From NCBI GenBank assembly GCA_002256025.1, contig NKIB01013542.1, positions 1-55,854 on the forward strand: 55,854 nucleotides of DNA. The letters run 5' to 3'. Below are positions 1 through 55,854 of this stretch, piece after piece. Source of the DNA: Asterionella formosa. Lineage: Eukaryota. Each line of letters begins with the position of its first letter. Position 1 is the stretch's first letter. The notes beneath the pieces were generated by a model. It saw only the letters and a list, made by a program, of their open reading frames with translations. It was not told the DNA's origin and searched no databases. The position numbers and the translations under genes were made by a program.

Positions 1-227
1 AGGACTTTGTCTAATACAGATTTATAATATTACAAATATTCGTCTCAAACCGTGTGATTACCCCGTTTTGTTATGACTATCAGTACAAAACTGAAAGTTT
101 GTATGACTCTCAGTTTTTAGGTGGTACCAGGTACCATAATCCATACCAGTACCGGTGCCCTGATACACTCTATCACTTTTCCTCGTCATCAATACAAAAT
201 CTCACGTCTCCTCGATTTTCCATGAAA

Positions 228-962
228 ATGGCAGCGAACTATTCTCTCGACGCTTCAGAAACCGCCATTGTGCTCATTGAGTTCCAAAATGAGTTTGCTA
301 CTGAAGGGGGCAAGCTTCATGCAGCTGTGAAAGAGAGCATGGACGCGAATGGGACGCTCGAGAACGCCAAGAAGGTTATGGATGGGGCCCGAGAAGCTGG
401 ATGTGCCATCATTCACTGTCCCATTGCATTTGAGAAGGTGAGTATAGGCGAAAATTTTCTCGTTGGGAGGAAAGTGACTGCGTTTTGCATGATATAATGA
501 ATTACTAACGGTCATGGCGTCATCGAACTGCTCTCACAGGGTCACAAGGAGATTTCCTCGACTCCCTACGGAATTTTGGCTGGTGTCAAGGAAGGCGAAG
601 CATTTTTGGCAGGTCAATGGGGTTCTGAAATCTGCTCGATGATGGCCCCGTCCGAAGAAGATCTGATTGTCAAGGGAAAGATTGGTCTTTGCGGATTCCA
701 TTCTACCAACCTTGACTTCTTGCTTCGTCAAAACAACATCAAGAATCTGGTCCTTTGTGGTTTCCTTACAAATTGCTGCATTGAGTCTTCGATGCGAACT
801 GCATATGAGCATGGGTACAAAGTCTACACTTTGAAAGACTGCTGCGCGGCCACCAGTATCGCAGGTCATGACGCTGCGTTTGAATATACATTTGGTATGT
901 TTTCTGTCCCAACCAATAGTGAGGAGCTGCTCTCTGCCCTTCAGAAACCTGTGGTGGCATAA
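228..962 (+). CDS. Isochorismatase-family cysteine hydrolase (RutB/nicotinamidase-like); exons 228-437 and 540-962
   Basis: Motifs TAIVLIEFQNEF, K-x-GLCGF and GFLTNCCIESSMRTAYEHGY. Intron 438-539 is GTGAGT...CAG with a TACTAAC branch site near 503, and splicing joins FEK|GHKEIS in frame. An alternative ATG lies at 222. Confidence 0.9.
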
Positions 963-1111
963 GCTCATCGCCACCTAGCAAGTTTGGCAGTTCCTATTGG
1001 ATTCTCTTTGCTTTTTATATTTAGAGCCGGGAGTCAAATTGGTGCAGGTTTTAAATAAAGTAGACCTCAACATTCTATCTCACACTGTGTACTGGTAACT
1101 ATACTTCCGAA

Positions 1112-3029
1112 TCATGATTCAACTGCCTTGTCTTCCTCTCTGCCAGCTTGTGCACGTGAGGAGTCAACGCCTTCTGACAAATCGGATAAGACAGTATCGA
1201 CGAGTAGAGATGGTGGAATCGCCTCGGGAAGTTCCCACCACGAGTCTGGATGATATCCAGCAAACATTACACATAAGGCCTCATTGAATTGTGCTTGGAA
1301 CCTAGTTAGTGGAATGTCGTTAGGGACGTTTTCAAACGGACTTTCCAATTCACGTGCCACTTCGTTTAGACCCTGGTCTCGAGTAGGTGGCAAAAGCATA
1401 AACATCATTATGAGTTAGGGTGGTCAATGCTCATCATATTATGATACCTTTTATGACATAGGAATAACGTACCACGAAGCATACCACAGTCGTAAAGTTC
1501 AAGACACACGCGAAGGCTAGGCTATTCACGTATGAGAAGAACAGCAAAGGAAACACAAAAATAATGACCAAAATGAATAAGATTGTGATCTGTGCACTTG
1601 GGAAGGGAAAGTCCACGTACGCAACCTTACGGCATTGATTGTATCCCACCATACCATCCGAAATCATGTGAAATAGTCGACTTAAGAGGGGGCCCGACAC
1701 CTCCCCTGTGCTACCAGCCTTAGTTTCTCTTGCTATAAATTCTGTCAACCACATTGAGCAAAGGGATACTTTCGCCTGCAGGATTGACGAAGAGTAAGAT
1801 GCGAGTCAATCGACATATTCTATCGCTACAGGCGCAAGCGCATCACTTACATATGGGCCCCTTGCCTCTTGAAGGCATCGCACTTCTTCGTCACTTATTC
1901 CTCCAAAGACCTGAAACGGCCGAGCAGCATTGTATGCAGATCGCGATTCAACTGATCTTGAGAGTCCAAACACAAAATAAGTAGCTCTCCAAAAGATATG
2001 GGGCAAGTCGCTAGCTTCACTGGGCCGGAAATCGTCAGGATCCACTGGTGGCCATGCCTCGCCAGGCTTAAATTTAGTCAACGGCAAGTTCGTGGCTTTT
2101 TGATCATGCCTCAAAGTTGCCATGGCCACTGCCGAAAGTAAACTTAGCAAATGTGCCGCTTCTTGTAGAAACAGACTAACTTCTTGTGTGTCGATACCAC
2201 CATTTAATTTGGAGGACGTTCTGACATGCCTGGAAATCTTCTTGTCTCTGAGAATGCCAAAGCCACCACTGAAAAACTCACTGCTCGCATCGGCATTGAT
2301 TGATTTGTTGCGTACGCGTGGACTTTTCTCGTCCGAAAGCAAATCTTGGAATCGCTCTCGAGAAGTAGGTGCATTGATTGACGTTCTGCGCTGCGGCGGT
2401 CTCTTATCTTCGGCAACTAGATCTTGTAGTCGCTCTCGAGACGCCTTTCGGCTTCCGAACTTTATTCCACTTGTCCTTCTTGCCAATGTTGCTACACTCT
2501 TTCGCCGATGCTTCTGCATGAAATTCATCATCCCGCCTACATTCTTCTCACTACTTGCAATCGCTTCATTTAATCTCATCTCGTGCTGATCACTCGTCAT
2601 GGCCTCGCTCAAGCGTGCTCTTGACCTAGATTCGTCTCCAAGAACGCTGTCTTGCTTGCCGAGTATTGGAGGTTTGATGGCATCATATTGATGACTTTGT
2701 AGATGGAAGGCTGCCAGTGCCAATCCCGAATCGAGCCACTTGGATAGCATGAGGTGGCAATCAGTGGTGGCTTCCCAGTAACGACCGTACGCAAAATTGG
2801 CCCGAAAGGTAATGAGAAACGTAAAGAATCCAACGAGTACACCAATGACGTATGGATCGGTTGTGATTCGGAGAGTATCGTTTTCCTGTATTCTATGGTC
2901 CTTGACTCGCACGTAAAAGGTTAGAATCATGGTGGAGAAGAAGGCTGGAACGGCAGATTTGTAAACTGCAGAGCCATGAACTCGAGTGATGGTCTGAAGG
3001 CCCCAGTAGTTGCGTTTGTAAATGATCAT
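1112..3029 (-). CDS. Bestrophin-like (UPF0187-type) anion channel; exons 3029-1851, 1775-1473 and 1372-1112
   Basis: N-terminal FLITFRANFAYGRYWEA and C-terminal FPFPSAQ and GLNEVARELESPFENVPNDIPL motifs. Two GT-AG introns (1850-1776, 1472-1373) join three ORF-track fragments in frame. Confidence 0.85.
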
Positions 3030-3397
3030 GTTGTTGGCAGAACTCAGTTCCTTAGTTAAAGAATGAGCGATTTGTTGTTCAGAATCATGATTCTCTCTAT
3101 TACCCTACGCATCATGGAGTTACAACGAATGATGTTGATTTCATCAAAATCTTCACATGTAACAGCAGGAGTATACCGGTATACATATTATGCATTTTTC
3201 TTATGGATATTTATTTGTAAATGCACCGGTAAAGATTTATATAGAATTATTTTATGTAGAATTTAATTTGCTTCATGCCTCAATATTTATAAATGCAGGT
3301 GAATCATAAAAGAACAACATCACACCCTGTTCTATTTTTATACATACAGATATACTGTATTTACGGATTCTTTCCGGGTAGACTGAATTCACTTTAA

Positions 3398-4770
3398 GTC
3401 CCTGCATTTGAACCCTAGGCAAAAATTAAAATATTGCTTAGGGTTGCCGAAATTCCCTGGAACTAAGAACTTTTATGTGCTAATTTGAATATCAATGATT
3501 CCGTTTGAAATATTCAAATGAGTGGAAATTTGCGCGTACGTACATAGATTCCTTTTCGAATTCGCTAAAAAAATATATAAACATTCTACATTGCTACATG
3601 TATATATAGTAAGAACCTACACCGGTAATACGATCAACATATATGTGGCATACAAGCTGGCAGCATCATGGCAAATACTTTTGTTGATAACTACCGGTAA
3701 GAAACAAACAAACACAACAATCCACCATGAGCGAAATTTCACATTACAACAATGACAATGGCAATGACGAATTTAACTACAGCCATGACAGTTGTCCTAC
3801 CTGTCAAGACCGGTTGACTGTAGTTTTGGCTGTGGAGGGATGTGAGGATCACATCTTCTGCAAATACTGCGATTTTGGTTGCCCCAAATGTCAGTGCCAA
3901 TGGGATGCAGTCGAAGAGTTGGTGGAAAAGTTCTTGGAAGGTGAATCCATTCTCAGCAGAGTGAAGGATGAAGACATAACGGCATCAAGAGCCCGCAATC
4001 TTCTATACAAGTGTTTAATCAGAGTTTTCTGTGGTCCATTGGGAAAAGGTGTTCGGATGCAAATTCCTGACTGTTGTTTGAAGGGGGTTTGATCTCTTTT
4101 GAAGAACTTGGACACAAACGAAGAGTACACTGGCTTCGAACCTGTTTCTAAATGCTCTAAATCTAGCTAGTAGTGATCAGTTTTTTTATTATTTTCATTC
4201 ATTTCAATATATTTATCACTTCAATGCGCCTACATATGTCGGTTCAAAATCCTTTAGAAGCAAGTGAGGTGGCATGTATTCTTCGACTTTCTCTATATAA
4301 TTTTTTAACATTGTTCTATAGTTTAATAGTTTAACCCATCAATAGTAACAACAAACAATATAGACAACAACATCAACATGCCACGCACTACTAGTGGTGG
4401 CCGTCTCGTTTCCGAAATTGGAACTGGTGGACATTAGGTCGAAATGTCATCAGCGATGAAAATCAGAATTGGTGGTCATTGTCATCAGCATCCTCACCCC
4501 CTCTCCCCACAATTAAAGCGACTAAACAACAACAGAAACAACTACCACCTGAACAACAGAAAAGGAACCACTTTATCGACTGTAATTCATTCACCAGATT
4601 GTTGAATGACAATGTGATTTGCAAGAGTTGTGTAAATGCATATGTCAAAGAATGTTGTAAACAAGCAGTACAAGAAACCCTAACCGAAATTTCCAGTCTT
4701 TTTAGCATAGTAAAAAAACCGAAGTTCCTTTCTGCAGTATCTCGACAGATCCTATGTATATCCTGACGAG
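3398..4770 (+). mobile_element. Decayed TTAA-flanked DNA transposon left end, Kolobok-like; right end not found
   Basis: Begins right after TTAA (3394-3397). 3398-~3675 is homologous to 33697-~34240, which also begins right after TTAA. It carries two degraded ORFs (3727-4170 and ~4378-4766). Confidence 0.5.
3727..4170 (+). pseudogene. Cys-rich ORF with a P2X7-ballast/ZCD (KolX-like) C-terminal motif, interrupted by TGA at 4090-4092
   Basis: Reading through the stop gives RARNLLYK...GPLGKGVRMQIPDCCLKGV*SLLKNLDTNEEYTGF, resembling the LGKGxRxxIPxCxxxxIRxxFP...YTGF consensus. The stop falls at the conserved Arg position (CGA>TGA). Confidence 0.55.
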
Positions 4771-5941
4771 ATATAGCGTTGACCTATACCCCTACTTTTG
4801 TCAATGACTGTATTTAAGCATATGGAGAGTGTGTGTGTTGGTGAAAGCTCCGTTAAGCGATATACATTTACGTTTTACTCGTAAGAAGTGTGTGTTTGAG
4901 TACTCTGACTCAATATTATTATATTTTTAACCCTACCTCTAAACTAGGGTTGAAATTCTTGCCCCTATGCTCAATTCATCGGATTTTTCATTTCTGAAAA
5001 TTTAATTTAAATCTAAAGAAGTGTAAGTTTCTGGAGGTATGCATGGCAATAAGCTTCACTAAAGGTTAAAATTCAGCTGCATTAGAAGCCTGGCAGCCAA
5101 AATAATCTCAGCGAAAATGAAAATTGACAATGGGTAAAGGTGCCATCATTTCATGCCTTTTTAAGCACATTCACATATCACTGTTGGTCAGAAATCATCT
5201 TATGAATATTGAAAAGGTTCACTGACATGAAAGAATGACAGTTCTGGAGGGAGCTCAAGAAAATCAGAGGTCCTCATGAGATGATGGCCATTGCAGTCAC
5301 AGCTCGTCCACAAACTGTGGATGGTGATCTAGAATTTTTTACTATTGTGAAGCCGATTATCTACTTGAGGAGGCAACAGAAGATGAAGTGATGCCTTCAC
5401 AGCTCGGGGCATTTAGAAGTTTGCTACAGGAGGTAGTTGGATGCATCAAATGAAGTGAAAGCTCTCTCATCAGAGGGTTGGGGTACATACCTTGAAAAAA
5501 TCACACAAAGGTGAATGTATATACCGGTTTGTATAGGTATGGTGTAACTTTCCCTGTTCCTACATATTCCTACATACATACCTGCTGCTAACTTCACTTG
5601 AGTTGTGTCCTTGCCTGTTCATGTGACATTTTGGCAGCGATTGCCACTGCCACTGTCATTCAGTCACTGCTGTCTCTGCCTCTCACCTTCAATCCCCCAT
5701 TTAGCAAAAATATTTCAAATGGTCAAAGAGTTCTTCTCAAAATGTGCTGCACCATCACCCCCAAAGAATTCAGGAAAACTGACAGGAATGAATATGTAAT
5801 AAATATTGATCATGGTAACATGTACAGCTATTATATCTTGATATACCTTAGCCATCACTAAAAAACACGAGTGAAGCACCTTTTCATTGCTGTATTTGTA
5901 GATGGGATGCACCTGTTACACTTAAGGCTAGTTGATCATTT

Positions 5942-8900
5942 TTATGCATCAGAGTCTTCACTATCATCACTGCCCTCTTCATCTTCTCCAATGGCGACGC
6001 TTAGTGGAATGGTGTACTCTTGATCACAACCCAAGTAACTATCACTCATGCAGAAGAGAGTCAATGTGTAGTCACCTGCTTCATCAGGTGCCATGAACTC
6101 TAGCACCACCTGCTGCTTGTGTTGCAACGACACCCTCTTAAGTGAAAGAAGAGAGTTGTTCGATGTATCACCAATAGAAACCCACCAACCTTCATGCTTG
6201 TCACCAGGAAAGAATGGTGCAGAAACTATTCCAAGTTGTCCCATCTCAGAATCATCCAAATCTTCTTCACATTCTCGTTCCAAGCAAACCACGATCTGAA
6301 CAGAGGCGCCTGCTGTCACATCATTTGGATCCTTTACTTCAAATGTTACCTCCACGTTGGGATAATTATTGCAGAAAATGGCGACATCAGCCATTTTTTC
6401 ATCTGTAAGGCAAAGTAAAGCATTTCTCGTGTCATCTTCAAGGGTGAGAATATCGAACACGGTTTCAATAGGTTCTTCACCTTTATATGAGACACATCGC
6501 TTAATTATCTCATCGGTAAAATGGGGTATTTGCTTTAGAACATGATCATTACTCCACAGGCCTTGTACAGTCATTTGACTTAGTTCCATCGCAGCAAGTG
6601 CAGGCTTCAACCAACCATTGCTACTTATAACATCAACAATTGCTTGGATGAGTGTAATGCTCTCCCTTACAACCAAACGTTGATCTATGCGGAGATCGGA
6701 CGACAAGGCGGTTCTACTGAAGTGACTCTGTAAAAGAAGCAAAGCCTTGGTATTTGAGTCATGGAACTGTGCAGACTCAGGCAGTTTGTGTCTGATAGTC
6801 CGAGAAAGGATCCTCAATGCCTTCTCTTCTCCAAATCGAATTGGCAGCGAAGAAAATTCAGAGGCAGCTGCCAGGATTTCCATCACTCCTCTTATCTTTG
6901 TCTTTTCAGTAACGGACGACGCAATCAATTCAATAGTAGTGTATTGGGTATAATAATATGCAGCAATCATCCCAAGATTCAGTGGAGTGACATCGCCGTT
7001 CTCTGTCATCTGACAGCATTTGCTCTCCTCGAGATCACCAAGAACTGTTTCAACCATCTCACTCAAATGCTCACTGAGGTGCACGTTCGAAGTGCCCTGT
7101 AGACCGTAATAGTTTGGATTCTTGGCCAGTCTGCGATAAAGGAACGTCCACGTAATATAGTCGACAGCATCCTGCATACTACTGATTGTCTTGGTCACAA
7201 TCTCCGAGTTGAAATGATCATGGAGATAATGATCAAGGTGGCTTTCAATAGGAAGAGGGTCATATAGAAGCTTCTTCAAATAGTCCTTCTTGGGTTGGTG
7301 GCAAAGAATCACGCACTTTCCATTTTTGTCCACATCTTGTCGTGTTGCACGTCCCATCATGTGGAGGAGATTCACAATAGGATAGTCGACGTGACGCCTT
7401 TCCCGACCATCATACCCCTCTGTTCCCATGATAATGACCAAATGAGCATAGCAGCTTAGCTTCCAACACAAATCAACAGGACAAACTAAGACTCGAAGAG
7501 TCTCACTGTTGTACAATTGTGTTACAGCCTCCCAATCAGCTTCAACCATACCCTCATGGACAAATCCAATGCCAGCCGAAATGACATGCCGCAATGCTGA
7601 GTCTCGTAAATCAGACGAAATATCATCGATTTCTGCTGGGCTCATAGTCTCACCCAAGAAATTCGAATCCCCTTGGCTCTCATGATATGTCATCAAGTCA
7701 ATGGCAGTTAGTTGCGCCTGCTTCATGCTCGGAACAAAAACAATAACTGACTTTTCACCCGAGTGGCGAACAATAGAATTATAAACTGGCTTTGACATGG
7801 CCATCAACCTCGCAGAATAATTACTTTGGTCAAATGATTGAAAGTAAATCTCCAGCGGAATAGGTCGCACTCTTGGTGAGAAGTTAAACAAGCTTTTGTT
7901 CGATACTCCCATCCACTCTCCAACTTCTCTAGCATTGGCAAGGGAGGCACCCAGCCCAACTATTCGCATCTTTGTATCACCTTCTAGTTGACTGCTGATG
8001 TATCGCATTCTAGAGATCACGACTTCCATTGTTGGACCAAGATCCCCTCCTAAGAAATGGAGTTCATCGAATATAATCAGTGCAACTGACTGCACAGCTT
8101 TTCGTTGTCTCCAGCGTCGACTGAGCATATCCCACTGTTTCACGGTTGCAACGATAATCTTTCCACCGGTCAATAATCTCAGGTCTGGAGCAGTCTCACC
8201 GACTAGCTTAACCACCATGGCTGATCCAAGTATGGCTCCAAAGCGTGCTTTCCAGTTCTCAAAGATGGGCAGCGCAATTTGCTCATTTGGTGCTACAAAT
8301 ACACACTTTCCTGTTGGATTAGAAACAAGCATGCGTAGAATAGCAAATTCGGCCAGCGTCGTTTTGCCCGAGCCAGACGGGGCGCAGATCAATGCGTTTC
8401 GATCTGTCTTGAATAGTTCATGGAAAGTCTGAGTCTGAATGGGGTTGAACTCCTTGAATGAGAATAACTTCGAAAGCGCAGATTCGCCTATTGCCGAAGT
8501 AGACAGTGGATGGAGGTCAAGCAGCTCCGTTGGAGGAGGAAACTTTGCCGGCAGAATTGTCTTGCCAAAGGAAATCGGCAAAACGGATTCAGAGTGTAGC
8601 CACCTGTCCGCGATGACTCTGATGAAATACACTGGAGGGAGGGGCTCCGTTACTGGAACAGTAAAAACAAGTGTGTGCTCATCGTCGTCGCTCCTACTTT
8701 TGAGCGAGAACATCTCATGATGCAAGATCTGCTCGCCATTGACATCTTCAATGATTACGTGGAATAGCTGAACATAACCATGAATATTGACGTCGAATTC
8801 AAATGCTGGAACCAAAGTAAGTTCCACTCGAATCATGGACCTCGTGATTGGCTGAATGTGAGCAGATAGTTCGAGCCGCGGAAACTGATGTACTAGTTTG

Positions 8901-11900
8901 TGTAGAATGCGGCCCATCTTAGGGACTCCAACAAGTTCACCTAGATCCGACGGTGTCAAGTCAGGATACCTAGCCCATTCAATATCACTCTTTCGTTCAA
9001 GCTTTCGCGCTACAATTTCAGGAACATTTTTGAACTGTCGAAGCGGGGTTTGACTTCTCCACATACGATGAGTGATCATGTTGGCAAACGAAAGAGTCAG
9101 CTTGGCAAGAGCAGACCAGTTTCGGCGCAAAGCGATCTCGAATAGTGCACGCATGATTCTTGCCGCAGACTGTTGGATAAAAGCCATATCCGAGACAAGA
9201 GCAAAGCCCTCCAGCTTCAATCGAGAAATATACGCTTGCAACAGAATATTGATCTTTGCAGATGGTTCACTGGGACTTTCTTTAACAGGAATGGGGACCT
9301 TGCCAGCCAACTTCACAAGTTCAAGCTTTTCCTCTTCACGCACTGTGATGTGGAGGAATTCACCACTCATTGCAAACAAGCGAAGGAGCTCGATGTCGCT
9401 CATATTTGGTCTCATGTGTCTACTGTACTGGGCCATTGACGAGTGGGAGATATAGTATTGACTTGATACTCGGCCCAAAGGAGTGGATTGAAGTGACCCG
9501 CTCTTTCGATCATATCTCACCAAGTGGCTTTTCTCCAGGAGAGCTGCAGCAGTGTGAGCTAAGTCAAGACGTCGACGTTTCAGTGTAGGGTCGCCTGCCA
9601 ACGTCGTCTCCGGATTAGAAATTCCGTACAGTCCTGGATTCTGTAACATACGAATGTAGAGGAATGTGTAACTCAACCATTCCACAGCTTCGCTGACTGA
9701 CTGAATTGTGCCCAAAACTATTTCGGCATTCAAATGATCAGGCAATGTCTTAATCAATTGACTCTCAACTGGGAGCTGCAAGTTTGTTAAAGATAGGTAA
9801 TATTGTAGTTCACTGTGTTTCGTCATAATTATCCCTTCGCCCTCGCTATCGTATTGAGGTCGTCCAGCTCGTCCAAGCATCTGAAGTACATCCAGTGGAC
9901 TCAACTCTGCCCATCGACCTTTGGCAGGATCATAGATTTCCGTCCCTTTGATGATCACTGCATGTGCCGGCAAATTTACACCCCATGCCAGTGTAGCCGT
10001 AGTGCAGAGAACAGCAATGTGTCTATCAGCAAAGAGGTCTTCAACAAGCTCGCGATCCTCACGGGCCATTCCAGCATGGTGAATAGCAAACCCATATTGC
10101 AGCACCTCTTTGAGGTCGGCATTCTTGACACTAACGGATTCCTCCCTTAAAATCTCCTGTGTCGCTCCACCGTCACGAACAAAATTCGCTAATTCATCAC
10201 GATCTAATGCGAGGTCACGAATCGCTTTTGCAGTCTTGCCAGTTTCCGCCCTGCTGTGTACGAAGATAAGCAGTTGATTTCCTTGTCGACGTTGAGTTAA
10301 AGCCTTTTCATAACATATTTCATTTTGAAGTTGCATTCGTTTAAAAGCATTCTTCTCTGTGATTCCAACGTATTGCATCTGTAAAGGAACTGGGCGATAT
10401 GAATGATCAAAGAAGAAGAGGCCCTTGTCAGGTTTGACCCTAAGGAAAGTAGCAACATCCGCATAATTGGGCAGAGTCGCGGAAAGCCCAACCAGGCGAA
10501 CTGGTTCGGCATTTGTTTCCACTTGTCGAATGATACGCGCGACAATGCTTTCCAAAACTGGTCCTCTCTCGTCATGTAACAAATGAATTTCGTCGATGAT
10601 TACAAGTCTAACCAGTTGCGTGTAAGCCCTTCCTTCTCCTTGTCGAGTAACGATATCAAATTTTTCAGGTGTTGTTACCAAGAGCTGAGTCTCCGCGATT
10701 TGCTGACGAGACAGGCTCGAATCTCCAGAAAGCTCTCTGACCACAATTCCATATCCTTCTAATCGTTTGGAAAAGTTCTTGACAACCTCCTGAACCAGGG
10801 CTTTCATAGGTGCAACATAGACAATCTTGAATTTATTGAGATCAAAGATCGCCTTCTTTTCCTCCATGTCGTCCTCATGATCACCAATCCCTCTCAACTC
10901 TTTCTTATACTGTCCGAGAATGTTAAGCATGGTTAGCATGGCCACATTTGTTTTTCCCGCTCCCGTCGGAGCGCAAAGAAGAATATTTTCCGAAGTCTCC
11001 AAAGCAACTTGTGCTAATTTGGATTGTATTCGGTTCAATTTATCCATTCCTTTAAAGGCAGCGTGCGTCCATTCAGGAAGCTCAGCAATATGAACAAGCT
11101 TTTCGTCCTTTGGAACAATGCTGCGTACTGCCGGAACGTGCACCTCTTCATATCCCTTCTTCATGGCTCTCCAAGAGTTGTCAGGAAGATTGCATTTCTT
11201 GTTGCTCATAGTATGTGCTCCATCACGAAAGGCCAAGGTTTCCAAGTCAAGTTCAATAGCTTCTTCATCCTGTTCATTGTCGATATCCATATTTTTGCGT
11301 TCATTTTCGGGTTTCCCTTCAAGGCTAGCAAGGGGCGCGAGAACGTCTTTGTCGCCTCGAAACGAATCCGAGACTTCACGCATGCGATCTCGGGTCCAAT
11401 CTTCTGCCTTACTTTTTGAGTGCAATTCTTCCCAAACTTGTGTTCCCTCGACATCAATTTGAAGAAAACGCTCGATTTCATCTCGCTCGTCATCGTTTTG
11501 TGCCTTTTTTATTGCGATACAAGCCCAGATCTTGATTCGATTGTTGAGAATCAACTTAATTGTATCAAAGGCTTCGAAGCCCAACAAAACCAAAAGCTTA
11601 TTTTCGCATTCCCGCAAGTCACTTGTATTTCTCAATACTCCGTGCACATCACTTGCAATCTTGGCGCAGACATCAGCATCGGGAACGTACTTTGCGAGTT
11701 GACGCTGCAGAAAATGAGCATCAATTTCATGGACCGACAAGATACGGTCGCTCCCGTGCGACTGCTTTTTCTTGTCATCTACACTTCCCTGTAATACACG
11801 ATCTTCATCGCTGTCATTATCGTCGTTTTTGGCTGGAGCTGGGCCTTCCTCTTCGCTGTCTTCTTCCTCTGAACTGGAAGCAACAACGTCAGCCACCACA

Positions 11901-12667
11901 TCCTCGCCGTCACTCTCTCCATCGTCATCTTCTGATTCATCAAATACCACTGCTACACCCATTTCATCTTCCACATTGGTATCCTCGCCTCCACCCTGTT
12001 GATTCAGCTCGTCGTAGTCATCCAGTCCCTTTCCCAATTGCACGAGCTGCGAGAACTGTTCGGTATTCAACTGATTTGTTTTCCCCGTCAAGACACGTGA
12101 AATTTCCGTCTGACGATCTGGATCACGCATATGCTGGTCCTTGAGAGTTTCTATGATGATTTGAGCAGCATCTCGCAGTATGGCAGTGTCTTGGTTGGCG
12201 AGAAAGGCTCTTGATGCAATCATGGTCTGTTTCAAGGAGTAGGGAGAAATGATTGATTGATTGTCAGGTCAAGGAGCCGAGAAGCAAATTACAGAACACA
12301 CAACAGCTTATCCAGCCAGTGCTTCAATCAGACCTACCAATAAAGATTCATAACTTCTCTTCGCCCCCGGCGTTGATGGCTGATACCCCGTCACATCCAT
12401 ATCTAAAATGGTCTGACCAGCACTCGCAAGTGCAACGCGCTCTTTCTTTGGCTTGACACTTTCTGTCTTAGCCTTCTTCCTCGTCGGTTCTGGAGCTGCC
12501 ACGACTCTATCTCCCATGCGCCCTGCGTCCCCTCGACCCCGGAGCGTCTCGACTTCCCCAGTTGGTTCCCTCCGACGTCCTCGCAACTGAGACCTATCCG
12601 CCTGCTCCACCTTGTTGGACATCTCCGCGTACGCATAGCGCTTCTGTAAGGCTTCGCGTTCTGCCAT
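5942..12667 (-). CDS. SNRNP200: U5 snRNP 200 kDa helicase (Brr2); exons 12667-12338 and 12226-5942, about 2204 aa
   Basis: Two helicase cassettes (APTGAGKT/DEIH and APSGSGKT/DELH), Sec63 domains and C-terminal MSDSYLGCDQEY. N-terminal YAEMSNKV...REPTGEVETL lies in exon 1. The GTAGGT...ACAG intron 12337-12227 keeps the frame. Confidence 0.97.
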
Positions 12668-13451
12668 GCTGTTTTTGCTACGATGTACTGTGAAGAAGGA
12701 AAAGGGAGAGAGATAGAGGGAGTTTGACGAAGCAAAAGCAGTTGGATGACCTGAACAATGAGGTACAAAACTGATGCAAGTGTGTCTGTGCGTGTGTGCA
12801 AATGTGATGATGATATTCAAACCATGATAGTATAAATATGATTACCGGTAGGATTTTTACCATCACTCAATTGCCGGACTCCTAAACCGGTACGAGTATG
12901 ATTTATTTAACGCTGACTCTGATCAAGCATTATCTCGCTCAGCCTTGCTTTCTTATACCTCCCTCTGCTGGTGGCTGGTGAAAATGCGTATGGTACCTGG
13001 TACCAGGTAGCAGGTTGTCTACCGGTAGACTACGGTATCTTACATATTTACGGACATTTTTGCAAGCGGTATGTCGGATCATGAGGATCAAACAAGTGAG
13101 ATGCCATATTCCTTGCAGGCATCGTTTGACGAAAGCAAACAAGAAAAAGAAGGTGCCACTGCCTGTCGTTCTGTCATCAATCGCGCTCTTCTATTCATGC
13201 ACAGCGCGTACCTGTTACATTTGTTACGGTAGTACCAGGTACCTGGTACTGGTACCAGGTAGAGATAAAGAATGTATCAATGGTAATACCGTAGTGGTCA
13301 GATCAATTCCATCCTCGCCAACAATACATAGTAAGGTCACTACTCACCACCAGCCACTGTTCATTTCAGAATCCCATCACTTCCTCTTCTCACCACTGAT
13401 TAAGAAATACGTTAAAGCTTTGAAGCCGGAGTGAACAAGAGAAGATTAGGA

Positions 13452-15235
13452 ATGGAAGAACAAGCAGCAGCGATAAAAGCTCCTGTCGTGTCATCAGAGC
13501 CCGAGACGTTGGAAGGCGACAAGGAAATCGAACCAACAGAACGCTCCATTTCTGTTAAGACGAACCGAAAAGCTGCGTTGTTATTGGAGGCTAGGGCAGA
13601 CCGTATAGCTTGGGTGCAGTCTGTTCCTCTGCCATATGCAATAACAACGAATGGAGAGCCAGTATCCTTGTTCAACGAATCTCATGCTGTGAGACAACTC
13701 CCCAGCGCCTCTAAAGTTATCGCTGTATTATACAGAGAAGGTGAAGGTATTTCAAAGCAAGAAATTGACGAACGGGTGGATGCTCTGGTAAGGGTAGGTT
13801 GCCTATGCCTTGATTATCATATCTCGATTCGTAAGTTTTTCCCAACATCTCATGTTGACCTTTCTGCTTTCTCTAGTTGAAAGAAATCTATCAAAACTCC
13901 AAAGATGATCACAACTTGGCCGTTCCCAATGGATATCAAATCTTACAGACCGAAATATTCAACGCAGAAGGCCCTCAGGAAGATATGCTTCGAGCGTACC
14001 GTGATTTCTTTGCCAAATTGCAACTGCCAGAAAGCGCCACACTGGTTCAAGGTATGAGAGGCTTTCTCCAAAACTTACGTGATTCAAGTCATGATGCCGT
14101 GGCCAAGTCACTGCGATTATATCTGGAATCAACATTAGAAACGATTAAGACACACCCTGCGTTTTGTAACGAAAATGACTTTGCCAAAGTTCGGCGGTCA
14201 CTGCATTCCTTTGTGTTCGGTCAGGGATATGACACAATCTGGTCAACAATTGATGCTAGTCAAGACGAACTCAACTTGCAAAGGTGGAAAGATCTTGATT
14301 TTTTAAATGCAGAACATTTTGATATTCCTTGTTTGGCTGGTCGAAGCCCCGATGACTTGGAAAAGTTACTGAAGGAACCCATTTCGGCAATTACGTCACT
14401 TGAACAATTCTATTCACCATACGAAAAACTGCAATGTATCCTTAAAGCTTTCCATGGCATCAATGCTTCTCTTTCCTTGGCCTTGAATCAAAAGGGCAGT
14501 TCCACGAAGCTACCTAGTGCCGACGACATTTTGCCGACCCTCATCCTGACATTACTTCGAGCGAAACCCAAAGCAGTAGCGTCAAACTTGGCAATGATTG
14601 AAGTTTTCGGCTCTCCGGATCATCTTCGAGGAGAAGCGGGATATGCATATACCAACCTTTTTGGAGCCGTTCAATTTCTTTTGGACTTGGATCTTGACAA
14701 AGACCCCGAAAAGTTGACCATTAGTGCCGAAGAATTCCGAAAAGGGTTGGAAATGTGTAGAGCAGAAGCAGAGGACAAGCTGGTGACTAAGATAAATCAA
14801 GCAGACACGGAAATGCTCAAAATTTCCCAATGGACAGACATGAAGATTCCCCTCGCCGACATTCGAGCCGCTAGGCTTGGTGGTGCAGTTATTGATGTCG
14901 CCTGGGCAAAGCAATGGTACGAGGCGAACGGTCATACTGTGACTGTCGCAGGAGAACCAACTGGTTCCGAAGAAGCTCAGGAAATTCTCCCATCAGGATT
15001 CACCCGTTCCTATACATTTTTAACGACACGACCAGATGAAATCCGCGTTTCGGACCTTCCACAATTGTTGGCAGAGTACCGAATGCTAGTTCATACCACT
15101 GAAGTCCTGCTTGGGGAGCGTTCTTCGAGACAAGCAGTAGAGAGAAAGCACCGATTTGCCGAGGAGCAGAAACGACTTGAGGAAGAGGCCCTGGATGCAG
15201 AACTTATTCTTGAACTAATGAAGTACAAAGTATAG
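13452..15235 (+). CDS. VPS9-domain Rab5 guanine nucleotide exchange factor; exons 13452-13787 and 13877-15235
   Basis: VPS9 motifs SPYEKLQCI, SADDILPTLI and LRGEAGYAYTNLFGAVQF. The GTAAGG...CTAG intron 13788-13876 is in frame. Confidence 0.88.
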
Positions 15236-15304
15236 GAGGGCGTGACGCACCACAAGCTTCGTACCGTTAGTCAACATGGCTCCCATTTAGTTTATGCTTG
15301 GAAA

Positions 15305-15910
15305 TTACTTCTCCTCATGTTTTACAGCATTTAAATTTCTCCTCGATTCTATTTCCTTGGCCCAACTTTCCCCTATATCAGTTTTCCATTTGCCTCTAGT
15401 GCTGGCAAAAAATTGATCCAAACTCTTGCCATTTGCTCCATCCATCTCATATTCTTGCGCTTGTAAAATCATCTCAAGCTTGTCCATATCTTTAACTAGC
15501 TTAGCTTCTTCTGTCGTGCCATCCTCGTATTCCTTCCACAAACCAAGGATTTCCTCGCTTCCCATACTGTCTCCTAGCATGTTTGTCATTTTAGTGATTG
15601 CATCAAGTTCCAATTGATGCTTGTCCGAGTCAGACACACCACAATGTGGGGTAATATCTCCGACAGCAGCTTCAGCCAAATCGTGCACTAGTGCCATTTT
15701 GATGCACTTGTCGGTGTTAACGTTGTCCGAAAATGAGGCCACCATGGCCATGAGCGATATTCGCCACGAATGATCAGCGACCGATTCGGGTTCAGGAACC
15801 TCTCGCATGACCCAGCCAGTCCGCTTGGTGGTTTTCAGCCCACGCGCCATTGTGAGAAAGTCAATAGCTCGAGATGCAGATGAAGGGGATGGTAATAGAG
15901 AGTTGGACAT
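15305..15910 (-). CDS. HDDC2: HD-domain 5'-deoxynucleotidase (HDDC2/YfbR-like)
   Basis: [10 protein letters not shown]...[26 protein letters not shown] and [17 protein letters not shown]. The start could instead be the upstream ATG at 15952. Confidence 0.9.
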
Positions 15911-16269
15911 GGTGAGATGAAGGGCGATACTGATAACAGTAAAGGCAAACATTGATTTTGGACACGAAGGATTAGATATGTTTTGATTGGCTGGTCGTCG
16001 AATGATCCGCGGTGCCGCTACACCATAGGGTAACTACGGTATGTAGCACCAAGGCAGACAATATGGAATAATAATTCTACCGGTACATGGACTGTGTTGC
16101 CGGTACAGTATAAATTTTGTTTTCCTGGAATAACGATTTAAAAGTTATATCCTGGCCCATATGATATCGACTCGATCATCCACGGAGTAAGCATTCCTGT
16201 CAATCAAAAGAATCTAACCAAAGCGGTTCTGCATATGATCGTGTTTGTGTGGGCTCACATGGAAGCGAT

Positions 16270-17580
16270 ATGAAGAAACGAATGGAGAACTGGATGAAGC
16301 TGCTCAGCACACACCCTCTACTGATCGGCTTAGCGCTACGAATTGTAGTTGCATGGCTTTTGCCACTCCTATTTGACAGTGGCAACCTCATTCCTGGGGT
16401 GGCATACACAGATATTGATTATCGCATCTTCTTAGACGCGGCCAAACATGTTGCGGATGGAGGATCTCCCTATGATCGTCATACCTACAGGTACACACCT
16501 TTCCTGGCAATTATTCTAGCTTATAGTCATGGTTATGGGCGATATATATTCTGTGTGGCCGATGCACTATGCGGTTGGATAATTATTCGCCTTCGAAAAG
16601 ATTCTCGAAGGAGATTGGATTCTTCAGAAGACGGTGAGAGTCTCATGGCAAACTTTCAAGACTCTTTATATTGGATGTACAATCCACTTGCCATCAACAT
16701 TTGCACCCGGGGATCAGCGGAATCATTCATGGTTCTTTTGCCTGTCCTCGTTACTGTGAGCTTGGTGCAAATGAAAGGCACATTACCAATTTGGGCTCGA
16801 GCGGTGCTTGCAGGCCTCTTCCACGGAGTCGCAGTTCATTCCAAACTGTACCCAATCATTTATTCGCTCTCATTCATGGCTTACTTTGGTAGTTTAGAGA
16901 GCCCCAGCGTCGCATCGAAGGATCCACTCAATCTACTAAAGACCTGGTTTTGGAGGTTACTGAGTCCTTCTTCGGTCTTGTTCTTCGTTGCCTTTGCCTG
17001 CAGCTTTGCTGGCCTAACCTTTCTTGGTTTTTCGCTGTATGGCCGAAAAGCTCTTGACGAAGGTCTCCTTTACCATTTATCCAGAATTGACCACCGACAC
17101 AACTATTCGATATTTTGGTATGGGATTTATTTGGCTCGATATCAAACAACTTCTTCCGTGATGGACGTGATCGGCAGAGTTTTACTGCTTCCGCAAGTTA
17201 TGCTTCTAGTTTATACAAGTTTAGGCATTGCCCCCAATGACCTGTGCCTGGCGCTGTTTTGCCAGACTTACCTCTTTGTGACACTCAACAAGGTCATTAC
17301 GGCTCAATACTTTACCTGGTACCTCTGTCTCTTGCCACTTTGCAGTCAAGCCTTTTCGTTGACAATAAAGGTCCAGCGTGCCATTGTGGTCCTTGTTGCA
17401 TCCATATTGTTTTGGCTTGGAAACGCATACTGTCTTGAGATGCAAGGCATGTCCGTCCATCGATATGTGTGGTTAGCGTCGATGGTATATTTTGCAGCCA
17501 ACATTAATTTACTGTGCTCCCTGCTTCAATCCCGTTCTGCACGAGAGGCAAGCAATGGTCCACATAATAAAATAGATTAA
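16270..17580 (+). CDS. PIGM: GPI mannosyltransferase I (PIG-M/Gpi14)
   Basis: YTDIDYRIF, SPYDRHTYRYTP, ICTRGSAES, HSKLYPIIY, RIDHRHNYS and FVTLNKVITAQYFTWY, with multiple transmembrane segments. The exact start Met is uncertain. Confidence 0.93.
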   Translation: MKKRMENWMKLLSTHPLLIGLALRIVVAWLLPLLFDSGNLIPGVAYTDIDYRIFLDAAKHVADGGSPYDRHTYRYTPFLAIILAYSHGYGRYIFCVADALCGWIIIRLRKDSRRRLDSSEDGESLMANFQDSLYWMYNPLAINICTRGSAESFMVLLPVLVTVSLVQMKGTLPIWARAVLAGLFHGVAVHSKLYPIIYSLSFMAYFGSLESPSVASKDPLNLLKTWFWRLLSPSSVLFFVAFACSFAGLTFLGFSLYGRKALDEGLLYHLSRIDHRHNYSIFWYGIYLARYQTTSSVMDVIGRVLLLPQVMLLVYTSLGIAPNDLCLALFCQTYLFVTLNKVITAQYFTWYLCLLPLCSQAFSLTIKVQRAIVVLVASILFWLGNAYCLEMQGMSVHRYVWLASMVYFAANINLLCSLLQSRSAREASNGPHNKID

Positions 17581-19472
17581 GGTTTCTCTAGCCAAGGAGA
17601 GTTCACATTTTGGCCCTTTGTCGTTGACGAAAAATTGCTACCGTGACAGGCGAGGGGACAATGACATTATGTGCCGAGTAGTCCTCGAACGAAAAGGATA
17701 TCCGATGAAACGACACAGAAAAATTGAAGTCGTCGCGCTCTTGAGGCACATCGTCATGGAGCAATCGATCTGCAAATCATACGATAAGTGGACACGAAAT
17801 GTCCTTCCTTCTCCGATGTTTGGCCGCAATTGGTGGCTGTGAAGTCGTCTGCTTTTACTTCCTTTCGCGTTTCCACATCTATGCAGGGGTGATCTCTAAA
17901 GTCGACCCTTCAGCGGCTGAGGAGTACTCGTCACTACAGCAGCCTAGACTATTAGGTCTTCTGCTACATGGCTGCATCGCTGTTGTGGTACCATGGGTCG
18001 GACCATGCCATTGCGGCATTGTGGGAGTCTTCATGAGGCTGTCGCCAAAACGGTATTAAGGTAACAAGCAAGGCCTCGAACGTCAGACAGATGAATTTCT
18101 CGTTTTGAGTCTCTTCATCATTTCCGATCCACCCTGCACGTAAGAATTTGTTGGGCTTTTCGATGATATGATCTGTTCGCCTCCTTTTTTGAAGAACTTG
18201 GTACCTGGTACCCTGGTACCAGGTACACCAAGTACCATGCACCATCTGTATTTGTACATACATATAGAGTCCCAAAGCTACGATGGCAGCTGACGTGCTG
18301 TGATGTGGCTGTACATCATCATATTTTCGGCAACGTCACTATACTTAAGGTACGGAGTACCGCTTGGCATTCGTAGCTGATGTTGTGCGAGGATCGTCAT
18401 TATTCTAAGAAGACCAAATCCATTCACAAAGTACCGACAAGTCACAGGAAGTATGCATTACCTTCTCATCTTCTGTTGTTGTTGCGGGCAGCCAATCCGC
18501 AACTCGTCTATGACTGCATTGAAAAGTCTGGGACATTGCTGTTCACTTCAAGTCCAACAAGAATTTGGTTCTTGTTCTCTTTTCACAAAGTACTGAGGAC
18601 GACATGGAAGTAAAGTAGTCGACAACCAGATATCAGACGATCATACTCCTTGTACACCAGGTACCCTTGTACCGGTACCATACCTGGTACTCGGAGTAGC
18701 AGGGTAGTCATTCTACCGTACTACAGGCAGGTCCACGAATAAAGATTAATAAAATGCCGTTGGTCATTTAAGAAGTACCAGGTACCGGTTAATCGATTGC
18801 AGTTTTGATACGAAATACCTGGCCTTTTTTCGTTGGGGTCGTGTTTGTTGCTCTGATGGGGTCATAAGCAATTAATTAAAACTTTTATCTGTACCTCAAG
18901 TGCCCAACCTTGATATATTATCTTCCGCGCCTTGTAAGAAGATTCGCGCCTCCGCTGTCAGGGGAGATGTATATATATATGTCTAGTGACCTGGTGATGA
19001 CTACTGGTACCAGGGTACCATACACCAGGTACCGGGGTAACCATCCCAGGTGCCGGTACTGGTTTTAGGATTGAGAACACATGATCATTCTTGGAAGCGC
19101 AACATGACCTCTCTTAGTACCTAGTACCTGTACCTGGTAAAAGCTCTCGCACTTCACCAGATTGTAGAATAAAAAGTATGTACCACTAAATGGACGGAAC
19201 TTTTGTACATCTCCACAGAACTCATCCGTGCTGTTATTCCCAATTGTTCCTGTTCCACGAGTCGGTGGCATTTTTGTTGTCGACATTTCGGTAACATTCG
19301 TCCTCATTTCCAGTATTATTTGCCTCTTTCTGAAAGAAGAGTGAAACCGGAGGCCGTTACTTTTCAATCCTCGCTTCTCATATCTCATCTTGAATCACTG
19401 CGACTTCTTTGTCAATACTTCCTTTTTCTCTTCTAGACTAGCAGGTACCAACCCCGATCTTCTCGGATTAGT

Positions 19473-19913
19473 ATGGCAGAATATAAGAAGTCACATCACA
19501 CAATGGTCTTGCCGGCTGAAAATGTAGTGGAGACACTACTGAGCCTGCGACGAAGAAAAATCCACTCTTCCATCTATCCCCAGCTTCAGATCTCTCACTC
19601 TTTTATTCCAAAGTATTCATTTACCGACGAGGAATGGGCCGAATACGATGAAAACTTGGCTGCTGTATCTGATGACGAGACTGAGATTCCTAAAGTCGTG
19701 TTCGTCGATAGAAGAACAACCAAGCGTTCAAGATATGTCGAACCTGAAGGTTTGGCTTCTTCAGATCGAAAGAAATCGAAACCCACATGTCTTCCTTGCT
19801 TGCCAATGCTACCGGCTGGTAGGCCGATGCCACCAAAACCGTCACTTTATGTGGCATCACCTGCACAGACTGTGGTGCTATCATCACAGCCCGGCTGCAG
19901 CATCGCTTCGTAA
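19473..19913 (+). CDS. Small hypothetical protein (VETLLSL, acidic SDDE and Pro-rich GRPMPPKP motifs)
   Basis: 146-aa ATG-initiated ORF with coding-like composition. The low-complexity motifs resemble small diatom-specific proteins; no family was recognised. Confidence 0.55.
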   Translation: MAEYKKSHHTMVLPAENVVETLLSLRRRKIHSSIYPQLQISHSFIPKYSFTDEEWAEYDENLAAVSDDETEIPKVVFVDRRTTKRSRYVEPEGLASSDRKKSKPTCLPCLPMLPAGRPMPPKPSLYVASPAQTVVLSSQPGCSIAS

Positions 19914-20610
19914 TTGGCCATTATCACCTTCATGAACCAAAGGGGAGTCTGAGTTTAAACTGCTTCGAGCTTCGTGGTCCTAAAATGCAAACGCCGACAA
20001 GTGAAGCCCAAAGAGTTAAACTAAATTTCAAGCGTCAATCATTTTTGTCCCCAAATAGAAATCACGTACAATTGCTGTACACGAAAGATAAAGAAGTCAT
20101 TCCAATGGTGTTATACATTAATGGGATAATTAGAAACATTTATAATTGGTTGTGGTATGTCGGCAGTGGACGAAGTTGTTCTTGTTCTCTGGTCACGGCG
20201 AACTGAACATTCAGCCGTCGAAATCAAGGAATACTATTGTCGTAACCTTGGAGCTCATGGACACATCTAATGCATGGCATGAAGGTAAAGCTAGAGAGAA
20301 AGTGAAACGGGATGATAATAGTTATCCTCTCGTTGAAACAGCTGCAACAGAAGCTGTTCCAACGAGTGCCAAACATGACATTGCCACGTGTCGCGGTCAA
20401 CATAGCAATAGAAATGGCTGGAAGCAGTATGCCAGACATTGCGTAGTGTATGTATGCTCTTTGTCGGAGGTATTCTAACTGCCGGTACCTGGTTACAGGT
20501 ACCGGTACATCGGAGTGGTAACTACCCGTATTTGTGTGAGTTCTTGTGAACAAGCTCATCAGTCGTATGTTTTACTGCCAGTTGTTGTTTATGTATGATG
20601 CATACTAAGA

Positions 20611-20842
20611 CCGTTGCTTAACGGTGGACCAAAACGCCAACCAAACAGTGTTTTGGTTTCGGTAACCCTAAAGAACGATGTTATCGGGAGTGAAAAACCC
20701 AATGCAAAAGCATTACATTTAGGGGATTCCGTGCCCATATCCCAATAAGTTACCTACACGCATTACGTAGCATCGCATTTTCGTCTGTCTGTCTGACCAA
20801 AACCAAACCAGGGTTTTGGTTTTGGTCCAGGGTTAGCACCGG
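20611..20842. mobile_element. MITE-like element with ~25-bp imperfect terminal inverted repeats and an internal hairpin
   Basis: Left end CCGTTGCTTAACGGTGGACCAAAAC versus reverse complement of right end CCGGTGCTAACCCTGGACCAAAAC. A 13-bp perfect stem (GACCAAAACCAAA / TTTGGTTTTGGTC) lies at ~20795-20827. Confidence 0.6.
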
Positions 20843-20867
20843 AAAACAGCTACTGGTATGTTTACAG

Positions 20868-21596
20868 TCAAGAATTTCTCGATCCATTATTACAGACAAC
20901 ATACAGGCCAAACAACATAAATTCTGATACTACAGAATTTGCACTATGTCATCTTTCAGCTGGTCTGACACAGGTGACGGGATTATTATTGATTGCACTT
21001 AGATAAGCATCAGTCATAATTTTAGTTTACAAATTACTTTACAACAAGTTTTAGGATTGTATCACAACAGTTTTGGCATTCTCTGGACAAATATATTGCC
21101 TTGATTGTATACCATCTGCTAGTTTGTTATCAGGACCCATTCTCCTGCTCACCCCAACCACCAGCAAAGTGAGAAAGTGAGTATCTGCAAAGCAATGGCG
21201 TGTCTGCCCAAACTACACAGAAGGACAACAATATGAAGAAAAAAATCGGCAGTGTCAAGGACAAAGTCACAGGTGACAAGCTCAAGAAAAGGAGTTGGCA
21301 TTGATCAGACTGGAAAGCAACATGTTAAAGGGAAAGCAACCAGGGTAGTGCACCTACCACAAGAACATTGCAACTGTTACAATACAGTCTTTGAAAGTAC
21401 GGCCGGGATAAGACAGGATAATTTGTAAAGCATTTACTTTATCATGACTGATGCTAATCTAGTGCCACCAAAGAAATCATGGTATCTGCTGTGTCAGACT
21501 GACTGAAGGAGGATGTGGTGCAAATTCTGTGGTATCAGGATATGTTGCATGGCCTGTTGGTTGGCTGTCCGTAACAATGGATCAAGAAATTCTTGA
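20868..21596. mobile_element. Foldback-like element with ~200-bp diverged inverted arms
   Basis: 20868-~21085 is the imperfect reverse complement of ~21360-21596 (e.g. TCAAGAATTTCTCGATCCATT vs AATGGATCAAGAAATTCTTGA). Confidence 0.7.
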
Positions 21597-22344
21597 GTAG
21601 CTGCATGCCTTCATTACTCCGGTTCATTCAAGGTGATGATTGATAAGGTCTTTGCAATAGGTCTATCTTGAAGAGGCTTGGATGATTTAAGTATTAATTC
21701 AGGATGCTTTATGAACGAGTAAGCCGGCGCCCTTGTCAATCAAGCATTGTTTGGACAGTGGTCCGCTTCCTCCCTCTAACACAGCTGGATTACAACCTTA
21801 ACCACCTTCTTTTTTCCAAATCGGTATCCATTGTGTAGGGCAACAACTTTATCTTTAAATTTGTAAGTCATTGCACCTCAAATGTTGCTATCATCATTTT
21901 TCATCTGGATGGAAAATTCGAGTCTTTGAGTGGCTGGCTGATATAATCCTTCCCCTGCTCCTACACTGATTCCATCATTGACCCTAGTACATGGGACCCC
22001 TGCATGCAAATCCTCTCCTGCATACGAATCCTGCCTACTTGCAGGCACGTCCTTCTTGTAATGTTTTATTTCCTGCCTGTAAAGTGCCCCTTTTTTATGC
22101 TCTTGTGGGCGTCCTGAGCAAATTTTATTCTCTTTACGGAATAGATTTTTCCCGTAGCTGGCAAGCGTCATTTATACTCCGTAAAGAGTGATTATTCAGA
22201 TTATTTATTCAACAACTTTCTATTGTTGGGGCTTACAGCAACTTTTATTTTATGATATATTCCAAAGACACAAGTGTCAATGCATATCAGTAGAGGTATC
22301 CATCTCTGTAGCTTGGGCAGACACGCCGTTACTACCAGCAGAAG

Positions 22345-24000
22345 GATCTCCACTCTGATCAATGCCAAGTCATTTTTGAAGGTCTACACCTGCAACTTCG
22401 TCCTTGACACTGCAAACTTTTTCTTCGTCCTGTTGTCCTTCTCTGTATCTTGGGAAGACACGCCATTGCTTCGCAAATAATCACTTTCTCATCTTTCTGG
22501 TTGGGTTGAGCGTAATGGGTCTCGATATTATAACTCATTTATATAACGCCTTAGTAAGACTACACTGAGCGCTTCCTGGAATTTCCAGTCTGGGCCTCCC
22601 GTATCAACCCAACAAATGTGGTGACTTCTGGTGTTGGCACATGGGGAATTTTTTGGGTGAGTTGCACTGGCTCCCTTGCTTGAAGGGGTAAAGGATGCAA
22701 AGTGGTGCTTGATATGCTGAAGTTCATTCTTTCGCCTCATCTGTGATGAGTGAAGAAATTGGATGTCTTTCATTGTTGTGCTTTTTGTGGGTTTTTGGGT
22801 CACACTGATAGTTGCCGGGAACCCTCTTGGTGCCTGTGGATGCTGGGATAAAACTTGTTGAGAGATAGTTGACCATTGTTTGAAAGTTTTTCTTCGAAAT
22901 CATTAACAGAAAGTCAGCTTTTTCCGGAAATCTTCTTGTTGTGCCGCTTCTGAGTTTGAGCAAATTTGAAGTGGGTGCTGACATAGGTGTGAATCTCTGA
23001 CACAGATCAAGTGTTTTTGCTGATACATTTTTGTAATACGAACATACATATATGCGATTGGACGAAGTGTGAATTCTTTTCCTGGTGTAATACTGTTCCT
23101 TTCCTCGTGTAATACTGTTCCTTTCCTCCCGTGCCTTGGACGCCAGCGGAATGGGTCCTAAATGACTGTTATAGGGAAAGTGATCAGGGTAGGAATGCAT
23201 CTACCCAGAGAACATTGCAAATGTTACGATACAGTCCTTGAAAGTACTGGATAAGCCAGAATAATTTGTAAATCGTATCCTATATTACTATGGCTGATGC
23301 TTACTATCTATAGCTGGCTGGGTGCATCATGAAACTAAATTGGGCGGGTAGCTACCAGCCAGTACAACATAATTTTAGCTTAAGTAAAATGTTCTATAAA
23401 AAACATTCAAAAGAATAAATTTTTTGTATACATGCATCCGCAATCTCGTTGTTGCCATTGTTGAGTTCATTCGCTCACTTCGATTTGTCCATGGCACAGC
23501 AATGGATGCGAAATCGTTATAGTTGTTTAGTTGTAACTACTATAGCTAGGACCATATTTGAGACAGTCCTGCACAGTTTCAGCTCCAGCTTTCCCACTAT
23601 CAAGAGCTCTACCACATGAACAAGCCATTAGTCATGTAGGCGTGAATCTACGTGCCCAACACAAAATAGTGTATAGATAAACCAAATCGTTCCTCCCGTG
23701 CCGCTTCGTCCTATGTTCACTAGTAGCGCTGCTCATGGCGGAGATAAGGCTATTTGAAGCGGCGCGGAAGGTTGTTCTGTTGTTGAGTAATAACGACATG
23801 GTGAATTTAATTGCAGCATGCCAATTAAGGCGCAAAATATTACAAACAATAGGTTCAGTGTTTATGCTAATACTAGGAGGCCTATGGGGTCCATCCGGTG
23901 CCCCCAAAAATTGCATTCAGCCGTAAGTGCAACCAATAATAATCCCTTCAGTTGTATCCGACCAGCTGAAGGATTCAAAATCTGTGGTATCAGAATAAAT
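22345..24000 (-). mobile_element. Second, longer, inverted copy of the foldback family, with its arm split by an insertion
   Basis: 22345-22525 is the reverse complement of 21130-21315. 23200-23310 plus 23924-24000 match the arm at 21355-21545. Confidence 0.6.
23311..23923. mobile_element. Non-autonomous TA-targeting (Tc1/mariner-type) insertion
   Basis: Interrupts the arm sequence ATCTA|AGTGCA with TA on both sides (23309-23310 and 23924-23925). Short imperfect terminal repeats TGGCTGGGTGCA / TGCATTCAGCCG. Confidence 0.6.
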
Positions 24001-24479
24001 TAATTTATTAAGTACAATGACAATGACAGCAGCGATGAAAATTTTTAATGTTGATGATTTAAAAAAATTGTAGAAGCACCTAGGGTAGCCCGCATTGCGC
24101 TTCCTGGCATTGACAGACTAGCTTAGATTCAGTTCTTAACCATCCCAGTATCAACACAACCAATAGGGTAACTTTGGGCACTACAAGGCGGGAAAACGGT
24201 GGGTAAACAACTCTATCACATGAGAGTAGGTGGAAATTCTCATGCAGTATGTGCATGATTCTGGCATTGATAAATCAATCTGTCCCCCTTTCTTTACATT
24301 AGAGGAGAAACAAGTAACTTGGTTTGAACTTTAAGCAAAGCATAGTGTATTGGCCTCTCTTTTGACCGCCTTGCTCTTCTTGGTAAAAATGACAGACTAT
24401 GATATTATTGGGCAGCTTTAAGATCTCTTGGTGTTTGGATCAAAATGGAATGTGTTATCACCATCAAGACACTTATCAA

Positions 24480-24915
24480 ATGAATAATGGAACATATTTG
24501 ATTCCGGTCATTTTTGTCTTGCTCCTTGAGTTTCTAGTTGTTTCTTGCTTGTGATTTTTTTCACTGTTTGTGGCTCATTGCATCCTCTCTTATTATTGCG
24601 TAGCTCCTCCAAGCGCTGCTGATCTAGCTAGTAGGCGACCTGATTCTGATGCAAGGACGTCGAAAAATGCTCCCTTCCATTGAATAATGCATCTTGCTTG
24701 ATTCCAGTCATTTTGTCTTTCTTCTTGAGTTACTGGTTTTTTCTTGTGATTTATTCATGTAGATCATGATGGCAGGAGATGTTGTTGTTATTGCGATGCT
24801 CCTAGCGCTGATGTAAGTCGACTATTAATGCTCTCTTCCATTGAATAAATCATTTTGTTTGTTTCTGGTGATTTTGGTCTTTATTGTGATTCTTTCATCT
24901 GTTTGTAGCCTTTTG
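24480..24915. repeat. Three diverged tandem units (~160-200 bp)
   Basis: TGAATAA...TTGATTCC(G/A)GTCATTTT...TTGTGATT recurs at ~24481, ~24681 and ~24842. Confidence 0.55.
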
Positions 24916-25886
24916 CCAACGGGAAGGATTATTATTTGGGTTCCAGCACCAGCATAGCTAGTATATTACTCTGGAATTTTTCATGACCACCAGCAATGCC
25001 CTATCCAAAACAGGCATGCACCCATCATTTTTTGCCCATTACCAGCCCTTCATCAATGCACTCATGGCTGTCAGCACAACCCCCTGATATCTCAAAGGCA
25101 CTTACTTACTTGGTCCAGCACAACTCCTACTATTGGAGGGGGCAATCAGGATGCCTCCAAACCTAAATATGGCAACACCAGATCCCTCAATAAATGTTGT
25201 TTGGCTAGGTTCCATCACCACCCATACTGACCATCCCTTTGCATGGCCTGTCTTATCTGATCCGTGCATACTAAGTCAGCCACACTGCATGTGTTTAAAT
25301 TTTTTTGTGTAAGATCGAGCATTGCTCCCACTATGCATGTCAACTGAAAATTGGTGGGCGCATGTTGTGCATATAACTCTGTTTCAAACAAGCAAATTCT
25401 CCCACAGCTCCAAGAAAATAATCTATCAAGTGATTCTACTTTTCACAATAATGCGAAGAAATGTGCTAATGAATATATGGGATTACAAGTTCCAAATCTT
25501 TATATTAAAAAATTGCCAGCAATTACACATTTTTACTACCGCCATACTGCTGCTCTGCAAGATTTCCCAATAGATACAATAACTTCATTAGTATAATGAA
25601 CAAAATTAGGAACTGTACTTATACATTTTTCGCGACTGCCATTTTGGCATCCTCAACTCTATTTATGCATCTCAACTACATGGGACTATTTCCTCTCATG
25701 CAATGCTTCAAACACTCTGAACTAACTCTATGAGGTGATTTTCAAGTGCTCAAAGGTTTATGATGTCATAGCTCATGAATGTGCAATGGTTTTGAAATCT
25801 GCAGTCTTCCTAATTGGTTTCGCTGACAGATACTGAACCATTTGGCTTCAAATTTTATGATCAAATCTTCGCACTTCCTGGCATCT

Positions 25887-28821
25887 CTAAAGAGTAACGT
25901 ATTGACCACAAACAATAGAGCGAACAGAGTAGAAATCCTCGCACAACGGACCCTCTATGTCAAGCGCTCCAGTTTCCTGGTCTTTCTTAACAACTATCTT
26001 CCCGTTCACCACAAGCTGCGAATATCCTACATGAGCACTGCAAAGCAATGGCACAATGAGCTTTTGTCACAAAGGAGCGACCGAACAACTTTCAACAGCT
26101 GGACGTACCTGTAACTTGCTTTCATACCCTGCGCAATGATTTCCGAACGAAGATCCGTCAAAAGCACATCCCCATTACTCACATAGATACTTGGCCGGTT
26201 TTTGAGTGCCGTTTCGTCCATGCGTGGGGCCAGCACAATAGATCCATCTAAAGCAACTTTCTTTCCAGTCGCAACAAAGTCAAATCGGCTCACTGTGCAC
26301 TCGCCAAGTTGCGCTTCGAACAGTTCTTTTGGTTTCGGAGGCTCGCTATCCTCCATGATATCCTCAGGTCGTTGATATGGCGTGTCGACAAGTCGAACCG
26401 AGTAGGCGGCGTGACCAACATTAAGCTCAATTGTCTCTCCGTCTATTGGTGCCTGAACGACTTCCGACGAATGAGTTCGGATTGCTTCTATCAAGATTGT
26501 CACTTCATCTATTCCACACTGATTGTCGACCCCGTCCTTGCAGGCTCCACCAAGCACCACAACTTGTCGAGGCTGCAAAGCACGAACTGACTGCCTAGCC
26601 GCCCTTCCAGAGACTTTTCCTTCTAAGGGTATGTAGTTTATTTCCGCCAATACTTCAATGCACCGGGATAACGTCGTCACCTTTGTTGGAAGCCTCCCAT
26701 TTCTACCTCTGACAATCCCTTTTCCCTCCGACAGGTCTTCGGCTTCAAGCACCTGTTCGTCGATGATGTCAGCGGTCGTGCTGATAGTTGCTCCACCCTA
26801 AAAGAGGAAAAAGTTGAAGATGAGATATCGCTGCATACTTTACAAGAAAAATTAGCATCATCAGCTCACCATCATTGACGAGTTCACCAAAGGTAAGGAC
26901 CGTCCGCCAGTCGACGTCGTTGAGACGGGCTTGCCATCTGCCCCAAAACCTAAACCTCGTCGCATCACTTCTTCTCCGATCCTTCCACTTCCTTGTGAGA
27001 ATTTTGATGGGTCCACACCAGTAACAATATCTGTAAATCTTTCTGGTATAACGGCGATCCCATATTCGTCTTCCAAAATTTCACCCGAACGCCCCACAGC
27101 TTCGCCGATTCCATACTTGGCTGTCGAGTCGGACTGTCCAATGCCAACGGCTTCCTCACGCAGTTCAAAAGTCACTGGTTATATTTGCGAAATAGGAAGC
27201 ATTTGTTAGTCCAGCAGAAAATTGACTATTCAAGCGCACCATGAAAAAACTAACATCAGCCACACTCACAATGCTGTGGTTTCGAAAATTTCAGGAACAA
27301 ACTAGAGTCAAACCTAGATTTCTTCTTTGGTCTTGCCGCAATTGTTGGGGCCAGCTTTGTTGTGCTCAACTTCTTCTCCTCTTCTCCCAATCGCAACTGC
27401 CCCTTGGCCAGTTCAACTTGTTCCAACATGGCTCGTTGTTCTTCTTCAGCATTTCGCCTTTGTAATGCTCGTTCTTCTTGTGCTAGAAATTCCTTCAATT
27501 CTTGTCCTGACAGAGCAGCTCGATGCGGGACTAGCATGTCCACTTCCACCACATCGTCCATTTCCCTGCCTTCGATTTTGGACAAGCACCACTGTTGCAG
27601 CAATTGACCTGCTGCTGTCAGGGTCGACGCCTTCCCTTCTGGAATGGCTGACCCAACAAGCGTCGTTTGATCAATCTCGGGATGATCTACCGGGATGTAA
27701 CTTCTTTGATGGCATCCAATACTGTCTGTAAAAATGACAGCATTATCTGGATTGTCTGCCCACTGCAACAACATGTCCCTGGCTGGACCATGTTCCAACG
27801 TCAGACCCGACGCAATGAGGCAGGTGGGATTGCCATTTCCCATTAATTCTTCCAATTCCCGGGCCGAACTGCATAGTTGTACATGATTGAGTTGAAACGG
27901 ATTTTTCCGGGAAGAATCGAATTTCGATCCCAACGACATCCACTCCAGCTGCGACTTGGCAAAGTCAAGTGTATTATTAGCCAGCGGCGCCCACCAGCAG
28001 AGATTGTATGCACCCCCAAAGCGGTCGCGGTCCCAATGAGTATCGAGCAACAATAAGAGTTCCAAGACGCGACCAGAGGCGTCAGTGGGCAGCAGTACAT
28101 GCCCTTCTCGTCGAAGCACAGACAAAATCGATTCTGTCAATGTCTTCTCTGCTTGTGTTGCGACCGGGGTCGGCAGCAGTGGTTTCAGGCCACCAAATAC
28201 TTTTTGTAAACTTCCAAAGACCGGCCCACCAGGAAAACACACCAATACGTCGGGTGTTGTTCCGTACTTGAGAATGGTTGAAGATTCCAAGTGCAGTTCC
28301 TTGGCCACGTGATAGTCCCCTACAAGCACAACAAGTGTCTCGTCCCTGAGCGACTCTAATAAGAAATAGGATGCCCCGACTAAATGACCAGCTCGATGAG
28401 GCGTGATCGATAGGGTTGCCTTGCCGTCTTCGTCGTGCAGAATAATTGTTTGCGAGTATTTGATGGTGTTCAGAGCCGAGCAAGCAGCATCTACTTGATC
28501 CAAGGTGAAGGCCGGCTGTCGACCATCCAAACACTGCGCTGCATGGTGATCATACAGCGCCATTTGACCCATTTTGACAGTCGGAAAAGTGCAGTATGTT
28601 GGAATCGAGGGATAATTCTTTGTGTACTGCGGCAGGTTTCCCAAAGAAGCGAGGGAGGAATCTCCAACCAATAGAGCTTTGTGCTCTGGGAGCTCGGGGA
28701 GACCGTCATTCGTCATACCAACATTCCATAAGACTTTCACGCCGCCGTATTCAACAAGTGTGCACGTCGCTCCTCTGTCCTTTTCGCTGCTAGATCCGTA
28801 GATCGGTGTGACGCGTAGCAT
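25887..28821 (-). CDS. CPSF2: Cleavage and polyadenylation specificity factor subunit 2 (CPSF100); exons 28821-27270, 27174-26870, 26797-26109 and 26037-25887
   Basis: Metallo-beta-lactamase/beta-CASP fold lacking HxHxDH. Motifs PTVKMGQMALYD, AGHLVG, VLLPTDASGRVLELL and KSQLEWMS. The spliced last exon gives the CPSF100 C-terminus IEGPLCEDFYSVRSIVCGQYVTL*. All three introns are GT-AG and frame-consistent. Confidence 0.92.
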
Positions 28822-29339
28822 GGTGTTGAATAAGATCACAAACTTGGAGGAAGGGTAGCAATGTGGCTATGTTGCTATGATAATACTATTGCGCCAAGAA
28901 TGTTATTTGTTTATGATTGATGATGATTTCCGATACCTGAGACCAGCTACTGGTACCCTGGTACCAGGTACCAGGAACGTGAAGGTTATACCGCTATAAA
29001 AAGTAAGTACCCTGATTTTATTAAATTACGAAGTATCTACCTGGTACAGACAAATTGTGTTTTGTGATGTGCTGCTGCGTTTACCCTATAGATTTTGTAT
29101 CAAATATTTATTTTATTGTCTTCATACAATCTACGACAATACTGTACATATAAAATAAAGTCACGGCGTAGGGGTATACACCAGCTAGGTGCATTTTTAA
29201 TAAACATATACCCGGTATTCACTGATGAATACATGATGAAATCTGTATTGTCATCTTTGTGGTGGCACATCACTGTTACCACCATTAGCTCACTAAATTC
29301 TCGCACACCTTGTACGTCGTTTCGTTCCTTAGATTGAGA

Positions 29340-30194
29340 ATGAAAGCTCTGCTTTCCACAATCCTTTTTCTGCCATTTCGTTCCGCCTTTGTGGCCACGA
29401 ACCAGCCGCGGCACCGCGAAAGTGAATCGTCCCTGCCTACCTTTCGCCAACCAACATCGGGCGAGAAAATAGGGCATATGGGGGTTCCTGAACACTTGAA
29501 ACATCTGGCGGTCGGCGATACCGTAGTAGCCGTCATGGGGGAATCAAAAATAATCGTTGTTGAACGCCTCTCCAGTCAAGCTCCAATCTTCATTGCCCGC
29601 AATCTCGTATCCCCCGAACTATGCCATCACATCCAAGCAACAGTGAAGCACATGGAACAAGGAAGAACGGAATCGGGGGATAACAATCGTTTTCGACCTG
29701 CTAGCCTTGTGGGATGGCTATCGAATCAAAATGATGCACTTGTGGGAAATTTGGCGGAAACGGTGCACTCCATATTTCTGCCAAATCAATCATACCGCTT
29801 GAGATTTGTCGAAGATATGCAGGTAGTTCAGTACCAACCTGGGGGTGAGTATCTTTTGCACCATGATGACAAGGATAGAATGCTAACGGTGCTCTACTAT
29901 CTCAATGGGGTGGGAGCCACATGGTTTCCTCTCTGTGATTATCCAACACAATGTGCATCACGGATAGATGCACTCAAACTTGCCAATGACATGGTCCCAG
30001 AAACAGAAGGGATTTTGGTGTCATCCTCAACCAATGCTCGCATTCAGATTGGCCAAGGGGATGCCATTGCCTTTTACAATTACTTGGAGGATGGATCAAC
30101 AGACTGGAACATGATTCATGCTGGTATGCCAGCAATAGGCGAGAAATGGATTGCCAATCATTGGTTCCATTGTGTGCCCTATGATGGCATTTAG
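29340..30194 (+). CDS. 2OG-Fe(II) dioxygenase, prolyl 4-hydroxylase-like, with an N-terminal signal/plastid-type presequence
   Basis: QVVQYQPGGEYLLHHD (HxD), LTVLYYLN, HAGMP and EKWIANHW. N-terminus MKALLSTILFLPFRSAFV. Confidence 0.85.
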   Translation: MKALLSTILFLPFRSAFVATNQPRHRESESSLPTFRQPTSGEKIGHMGVPEHLKHLAVGDTVVAVMGESKIIVVERLSSQAPIFIARNLVSPELCHHIQATVKHMEQGRTESGDNNRFRPASLVGWLSNQNDALVGNLAETVHSIFLPNQSYRLRFVEDMQVVQYQPGGEYLLHHDDKDRMLTVLYYLNGVGATWFPLCDYPTQCASRIDALKLANDMVPETEGILVSSSTNARIQIGQGDAIAFYNYLEDGSTDWNMIHAGMPAIGEKWIANHWFHCVPYDGI

Positions 30195-30378
30195 GAGTTA
30201 CAGTCACAGGTGCCACTGCAACTATTGATGGAGAACACACAGTTAAATTTATTTACTGGTTTTGAACTTCTGTTGAACATGCATGAATAATTTAAGTGAT
30301 TCAGGTGATATATAGTATTCATTCCATCAGAGGGCAAAGAAGAATCCATTCAATTAAAAAACCAAAAAGCTACTAATA

Positions 30379-30598
30379 AGAAATTGGATACTATAAAAAG
30401 TAGATGGATTTGAATCACAAATTTGATTTTCCCCCACACTCCTTGTGGAGTTTGAATGCCTTACTTCACTTTTTCCATTCTCGTCTTCAGAAATTGGATA
30501 CTATAAAAAGTAGATGGATTTGAATCAAAAATTTGATTGTCCCCCACACTCCTTGTGGAGTTTGAATGCCTTACTTCACTTTTTCCATTCTCGTCTTC
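30379..30598. repeat. Near-perfect 110-bp tandem duplication
   Basis: 30379-30488 and 30489-30598 differ at two positions. Confidence 0.95.
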
Positions 30599-31086
30599 GT
30601 AGGACCAGGACGATGACAAGCAACGACTGATACATTATCTAGCTTTTTGTGTTCCCCGGACAAGGCAGTAGCTACAATATAGCGAAGTAAACCATTATAA
30701 TGTGGTGGCGTTTATGGTGAAATACAAGATAAGCAAAATCTGCAGGGAACCGGTGCCTGGTACTAGTACCACATTAACTTCAAGACGAGTACCATGCAAC
30801 TGTTGAAAATACCTCCTCTCTTTTGAGATCCCACATTTGCCAATACGCATACCGTATACTGTAACTGTTTAACTAGACTAAAAAGCGCATTCATCAAGAA
30901 AAAAAAACGGTTAACATAATCCATAGGTCCTTCTATTTTCATCCAAAATCAAGACGAAACAGAATCCATAGGTCCTTTGAACCGCCATTTGTGCAGAAGA
31001 AGTGCCTTTCTCCGAAAACCGACTGGTATCATGCGGATGCGAACTGAAGTCGACATAGCAACCAAGTCTGAGTCGAATATTCCACA

Positions 31087-31330
31087 TAAAATTGACGGAG
31101 ACAGGAACATGATGGGGTCGCCAATCTCAAAAGGTTTCGATTCGCTTACTAATTAGGTTGAAATGTCGCTTATGAAGACTTAGGAGGCATGAATGCGCTT
31201 AAAAATATGAAAAATTGACGGAGAAGTGAACATGATGGTCGCTAATCTCAAAAAGGTTTCGATTCGCTTACTAATAATGGTTAAAATGTAGCCTACAAGA
31301 CTTAAGAGGCACGAATTCACTCAAAAATAG
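31087..31330. repeat. Diverged ~123-bp tandem duplication
   Basis: AAAATTGACGGAGA...AATCTCAAAA(A)GGTTTCGATTCGCTTACTAAT occurs twice (~31087 and ~31211). Confidence 0.85.
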
Positions 31331-31348
31331 AGTTGTTATGTCAACAAT

Positions 31349-31807
31349 TCATAAAGACAAGCACCTTGGCTGCTGCTCAACTTCCGTATTGGCAAGGCTC
31401 TTTGACCTTTGGTAGCTCTCAACAAGGGAGCGAAGATATTGCGCATTCAGGAATGTACATAGTGGTAGTTGTTGTTCGGGCTTCTGAATCTCACACGATT
31501 CTGATCTGAGTACTGGATCGCTGATTGTTCGCCGGTGCTGGTTGATCGGAGAACAGTTGCCGCGCTCAAGCATAAAAGGGACAGGAGCAATTGACGAGGT
31601 GCTGTCATTTTCAGAAGTTGTGATGCCTTGAAGTAGCTTCCTGCGGGTAAGTGCAGACTTCCTCATCTTCTTGATGTGAGAAGAACCCTTCCACTTGCTC
31701 GCACCACACACCTGGAGGGTGGACTGCGTCTTGGCCGATTTGACCATGAGGGATTGTAATCGTTTCATGCGCTGGGCAAGATCGGCGGATGAGTTCTCGG
31801 CAACCAT
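31349..31807 (-). CDS. Small hypothetical basic/Ser-rich protein
   Basis: 152-aa ORF from MVAENSS with coding-like composition, including LQSLMVKSAKTQSTLQ; no family was recognised. Confidence 0.5.
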   Translation of the reverse strand: MVAENSSADLAQRMKRLQSLMVKSAKTQSTLQVCGASKWKGSSHIKKMRKSALTRRKLLQGITTSENDSTSSIAPVPFMLERGNCSPINQHRRTISDPVLRSESCEIQKPEQQLPLCTFLNAQYLRSLVESYQRSKSLANTEVEQQPRCLSL

Positions 31808-33696
31808 TTTTCTGTTTCGAAGTTGATCAGTGAAGGAGATAACGTGATTGGGATGAGGAAGTGTTACGAATTGTGAGCACACGTGGGGCCTTCGAGACTT
31901 TTTTCGTTGTCACTCCCCGTACACATTTAGTACTACCGGTATATGCAGAGTAACAATCAAATAATAGTCATCGATGTAATAGACAATAATATACATGTAA
32001 ATGCATCCACCCAACTTACGATAATAGCTGTTTATATGATGTGCACTTAGAACGAGAAGATATGCTATCAATGACATCGGAGCTCTTAAAACAAACCAGA
32101 ATGTCTGCTTATCAGTAATGCCAATGACCATATTGATGCCCTTTAATTGCACTGCCGAAACGGTTGTTCATTGATATAGATGTAGGCAATATCTTGTAAT
32201 TTTAAGTGATTTAGAATAGATCCCATTAGTCATAATGCCACCAACTGTAGGGAATTCCAACCATCTGGGATGATTTGTGAGTCCATATATAGGGTGCATA
32301 GTGTTTGAAGTTGTCATTCATTATGGCTGAATTTCTCCCGCTGCATAGCTAGGAGACATTCATGATTTATGTCTGCATGGGGACACAGATAAAATAGTTC
32401 CTCACAAATAAAATACCGTCATCAGTGTGACCTGATGAACGACTACGCATTTACTCCGAGTACCGGTATGTAGCAGGGAAAGAGGAAAGCTAAGTATCTT
32501 GTACGAGGTACTAGTAGGAGACGACTCATGAAATGTGGCGGTTTGTTCAACTTTGAGCTATCAAATTGGATGGTTTCATGCGTCATCCTTCTGTTCCGTT
32601 TCATACGGTTACATGGAATAGAACATACCCATAAATGACTGAGTATCGCAGCGATGCAAATTCGCGACGTCTATGTAAAGCTCAACATGCCAATTAAATG
32701 ACTCCGGAATATACACTTCTCTATTTTTAGACTACAAGGTGTATTGTTAATGTCGATCTGGTAAATGACCTGGTACTACTTTACCGGTAGTCTGACTTCC
32801 AGTTCCAAGGTGACGTACCTGGTACCAGGTACCGGTACCTGGTACATTGAATGTCCGATAATGCCAACACGGAGGCATTAACTCTTGGAGTACCTAATAG
32901 TGCTGTAACTATAGTACCTGGTACCGGACTGACAAACATGGCTGCACAAAAAGGTCATAACATGCGAAAAAGTCATGACCTCATAGACATATTATATAAT
33001 AATAAGCATTGGCCAATACGAAGAACCGGCAGTACCTGGTACCTGGTACTGAGTAGCAGGGTAACCAACAAAAGTAAACACGATGTAGTATTAAAAACGA
33101 TGAGTCATGACTGCATGGACATTATACACAGGAAAAGGATTAATGTTATGTGCATATAAGCATACATCTGCTGAAAGCGGTATTCCTAGCTTCCTAGCTA
33201 TGTTCTGAACAAAAGCCCATTGGGGTTGTGGAAACAGCCTAAGAAATGGGGAAAGCAAGTGACCCCCCCATTCATGCGGCCTTTGCCGCCTAGACAACCT
33301 CCGGAATAGTCATTCATTCCTGCTCCATACTCTTGCCTGGACGGCTCAGTAGCGCACGTTTTATGCGCTCTTATTCAGTTTCGACTCACTCCCAATGATT
33401 CGTCCGATGCCTTTTACCGGATTAGATAGATTGGCTTTCCATTCCTCTCTATGATGTTAAATTATCATTCATTAAATCCATGTCGTGTTCACCTACTGCT
33501 ACCTGTACTGGCATTCACCAACTTGAAGACGGTTTGCTTATAAGGTTCACCAATGAGTAATTTCTAGTCTTAGTCAGCAATTTCTAATCGTGGTTGTCAG
33601 CAGATTTCTAGTCTTACGTAGTCACCAACGGGATCAGTACAGGTAATCGTAAACAAAAGAGTCATTTTGAAAATGTCAATGGACTACCGGAATTAA

Positions 33697-34240
33697 GGTT
33701 CCTGCATTTCAACACCCTACATAGGAAAAAATTAAAATATTGCTCAGGGTTGCCGAATTCCCTGGAATTAAGAATTTTATGAGCTAATTTTGAATGACAT
33801 GATTCCATTTGAAATATTGTTTAAATCAATGGAATGGGGAATAGCTTACCAGGTAGCTGGTTAGCTCACCTTCCAAGGTGGCGGGTTCGATTCCCGCAGT
33901 CTCCACCTGCTTTGTTTATGTGGTCCCTAGGGTTCCGGATGGTGAGGCAGACAACAAGCAGGTCTACACAAGGCACTTTGGGGGCCAAGTGCAACTTCAC
34001 AACCTCCACAATTGTCGAGTTCTTTAACAATAGTGCATGCACTATAAAATTTACTTCATAATTTTAAATCTTTTTATTTAAATCAATGGAAATTTGCACA
34101 TACATACATAGATCCCTTTTCGAATTCTCTAAATCTGAATATAAAGATATATAAACACATTCTACATCGCTCGATGTATAGTCTATATACCCTATAATAT
34201 GATCAACATACATGTGTCATAGTACAAGCTGGCAGCATGG
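33697..34240 (+). mobile_element. Second copy of the TTAA-flanked Kolobok-like left end, interrupted by a SINE
   Basis: TTAA|GGTTCCTGCATTTC..., colinear with 3398-3675. Confidence 0.65.
33835..34076 (+). mobile_element. tRNA-derived SINE-like retroposon, copy 1
   Basis: Exact 15-bp target-site duplication TTTAAATCAATGGAA (33820-33834 and 34077-34091). tRNA-like head with B box GGTTCGATTCC and an AT-rich tail. It is absent from the paralogous site at ~3513-3527. Confidence 0.85.
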
Positions 34241-34999
34241 CATTATATTACTAGTACTGGTATGCATGTGGTACCAGGCAGGTAGTGGATACAGTTCTGG
34301 CAAACAACCCAAAAAAGATACATGTGCATCAAGTTTGCAAGGCCCTGCAGATCAGGCCAATCAAATCTAGGTAAGTAATTCAGATTGGCCAATCATATTA
34401 TATCCGGATGCGCACTTACAATGGAATTTGTTGGACAAAGCTGAAACAGATAAGTCAAATGAATCTTGTTTGTATCTCCAAAATCAGCCCAGTCGTGATC
34501 TTTTGAGTCTAGTCATGAACATGAATCAATCTTTACTCATATATGAAGCAATCTTTGAGTCTGCCTTGCCATAGTAAACATGAGTCGATTTACTCATTTA
34601 TGACTTAATTTTGTTGGTTTGGTTTGCTAAAAGTTAATTCTATAAGCTCACTTTATTTGGAAATATCAATACTAGAGTCAAATCTATCTACCAACAATCT
34701 CCTAAATTCACCATGATCCTTTGGTCCACTGCCTACTAGCACCTATGTTTTTGCTGAGTATATCAATATTTACTATTTTTCAATAAGTCGAACTCCTTTC
34801 AGGTTGATCTATGACTTCTCTTTCAAGTGACACCAGGAGATTTTAGGACAAAAAATTCCGCCACATGACTACTATTCTAATGTTGACATTTCGGCTCATA
34901 GTCATTCTGATTCCGATATTTTGGAGACTGTAGAAAAGGCCGATTTTTTGAATTTTTGGACAAGCAAAAATAGCTCAACATTGGCTTGGTCTGAAGGCG

Positions 35000-36650
35000 A
35001 TTTCAATTGATAATGTGTTTCATAGCCCATTTGTACTCCCCCTTTTCAAGGCAAGTATTAATTGTGCTGCCTGCTGACAAGATCTGTGCTTGTTCCCTAG
35101 TTGTGTTAGCGTAGGTGAGTCCCCAACCACATTTCGTGAAATTTGACCCCCTTGGCCACAGCGTTAGAGGAAACTCCAACATCCTAGGAAGGCGGCACAA
35201 CCTGATATGTTCAAAATAGGAAAGCGTCGCTCTCAATTTTCGTAGAGATTTCCGATAGCCTGTATTTTTTGCTAACTAACCTGCTTGTGTATTTTATAAC
35301 TTAGACTCTTCAATACTGGACTAAATTCATCTGTGTGCCTGTTCCTCCAAATCGAGATAGCTCTTTGTTTGTGTATGCCGGTCTATACTCCGAAGTTGTG
35401 GCCTTCTCATGACCATCTACAAAATAGTGTTTTGCTCTGATTTTGTACCTGAATCCAACAAGCAATATGCATCCAGCGTACTATTGTAGACATGGATATA
35501 CACTTTAAAACATATCTCCTAAGACAAATTCCTTTGTTGCTGCTGTCGCGAAAATTTCCCCGAAATTGTTGTTGTTTGTTGTAGTATCATCTTCAAATCC
35601 TTGCCCAAGACTCTTCATTGTAGCTGGTATCAAGCTCTCATGCAAATAGCAATGCTTCAAATCTATGGACAGCTCCTTCAAGTGACACACTCTGTATCAT
35701 TTAGCATCCATAGCATCTGAGTGCTCCCAGAAATATGTTGGAATTGATTTCTTGAATGAAGGTGCCTTCAAGAAGAAAGTATCATCACATCTTGTAACAA
35801 TTCGACGATGCCATCGCTATAAAGATCGCCAGTTTGTGTAGACTTCGATACCAACATTGTTCATTTCACTAATAGAGTGCATGATGAAATTTTGTGGCCA
35901 TGTCCATCTCATTCCATTGTGTGCTTCATTAAAAAACTTGTGTAGTGCAACCACCAAATACATGCACCTTTGTCAAATGACAAAAATATCATTTGAGCGC
36001 TGCATATGTTTTCCTTGTCCCCTTCCTCTACATCAAGTTTCCAAGTGCTTGAATTCCAAGTAGTTCAATTCTTTCCACGAAGATTTTCTTCACATTGTAA
36101 CTATTGCTCTATGACAATATTCTTCACATTGCAACTATCGCTGTATTTTTCAGATGGCGCAAAAAGAAGCCGGGCATCGCCAGAGGTCCACCAGGAACAT
36201 GTGGTTGATTGTTCTCATTAAGTGAGTTGGAACAACAAGACTCATCTGCTATAACATCAATATCCTTGCTTTGTCAACGAAATTGAAAGTTCTTTAATTG
36301 GTGGTGGGATTATCATTTTTCCTCATCAACATTGTTGAAATATCATCAATGACGCACTACATTGTCACCCCTCCCCCTACACACTTGCTTTGTAACATAC
36401 GTATCCAACCAGCCAAATAATGCTTTCTTTCCAGATGAAAACTCAGGCATGTCTTCTCCTTCCATTGTCAGGTACAGAAACTCACTCCGACCACTTCCTT
36501 TCTCACGATAACCATGCCAGCCAATACATGTCAACCAGAACATTTTCCGCCAGAACCACTTTATTTGCCTCTCTTCCTCCTGTCTTTCTGTGAATTTTAA
36601 AAACAGTTCATGTCAGCATGGCCTTGGTGAACTTCATGTCATCTTCGACA
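35000..36650 (-). pseudogene. Decayed transposase-like gene (probably IS630/Tc1/mariner-related), with many stops and frameshifts
   Basis: Remnant ISMSTIVRWMH / GFRYKIRAKHYFVDGHEK (35403-35456) resembles the LGFxY...KxxYVDGHE motif I associate with eukaryotic DDE transposases. Confidence 0.45.
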
Positions 36651-37323
36651 TTAAATCTAATTGTATGGCTGTGGTCACACAAGAACTCAATTGGAATCCA
36701 TTTCAGCCGGTAGGAACTTTCTGCGCAAATAGTTTTAAAATAGCTCAAAATTAACTGAGAATGCGAGGAGCCCTCGCAGATCCATCAACTTATTCTTTAA
36801 ATCCAGACTGTTGAGATACTCAAACCGGAGTTGGATCCGCAAGATCGCAATAAGGTACAAAGAAAAGCGACGGTCAGAGATGGCCCTTGTACTAATGGCA
36901 AAACAACAAGCATTTTTACGCGCTATTTTATATTTTAGAAGGGTTAGGGTTATGCGTTGTACTAGGTACACAAGCCTACATGATACATTAAATCTAAGGT
37001 GTATGTGGTCACGCAAGAGCTCTATTGGAATCCATTTCAGTCGGTAGGAACTTTCTGCGCAAATAATTATAAAATAGCTCAAAATTAACTGAGAAGAATG
37101 CGAGCCCTCGCAGAGGATCCATCGACTCATTCTTTAAATCCATACTGTTGAGATACTCAAACCGGAGTTGGATCTGCAAGATCGCAATAAGGTACAAAGA
37201 AAAGCGACGGTCAGAGATGGCCATTGTAATGGCAAAACAATAAGCATTTTTGCGCGCTATTCTATATATTTTAGAAGGGTTAGGGTTATGCGTTGTACTA
37301 GGTCTACACAAGCCTACATGATG
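36649..37323. repeat. ~335-bp tandem duplication, each unit containing GGGTTAGGGTTA
   Basis: 36649-36984 and 36985-37323 align throughout with small indels. Confidence 0.92.
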
Positions 37324-37399
37324 TCCTCAAAGTTTGCACCCAGCCATACAAACAGATTTGACACTTTCACAGTATGCAACAAACTACACTATGGTAATC

Positions 37400-37710
37400 T
37401 GTAGGTCAAACCAAATCTCGTTTGATTCTCTATTTAAGTAATGTCAATTGAAAGTCCATTGACATTTCCAAAATGACTCTTTTGTTTATGTTTGCTGATC
37501 CAGCTGGTGACTACATGTGACTAGAAATCTGCTGACAACGACTAGAACTGCTGATGTAGGTCAAACAAAATCTCGTTTGATTCTCTAGTATTTAAGTAAT
37601 GTAAATTAAAAGTCCATTGCCATTTTCAAAATGACTCTTTTGTTTATGATTGCTGATCCAGCTGGTGACTACATGTGACTAGAAATCTGCTGACAACAAC
37701 TAGAACCTCT
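37400..37710. repeat. ~155-bp tandem duplication at the inner edge of the right inverted arm
   Basis: GTAGGTCAAAC.AAATCTCGTTTGATTCTCTA...AGAAATCTGCTGACAAC occurs twice. Confidence 0.88.
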
Positions 37711-38235
37711 TACAATGATTAGAATTTGCTGACTACAACTAGAAACTGCTGACTAACAGGTACAATTGGAAATTGCTGACTATGACTGGAAGTTACTGAT
37801 TGGTGATTCCATTAGCAAACCGTCATCCGGTTGCTGAATACCATTAACAGAAGTAGTACTAGGTGAACACAATTTCAATGATGAGAACACAACTTGGATT
37901 AAATGAATGATAATTTAACATTGAAGAAAGTGACTTAAGAGAGTTTGGAATGAAAAGCCAGTCTACCTCATCTGGCAGGCATGAGACAATCCATTGGGAG
38001 TGCGTCGAAACTGAGAAGGTGCGCATAAAACGCGAGCTACAGGACCTTCCAGGACAGCCGAGTGAGTAGACTACCCTTACAAATACCACAGTGACAGCAT
38101 TAGAAGCAGTTCAGACAGAAAATTTTGTCACAAGGCAGGAACCAATGATTACCACAATCAAGGCCATGATGCAAAACAAAACCCCAAGCTTGCATGACAC
38201 TGCTTCTAGGATCGATAATATTTATTATGAAATTT

Positions 38236-39219
38236 TCAAATTATAGAATAAGTAGTCGCATGAGGCCTGGGATTGCCAATAAAATCTCTAACTTGATAGG
38301 CACCCATGAATGGGCTTGACAGATCATAGCACAAGACCCCTAGACTAGTGAAGGCCCCAACCAAAATACTCCATAAAATACGACATTGCAAACTTCCCAA
38401 AATACTCATGGATTGGTCGATTGCAATCAAGAATGATAATGAAATGCTGAATGCTAAGATGGAGAGAGTGAGATAGTGAATCCCTGGAAAGGCGGGCTGC
38501 AAGGAAACGCGTTGTTGCGATCTTTCTTGATGCATATCCTTGACAATAGTGTAGGCTTCCGCGTGTCTGCTTTTTTGAAGGCGCCTCAACATATGACTGA
38601 GGACGGCATCGATTTCGGTCCAATTGTTAACAGCATTGTCTTGTTGGACATACAGAAGCTTCAGTGCGGAAAGGTGCGCATTTATAGTTTGATCTTGACT
38701 GATCATTTCGAGAATCTGAAGGCCTTCTAACTGTCTCGTTAAGGATCTGAGAATTTCCATTTGTCGTTTGTGAAGTGTCGAGATGGTAGTTGATACCAGT
38801 GTCGCAAACAGCACACTGACTGAGGTAATGACAGGACCATTAATAACTTGTGTAATAACCTGTGTTTGAAGATTAATTTCCTCGGTGGTCTTTGGCACAT
38901 AACTACGCGTAACGCCGGTTGATACTTCCTGCATCAGGGCATGAAAGCTCAAACTTAATTGGTTGTATCCAGCAAAGCCAGCCAACGTGGCGAGGAAAGG
39001 GGTCATCCATAGGAGAGCCTGTTGTCTTGGAAAATAGTCGCGAGTGCGAGGCTGTCGCACGGTATGCCCGTCAGAAATCAAACTCTCGCCGCCAACGAAG
39101 GACGTTGCATTTATCCGTTTCGATTGGTATTTCTGCCAAAGGAAATTATTGTGGTGAAACTTGCTTCCGAACACCGATACTAATGAACAAAGGAAGTCCA
39201 GAATAATGAGCTTTTTCAT
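38236..39219 (-). CDS. Bestrophin-like/DUF4239-like membrane protein with an N-terminal signal peptide
   Basis: 327-aa ORF with four hydrophobic helices, SVLFATLVSTTISTLHKRQ and C-terminal YDLSSPFMGAYQV. Signal-like N-terminus MKKLIILDFLCSLVSVFG. Confidence 0.7.
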   Translation of the reverse strand: MKKLIILDFLCSLVSVFGSKFHHNNFLWQKYQSKRINATSFVGGESLISDGHTVRQPRTRDYFPRQQALLWMTPFLATLAGFAGYNQLSLSFHALMQEVSTGVTRSYVPKTTEEINLQTQVITQVINGPVITSVSVLFATLVSTTISTLHKRQMEILRSLTRQLEGLQILEMISQDQTINAHLSALKLLYVQQDNAVNNWTEIDAVLSHMLRRLQKSRHAEAYTIVKDMHQERSQQRVSLQPAFPGIHYLTLSILAFSISLSFLIAIDQSMSILGSLQCRILWSILVGAFTSLGVLCYDLSSPFMGAYQVRDFIGNPRPHATTYSII

Positions 39220-39902
39220 TTCATAAGATGGAACGAATGGCAGGCGTGGTTGTAGGCTGTGAGAGTTTTGTCACACTGCAGGTAATGGCCGACATCCCTG
39301 ACTTTTATTATAACTGTTGTTTCCCTTATTGAATCTAAGTTTATGTCAATCAGGCGTCATTGTGTTTGAATTATTTTATGATTGCATGACATCACTCTTT
39401 TTTTTAAATCTTCTATATTTTAGCTGTTATTCCCCTCGCAGTGCGTGTGGAACAATGCGTTTGAGCAAAAATCTAACGGTACCTGCTCACCTGGTACCCT
39501 TGTACATACCTTCTGGGAAAGGATATCAGATGCGACAAAAAGAAGCAAGGAGAAATCATTTTGTCGCGTACATACCGTGGCAAATGTGCGCATACCTGTA
39601 AATTACAAACTGAAACTTGACCTAAAGTAAAAGAATATGGATATTTGATTGTGCAGCTGATGGTTGGACATCATAGTAGGTCACTATTTATTATCTATTT
39701 AGCCAGTCTTGAGGACCGGCACTGTGTTTTCAATCCAGTATTTAGTACCCGGAAACTGGTAGTCTTGTACTGAGATGGTGGGGTGTCAATGGGGAAATAC
39801 ATACAATGTCTATGACACGTAATGACAATACCAATAATTTATTTGCAGTCTAGAGTCTAGACTACCCTGGTACCGAGTACAGTAAGTCCGGAGTACCTAC
39901 CA

Positions 39903-39992
39903 GCAAGTTGCGGAAATTTTGCTGAAACTAAAAGTTTAGCTATCTTTATCCCATATTAAATTGTTAGTTCAAGCAAAATTACCGCAACGTGC
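39903..39992. mobile_element. 90-bp mini-MITE, copy 1
   Basis: ~29-bp terminal inverted repeats GCAAGTTGCGGAAATTTTGCTGAAACTAA / TTAGTTCAAGCAAAATTACCGCAACGTGC; homologous to 45247-45336. Confidence 0.8.
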
Positions 39993-40592
39993 AGGTATTA
40001 TTCGATTTCCCACCCAAGCGACGTGCCGCAACGTAAAGGCATTATTATACGGTACTGTAAAATTAATAAACTACTAGGAGTATATATCAGCTAAACTCCC
40101 GACATTCGACCCTTCATTATGCCTGTTACGGACATTGTGATACTACGTTTAAATGTCCGAGGGACACCAATGAAACAAACTGGCACATTCCTGTCTACTA
40201 GTAGGACCTGTTACTGTAGGATTGATACTACGTATATCCTACATACAGTCATAAACATGCACCCGGTACATATATCAATGTCGGCGGAGGTACCAGGACC
40301 CTGTTAATAAAAAATAGTTGTTGAAATGACATACCCCGGTACTGGTAGTAGTGCCTAAAATTACAGGGTACCGGTACTTAGAGTACGGTATATTCTTAAA
40401 ATGAGCGAAATGGGTGTTGCATATAAATTGAGAAGATCTCATAAGAATTGCTCTTCTTCTATACTATTGATAGATTTCGCTCCCTACTCTTTTGCGCCTC
40501 ATTTGCATAGAACTAAGACCTACCAGGATACGAGAAGCGACGTGGTGCATCGAGGAGTTAGCGGAGATAAAGAAAGTTTAACATCTGAAACG

Positions 40593-43443
40593 ATGATTGA
40601 CACAGAAAGAATAATCACAGCTGAAGTACATCCGACACATCCTATATTCAGGGAAGCCATCCGGATATTGCAAGCTGAGACGATTAACATTGAAAGGGAC
40701 TCGGGTGATACTGGTACTGTGCACGAATCTATTAATATCTTGAATAGACCCGGAAACCGAAACTTTGATGTCTGGGACAACTTTCTCCCCCCTTTAAACA
40801 ACTCGACGTACCAATATGAGTTTCGCCAGGCTACAGACATTCAAGTCTCGTCTTTTGTGACCTCACTTCAAGTAAATATTCTTCTCTTTCTGATTCTTCT
40901 TGCTTTATACGAAATTTTCAGTCGATTGCTTCCTTCTGTGTACCAATGTCGATCTTCGGAAGGACAAGACTCTGTTCATTTGCCGAAGTCCTACTTGCCT
41001 TTGAACTGGGTTCCATCGATTTTTCGAGTTTCCTGGGCCCAGGTTCGCAAAAATTGTGGGATGGATAACTATTTCTTTCTTCGTTATGTACGCATGGTCT
41101 TACAGATTTCGGCAGTCAGTGGACTCTGGGGACTTTTAATATTATGGTATGGTCCTACTTTGTTTTTATTTGCTTTTACTTTATATGCTGTATATTCATA
41201 CTTTTTTCCTCATAATATTCAGGCCTATTTTTGCCACCGGCGGCAACAACGCGCACGGATGGTACTATTTATCAATGGCAAACTTGCAGAATGGATCCTG
41301 GAAGCTCTGGTTTCCGACAATTTACATGTGGATACTGACATTTTACGTTTGTAAAATTATAAAAAGGGAGTATCAACATTATGTGGACTGTCGAATGGAG
41401 TTTCTTGCTAAAGGTGATTCACACACACATCCACAGCAAAGGTACACTCTTCTTGTGGAGGAAGTTCCAAAGAATTTGCGGTCAGATCAAGCCCTCTTCG
41501 ACTATTTCCAGTCACTCTTTCCCGGGAAGATCCACGCCGCCACAATCATAATGCAATTGCCAGACCTCAAGGAGATCTTTGACCGGAGGGAAAAGGTTTT
41601 GTCACGTTTAGAGAAGTGCCATGCTATTCATGAAATTACCGGGAAGAGGCCAGTTCACAAGGTGGGCTCACACAAGTACTTGGAAGTCCGAAGGTTTTGT
41701 CAAAGGAGGAATGTTGACTCCCTAGAGAATGACACTAGATTAGCACAAACAGGGGAGCGGGTCGACTCGATCAACTATTTTTCTAAATATATGAGCCTTC
41801 TAAACGAAAGGGTCAGGGAAGTACAAATCGAAAAACAACAGCTCGCCAAGGCTGGTGACACGAGTGTGAGAGCATCGGAATGGCTAACAGAATCGCTTGG
41901 ACTATCGGATCGTATTCGAAAGGCTGACGAACTTAGCGAACTCGGTTACGATGGCCTGATTGTGGCTTCTAAGGAATCTCGTGGCATTAATGCATTCAGT
42001 TTAGTGAATCATCTTGGGATTGATTTCTTCATCAGTGGTTTCACTGACCTCCATCATCAAATTGATTTGGTGGTTGCCAATTTCTCCGGGACCATTATGT
42101 CGTCCACTGGGTTTGTGACTTTTTCAGACTTGGTGACCTTGACTTGTGCAGTTCGAGCGCCCCTCAGTCACGAAGCAGGAACCCTTCAAGTTCAATTGGC
42201 GCCCGGGCCTGCGGATATTGAATGGAGCAATGCGCACGTTAATCAATCGTGGAGTACAGGCCGAGAGTGGACGGCAAACATGTTTCTGGGGTTTGGTGCA
42301 CTTCTATGGTCAATTCCAGTAACCGGTGTGCAAGCCTTGGCCAACTTGAATTCTTTGTCACAAATTCCAGGGATGAATTGGATCCTTCGGGCAGCAAGTG
42401 GAGATTTTGCTATATTTTTAAATGGCTACTTGCCTGTGCTTGCCTTGCTCATGCTGATTTCACTACTTCCTGTAATTTTTGGTTGGATTGCGTCAAAATA
42501 CGAACTCCGAAAGTCTTACTCTGATGTTCAACATTCGATTATGAAGCGTTTCTTTTACTATCAGCTGGCCAACGTTTACATCACTGTAACAGCCGGTTCT
42601 ATTTTGGACGGTATGGCCGAGATTCTCGATCACCCATCTAGGGCATTCGAGATTTTGGGTCAGTCAGTTCCCACCGTTGTTGGCTACTTCGTATTATTTA
42701 TTATGACAAAGCTCTTAGCAGTTCTCCCTTTAGTTTTGTTGCGAGTTCTGCCTTTGCTGCGACGATGCTTTCTCAAGCTTTTTTGTCGCGAATCTTTCAT
42801 GACTCAGCGAGAACTAGATAACGAGTACGTGCCTACTCCGATAATGCTGGGGACAGAGGTAGGTTCGCTGGAGTTTTTCTTCTTTGTCTATGCCACGCAG
42901 TTCATTTTTCTCACGTATCTTCTATTCCAGTATCCCAATCAACTCCTGGTTGTTGTCATAGTATTTACATATGCACCGATCGCCCCAGTCATTTTGCCCA
43001 TTGGGGCCCTATACTTTTTCGGCGCATATTTGGTTTACAAAACGCAACTCGTCATGGTGTATGATCCTCAACACGACAGTGGTGGTGTAATGTTCCCATC
43101 AGCCTGCCAACGTACTTTGATTGGGCTCATTTGCGGTCAAATTACATTGCTTGGTTACACGGTGTTGCGCTTGGGGTTTTATCAACCAATGTTTTTGTTG
43201 CCTCTTCCAATTTATACGTGTGGTATGATGAAATATTTCAAACTTGTCTTTGAAGATCCAGCTCGCAATTTGAGCGTCGAAGTTGCCGTTGAACTCGACA
43301 AATCGGAAGCACTGGAATTCAACGAGGGAGTTTATCGACAGCCGACATTGGTCGTTAAAGACTTGGAACCGATGCCGTATCGTCGCTTACCAGAAAATTT
43401 GAACGAGGAAGCCAATGCAGTTGGGGCTGAAAAGCTGGTATAA
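40593..43443 (+). CDS. CSC1/OSCA (TMEM63, ERD4-like) mechanosensitive Ca2+-permeable channel; exons 40593-41146, 41223-42858 and 42931-43443
   Basis: CGMDNYFFLRY, YTLLVEEVP, STGFVTF, APGPADIEWSN and YLVYKTQLVMVY...DSGGVMFP. Introns 41147-41222 and 42859-42930 are GT-AG. The start Met is uncertain. Confidence 0.9.
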
Positions 43444-43600
43444 TCGTTGCTACAGTTAGATGGGAAATGATTCACATACGGCGAAATTCGATTGATAAAA
43501 TGTAGGAGAAATATTAAGGTTGATATATAGAGTGAGGAAATACTACATCTGATTCTTAGTATTAGACTGTGAAGTTTTGTTGACAAAATAGGGAGTACCA

Positions 43601-45034
43601 TCACTTCTCAGCACATAAGAATCGAACCCCTTTGTGTCGCAGACCCGATGTGTTTTGCTTTCGCTCTCGCTCTTTCAACAATGTCACGTCCCTCTTGTCC
43701 TTTTGCACCACTTCACTGAGTTGCACCAACGTTTTATAGTGTTCAGTCAAAACGCTTGTCAATATTGTTTTATCCGGCAAATCTATATCCTGAAGTATAG
43801 GAGGTTTCGCGTTCCGCACTGAGTCCAACATGGCGCCGACTTGTTTTATGTGACGTCGCATGGCCACAAGTCGTTCCATCGCATTGATTTCTTCATCCTG
43901 AAATGGTATATTCATGCATCTGACTATTTCAACCTTTCTCATAGTTTCTAATAGGCGCCTGTTAAGGCCCATATGAATGCGTACTAGGGCCGCGAGTTCT
44001 TCCTTGTATTGCTGCACTCGTTGTTCCACGCTAGCTCTTGTTGCTTCCAACAGTTCAACTCCTTGGTGCAAAGAATGAGCGCGCTCTTGTTGCCACCCCA
44101 AGCGAGCCTGAAGGGCTTCAGCGCCGACCAAAGCCATGGGAAGGTAGAGGGTAGGATTTGGATTGCGAACCACCGCATTCAACCAGTCCTTCTCTGAAAC
44201 CTGTGGAGGTTTCGGAGGGATGGCCAACGAGCCTGCCTGGGAGTGTGCAAAGTGCCACTGGAGCTGTTCGGGAGTCATGTCATTGTAAACAATACTCACA
44301 AAAGGGGAACTTTCGCTAGAAGAATTAGATACGCCATTGTACGAGTTGTAGAGGCTTTCCAGGGAACTTTGTATCTTAGCTGCTTCCTGACGCGCCGAGG
44401 CATCGGCGTGGGCTTGAAGCGCTGCTTGCGCAGGTATTTGGTATTGCTGTGGAGCAGGTGTTGGCGTCCCAAACAGACTACTTGGAGCTGGGGCAGGCGC
44501 TCCAAACAGACCACCAGTTGCGGGTGCTGGAGCTCCAAACATTCCACCACCACCAGGTGCTGGCGCTCCAAATAGACCACCAGTAGCGGGTGCTGGAGCT
44601 CCAAACATTCCACCACCAGCAGGTGCTGGCGATCCAAATAGACCACCAGTTGCGGGTGCTGGAGCTCCAAACATTCCACCACCAGCAGGTGCTGGCGCTC
44701 CAAATAGACCACCAGTAGCGGGTGATGGAGCTCCAAACATTCCACCACCAGCAGGTGCTGGCGTTCCGAATAGACCACCAGAAGTAGCTGGTGGTGGTGC
44801 TCCAAAGAGTCCACCAGTAGCAGGTGCAGGTGCAGATGCCCCAAAGAGACCGCCACCAGCAGGTGCCGGTGATCCGAACATACCACCACCAGAAGAAGCT
44901 GGTGCTCCAAATAGGCCACCAGAAGCAGGTGCTGGAGCTGATGATCCAAAAGCCAACGGGGTTGTTGCTGAGCCAGCAGCGCTGTTAGAACCTCCCGGAA
45001 CGGAAAAGACTTGATTTGGTCCCCATGAAACCAT
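43601..45034 (-). CDS. NUP54: FG-repeat nucleoporin Nup54 (Nup57-like)
   Basis: N-terminal GGLFG/GGMFG repeats, followed by W..AVVRNPNPTLYLPMALVGAEALQARL..Q and a coiled coil, as in the Nup54 family. Confidence 0.82.
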   Translation of the reverse strand: MVSWGPNQVFSVPGGSNSAAGSATTPLAFGSSAPAPASGGLFGAPASSGGGMFGSPAPAGGGLFGASAPAPATGGLFGAPPPATSGGLFGTPAPAGGGMFGAPSPATGGLFGAPAPAGGGMFGAPAPATGGLFGSPAPAGGGMFGAPAPATGGLFGAPAPGGGGMFGAPAPATGGLFGAPAPAPSSLFGTPTPAPQQYQIPAQAALQAHADASARQEAAKIQSSLESLYNSYNGVSNSSSESSPFVSIVYNDMTPEQLQWHFAHSQAGSLAIPPKPPQVSEKDWLNAVVRNPNPTLYLPMALVGAEALQARLGWQQERAHSLHQGVELLEATRASVEQRVQQYKEELAALVRIHMGLNRRLLETMRKVEIVRCMNIPFQDEEINAMERLVAMRRHIKQVGAMLDSVRNAKPPILQDIDLPDKTILTSVLTEHYKTLVQLSEVVQKDKRDVTLLKERERKQNTSGLRHKGVRFLCAEK

Positions 45035-45246
45035 GTTGATATTGAGTTCTTCAAAAATTCAGCTGGATGATAACAGGGAGAGACAAATAGAAAGAAAAGG
45101 AGCGGAAAGCAATGTTCGAGAAGTCGGCTGGTTTCAGTTCCATGGTCCTACTCCTTGATGGGTCGAACGTCGTTAAATCCATGTTAATTAGGAATGATAA
45201 TACCATGATGTGCCATTGTTGTTTTCCAGGCATTCCTGGTACCAGA

Positions 45247-45336
45247 GCAAGTTGCGGTATTTTTGCTGAAACTGAGGATTTAGCTGTCTTTATCCCAGAT
45301 TAAAATGTTAGTTAAAGCAAAATCACCGGAACTTGC
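45247..45336. mobile_element. 90-bp mini-MITE, copy 2
   Basis: GCAAGTTGCGG...CCGGAACTTGC, colinear with 39903-39992. Confidence 0.8.
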
Positions 45337-47656
45337 TACGTACGATGGTACCTACAACGTGTACCGGTACCAGTACCTTTACCGGTGGACTAATAACCAC
45401 GAAGTGGACTCTCGTCAATTTTTATTTGTGTTGGATAATATTTTCATGCACCATAATTCATAAGCCAACCTTGGATGATTTTCGAGACAAAATCCTGCTG
45501 TTCTAATTTTGAATAGAATTGATTGTTAAGAACAACCATTTGTCAGCTAACAAAAGTAAATATTCGAATGGAGAGTGTTTGAAGTAATTTATATTCGTGA
45601 AGGTCAAGAACATTGAATATCTACAGATGCATTTGGAAAGTGATCCTTAATAATTGGTCATATGAATGATTACACCATAGATAAAATAAGTTGAGAATTA
45701 AGTCGGATTGGAAGGTTTTAGTTCGCTTATCTAGATAGAGCTAGCAATGCAGTCAGACTGCAAAAGAGTTTAACAAGTCTTACTACAGATAAGACTGGTA
45801 GACCAGGAGGATAGTATATCTACTAATGTATTATTCACCATCCCAGCCAGTATGAACTCTTACTGGTATTGTGAATATAAACTACCATTGTACATGCATA
45901 CTACTATGTATTTGTTATTTCCTTACAATTTTTGACCAGCTCAATTTCAAAAAATTGATCTTTTTCTTGTTGTAGACCATATTAGTCTGCATATAAAGAA
46001 AGTAGTATATTTGTAGATTACTGGAGATCTAAATTATGGACCTGCTGGTGGTACTCCCTCTGGTTGAAAATAGTTGCGGCAATTTGCAGTGGCTCAAGTG
46101 CCAAGCAGCTTATTTAAGACGGATTATGTTGAAATTATACCATTTTCTACATGAGGGTCAACTTACTCAGAAAATGCTTTTTAAGAGTTTCATAGATGTG
46201 AACATGTACTCTGTTCCTGTAATTAAATTATTAGCATCTAAAGTTTTTCTCAAAACCAGCCAGTTGAATGATCCATGTGGAAGTTTTGTGGTTACTGTTG
46301 GTAGTAAGGTCCTGTTTGTGTCTCCCTACATTAACGACAAGATAACTGGTGAAAAAAGGCTATTCAAGTCAAGATGAAGAGCGCAAAAGCTCCAGGAACA
46401 ATGTATGTGTGTTGTGGGATAGATACCTCACCAGTTCAATCACAGGAAACTTTGGAAGGGCTCGTAATCATGTTGGCAGAAGTGCTGCGGTTTTGGAGTT
46501 GCTCCAATACAATTCCAGTAACCCAGAAAAATGGCGCATGGATATTCAAGGATATGGAGTCGTGGGAACTTTTGCAAATGCATGAGGACCCATTCTTCTT
46601 CGAACCATCTATTCTCAACATACCAATAAACTAGGATATGATAGTAGAATAACGGCAACTTGCCTTTGATTATGTATTGCGCAACCATGAAAGTGGCGAG
46701 GAAGGGAAAGGAAAAAACGATGCTATGCTTATTTTGATGATGCGAGCCATGAAGATCAGGCGTTATAGTCAATTTAAATGTAAGAACCATAGAAATTCTA
46801 TGAAATAACTGTGCTTCTTTCTTGGTTTTTTTATCACATTTTCTAGGTTTTTAATCAGAATTATAATAGTGACATGTATTATTCTGTTTCCCGTAAATAT
46901 TTGAATGGTCGTCGGCTGATGACGCAAAACATGCCCAGCCAAGAATTTAAACAGCATATCGTGGTGATATGTAAATGCACACAATAAATGCATTTAGCAT
47001 ACTCAACTGGTTTCGATTAATTTGTTTAGACACGAATAATTCAATTAGCAATTCAGAGTTCATATTCACGTCTATGTAACTCAGTAAAAACGTCTTTTTC
47101 GAGTCATAAACCGACCCTCACGTCGAGATTTTGTATGTGCCTACGTAATCCGTCCTAACTATAAGCTGCTCGGCACTTGAGTCGTGTGAAATCGATGCAA
47201 GTGTTATTAGACAGACGAGAGTATGGTCTAGTACTTTTTACCAGTACAAGGTTTAAGCCTGCCTATAGCTAGTATGTTCCTACATATACTGTAGTGACTG
47301 GTACCCTGGTACCAGCCAGGAGTACTCAGGGGTGGTAGGAACAGAGGTCGCTGAAAGTATACTGCCGTGTTGGATATTAAGCACCAGTATCAGTATGATA
47401 CCAGCATCATGCTGTCATTTCATTTTCGAAATACCATACTGTTTTAGAATTTTACCAGTATACTGATCAAGCTTGCCAGTTTACTGCTAAGTATGAATCT
47501 TACAGAAAATCCTACATGTCTTGTAAAGGATTGGAGTACGAATTCCTCTTCGTGCATACATCATAGGCTAGGAGCACCAAAATTAGTAGATCAAAACCAG
47601 CATAACATCATCACATCATCACTAAAACTACCACAAAAACTAAAATTGCGCAACCT

Positions 47657-47958
47657 GGTGGATTGCTTAGTTGATGGTTAGCACGCCTTCATAGGTGATG
47701 GGTTTGATTCCTGCATTCTCCACCTGCTGTCTTGTTTCTTTTTCCTATAGTCCCTAGGACTCCAGGGGAGCAGCTGATGAATGAAAAAGAAAGGTTCCCA
47801 TTGTACCGTACGGACAACTAAAAATGGTACAGATCCCCATGCACCAGCGCCCAAAGTCACCATATTTGTTGAGATGACCCTGGATTGGTACGAAAGTACA
47901 TTAGTACATGAACATCTTAACAAAGAAGCGCTTAATATAAGTGAGATTAAATTTTTTG
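47657..47958 (+). mobile_element. tRNA-derived SINE-like retroposon, copy 2 (diverged)
   Basis: Head GCTTAG...GGTTAGCACGCCTTCATAGGTGATGGGTTTGATTCCTGCATTCTCCACCTGCT aligns with copy 1. Flanked by AA(T/G)TGCGCAACCT at 47644-47656 and 47959-47971. Confidence 0.65.
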
Positions 47959-49239
47959 AAGTGCGCAACCTTGGCAACCTCATTGTGGCATCAACTCTCT
48001 CAAGATTAACCAAAGAAACATGGTTGTCAGAGATGGTGGATGATCATTTGATTAACATGATAGTAGAACCAATGAACTAAACTACCCCTACCATGATTGT
48101 CTGCTGCATCCTAGGGTTCTTCGTCAACAAAAAAATCGCGCGTGTGATGGTAAGAATAAGAAGTGTGGTACGCTTTGGTAGCAGTATCAGTATTCCGGTA
48201 TGTACAGGTACTTACACTGTCATTTCCATATTAGAGTACTTTACTGTCCGGTAATTGAATACGGTATACCAGCATACTGTCGTTCTCAAAATATAGCCCG
48301 CAGTAGTTGAAACATATAGAGATTCCTGATTCCAGATCAGGTTAAGAGAGTGTCAATATATTTTCGTCTCTAGTGACCTGATTAGGAACATGTACCACAA
48401 TCCACTAGATGATTGATTCAAGGACTCATGGTTAAATATCGCGTTTAAAATGCCACAGTTGAGAGAGGAACTTTCAGGAGAAGTTCTCTGTAACCTTTTA
48501 AATGGACTCTAGTAGAAGGCGATCAGACCTAGAGGCCAAATCAACAAATGATTGACTAGACAATTACAGATATGTTGTCCGCAAAATCAAGGAACATTAA
48601 AGAAGCAAGAAACTAGATATGATTAACAGGATCATTCTGTAAGCAGTCTTCGATCAAACAGCATCTGGCCTAAGTTGAGACAGGCCAAGATTAAGACAAA
48701 TGTGTATTTAGGAAGAGGATGATGTAGTTTTTTCTCAGTTCAAGTTGGGAACACAAATGAACCTCGCCTCCAAAGATCACCTCTATTTTGAAACATGCAT
48801 GAGCTTGGAAGTTTCAAAATTATACATTCAAATATACATTTACATTAAGCTCACTCTTTTCTATAAAAGCAACTATTAGCAAACAAAGTAAAACAAACGA
48901 ATTGTGTAGAAACATTTTTCTAGCAACTTTTACTGCGTGAGAGCTACAGATACGTAGCATCGACCGACTGCAGTACAATATTATTACTGGAGTATAATGT
49001 AAACGACCAATGGGTAATAGGAGTAGTCTACCAGTAGCTCTTATTAATTACCAGTAGCACCTGCAGCCAACTCTTTTGCTGTCTCCCTTGTCAGCGGTCC
49101 CCTTCCAACATTCCTTAAGGACTTCATACCAGGAAACACTGTTTTTGATTCTAGACGATCAATCTGTGTTTTCGCCTTTCACTTTTTCCTTGATCATATA
49201 GGGTATACCGGTACCAGGGTAGTCAAATTCGAAGTTAAC

Positions 49240-49980
49240 ATGAATCTACATATTTTCGTTGTTTCATTCTGCGGGTTGAACACACTGTCTATTGCATTTG
49301 CTCCCGTTTCTGTCCAGCGAGCAAAGTCAATAGTTTACATGACCCAAGAAACCTCGCGGCAACAATTCTTTGGACAAATAGTGATAGGAGCTTTGATGTC
49401 TGTGAGTGGCCGTGTCGATCCAGCGATCGCTAAAGAATCCACACAAGACATTACTGACAAGGAAAAGATTTCGAAAGGACTTAGGCGCCTCAATTACCTG
49501 ATCGAAAATTGGGAAAAGGAAACTACGGAATGTAAAACTGGGAATGATAACCCATATATTGGCTGTGAAAGAACTCCAATGAAAGTCATGGAGGTGAGCT
49601 CAATTGTGGCACGAGTATCGTGAATATCCCATCTTGACTGACTGTGGCATATATTTTCATTCATCAACAATGCCTTAAATTTTTTTCAGTATCTTGGCTA
49701 TAAAAGTATGGATGACCCACTCTTCAAAGCAGATAAGACTCTAAGAAGGCTCGAAGCGTTGGTTCCACCAGAAGACGAAGATGAGTATCTTGAGGCTGTG
49801 GATACTTGGACCGAGAAAGCCGACGAAGGAAGTGGCATGGCATATGTTAGTTCCTGGGGCGAATCCAACCCTGGAGGTGGAAAGGATCGCATTGCCTTTT
49901 TTATTGAACGCTCAAAGAATGACGTGATTGCCTGCCGTGATAGTTTGGCGATAGTAGCTCGTATTCTTCGAATTGAGTAG
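49240..49980 (+). CDS. Plastid, probably thylakoid-lumen, protein of unknown function; exons 49240-49593 and 49690-49980
   Basis: Signal peptide ending SIA|FAP, then SRQQFF, a hydrophobic stretch and AIA|KE. The GTGAGC...TTCAG intron joins VME|YLGYKS in frame. Confidence 0.8.
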
Positions 49981-50179
49981 ATGCCGGTTCTTCCCTTGCT
50001 GATTTGTGTGGGTAGTATCAGATATTCCACTAAACTAGCTATGCTACGAAGAATATGTAAGCAGTTATAAATCAATTTCACTGAGAAACTTCTTTTTACG
50101 AAATGGTTGCTGGTGTCCTACACCATAAATGTGCGCTGTATCCAGTTGAACTATGAAGCATACCATGTATAGAGGTAAA

Positions 50180-50700
50180 TCTGAATTCATTCCCACTTTT
50201 CATCAGAATACAAGCGCCCAAACCAAGACCTCTATCAGGAAAGCAATCGTTTCGCAACATGAACTTGGCCATGTCCTTACACTTTTTGGGGTTATCTCAC
50301 TAAAGCTTGGCACACAGCAGTGAAGTATTCATGAGAGGATCCCACATGTAATCATGCAGAATGCCAGGGATGGTCCCACCAGGAAGTGAATCAATGGTGG
50401 GGACTAGTTTTCAGTTCTTGGACTGTGCGATATGAAAAGTTATACTCAGGGAAAAACTTAATTCGTGCAAACTTTGCCTACGACGACAAAATTAAAGGAT
50501 ATTATGCAATACAGTGGGAAATTAGCACCAGTGATGCTCATGAATAAAAAATTACAATTTCTTGAAAAGGCACACTACTTGGTTGAGACATCAAGGCTTC
50601 AAGCTAACCACGGTCTGATATCAATCACGGAATTCTTGGCTTTGCAGTGGAAATGGAGGTTCAAATGAGGCATCGAATACTTCGGTAGATACAATTCCGA
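50180..50700 (+). pseudogene. Possible decayed 3' end of a non-LTR retrotransposon ORF
   Basis: Frameshifted remnants KAIVSQHELG / GYLTKAW / WGLVFSSWTVRYEKLY resemble the Q..IGW..G..S..W and W...W..RN..LH C-terminal motifs of LINE-like ORFs. Confidence 0.3.
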
Positions 50701-52142
50701 CATTCCGTTCTGTAAACAACTTGCATCCTGTATAATTGAACAGAGTTAGTAGTTGTGGTAAACCCATTCAATAGCAGGATCAGGCAGCTATACCATGATG
50801 TTACAAGCTTTGCACTTATTCCTGTCTACAGTCCTCCCTTACATGCTCTTACCTGGAGTAGCTTCTGCTATTCATTGGTAACTTTCCTAGCTTGATGACT
50901 ATTATCAACATTTCTTCTTAAATTCTCACTGAAAATGATTACTTGATGTTATAAGCTTCTTAATAACTCTTATTTCAATCCCATCCTTGGCATTGCACAT
51001 CACACTTTGAGAAAAAATTCTCTAGTACTCTCTGTTGACAAGAACCTTATTTCCATTGATTTGAATAGTTAGTTGCATTAGCATGTTACTTGACATTCCA
51101 ATAGTCCATTTGATTCATAAGACTAAAATTTAGTCCACAAGCCTTATGACTTATGATTGCCATTGATACTATATTCTTGGCAGCTTATAATTACCATCAT
51201 TGCTTTGTGTTTTGGATGGGAGCAGGTGTCAATTTGAATTGCTGTGCGGTAGAGTTTATCCTGTAGCTTGTCTTGGCTAAGTATAACTATTGTGCATTAC
51301 ATCAGCCAGTTGCAACGATACAGTAGGTGCTTCCACACAGGAGAGCAATGCTGCCAACAGTCGGATGTTTACCAGATAGTGTGTCTATGTCCATATAATG
51401 GGGTGTCATGCAAATCAGGTGATCAATTGATTTCTTATCATGAACAAGAACTTTTATGGTATGGTGTTGGCATTCAAGAAAGTGACTCCTTAACCTGTCA
51501 TTAAGAGTCACTGGCACTAGATGAAGGTTGTTTAATGTTCCTGCATATAGTTATTTGTTGTTTTATTGTATTTCCCAATGAAAACAGGAATGCAGATCAA
51601 TTTGCTTTCGATTTTCTTTGCTGTGAATTTTTTGGTGTTGACCCAAATTCTTGAAACCAATAGCACGCACACTCTGACATTTGATGTGTTCCATCTGCTA
51701 TAATGCATCTCGCCTTGGTTGCTACAAGCGGGGGTATATAGACAGAATTCTTGGCAAACAAATGGATGATTGAGTATCAGAAGACATGATTGGAAACTCT
51801 GTAGTTGGTTATGGCATAAGACTAATTTTCCATTTCTCCTCAGTCTGGTGACTGCAATGCAAGCTGCCAATCTCTAGACAAGCACGCTCATGAAAATTAA
51901 AAATTCTGATCTAATCCCACATGAAATGAGTACGAGTCCACTGTAGCTGCTACCGTTATGGAACTACAATATTACATATTATACCCCATTCACTACTCAT
52001 CCCAATGAGAACGTCTCAGTCATTTGCATGAACCTTTCATAAATCAGAACAGTGATGAGTATGTGTGCTAGCTACAAGCCGATTAAATTAAAGGTCTGCT
52101 AAAGTAGGTATCTGAAAGAAATGTGAATGATAGACCACTCCA

Positions 52143-54236
52143 TCATTGCCCGTTGGTTGGGGTATCCTGATTGTCCTTTCCGAATCCTCCAGTCAACTTG
52201 AGGAAGACACTCCGGGCTAGCCTAGATATTTTGGCCTGTAGGAATAAGCGACTGTGAGGGGAAATGCCTTGGTGAAAGTGTAATTTTTGTTAACAAATGA
52301 TTTAAAAAAACTTACCCTCCAATTTTCATTAATTGTCACCTCTGAATACTCGGTGGTTTCGTAGAGGCGAAGCAAATTTTGACGTCGCTCCGTAAAGCAA
52401 CTGGGGAAAAAGTCAGGATACCACTTTTGAATAGCTCCAAATACAATTATGTGGCCAATCGGTGACAACGGGATAATTAGGATGACTATAAACGGAATAA
52501 AATTTGTCACGTCTTTTAACGTTCGCCTGAAGCAAAGGGAGGGAAAAGTTGAGCTACCACCGTTTAGCATCCAATTGACGAAAAAATTCTGGCAACATAC
52601 CTTAAATAACGAACTTCCCGGGGCTTGAGTGTATACCCCTGGAGAGCTCTTGCAAACAGATTTAGACAAAAAGCAATATCACCGGCCAAAAGGCGAATCC
52701 CCTTTCCGTAAAATGCCACACCCTCCTGCGTTCTGGCCCACTGAATACCGAGCCATCGTTGAATTGCCTCTCTATCAAAACTGACTCCTGTCACGTAGTA
52801 ATCAATTCCTAACCGACTTTTGAAATCTGCCAACGAGTCCATAACTACCTTTAGGACATCGGGATCAATGCTCTCACCTGCCGTCACAAAGGGTTCGAAG
52901 GAAGCCACCTGAGACTCCAGCAATCCAAACTCGGCGACATTCAAACGATCTTGAATCGGTATGTAACCACTGTACGCAGCACTCTCCAGTTCGCCGGAAA
53001 GGTAAGTGTAAATTCGTTCGAGTTCGTAAAGCAATGACTGGTACGAGACTTCCTCTTTTTTCTTTTCTAGTTCCAATCTCGACGCTTCAAACTTTGCTCT
53101 CAAGGTTTGATCAAGGTTTGCAAGATTGATGTTGGCAACAGCTTGGCCATCGCTAATCGCTGCGAAGAGCTTGACAATGAGAAACCGCGAATCAAAAAAT
53201 TCACCCTGTTCATCCATGAACACACTTACCTGATTTCAACAAAATAGTGTGATCCATTTCCATATTTTGCAGCTCTGCTTGCAGAATTTCCAATCGCGCC
53301 CTTTGCCGTCTAATCTCGTCTGTGTCCTCAATCTTCGCCGTGACTGCTTCTGCTGTCCCATGATGAGGGGAAATCTCGTCATCCCCTTCTTCCGAGACGC
53401 TATCTGGATCCATCCCGTTGATGCGCGCCCATACTGCCGTGCCGAATGCCCTCATCGCCGCGCGGTCTTGCAAGGCCCCGTCCCAATCAGCCAACCCATC
53501 GTCTCTGACATAGAGCCTGGGTTCATCAGGCAGGTTGAAGTGTATGTCTGGCAATCCCAAATCGATTGTCGGTAGCAAATCGTCCGTTGTGTTATGTGTG
53601 GTCTGCTTAGCCATGGTTAAGGCATGACGTGTTTTCAGAATGCGACTGAAAAAAGCAGCATTGCAGGAGTGAGATGGACGTAATTTCCATTGGCGTCCAT
53701 GGCTTCATTGACGAAAGCGAAACTTACTTGAATAGTGCCTCGCGCTGTTCGTCTGTGTACACTAACGTCCCCATCCCTCGGCCAGGCACTGGTTTTGGGA
53801 ACGTATGCTCCACACCGGATTCGGAATCAGCATTCATGATTGCGCAACCCAAATCCTTCAACCTGTTATCGAGCTGTCCCATCAGTTTGTCATAATCTAC
53901 GGCCCGCTGTCGCTTGCGTTGGCCTTCCGCTTGCTTGGCATCCAGGGACGATGCAAATTCAGCAGTAGTCAAATCTTCCAGAGTTTCTCGAATCCACATG
54001 AGGTCCTTCAAGCGACGGAATTTGGCCGATGCCATCATAAATGTGGTGGGGACTTCCAACACAGGAGGTTCATTGGACACCACGTCGTCCGCAAGGAATA
54101 CCTGTGATGAGGGGACGTTCACCGTGTTGGAGAGTTGAGGTCGTCCCTTCGCTTGTCGCATTGGCAGGAACGAAGCAGTATTGGAAACCATCCAAAAGGC
54201 AACTGCGCCGACAAGCCGACATGACTGCTTCGTCAT
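52143..54236 (-). CDS. Plastid-targeted LETM1-like domain protein; exons 54236-53728, 53645-53230, 53159-52601, 52526-52316 and 52235-52143
   Basis: Four GT-AG introns keep a continuous frame. LETM1-like segment [38 protein letters not shown]..FPSCF. Presequence ...VSNTAS|FLP. Confidence 0.85.
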
Positions 54237-54644
54237 TGTCGCTCTGAAATTGCTCAATTGCTCGTTGTCTTCCACTCGTCCTGACTGCCTGATTTCTTGA
54301 TTGCTTTCAACGAAGATCGTCAGTAGCAATGAAAAAAAAAAGCAGTCGTCAGGCGCAAACACACATCATCCAAGTATACCTACCGGTAGACTCCCTGGTT
54401 CCTGGTACCAGTACCACTTTCACTGCTACCAGGTACAGGTAGCATTCGTATAGCTATATCATGCTGCCGGCGTGAACATGCGTTTTCTTGACCACTTATT
54501 GAGGTGGTGATTGAGGAGGTACCAGTACTATGATGCTAATAATCATATGTATACATACGACCGGTACTGGTGTGAACATGATAAGTGCATGATTAATATA
54601 TCCATGTATGAATAATAGAAAAGTCCCTGGTACTTTGTACCTGT

Positions 54645-54697
54645 GCATGTTGCGGTCATTTTAATCTGGGATAAAGGTAGCTAAATTACCGCAATGC
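54645..54697. mobile_element. Internally shortened third copy of the mini-MITE
   Basis: GCATGTTGCGG...TTAATCTGGGATAAAGGTAGCTAAATTACCGCAATGC; its core is the reverse complement of the core of copies 1 and 2. Confidence 0.6.
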
Positions 54698-54785
54698 CTT
54701 ATAAGTATCAAAGTCAGATACCTGGTAGTAAGTATTACGAACGTACCCGAAAATAAATCAACTCTCAGCGCAACCTTTTATGGCC

Positions 54786-55088
54786 ATACATATAGTCGTA
54801 GCTGTGTACTGCACTGGTAGTTAACTAGCCCCTTCGACAAAGCTCGCGATGTACATATACCGGTACTTGAGTACAGGGTAGACTGGGTACCAGGTACCAG
54901 CACATATAGTCGTAGCTTTGTTGTGCACCGGCACCTTCGACAAAAAAGCTATGTAGCGATGTACCGGTACTCGTTTAGACTGGGTACCAGGAACCTGGTA
55001 CATAAAGTCGTCGCTATGTAGTGCAGTGGTAGTTAACTAGCACCTTCGACAAAGCTCAGTATATATACTGCCTTGTATAGACTGGGTA
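54786..55088. repeat. Three diverged ~100-115-bp tandem units
   Basis: ATA(T)AGTCGT(A)GCT...CCTTCGACAAA...AGACTGGGTA recurs three times. Confidence 0.8.
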
Positions 55089-55854
55089 ATACCATCACCT
55101 CTAATAGCTTTGTCATGAAATGAAATCCCTTGTTGTACCTCCCCACTTTTCTAGTAATATGCATGTTAACATGCAAACCATGAAACTACTAGGAGATAAA
55201 ATAGTTAATAACAATTGAGGTACTAAACAAGCAATGTAAATACTAAAGACATTGCAAATTTCAAAATTTCAATGAAATTATCTAAACACACAGTAGTGAA
55301 TGCCCACCAGTGCAACAATCTTTTATCAGATGCATGAGTATGTATGTCACTGTTTGGTCTTGGCCATATGGCTCATAAATTCGGTCTATTGCTGTGTTTG
55401 CAGGAGTAGTATCACCAGCACAAACTAGCATTGCAACTGTCTCCCACAGAATTTAGCACCAGCAGTAAATAAATTTCAGTCTACTCCTTTCAACCCTTGT
55501 AAATAGCCTTTCTGGCTTTTGCCCTCCAATCCCAACCTCCCATTCCTGTCAAAGAACAACTAGCATCTTTGGTGTCTTAGCCACTACTATTGTACTAGAC
55601 TGGATCAACAGCCATTTTACTTTCCAAATCGTTTTACTTTGGGTTAAAGTACTGAAAGACTATTTAGGTTTAAGCAAATGATGGAATCTAATTTAATCAA
55701 GACAACGTTAAGCAATATTTTTCTTAAACTTTGTAGACAAGCATGCACAGTCCTTAATTCATATGTAGATGACTGCATGTGTCACTACAGAAGGAAAGAG
55801 ATTTACCAGCATTAGTCTACTGGTACTATGTTAACAATATGCTGGTAATAACAG

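What the first reader, a model, noticed from the sequence alone, without database searches (positions are those of the whole stretch)
33638..37590. Paralogue comparisons show TA-[C..G]-TA motifs are insertions: pervasive excision-footprint mutagenesis
Seen in the sequence: where a repeat has a sister copy in the window, one copy often has a short C- and/or G-bounded insert plus an extra TA. Cases are TA-CAGG-TA at 33638-33645 (vs GATCAGCAATC in the 37.6-kb arm), TA-CA-TA at 33718-33723 (vs CCCTAGG near 3413), TA-CCAGG-TA at 33847-33855 (removing it restores the SINE A box TAGCTTAGCTGG), TA-G-TA at 34220-34224 and at 37586-37590, TA-C-TA at 36890-36894 and at 23302-23306, and CA-CCGG-TA at 3620-3627. 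Established: Tc1/mariner elements duplicate TA and leave TA + terminal bases + TA on excision, and the Mos1 left end begins CCAGG. Inference: an extremely active TA-targeting element with C(C/A)...G termini has repeatedly inserted and excised, making footprints a major local source of indels.
Basis: partly seen in the sequence, partly recalled or inferred. Interest (0 to 1): 0.82.

Follow-up and report, generated by a model that had tools for sequence, protein, structure and literature searches.

The report
Two insertion-scar systems in a diatom
The tiny TA-framed words in this freshwater diatom are real insertions of two kinds: TA-specific CC..GG scars that match the ends of resident jumping genes, and a far commoner scar (any two bases duplicated around G, C or GC) whose maker was not found.

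Summary
Seven of the eight motifs are insertions when polarised against other copies in G000; 23302 is unresolved. TACCGGTA (17 vs 0.27 expected) and TACCWGGTA (24 vs 0.25) are strongly enriched. The single-element reading is too simple. (I) CCGG inserts occur only at TA (14 of 14) and match young DD35D pogo elements bounded TA|CCGTA...TACGG|TA: probable excision footprints. (II) The TA-G-TA and TA-C-TA cases belong to a class about 30 times commoner, NN-G/C-NN and NN-GC-NN at many dinucleotides, TA being 58 of 229. Slippage does not explain it, C...G-ended elements cannot give the GC order, and no fitting element was found in 934 kb. (III) CCWGG units sit mostly in arrays. No CCAG-ended element was found, and an 88-bp CWG-duplicating MITE uses them as targets. 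The scan reported the CC(W)GG scars and NN-GC-NN before on other DNA of this genome. Footprints are a known kind of mark; the density and class II are the unusual parts.

The parts
33638..33645 (.). TA-CAGG-TA, 6-nt insertion at TA in the left arm of a decayed element
   Evidence: absent from 6 of 6 other copies; identical in a contig of run X3
33718..33723 (.). TA-CA-TA insertion in a multi-copy repeat
   Evidence: absent from 14 of 14 other copies
33847..33855 (.). TA-CCAGG-TA, 7-nt de novo insertion at the TA of the SINE 5' box
   Evidence: in none of 29 other SINE copies; 4 of them carry a CCGG-type insert at the same TA (sample biased by the query)
33836..34076 (+). SINE-like repeat flanked by a 15-nt direct repeat (33820-33834 and 34077-34091)
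   Evidence: 433 first-look candidates; alignment; flanks
34220..34224 (.). TA-G-TA, 3-nt insertion of the NN-G/C-NN form
   Evidence: contigs lacking the 3 nt in all four runs laid, probably paralogues
36890..36894 (.). TA-C-TA, 3-nt insertion of the NN-G/C-NN form; not an exact tandem duplication
   Evidence: 24 partners lack it, 1 same length
37586..37590 (.). TA-G-TA, 3-nt insertion of the NN-G/C-NN form; not an exact tandem duplication
   Evidence: 3 of 3 other copies shorter
23302..23306 (.). TA-C-TA, polarity unresolved; lies just before a TGGCTGG-ended element
   Evidence: one mismatched sister
3620..3627 (.). CA-CCGG-TA, a decayed TA-CCGG-TA insertion
   Evidence: absent from 2 copies, shared as TA-CCGA-TA by L202
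21141..21145 (.). CT-C-CT, a non-TA member of the NN-G/C-NN class that differs between populations
   Evidence: 3 nt absent at full depth in runs X2, X3, X7, X8; context
32816..32844 (.). array of stacked units TA-CCTGG-TA-CCAGG-TA-CCGG-TA-CCTGG-TA
35254..37346 (-). decayed TA-duplicating TIR element with TGGCTGG ends (host of the 36890 site); left limit approximate; holds a 337-bp tandem duplication
33336..38053 (.). outer element with degenerate inverted arms of about 350-450 bp (33336-33685 and 37611-38053)
39903..39990 (+). 88-bp MITE inserted in a TACCAGGTA site with CAG duplicated
   Evidence: 1075 first-look candidates
45247..45334 (+). second copy of the 88-bp MITE

Best explanation
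The motifs are real insertions made by at least two processes. Class I (TA-CCGG-TA, rarer CCGGG/CCCGG and CCG/CGG): excision footprints of resident DD35D pogo elements ending CCG...CGG. Shown: the elements, their TA duplication, and TA-only insertion of CCGG. Inferred: cleavage leaves CCG 3' overhangs on both flanks; pairing of the self-complementary CG gives CCGG, a 1-nt overlap gives CCGGG/CCCGG; each scar supplies two new TAs, so scars can stack. TA-CAGG-TA and TA-CA-TA fit the CAG-ended family in the same way (inferred). Class II (NN-G-NN, NN-C-NN, NN-GC-NN, including the TA-G-TA and TA-C-TA cases): a 2-nt staggered break at an AT-rich dinucleotide with one G left on each 3' end, joined with or without overlap. 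Most likely the footprint of an unidentified, possibly extinct element with G...C ends and a loose 2-bp target (about 0.5), otherwise host repair adding G (about 0.35). Class III (CCWGG, CCAG, CCAGGG): at least sometimes de novo insertions at TA, mostly in arrays; probably footprints of an unseen CCA(G)-ended element, extended by re-insertion and some slippage.
For: PF03184 gave 93 matches in G000; L034-L043 are 99.0-100% identical. Complete elements read TA|CCGTA...TACGG|TA (L051, L056, L075, L080) and an empty site shows one TA (L075 vs L062). A pattern for these ends gives 610 matches vs 126 control. Among 648 polarised indels from 242 sequences (934 kb): TA-CCGG-TA 7; unpolarised CCGG-centred inserts 14 of 14 at TA, background 6.3%. 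L008 has TA-CCGGG added to a TA-CCGG-TA that L164 has alone. Class II: 167 of 198 3-nt and 62 of 87 4-nt insertions fit, 79 and 48 of them not exact duplications; unique centres G 40, C 39, A 6, T 3 vs 56% G+C under duplication plus one substitution, P 5e-12. TA share is 42 of 167 for 3-nt and 16 of 62 for the GC form, so the TA excess is intrinsic to class II. Tc1/mariner footprints copy the first or last 2-4 element bases (PMC6943129, passages); Passer leaves 0-4 bp (PMC9976928, passages).
Against: No locus was seen with an element on one allele and a footprint on another. About 100 TACCGGTA words per extant CCG-ended element (75 per 200 kb, against about 480 ends) needs very high turnover. 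A TIR scan that recovered the pogo families and the MITE found no G...C family with a free 2-bp duplication in 934 kb, although class II events outnumber CCGG events 229 to 7. No CCAG-ended element was found, and CCWGG was 0 of 5 polarised 7-nt insertions in the automated set (the SINE case comes). Exact slippage alone would class 73% of 3-nt duplications as fitting, so only the non-duplicate subset and the centre bias count. The sample is repeat-biased and 1.4% of the genome.
Confidence: 0.62

Rival explanations
1. One extremely active TA-targeting, Mos1-like C(C/A)...G element made all the motifs.
For: All eight cases are TA-framed; TA is 4-fold over-represented even in class II (58 of 229 vs 6.3%); a 4-nt CCAG overhang could in principle give CCAG, CCWGG and CCAGGG (inference).
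Against: 171 of 229 G/C/GC inserts duplicate other dinucleotides. The 4-nt form has centre GC 22 times and CG once among 30 unique cases, while C...G ends would give CG. PF01359 found nothing (but its control did not ring either, and a DD39D mariner missed by the family searches turned up). Ends found were CCG, CAG, CTC and TGG.
Confidence: 0.08
2. Class II is host double-strand-break repair: a nuclease makes 2-nt 5' staggered cuts, fill-in duplicates the dinucleotide and a polymerase adds one untemplated G per end.
For: No source element in 934 kb; no flank consensus beyond the dinucleotide; WW-GC-WW is enriched equally (1.77-fold) in repeat and unique non-ORF DNA and not in ORFs (0.95); a non-TA case differs between populations.
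Against: The centre is nearly invariant (G, C or GC; GG or CC once among 30 unique 4-nt cases), whereas untemplated addition is usually mixed (own knowledge); 2-nt insertions are only 42 against 198 3-nt. An apparent C enrichment 5' of the site vanished when duplications were removed. No polymerase or nuclease gene was searched.
Confidence: 0.3
3. The inserts are replication slippage or templated copies of adjacent sequence, later mutated.
For: 90 of 198 3-nt and 15 of 87 4-nt insertions are exact tandem duplications; one extra 7-nt unit in the 18198 array differs between populations; adjacent CCWGG units have the same orientation 45 times vs 30.
Against: 79 3-nt and 48 4-nt inserts of the class are not duplications; simulated slippage gives 0 such cases and 14% GC-centred 4-mers vs 71% observed; only 2 of 90 duplicated 3-mers lack G/C; CCGG and CCAGG inserts have no adjacent template; 30 opposite-orientation neighbours cannot come from slippage alone.
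Confidence: 0.07
4. The 88-bp MITE is itself a TA|CCWG...CWGG|TA element and its excision makes TA-CCWGG-TA.
For: Its ends sit in (G)TACCWG context in most of 40 flank-unbiased ends; CCAG and CCTG overhangs would anneal to CCWGG (inference).
Against: W is the same on both sides in 38 of 50 complete copies and inverted in 4, with both A and T within one interior type; conservation falls from 0.88-0.97 inside to 0.78, 0.71, 0.69, 0.61 over C, C, A, T outside; TA on both sides in only 15 of 50. This fits a CWG duplication with target preference (NuwaI-like; PMC4482050, passages).
Confidence: 0.12

Closest known systems
Canonical excision footprints of Tc1/mariner elements (Sleeping Beauty TACAGTA/TACTGTA; PMC6943129, passages read)
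   Same: TA duplication framing 2-4 bases equal to the element's terminal bases; candidate donors are TA-duplicating TIR elements in the same genome.
   Different: Here inferred from genome comparison, not from an excision assay; the dominant word is CCGG from CCG ends; density is about 0.76 per kb of unique non-ORF DNA; CCWGG has no donor.
Passer family of pogo, DD35D (PMC7386202 and PMC9976928, passages read)
   Same: [quoted passage not shown]
   Different: No tree was built, so Passer versus Fot-like is open; the published footprint sequences are in a figure I could not see; families A and B carry a second small ORF.
NuwaI group of PHIS/Harbinger elements (PMC4482050, passages read)
   Same: CWG duplication of the 88-bp MITE; PF13359 transposases are abundant in G000.
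   Different: No autonomous partner with the MITE's TIR was found; NuwaI is described mainly from animals.
No close match found for NN-G/C/GC-NN
   Same: Geometry resembles a footprint with a 2-bp duplication and a 1-nt remnant.
   Different: Not TA-specific; centre independent of the flank, unlike hairpin-type (hAT, CACTA) footprints (own knowledge). Paper searches returned nothing describing it (listings only).

Membership tests
Tc1/mariner/pogo excision footprint (class I, CCGG) | Insertion restricted to TA, with TA duplicated | tested here: met
   14 of 14 CCGG-centred inserts at TA
Tc1/mariner/pogo excision footprint (class I, CCGG) | Insert equals terminal bases of a resident TA-duplicating element | tested here: met
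   families A, B, D end CCG...CGG with TA
Tc1/mariner/pogo excision footprint (class I, CCGG) | Element seen at the same site before the footprint | not testable with these tools
   no filled/footprint allele pair in 934 kb or in four runs over 20 kb; needs population or experimental data
Tc1/mariner/pogo excision footprint (class III, CCWGG/CCAG) | Resident element with CCA(G) ends | tested here: inconclusive
   none found; CCA variants 5 of 76 exact ends; family searches are insensitive
Tc1/mariner/pogo excision footprint (class II, G/C/GC) | Restricted to TA | tested here: not met
   58 of 229 at TA
Tc1/mariner/pogo excision footprint (class II, G/C/GC) | Insert matches ends of resident ITm elements | tested here: not met
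   GC 22 vs CG 1; resident ITm ends are C...G or T...A
pogo DD35D (Passer/Fot-like) for families A and B | DDE_1 domain with D35D spacing, TIRs, TA duplication | tested here: met
   PF03184 E 1.1e-21 for L051; spacing counted by hand for family A; TIR/TSD
pogo DD35D (Passer/Fot-like) for families A and B | Placement in the Passer clade | not tested
   no phylogeny built
mariner DD34D (Mos1-like) | PF01359 transposase and CCAGG end | tested here: inconclusive
   0 matches, control silent
NuwaI (88-bp MITE) | CWG target-site duplication | tested here: met
   W direct in 38 of 50; full 3-mer identical in 23 of 50; a 1-bp W duplication with G..C-extended ends reads the same
NuwaI (88-bp MITE) | Cognate two-ORF Harbinger-type autonomous element | tested here: inconclusive
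   none found next to the TIR in 10 loci read

The most novel reading that the evidence does not exclude
The dominant small-insertion process in this diatom is an undescribed one: a 2-nt staggered cut at AT-rich dinucleotides with an obligatory single G left at each 3' end, made by a host enzyme or by a transposon type with no described footprint. It outnumbers 1-nt insertions (229 vs 68), makes in-frame 3-nt gains, and acts beside a cascade in which pogo scars stack into arrays that a Harbinger-type MITE then uses as landing sites.
Probability: 0.35. Interest if true: 0.8.

Novelty: new variant of a known kind. Interest (0 to 1): 0.56.

Why it matters
If right, small insertions in this genome come mainly from stereotyped break-and-join events, not slippage: 3-4 nt insertions exceed deletions of the same size about tenfold (285 vs 27). 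For comparison, Phaeodactylum mutation-accumulation lines showed few indels (PMC6604790, passages). The scars record past transposon activity about 100-fold beyond the extant copies, seed TA arrays in non-coding DNA, and point to an unidentified element or repair enzyme that can be sought directly in strain resequencing or mutation-accumulation lines.

Tried and rejected
Family searches of G000 with PF13358, PF01359 and PF02992 found nothing; the last two had silent controls, and PF13358 missed elements that hmmscan later hit, so none shows absence. Harbinger-type families were checked as donors of class II: ends GGG with TNA, or AGT in one copy, do not fit. The TGGCTGG family looked like a G...C element with an AT duplication, but empty sites (L234 vs 4 copies, L123 vs 4 of 5 copies) show TA duplication and T...A ends. 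CpG decay of CCGGG as the source of CCAGG was rejected: the partner product TACTGGGTA is 3 vs 81. CCA-ended pogo variants are too rare. A Spo11-like C preference 5' of class II sites was an artefact of conditioning. A cross-species test with 80 metagenome loci confirmed CCGTA ends in relatives, but flanks were too short to relate ends to scar words. MITE flanks were biased by the query and were redone from a pattern search. The apparent hot spot at the SINE TA is biased by the query. PMC13469147 (passages) has no footprint data.
Full report
Setting. The window is G000:C13542, in a 68.4-Mb assembly of 15,436 contigs. It holds intron-poor eukaryotic genes (a BRR2-type helicase, a beta-CASP protein, an RSN1/OSCA-type channel). 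A nearby locus has a chlorophyll-binding protein, transposase relatives are annotated in Fragilaria crotonensis and Nitzschia inconspicua, and the stretch occurs in freshwater metagenomes. I call it a freshwater diatom on that basis.

Observation. All eight motifs are where stated. TACCWGGTA occurs 24 times (0.25 expected), TACCGGTA 17 times (0.27) and TASTA 117 times (77). In 200 kb taken from other large contigs (arbitrary positions, not a formal random sample) the counts are TACCGGTA 75, TACCWGGTA 57 and TACCAGTA/TACTGGTA 56, against 1.7, 1.7 and 7.4. They avoid ORFs: 2 of 41 lie in the 20 kb of long ORFs in the window, and TACCGGTA is 0.76 per kb in unique non-ORF DNA vs 0.11 in ORFs. Against other copies, seven sites are insertions: 33638, 33718, 33847, 34220, 36890, 37586 and 3620. 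Site 23302 has one mismatched sister and stays open. An independent run reproduces 33454-33674 exactly.

Indel spectrum. I aligned all 242 sequences then held (934 kb; L001, L002, L081 and L201 left out as copies of the window) and kept clean-flanked indels where at least three partners agree against the query: 5,452 raw, 883 polarised, 648 after removing shared events. Insertions vs deletions: 1 nt 68/104, 2 nt 42/18, 3 nt 198/18, 4 nt 87/9, 6 nt 20/6, 7 nt 5/4. Of the 3-nt insertions, 167 read NN-G-NN or NN-C-NN, 79 of them not exact duplications, and 21 have no 2-bp duplication. Unique centres are G 40, C 39, A 6, T 3. Of the 4-nt insertions, 62 read NN-GC-NN, 48 not duplications; unique centres are GC 22, CA 3, GT 2, AA 1, CC 1, CG 1. 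The duplicated pair is TA in 58 of 229, AA/TT in 54, CA/TG in 43.5, AT in 22, GA/TC in 18.5, AG/CT in 17. Simulated slippage classes 73% of 3-nt duplications as fitting, so the raw fraction is weak. But it gives no non-duplicate cases and only 14% GC-centred 4-mers, and duplication plus one substitution gives 56% G/C centres against 79 of 88 (P 5e-12). The TA share is the same for the 3-nt form (42 of 167) and the GC form (16 of 62). A non-TA member, CT-C-CT at 21141, is absent from all four other populations laid.

CC..GG inserts behave differently. TA-CCGG-TA appears 7 times in the polarised set, and all 14 unpolarised CCGG-centred inserts are at TA. CCGGG/CCCGG appears twice, once added to an older CCGG scar that a sister copy has alone (L008 vs L164). 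CCWGG appears twice unpolarised and once polarised by hand in the SINE. It differs in context: 42 of 57 abut another unit, against 11 of 75 for CCGG, and neighbours have the same orientation 45 times and the opposite 30 times.

Candidate donors. PF03184 gave 93 matches. Family A (ends CCGTAAAACC) has ten copies 99.0-100% identical and complete TA-flanked copies of about 2.46 kb; its D35D spacing was counted by hand. Families B and D also end CCGTA, family C ends CAGTG. An empty site shows a single TA. A pattern for A/B/D ends gives 610 matches vs 126 control; among the first 100 listed I counted 71 exact CCG ends and 5 CCA. Relatives in metagenomes keep the CCGTA end, two read CCATA. Also present: a DD39D-type mariner with TA|CTCCCTC ends, a TA|TGGCTGG family with no Pfam hit and 267 candidates, and Harbinger-type elements with GGG ends. 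By the known rule that Tc1/mariner footprints copy the terminal 2-4 bases (PMC6943129, passages; Passer 0-4 bp, PMC9976928, passages), CCG ends give CCGG, CCG/CGG and CCGGG, and CAG ends give CAG, CA/TG and CAGG. These joins are my inference. No element ending CCAG was found. A TIR scan that recovered families A, B, C and the MITE found no G...C family with a free 2-bp duplication; it needs both ends within 6 kb in one locus and three loci sharing the end.

The MITE. An 88-bp element (1,075 first-look candidates) sits in (G)TACCWG context in flank-unbiased samples. W is repeated directly in 38 of 50 complete copies and conservation drops outside the CWG, so it uses TACCWGGTA as a target and probably does not make it. 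CWG duplication defines NuwaI (PMC4482050, passages).

Verdict. Class I footprints from CCG-ended pogo elements: about 0.75. Class II is a separate process: about 0.9; its cause is an unseen G...C element (0.5) or host repair (0.35). Class III donor unknown. Against the reading: no before-and-after allele, about 100 scars per extant element, and no class II donor despite 229 events against 7. The sample is 1.4% of the genome and repeat-biased.

Prior work. Earlier scan notes on this genome already report the TA-CC(W)GG-TA scars, NN-GC-NN without a donor, and the MITE as a user of the arrays. They are unchecked AI notes and not support. I reached the class split, the pogo ends and the MITE reading before the first look-up. 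Ten paper searches were answered (listings only); none showed such scars in diatoms. The library lacks most subscription journals, and I did not open supplements or figures, which may hold the Passer footprint sequences. Statements on hairpin-type footprints, untemplated addition and the names SINE, Stowaway-type, Kolobok-like and ITm-like are from my own knowledge.

Noticed in passing
window 35254-37346 (-); L242, L244, L237-L241; P0085: TA-duplicating TIR family with TGGCTGG...CCAGCCA ends encoding a roughly 1000-aa protein with no Pfam or PDB match; 267 candidates in G000 including near-identical young copies; 134 long homologues, some in Fragilaria and Nitzschia.
   Followed up: partly
window 39903-39990 and 45247-45334: 88-bp MITE with CWG duplication that lands preferentially in TACCWGGTA arrays; longer and tandem forms exist (L181, L107, L083).
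   Followed up: yes
L131, L141-L160: Harbinger-type family with dozens of identical copies at contig ends, TNA|GGGTCGTTC left end; probably very recently active.
   Followed up: partly
window about 46052-47224; L328:269-2838: DD39D-type mariner and derivatives with TA|CTCCCTC ends; TA-CTC(C/G)GAG-TA, a possible footprint, occurs 8 times in 934 kb.
   Followed up: partly
L075:1380-1838 and 247 first-look candidates in G000: Small second ORF shared by pogo families and the DD39D-type element; earlier notes call it HIRAN-like, which I did not test.
   Followed up: no
L166:1812-4896; L178; L171: Harbinger-type elements with GGGCGC ends; one has an AGT duplication, as in the Pangu group.
   Followed up: no
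L062:3716-4922; related repeat at window 33690-33818 and 3394-3514: Element with TTAA-flanked GGTTGC ends, Kolobok-like by recall.
   Followed up: no
window 17828, 18198, 21142: Short indels that differ between the window and other populations: +ACGG, +7-nt array unit, and -3 nt.
   Followed up: partly
window 20868-23996: Local cluster of four to five direct and inverted copies of a 150-190 bp sequence, interrupted by a TGGCTGG-ended element at about 23315-23925.
   Followed up: no
window 44421-44968 (-): 33-bp tandem repeat encoding GG(L/M)FG repeats in a nucleoporin-like ORF (name by recall).
   Followed up: no

What the first reader, a model, noticed from the sequence alone, without database searches (positions are those of the whole stretch)
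33820..34091. tRNA-derived SINE with a perfect 15-bp target-site duplication and an empty-site paralogue in the window
Seen: a 242-bp insert flanked by TTTAAATCAATGGAA, while the sister repeat at ~3513-3527 has only one such site. The head has an A box (after removing a 7-nt insert), a CACC-TTCCAA-GGTG hairpin reminiscent of tRNA-Gly(TCC), a T-arm GCGGG-TTCGATT-CCCGC and an acceptor-like pairing TGGGGA/TCTCCA. The body contains a perfect 16-bp palindrome ATAGTGCATGCACTAT (34030-34045) and ends in an AT-rich tail. Established: a Pol III tRNA head with variable-length duplications defines SINEs mobilised by LINEs. To my knowledge SINEs are scarcely described in diatoms, so this may be a new family.
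Basis: partly seen in the sequence, partly recalled or inferred. Interest (0 to 1): 0.75.

Follow-up and report, generated by a model that had tools for sequence, protein, structure and literature searches.

The report
High-copy tRNA-derived SINE in a diatom
The 242-base insert is a real copy of a short "copy-and-paste" jumping element built on a tRNA-like head, present in hundreds of copies in a freshwater diatom, a group where such elements have so far only been listed by automatic pipelines.

Summary
A 242-bp insert (33835-34076) is flanked by a perfect 15-bp duplication, and the paralogous repeat at 3394-3666 has that site once. The head (33836-33905) is tRNA-like: it gives the only tRNA-clan Rfam hit in the window (E 6e-5), folds as a cloverleaf (z -3.9) and has an exact B box. 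No tRNA finder calls it at normal thresholds. A second, older copy (47657-47958) has its own 13-bp duplication (12/13). Contigs of three DNA runs pile up on the element at roughly 130-550 times single-copy depth, with unrelated AT-rich 5' flanks. At least 61 contigs of the host repeat run straight across the empty site. The element has no terminal inverted repeats, no poly(A) and a T-run at its 3' end. The best reading is a Pol III SINE moved by an unidentified non-LTR element. The partner LINE, Pol III transcripts, and Repbase, Dfam and SINEBase could not be checked. tRNA-Gly origin and a conserved palindrome are not supported. The "7-nt insert" in the A box is private to this copy and is a TACCWGGTA micro-insertion.

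The parts
33820..33834 (+). Left target-site duplication TTTAAATCAATGGAA
   Evidence: Exact copy of 34077-34091. It extends to 17/18 if 33817-33819 is included.
33835..34076 (+). SINE copy 1, 242 bp
   Evidence: Bounded by the duplication. Two contigs of run X2 with unlike upstream sequence begin to align exactly at 33835 (table 8, records 19 and 20). No terminal inverted repeat joins its ends.
33836..33905 (+). tRNA-like head: acceptor GGGGAAT/AGTCTCC, enlarged D arm, 5-bp anticodon stem with a 6-nt loop, no variable loop, T arm, discriminator A, then CC
   Evidence: Rfam tRNA-clan hit 33836-33908. Cloverleaf MFE, z -3.87. ARAGORN calls it only at -ps80.
33847..33853 (+). 7-nt insertion TACCAGG at a TA site inside the A box, private to this copy or subfamily
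   Evidence: In 32 X1 contigs the letters directly before 33854 end in GGGGAATAGCT, so 33847-33853 is absent from them (table 7). It forms TACCAGGTA, one of 24 TACCWGGTA sites in the window against 0.25 expected.
33884..33894 (+). B box GGTTCGATTCC
   Evidence: Read from the sequence. Matches the Pol III B-box consensus GGTTCGANNCC, which is recalled from established knowledge.
33906..34029 (+). tRNA-unrelated body
   Evidence: Covered by many contigs at 80-99% likeness in X1, X2 and X6. Subfamilies replace or skip about 33907-33983 (tables 2, 5, 5c, 8).
34030..34045 (+). Perfect 16-bp palindrome ATAGTGCATGCACTAT in this copy
   Evidence: It is variable in the family: 2-nt deletions at 34034-34039 in 4-13 X1 contigs each, and T>C at 34034 (tables 3 and 4). 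As an RNA hairpin it is weak, -4.8 kcal/mol, z -1.5.
34046..34076 (+). AT-rich 3' tail without poly(A), with T4 (34062-34065) and T5 (34071-34075) runs, ending TTAAATCTTTTTA
   Evidence: Copy 2 ends TTAAATTTTTTGA. The 3' loose-end consensus of other copies continues ...ACTATAAAATTTACTTAATAATTTTTA (table 7).
34077..34091 (+). Right target-site duplication
33693..33819 (+). Left half of the host repeat (R2) into which the SINE inserted
   Evidence: 84% identical to 3394-3514. Summed contig depth is up to 1.29 million in X1.
34092..34238 (+). Right half of host repeat R2
   Evidence: 34075-34238 matches 3511-3666 at 76%.
3394..3666 (+). Paralogous R2 copy with the unoccupied site (3513-3527)
47644..47656 (+). 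Left duplication of copy 2, AATTGCGCAACCT
   Evidence: 12/13 identical to 47959-47971, including an exact 10-mer.
47657..47958 (+). SINE copy 2, 302 bp, older and diverged. It starts with GGTGGAT, which is acceptor position 1.
   Evidence: blastn 81% over 63 bp. nhmmer E 2.3e-10. Global alignment is homologous to the 3' end. The 3' local score is 44.5 against 31.4 +/- 4.5 for shuffles, and 6 of 500 shuffles reach it.
47959..47971 (+). Right duplication of copy 2, AAGTGCGCAACCT

Best explanation
33835-34076 is one copy of a tRNA-derived SINE family of a freshwater diatom. Proposed mechanism: a source copy is transcribed by RNA polymerase III from the internal A and B boxes of its tRNA-like head. 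Transcription would end at the T-run that closes the element. The roughly 235-nt RNA would then be copied into a staggered nick at an AT-rich target by the endonuclease and reverse transcriptase of an autonomous non-LTR retrotransposon (target-primed reverse transcription), which leaves a 13-15-bp duplication. Because the element ends in a conserved AT-rich, T-run tail and not in poly(A), the partner probably recognises the 3' region itself (a 'stringent' partner). The RTE-like family reported in Thalassiosira pseudonana is an example of that kind of LINE. Shown here: the anatomy, the tRNA likeness, two copies each with its own duplication, hundreds of copy equivalents with unrelated flanks, and unoccupied paralogous sites. 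Inferred: Pol III transcription, the identity and even the class of the partner, and present activity. This particular copy is probably not a source gene, because a 7-nt TACCAGG micro-insertion splits its A box.
For: 1. The 15-bp duplication is perfect, against 0.02 such repeats expected per simulated window.
2. The head is tRNA-like. It gives the only Rfam tRNA-clan hit in the window at E 6.1e-5 (E 9.9e-7 locally). It folds as a cloverleaf with z -3.87 and has an exact B box. Nearly all other copies read T at 33899 (614,319 of 625,291 summed depth in X1), which closes the acceptor stem to 7 of 7 pairs.
3. Both of the 2 copies in the window carry a duplication, of 15 bp and 13 bp (12/13). nhmmer finds no third copy.
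4. The family is large. 4196, 514 and 412 contig pieces of runs X1, X2 and X6 were laid on the 801-bp stretch. Summed depth over 33874-33927 is 486,030-612,618 in X1, 3,477-4,547 in X2 and 1,384-1,641 in X6. The unique flank 34252-34350 has 1,109-2,194, 12.7-27.1 and 4.97. At 33899 alone, 121, 61 and 62 contigs were counted.
5. Flanks differ between copies. The 5' loose-end consensus agrees only 0.53 over 30 letters, 11 of which are the conserved GGGGAATAGCT, and the rest is AT-rich.
6. Sites are empty elsewhere. 61 (X1), 7 (X2) and 13 (X6) contigs of the host repeat continue past 33818 with a single ...CAAATCAGTGGAAATTTGCG.... Joints 33818>34081 occur in X1 (2 contigs), X2 (1) and X6 (1). The paralogue at 3394-3666 is also unoccupied.
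7. The element has no terminal inverted repeats. There is no internal T4 run before 34062, and T-runs lie within the last 15 nt of both copies.
8. The filled 3' junction is bridged by contigs of two studies: X1 record 8 (34007-34350, 0 differences) and X2 record 24 (34004-34350, 1 difference).
9. LINEs exist in related diatoms: 2,350 LINE copies in Cyclotella cryptica (PMC7466962, section 17 read) and an RTE-like family in T. pseudonana (PMC2806351, passage read).
Against: 1. No LINE, reverse transcriptase or endonuclease was found in the window. None of 27 ORFs scanned gave such a Pfam hit, so the 3'-end match to a partner, a defining SINE feature, is untested.
2. No Pol III transcript is shown. 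The only RNA run laid (X19, a poly(A) metatranscriptome) has 16 pieces, all embedded in longer contigs (0.98 run on unlike sequence), which fits read-through in mRNAs or DNA carry-over.
3. The copy number rests on summed contig depth, which the tool itself says is not a copy number. In metagenomes, relatives may add to it. X1 may be the sample the window was assembled from.
4. The window copy has a disrupted A box, a 6-nt anticodon loop and no variable loop. ARAGORN at normal stringency and Rfam at gathering score make no call.
5. No allelic empty site at this very locus was seen among the listed joints.
6. No other copy could be fetched as sequence. There were 0 hits in metagenome, prokaryote-genome and viral contig collections.
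Confidence: 0.8

Rival explanations
1. It is a tRNA-headed retroposon mobilised by a reverse transcriptase other than a LINE, for example a Penelope-like element, which also leaves variable-length duplications, or an LTR-retrotransposon enzyme acting in trans.
For: No LINE partner was found. There is no poly(A) tail. The head keeps A-CC after the acceptor stem in both copies, as if copied from a mature CCA-ended tRNA. Scan notes on this genome list copia elements, solo LTRs, Helitron-like and PIF/Harbinger-like elements but no LINE. That is a weak lead only, because the notes are unchecked and partial.
Against: Duplications of 13-15 bp at AT-rich sites are the usual signature of target-primed reverse transcription by non-LTR elements (established knowledge). 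LINEs are reported in related diatoms (PMC7466962, PMC2806351). LTR integrases give fixed duplications of 4-6 bp.
Confidence: 0.1
2. It is a non-autonomous DNA transposon (MITE-like) that happens to contain a tRNA-like segment.
For: This genome is rich in small non-autonomous DNA elements and footprints (scan notes; TACCWGGTA 24 against 0.25 expected).
Against: No inverted repeat joins the two ends. The duplication lengths differ between copies (15 and 13 bp) and are longer than those of known cut-and-paste superfamilies. The tRNA-like part sits exactly at one end, starting at acceptor position 1 in copy 2.
Confidence: 0.04
3. It is a one-off event: a tRNA pseudogene with downstream sequence, a segmental duplication, or an assembly artefact.
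For: Only two copies lie in the window, and the second is only 81% identical over its best 63 bp.
Against: There are hundreds of copy equivalents in three DNA runs from three studies. Contigs of two studies bridge the 3' junction without, or with one, difference. Copy 2 has independent flanks and its own duplication.
Confidence: 0.02
4. It is a family of functional tRNA-like or small RNA genes kept for a cellular role and not as mobile DNA.
For: The cloverleaf fold is significant, z -3.87. SINE-like pieces occur in RNA contigs.
Against: The family shows free decay. There are C>T and G>A changes at the CpG sites 33888, 33895/33896 and 33936/33937, 1-3-nt indels, and replaced central segments (tables 3, 4, 5c). 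Copy 2's head no longer folds better than shuffles, z -0.53. This copy's A box is split.
Confidence: 0.03

Closest known systems
tRNA-derived (type 2 Pol III promoter) SINEs in general, as reviewed by Kramerov and Vassetzky 2011 (cited in PMC5859163 and PMC7466962; the review itself was not read)
   Same: Short non-coding element. tRNA-like 5' head with A and B boxes, an unrelated body and an AT-rich 3' end. Variable-length target duplications, many dispersed copies, subfamilies and CpG decay.
   Different: It has no A-rich or simple-repeat tail and ends in a T-run. The head is about 10 nt shorter than a tRNA (6-nt anticodon loop, no variable loop) and is followed by A-CC. The partner LINE is unknown.
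infSINE and other tRNA-like SINE families of the oomycete Phytophthora infestans (Whisson et al. 2005; seen only as cited, and as 'tRNA-like infSINEp insertion', in PMC3522703, passages read)
   Same: tRNA-like SINEs in another stramenopile, so the kind is known in this supergroup.
   Different: Oomycetes and diatoms are distant, and shared ancestry of the families is not implied.
'Putative SINE' annotations in diatom genomes: Phaeodactylum tricornutum (13 copies, 1,454 bp; PMC5859163 Table 2), Cyclotella cryptica (PMC7466962), Skeletonema costatum (as cited in PMC8147415) and Pleurosigma pacificum (PMC12803021)
   Same: Same host group and same class label.
   Different: In the passages read, those are pipeline classifications without described heads, duplications or empty sites, and in P. 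tricornutum they are very few. Here the anatomy is explicit and the family is large. The C. cryptica repeat table (Table S6) could not be read, so identity with one of its families is not excluded.
SINEs partnered with RTE-type LINEs such as Bov-tA/Bov-B (recalled, not checked here); an RTE-like family is reported in T. pseudonana (PMC2806351)
   Same: No poly(A) tail, and a 3' end that would have to be recognised specifically.
   Different: Purely inferential. No RTE sequence was available to compare with the tail.

Membership tests
tRNA-derived SINE | Short (under about 600 bp) and non-coding | tested here: met
   The copies are 242 bp and 302 bp. A 75-codon open frame crosses copy 1, but the family carries 1-3-nt indels and copy 2 has many, so there is no coding constraint.
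tRNA-derived SINE | 5' head derived from a tRNA with internal Pol III A and B boxes | tested here: met
   Rfam tRNA-clan hit, E 6.1e-5 window-wide. Cloverleaf fold. B box GGTTCGATTCC is exact. The A box TAGCT|TAGCTGG is intact in other copies and split by 7 nt in this one. The box consensuses are recalled.
tRNA-derived SINE | Many dispersed copies with unrelated flanks | tested here: met
   2 copies in the window. About 130-550 single-copy equivalents by summed contig depth in three DNA runs, which is rough. The 5' flanks agree at near-random level.
tRNA-derived SINE | Target-site duplications of variable length, and unoccupied sites | tested here: met
   15 bp (15/15) and 13 bp (12/13) in 2 of 2 copies. 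Empty paralogous sites in the window and in 61, 7 and 13 contigs of X1, X2 and X6. No allelic empty site was seen.
tRNA-derived SINE | 3' end shared with, or usable by, a partner LINE (A-rich tail or LINE-derived tail) | not testable with these tools
   No genome is held. No RT or EN in 27 ORFs. No related contigs in the collections. The tail is AT-rich, with a T-run and no poly(A).
tRNA-derived SINE | Transcription by RNA polymerase III | not testable with these tools
   Only assembled contigs of a poly(A) metatranscriptome were available. All 16 pieces are embedded in longer contigs.
Known SINE superfamilies (CORE, V, Deu, Nin, Ceph and others) or a catalogued family | Shared conserved central domain, or a match in Repbase, Dfam or SINEBase | not tested
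   No such library is held. Rfam has no model for it. The literature searches found no described diatom SINE family.
MITE / cut-and-paste DNA transposon | Terminal inverted repeats and a fixed-length short duplication | tested here: not met
   None of the 9 inverted pairs in 33800-34110 joins the two termini. Duplications are 15 and 13 bp.
Solo LTR | TG...CA ends and a 4-6-bp duplication | tested here: not met
   Starts TG but ends ...TTTTTA. The duplication is 15 bp.
Functional tRNA gene | Complete cloverleaf with a 7-nt anticodon loop, called by tRNA finders | tested here: not met
   ARAGORN finds 0 genes at default, -ps and -ps95. Rfam finds nothing at the gathering threshold. The loop has 6 nt and there is no variable region.

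The most novel reading that the evidence does not exclude
This is the first structurally defined SINE family of diatoms. It would be a recently active Pol III retroposon with hundreds of copies, a truncated tRNA head that keeps the CC of a mature tRNA end, and a conserved T-run, non-poly(A) 3' end that implies a 'stringent' partner LINE (possibly RTE-like) still working in a bloom-forming freshwater diatom. Its insertions would be presence/absence markers between natural populations. Its copies would also be dated reference points for the genome's stereotyped TACCWGGTA micro-insertions at TA sites.
Probability: 0.4. Interest if true: 0.55.

Novelty: new member of a known kind. Interest (0 to 1): 0.45.

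Why it matters
[quoted passage not shown] In diatoms they exist only as 'putative SINE' lines in repeat tables. A family with clear hallmarks and hundreds of copies has several consequences:

- It shows that the LINE/SINE retroposition system operates at scale in a diatom.
- It gives a handle to find the active partner LINE by matching its 3' end.
- It offers homoplasy-poor presence/absence markers for strains and populations of an ecologically common freshwater diatom.
- Through the copy-specific 7-nt insertion, it gives an ancestral-state control for the micro-insertion or footprint process that earlier notes of this scan described in the same genome.

It is nevertheless ordinary transposon biology of a well-known kind.

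Tried and rejected
1. Whole-genome search: no genome is held for this window.

2. Fetching other copies as sequence. A 29-nt degenerate head pattern gave 0 hits in metagenome contigs, prokaryote genome contigs and viral contigs. A 21-nt body pattern gave 0 hits in metagenome contigs. No family alignment, consensus, TSD-length distribution or covariation test could therefore be made.

3. Earlier scan notes. By sequence, near, relatives and words nothing was found on this element. The genome notes gave the host (a freshwater diatom) and the footprint lead, but no LINE.

4. RNA evidence. X19 has SINE-like pieces only inside longer contigs, so there is no verdict on Pol III expression. Parts of the stretch without RNA cover are not interpreted.

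5. Allelic empty site. The listed joints 33818>34081 carry 2 extra letters and come from paralogous host-repeat copies, not this locus. 14 further joints were not shown.

6. Site at 51051-51065 (1 mismatch to the TSD): the flanks are unrelated to the host repeat, so it is a chance match.

7. Isotype assignment. Gly(TCC), Trp or Arg readings of the 6-nt loop, and an Ala-like G3:U70 acceptor, all remain possible. No eukaryotic tRNA set was available.

8. The palindrome as a 3' recognition hairpin: it is weak (z -1.5) and variable. Rejected as a family feature.

9. Microhomology. TTTAAATC occurs in the tail (34063-34070) and at the start of the TSD. With n = 1 this is noted only.

10. Table S6 of PMC7466962 (C. 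cryptica repeat classes) could not be read.

11. One overlapping ORF (44296-45054, minus strand) was left out of the Pfam scans, so 27 of 28 listed ORFs were scanned.

Full report
**The observation**

The 15-mer TTTAAATCAATGGAA stands at 33820-33834 and at 34077-34091. It is found exactly nowhere else in the window. It encloses 242 bp (33835-34076). In 100 first-order Markov simulations of the window, an exact 15-mer repeated directly within 30-400 bp occurred 0.02 times per window. With one mismatch the repeat extends to 18 nt, so the element's ends are uncertain by up to 3 nt.

The flanks belong to a repeat that I call R2. 33693-33818 matches 3394-3514 at 84%, and 34075-34238 matches 3511-3666 at 76%. 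In that paralogue the site occurs once, as TTCAAATGAGTGGAA at 3513-3527.

**The head**

33836-33905 reads as a shortened tRNA:
- an acceptor stem GGGGAAT/AGTCTCC with 6 of 7 pairs;
- a D arm;
- a 5-bp anticodon stem with a 6-nt loop;
- no variable loop;
- a T arm GCGGG-TTCGATT-CCCGC;
- a discriminator A, followed by CC.

Rfam's tRNA clan matches it through the acceptor plus T-arm part of the tmRNA model. The score is 21.9 bits, with E 9.9e-7 on a 901-base search and 6.1e-5 on the whole window. It is the only clan hit at E up to 1 in the window. Nothing reaches a gathering score.

The RNA folds as a cloverleaf at -33 kcal/mol, against -21.3 +/- 3.0 for shuffles (1 of 200 as good). ARAGORN calls nothing at default, -ps or -ps95. 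At -ps80 it calls a 'tRNA-???' at 33836-33907.

GGTTCGATTCC (33884-33894) equals the B-box consensus as I recall it.

**A second copy in the window**

blastn and nhmmer find one further match, at about 47656-47790 (81% over 63 bp; nhmmer E 2.3e-10). Its flanks carry AATTGCGCAACCT (47644-47656) and AAGTGCGCAACCT (47959-47971). These agree at 12 of 13 positions and share an exact 10-mer.

The 302 bp between them start with acceptor position 1 (GGTGGAT...). They align with copy 1 to the very end: TTAAATTTTTTGA against TTAAATCTTTTTA. The local score of the 3' parts is 44.5, against 31.4 +/- 4.5 for 500 shuffles, and 6 shuffles reach it.

Copy 2's head has decayed (fold z -0.53). So 2 of 2 copies in the window have their own duplication, and the lengths differ (15 and 13 bp).

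**The family in public reads**

No genome is held. I therefore looked for runs that hold 33300-34600. I then laid the Logan contigs of three DNA runs from three studies (X1, X2, X6) and one poly(A) metatranscriptome (X19) on 33550-34350 at 80% likeness or more. The numbers of pieces laid were 4196, 514, 412 and 16. Only 32 pieces, 24 loose-end rows and 15 joints are printed, and the rest were not shown.

| Run | Summed depth over 33874-33927 | Summed depth over unique flank 34252-34350 | Ratio |
|---|---|---|---|
| X1 | 486,030-612,618 | 1,109-2,194 | about 220-550 |
| X2 | 3,477-4,547 | 12.7-27.1 | about 130-360 |
| X6 | 1,384-1,641 | 4.97 | about 280-330 |

The tool warns that summed contig depth is not a copy number. 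In metagenomes, relatives add to it, and X1 may be the window's own sample. I therefore claim only 'hundreds'. At position 33899 alone, 121, 61 and 62 distinct contigs were counted in X1, X2 and X6.

Contigs X2-19 and X2-20 begin to match exactly at 33835 and carry unlike sequence before it. In 32 X1 contigs the 30 letters before 33854 agree only 0.53 overall. They end in the conserved GGGGAATAGCT and are AT-rich and variable upstream. Flanks therefore differ from copy to copy, and the 5' end of the family is at GGGG.

Behind 34033, 39 (X1) and 22 (X2) contigs go on with ...ACTATAAAATTTACTTAATAATT.... The tail is thus part of the family.

Several joints replace or skip about 33907-33983. One carries a 29-nt alternative segment in both X1 and X2. 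These point to subfamilies.

**Empty sites**

Past 33818, 61 (X1), 7 (X2) and 13 (X6) contigs continue with ...CAAATCAGTGGAAATTTGCG.... That is the R2 repeat with a single copy of the site and no insert. Joints 33818>34081 are seen in X1 (2 contigs), X2 (1) and X6 (1).

These are paralogous sites, not allelic ones. No empty allele of this locus was listed. The filled 3' junction is bridged by X1 record 8 (34007-34350, 0 differences) and by X2 record 24 (34004-34350, 1 difference).

**How this copy differs from its family**

Most other copies differ from the window copy at these positions (table 3):

| Position | Window base | Majority base in other copies |
|---|---|---|
| 33875 | A | G |
| 33899 | G | T |
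| 33922 | G | A |
| 33929 | A | T |
| 33939 | A | G |
| 33975 | A | C |
| 33993 | A | G |

T at 33899 makes the acceptor stem 7 of 7 pairs, with a G3:U70 pair. That pair is the tRNA-Ala identity element as I recall it, and I did not test it.

G at 33875 makes the loop TTCCGA, and copy 2 has TTCATA.

Changes at 33888, 33895/33896 and 33936/33937 are C>T or G>A at CpG sites. That is the usual decay of methylated repeats.

The palindrome at 34030-34045 is perfect here. In the family it carries 2-nt deletions (4-13 X1 contigs per position) and substitutions. It is not palindromic in copy 2, and it is a weak hairpin (z -1.5). I do not treat it as a functional family feature. Palindromes of 16 bp or more are in any case over-represented in this window (7 against 0.95 expected).

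**The 7-nt insert**

The other copies lack 33847-33853 (TACCAGG). The insertion sits at a TA site and creates TACCAGGTA. TACCWGGTA occurs 24 times in the window against 0.25 expected, and 0 of 100 shuffles reach 24.

Earlier notes of this scan on other pieces of the same genome describe stereotyped 6-7-nt insertions at TA sites and read them as transposon excision scars (e1-7565380, e1-7548063). Those notes print the motifs only as '[letters]', so I cannot confirm that TACCWGGTA is the same motif they describe. Here the SINE family supplies the ancestral state, so this is a directly polarised example of such an insertion. It also splits the A box, which in the other copies reads TAGCT followed directly by TAGCTGG. 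This copy is therefore probably transcriptionally dead.

**What it is and how it works**

The anatomy is as follows:
- a tRNA head at the exact 5' end;
- an unrelated body;
- an AT-rich tail;
- no terminal inverted repeats;
- no coding constraint;
- 13-15-bp duplications at AT-rich sites;
- hundreds of copies with subfamilies.

This is the anatomy of a tRNA-derived SINE. Inferred steps are Pol III transcription from the A and B boxes, and termination at the T-run. The first run of four T is at 34062, 15 nt from the end, and copy 2 ends with T6. Target-primed reverse transcription by a non-LTR element is also inferred.

The absence of poly(A) and the conserved 3' end suggest a partner that recognises the 3' region. 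An RTE-like family is reported in T. pseudonana (PMC2806351, passage) and LINEs in C. cryptica (PMC7466962, section 17). None of 27 ORFs scanned in the window has an RT or endonuclease domain (27 of 28 listed ORFs were scanned). The partner therefore stays unknown.

The RNA run shows SINE-like pieces only inside longer contigs, so it says nothing about Pol III transcripts.

**Comparison with what is known, and novelty**

Full-text searches and passages read show that SINEs in diatoms are reported only as pipeline classes:
- 13 'putative SINE' copies (1,454 bp) in P. tricornutum (PMC5859163, Table 2);
- unspecified numbers in C. cryptica (PMC7466962);
- S. costatum, as cited in PMC8147415;
- P. 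pacificum (PMC12803021).

tRNA-like SINEs are known in another stramenopile, Phytophthora infestans (Whisson 2005, as cited in PMC3522703). I found no description of a diatom SINE family's structure in these searches.

Repbase, Dfam, SINEBase and the C. cryptica supplement could not be consulted. Sequence-level novelty is therefore untested.

Verdict: a real and well-supported SINE family, a new member of a known kind, and of moderate interest.

Noticed in passing
33847-33855 (and 23 other sites, for example 12994-13009, 13233-13261, 32816-32844, 33033-33048): TACCWGGTA occurs 24 times against 0.25 expected. The one inside the SINE head is a 7-nt insertion at a TA site relative to the other family copies. 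That gives a polarised example of the TA-site micro-insertions noted elsewhere in this genome.
   Followed up: partly
33693-33819 + 34092-34238; 3394-3666: The host repeat R2 (about 270 bp) is itself very abundant. Its left part has summed contig depth up to 1.29 million in X1 against about 1,100-2,200 for unique flank. Its class is unknown, and it contains an internal inverted repeat CCCTAGGCAA...TTGCTTAGGG in the 3394 copy.
   Followed up: partly
33336-33685 (+); 37453-37554 and 37611-38053 (-): A third repeat, R1, ends at 33685/33686 directly before R2. In other genomic copies that end is followed by variable A/T-rich sequence (loose ends at 33686 in 37, 17 and 22 contigs of X1, X2 and X6). 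It could be the 3' end of another retroposon or of a LINE. No ORF with a Pfam hit lies in it.
   Followed up: partly
12994-13009, 13231-13250, 32815-32845, 23994-24009, 55160-55175: Perfect palindromes of 16 bp or more occur 7 times in the window against 0.95 expected. Most are built of GGTACC and CCWGG units.
   Followed up: no
30379-30488 / 30489-30598; 36648-36984 / 36985-37322; 37400-37548 / 37555-37706: Three local tandem duplications (98%, 90% and 93% identity) lie in the repeat-rich intergenic stretch around the SINE.
   Followed up: no
33888, 33895-33896, 33936-33937: Across family copies the commonest minority changes are C>T and G>A at CpG sites (table 3). This is consistent with cytosine methylation of this repeat family.
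   Followed up: no
33834-34061 (+): An ATG-started open frame of 75 codons spans almost the whole SINE copy. It is probably chance, because indels in other copies break it.
   Followed up: no
33820-33827, 34063-34070, 34077-34084: TTTAAATC occurs in the element's tail as well as at the start of both duplications. This may be microhomology between the nicked target and the RNA 3' region, or chance in AT-rich DNA.
   Followed up: no
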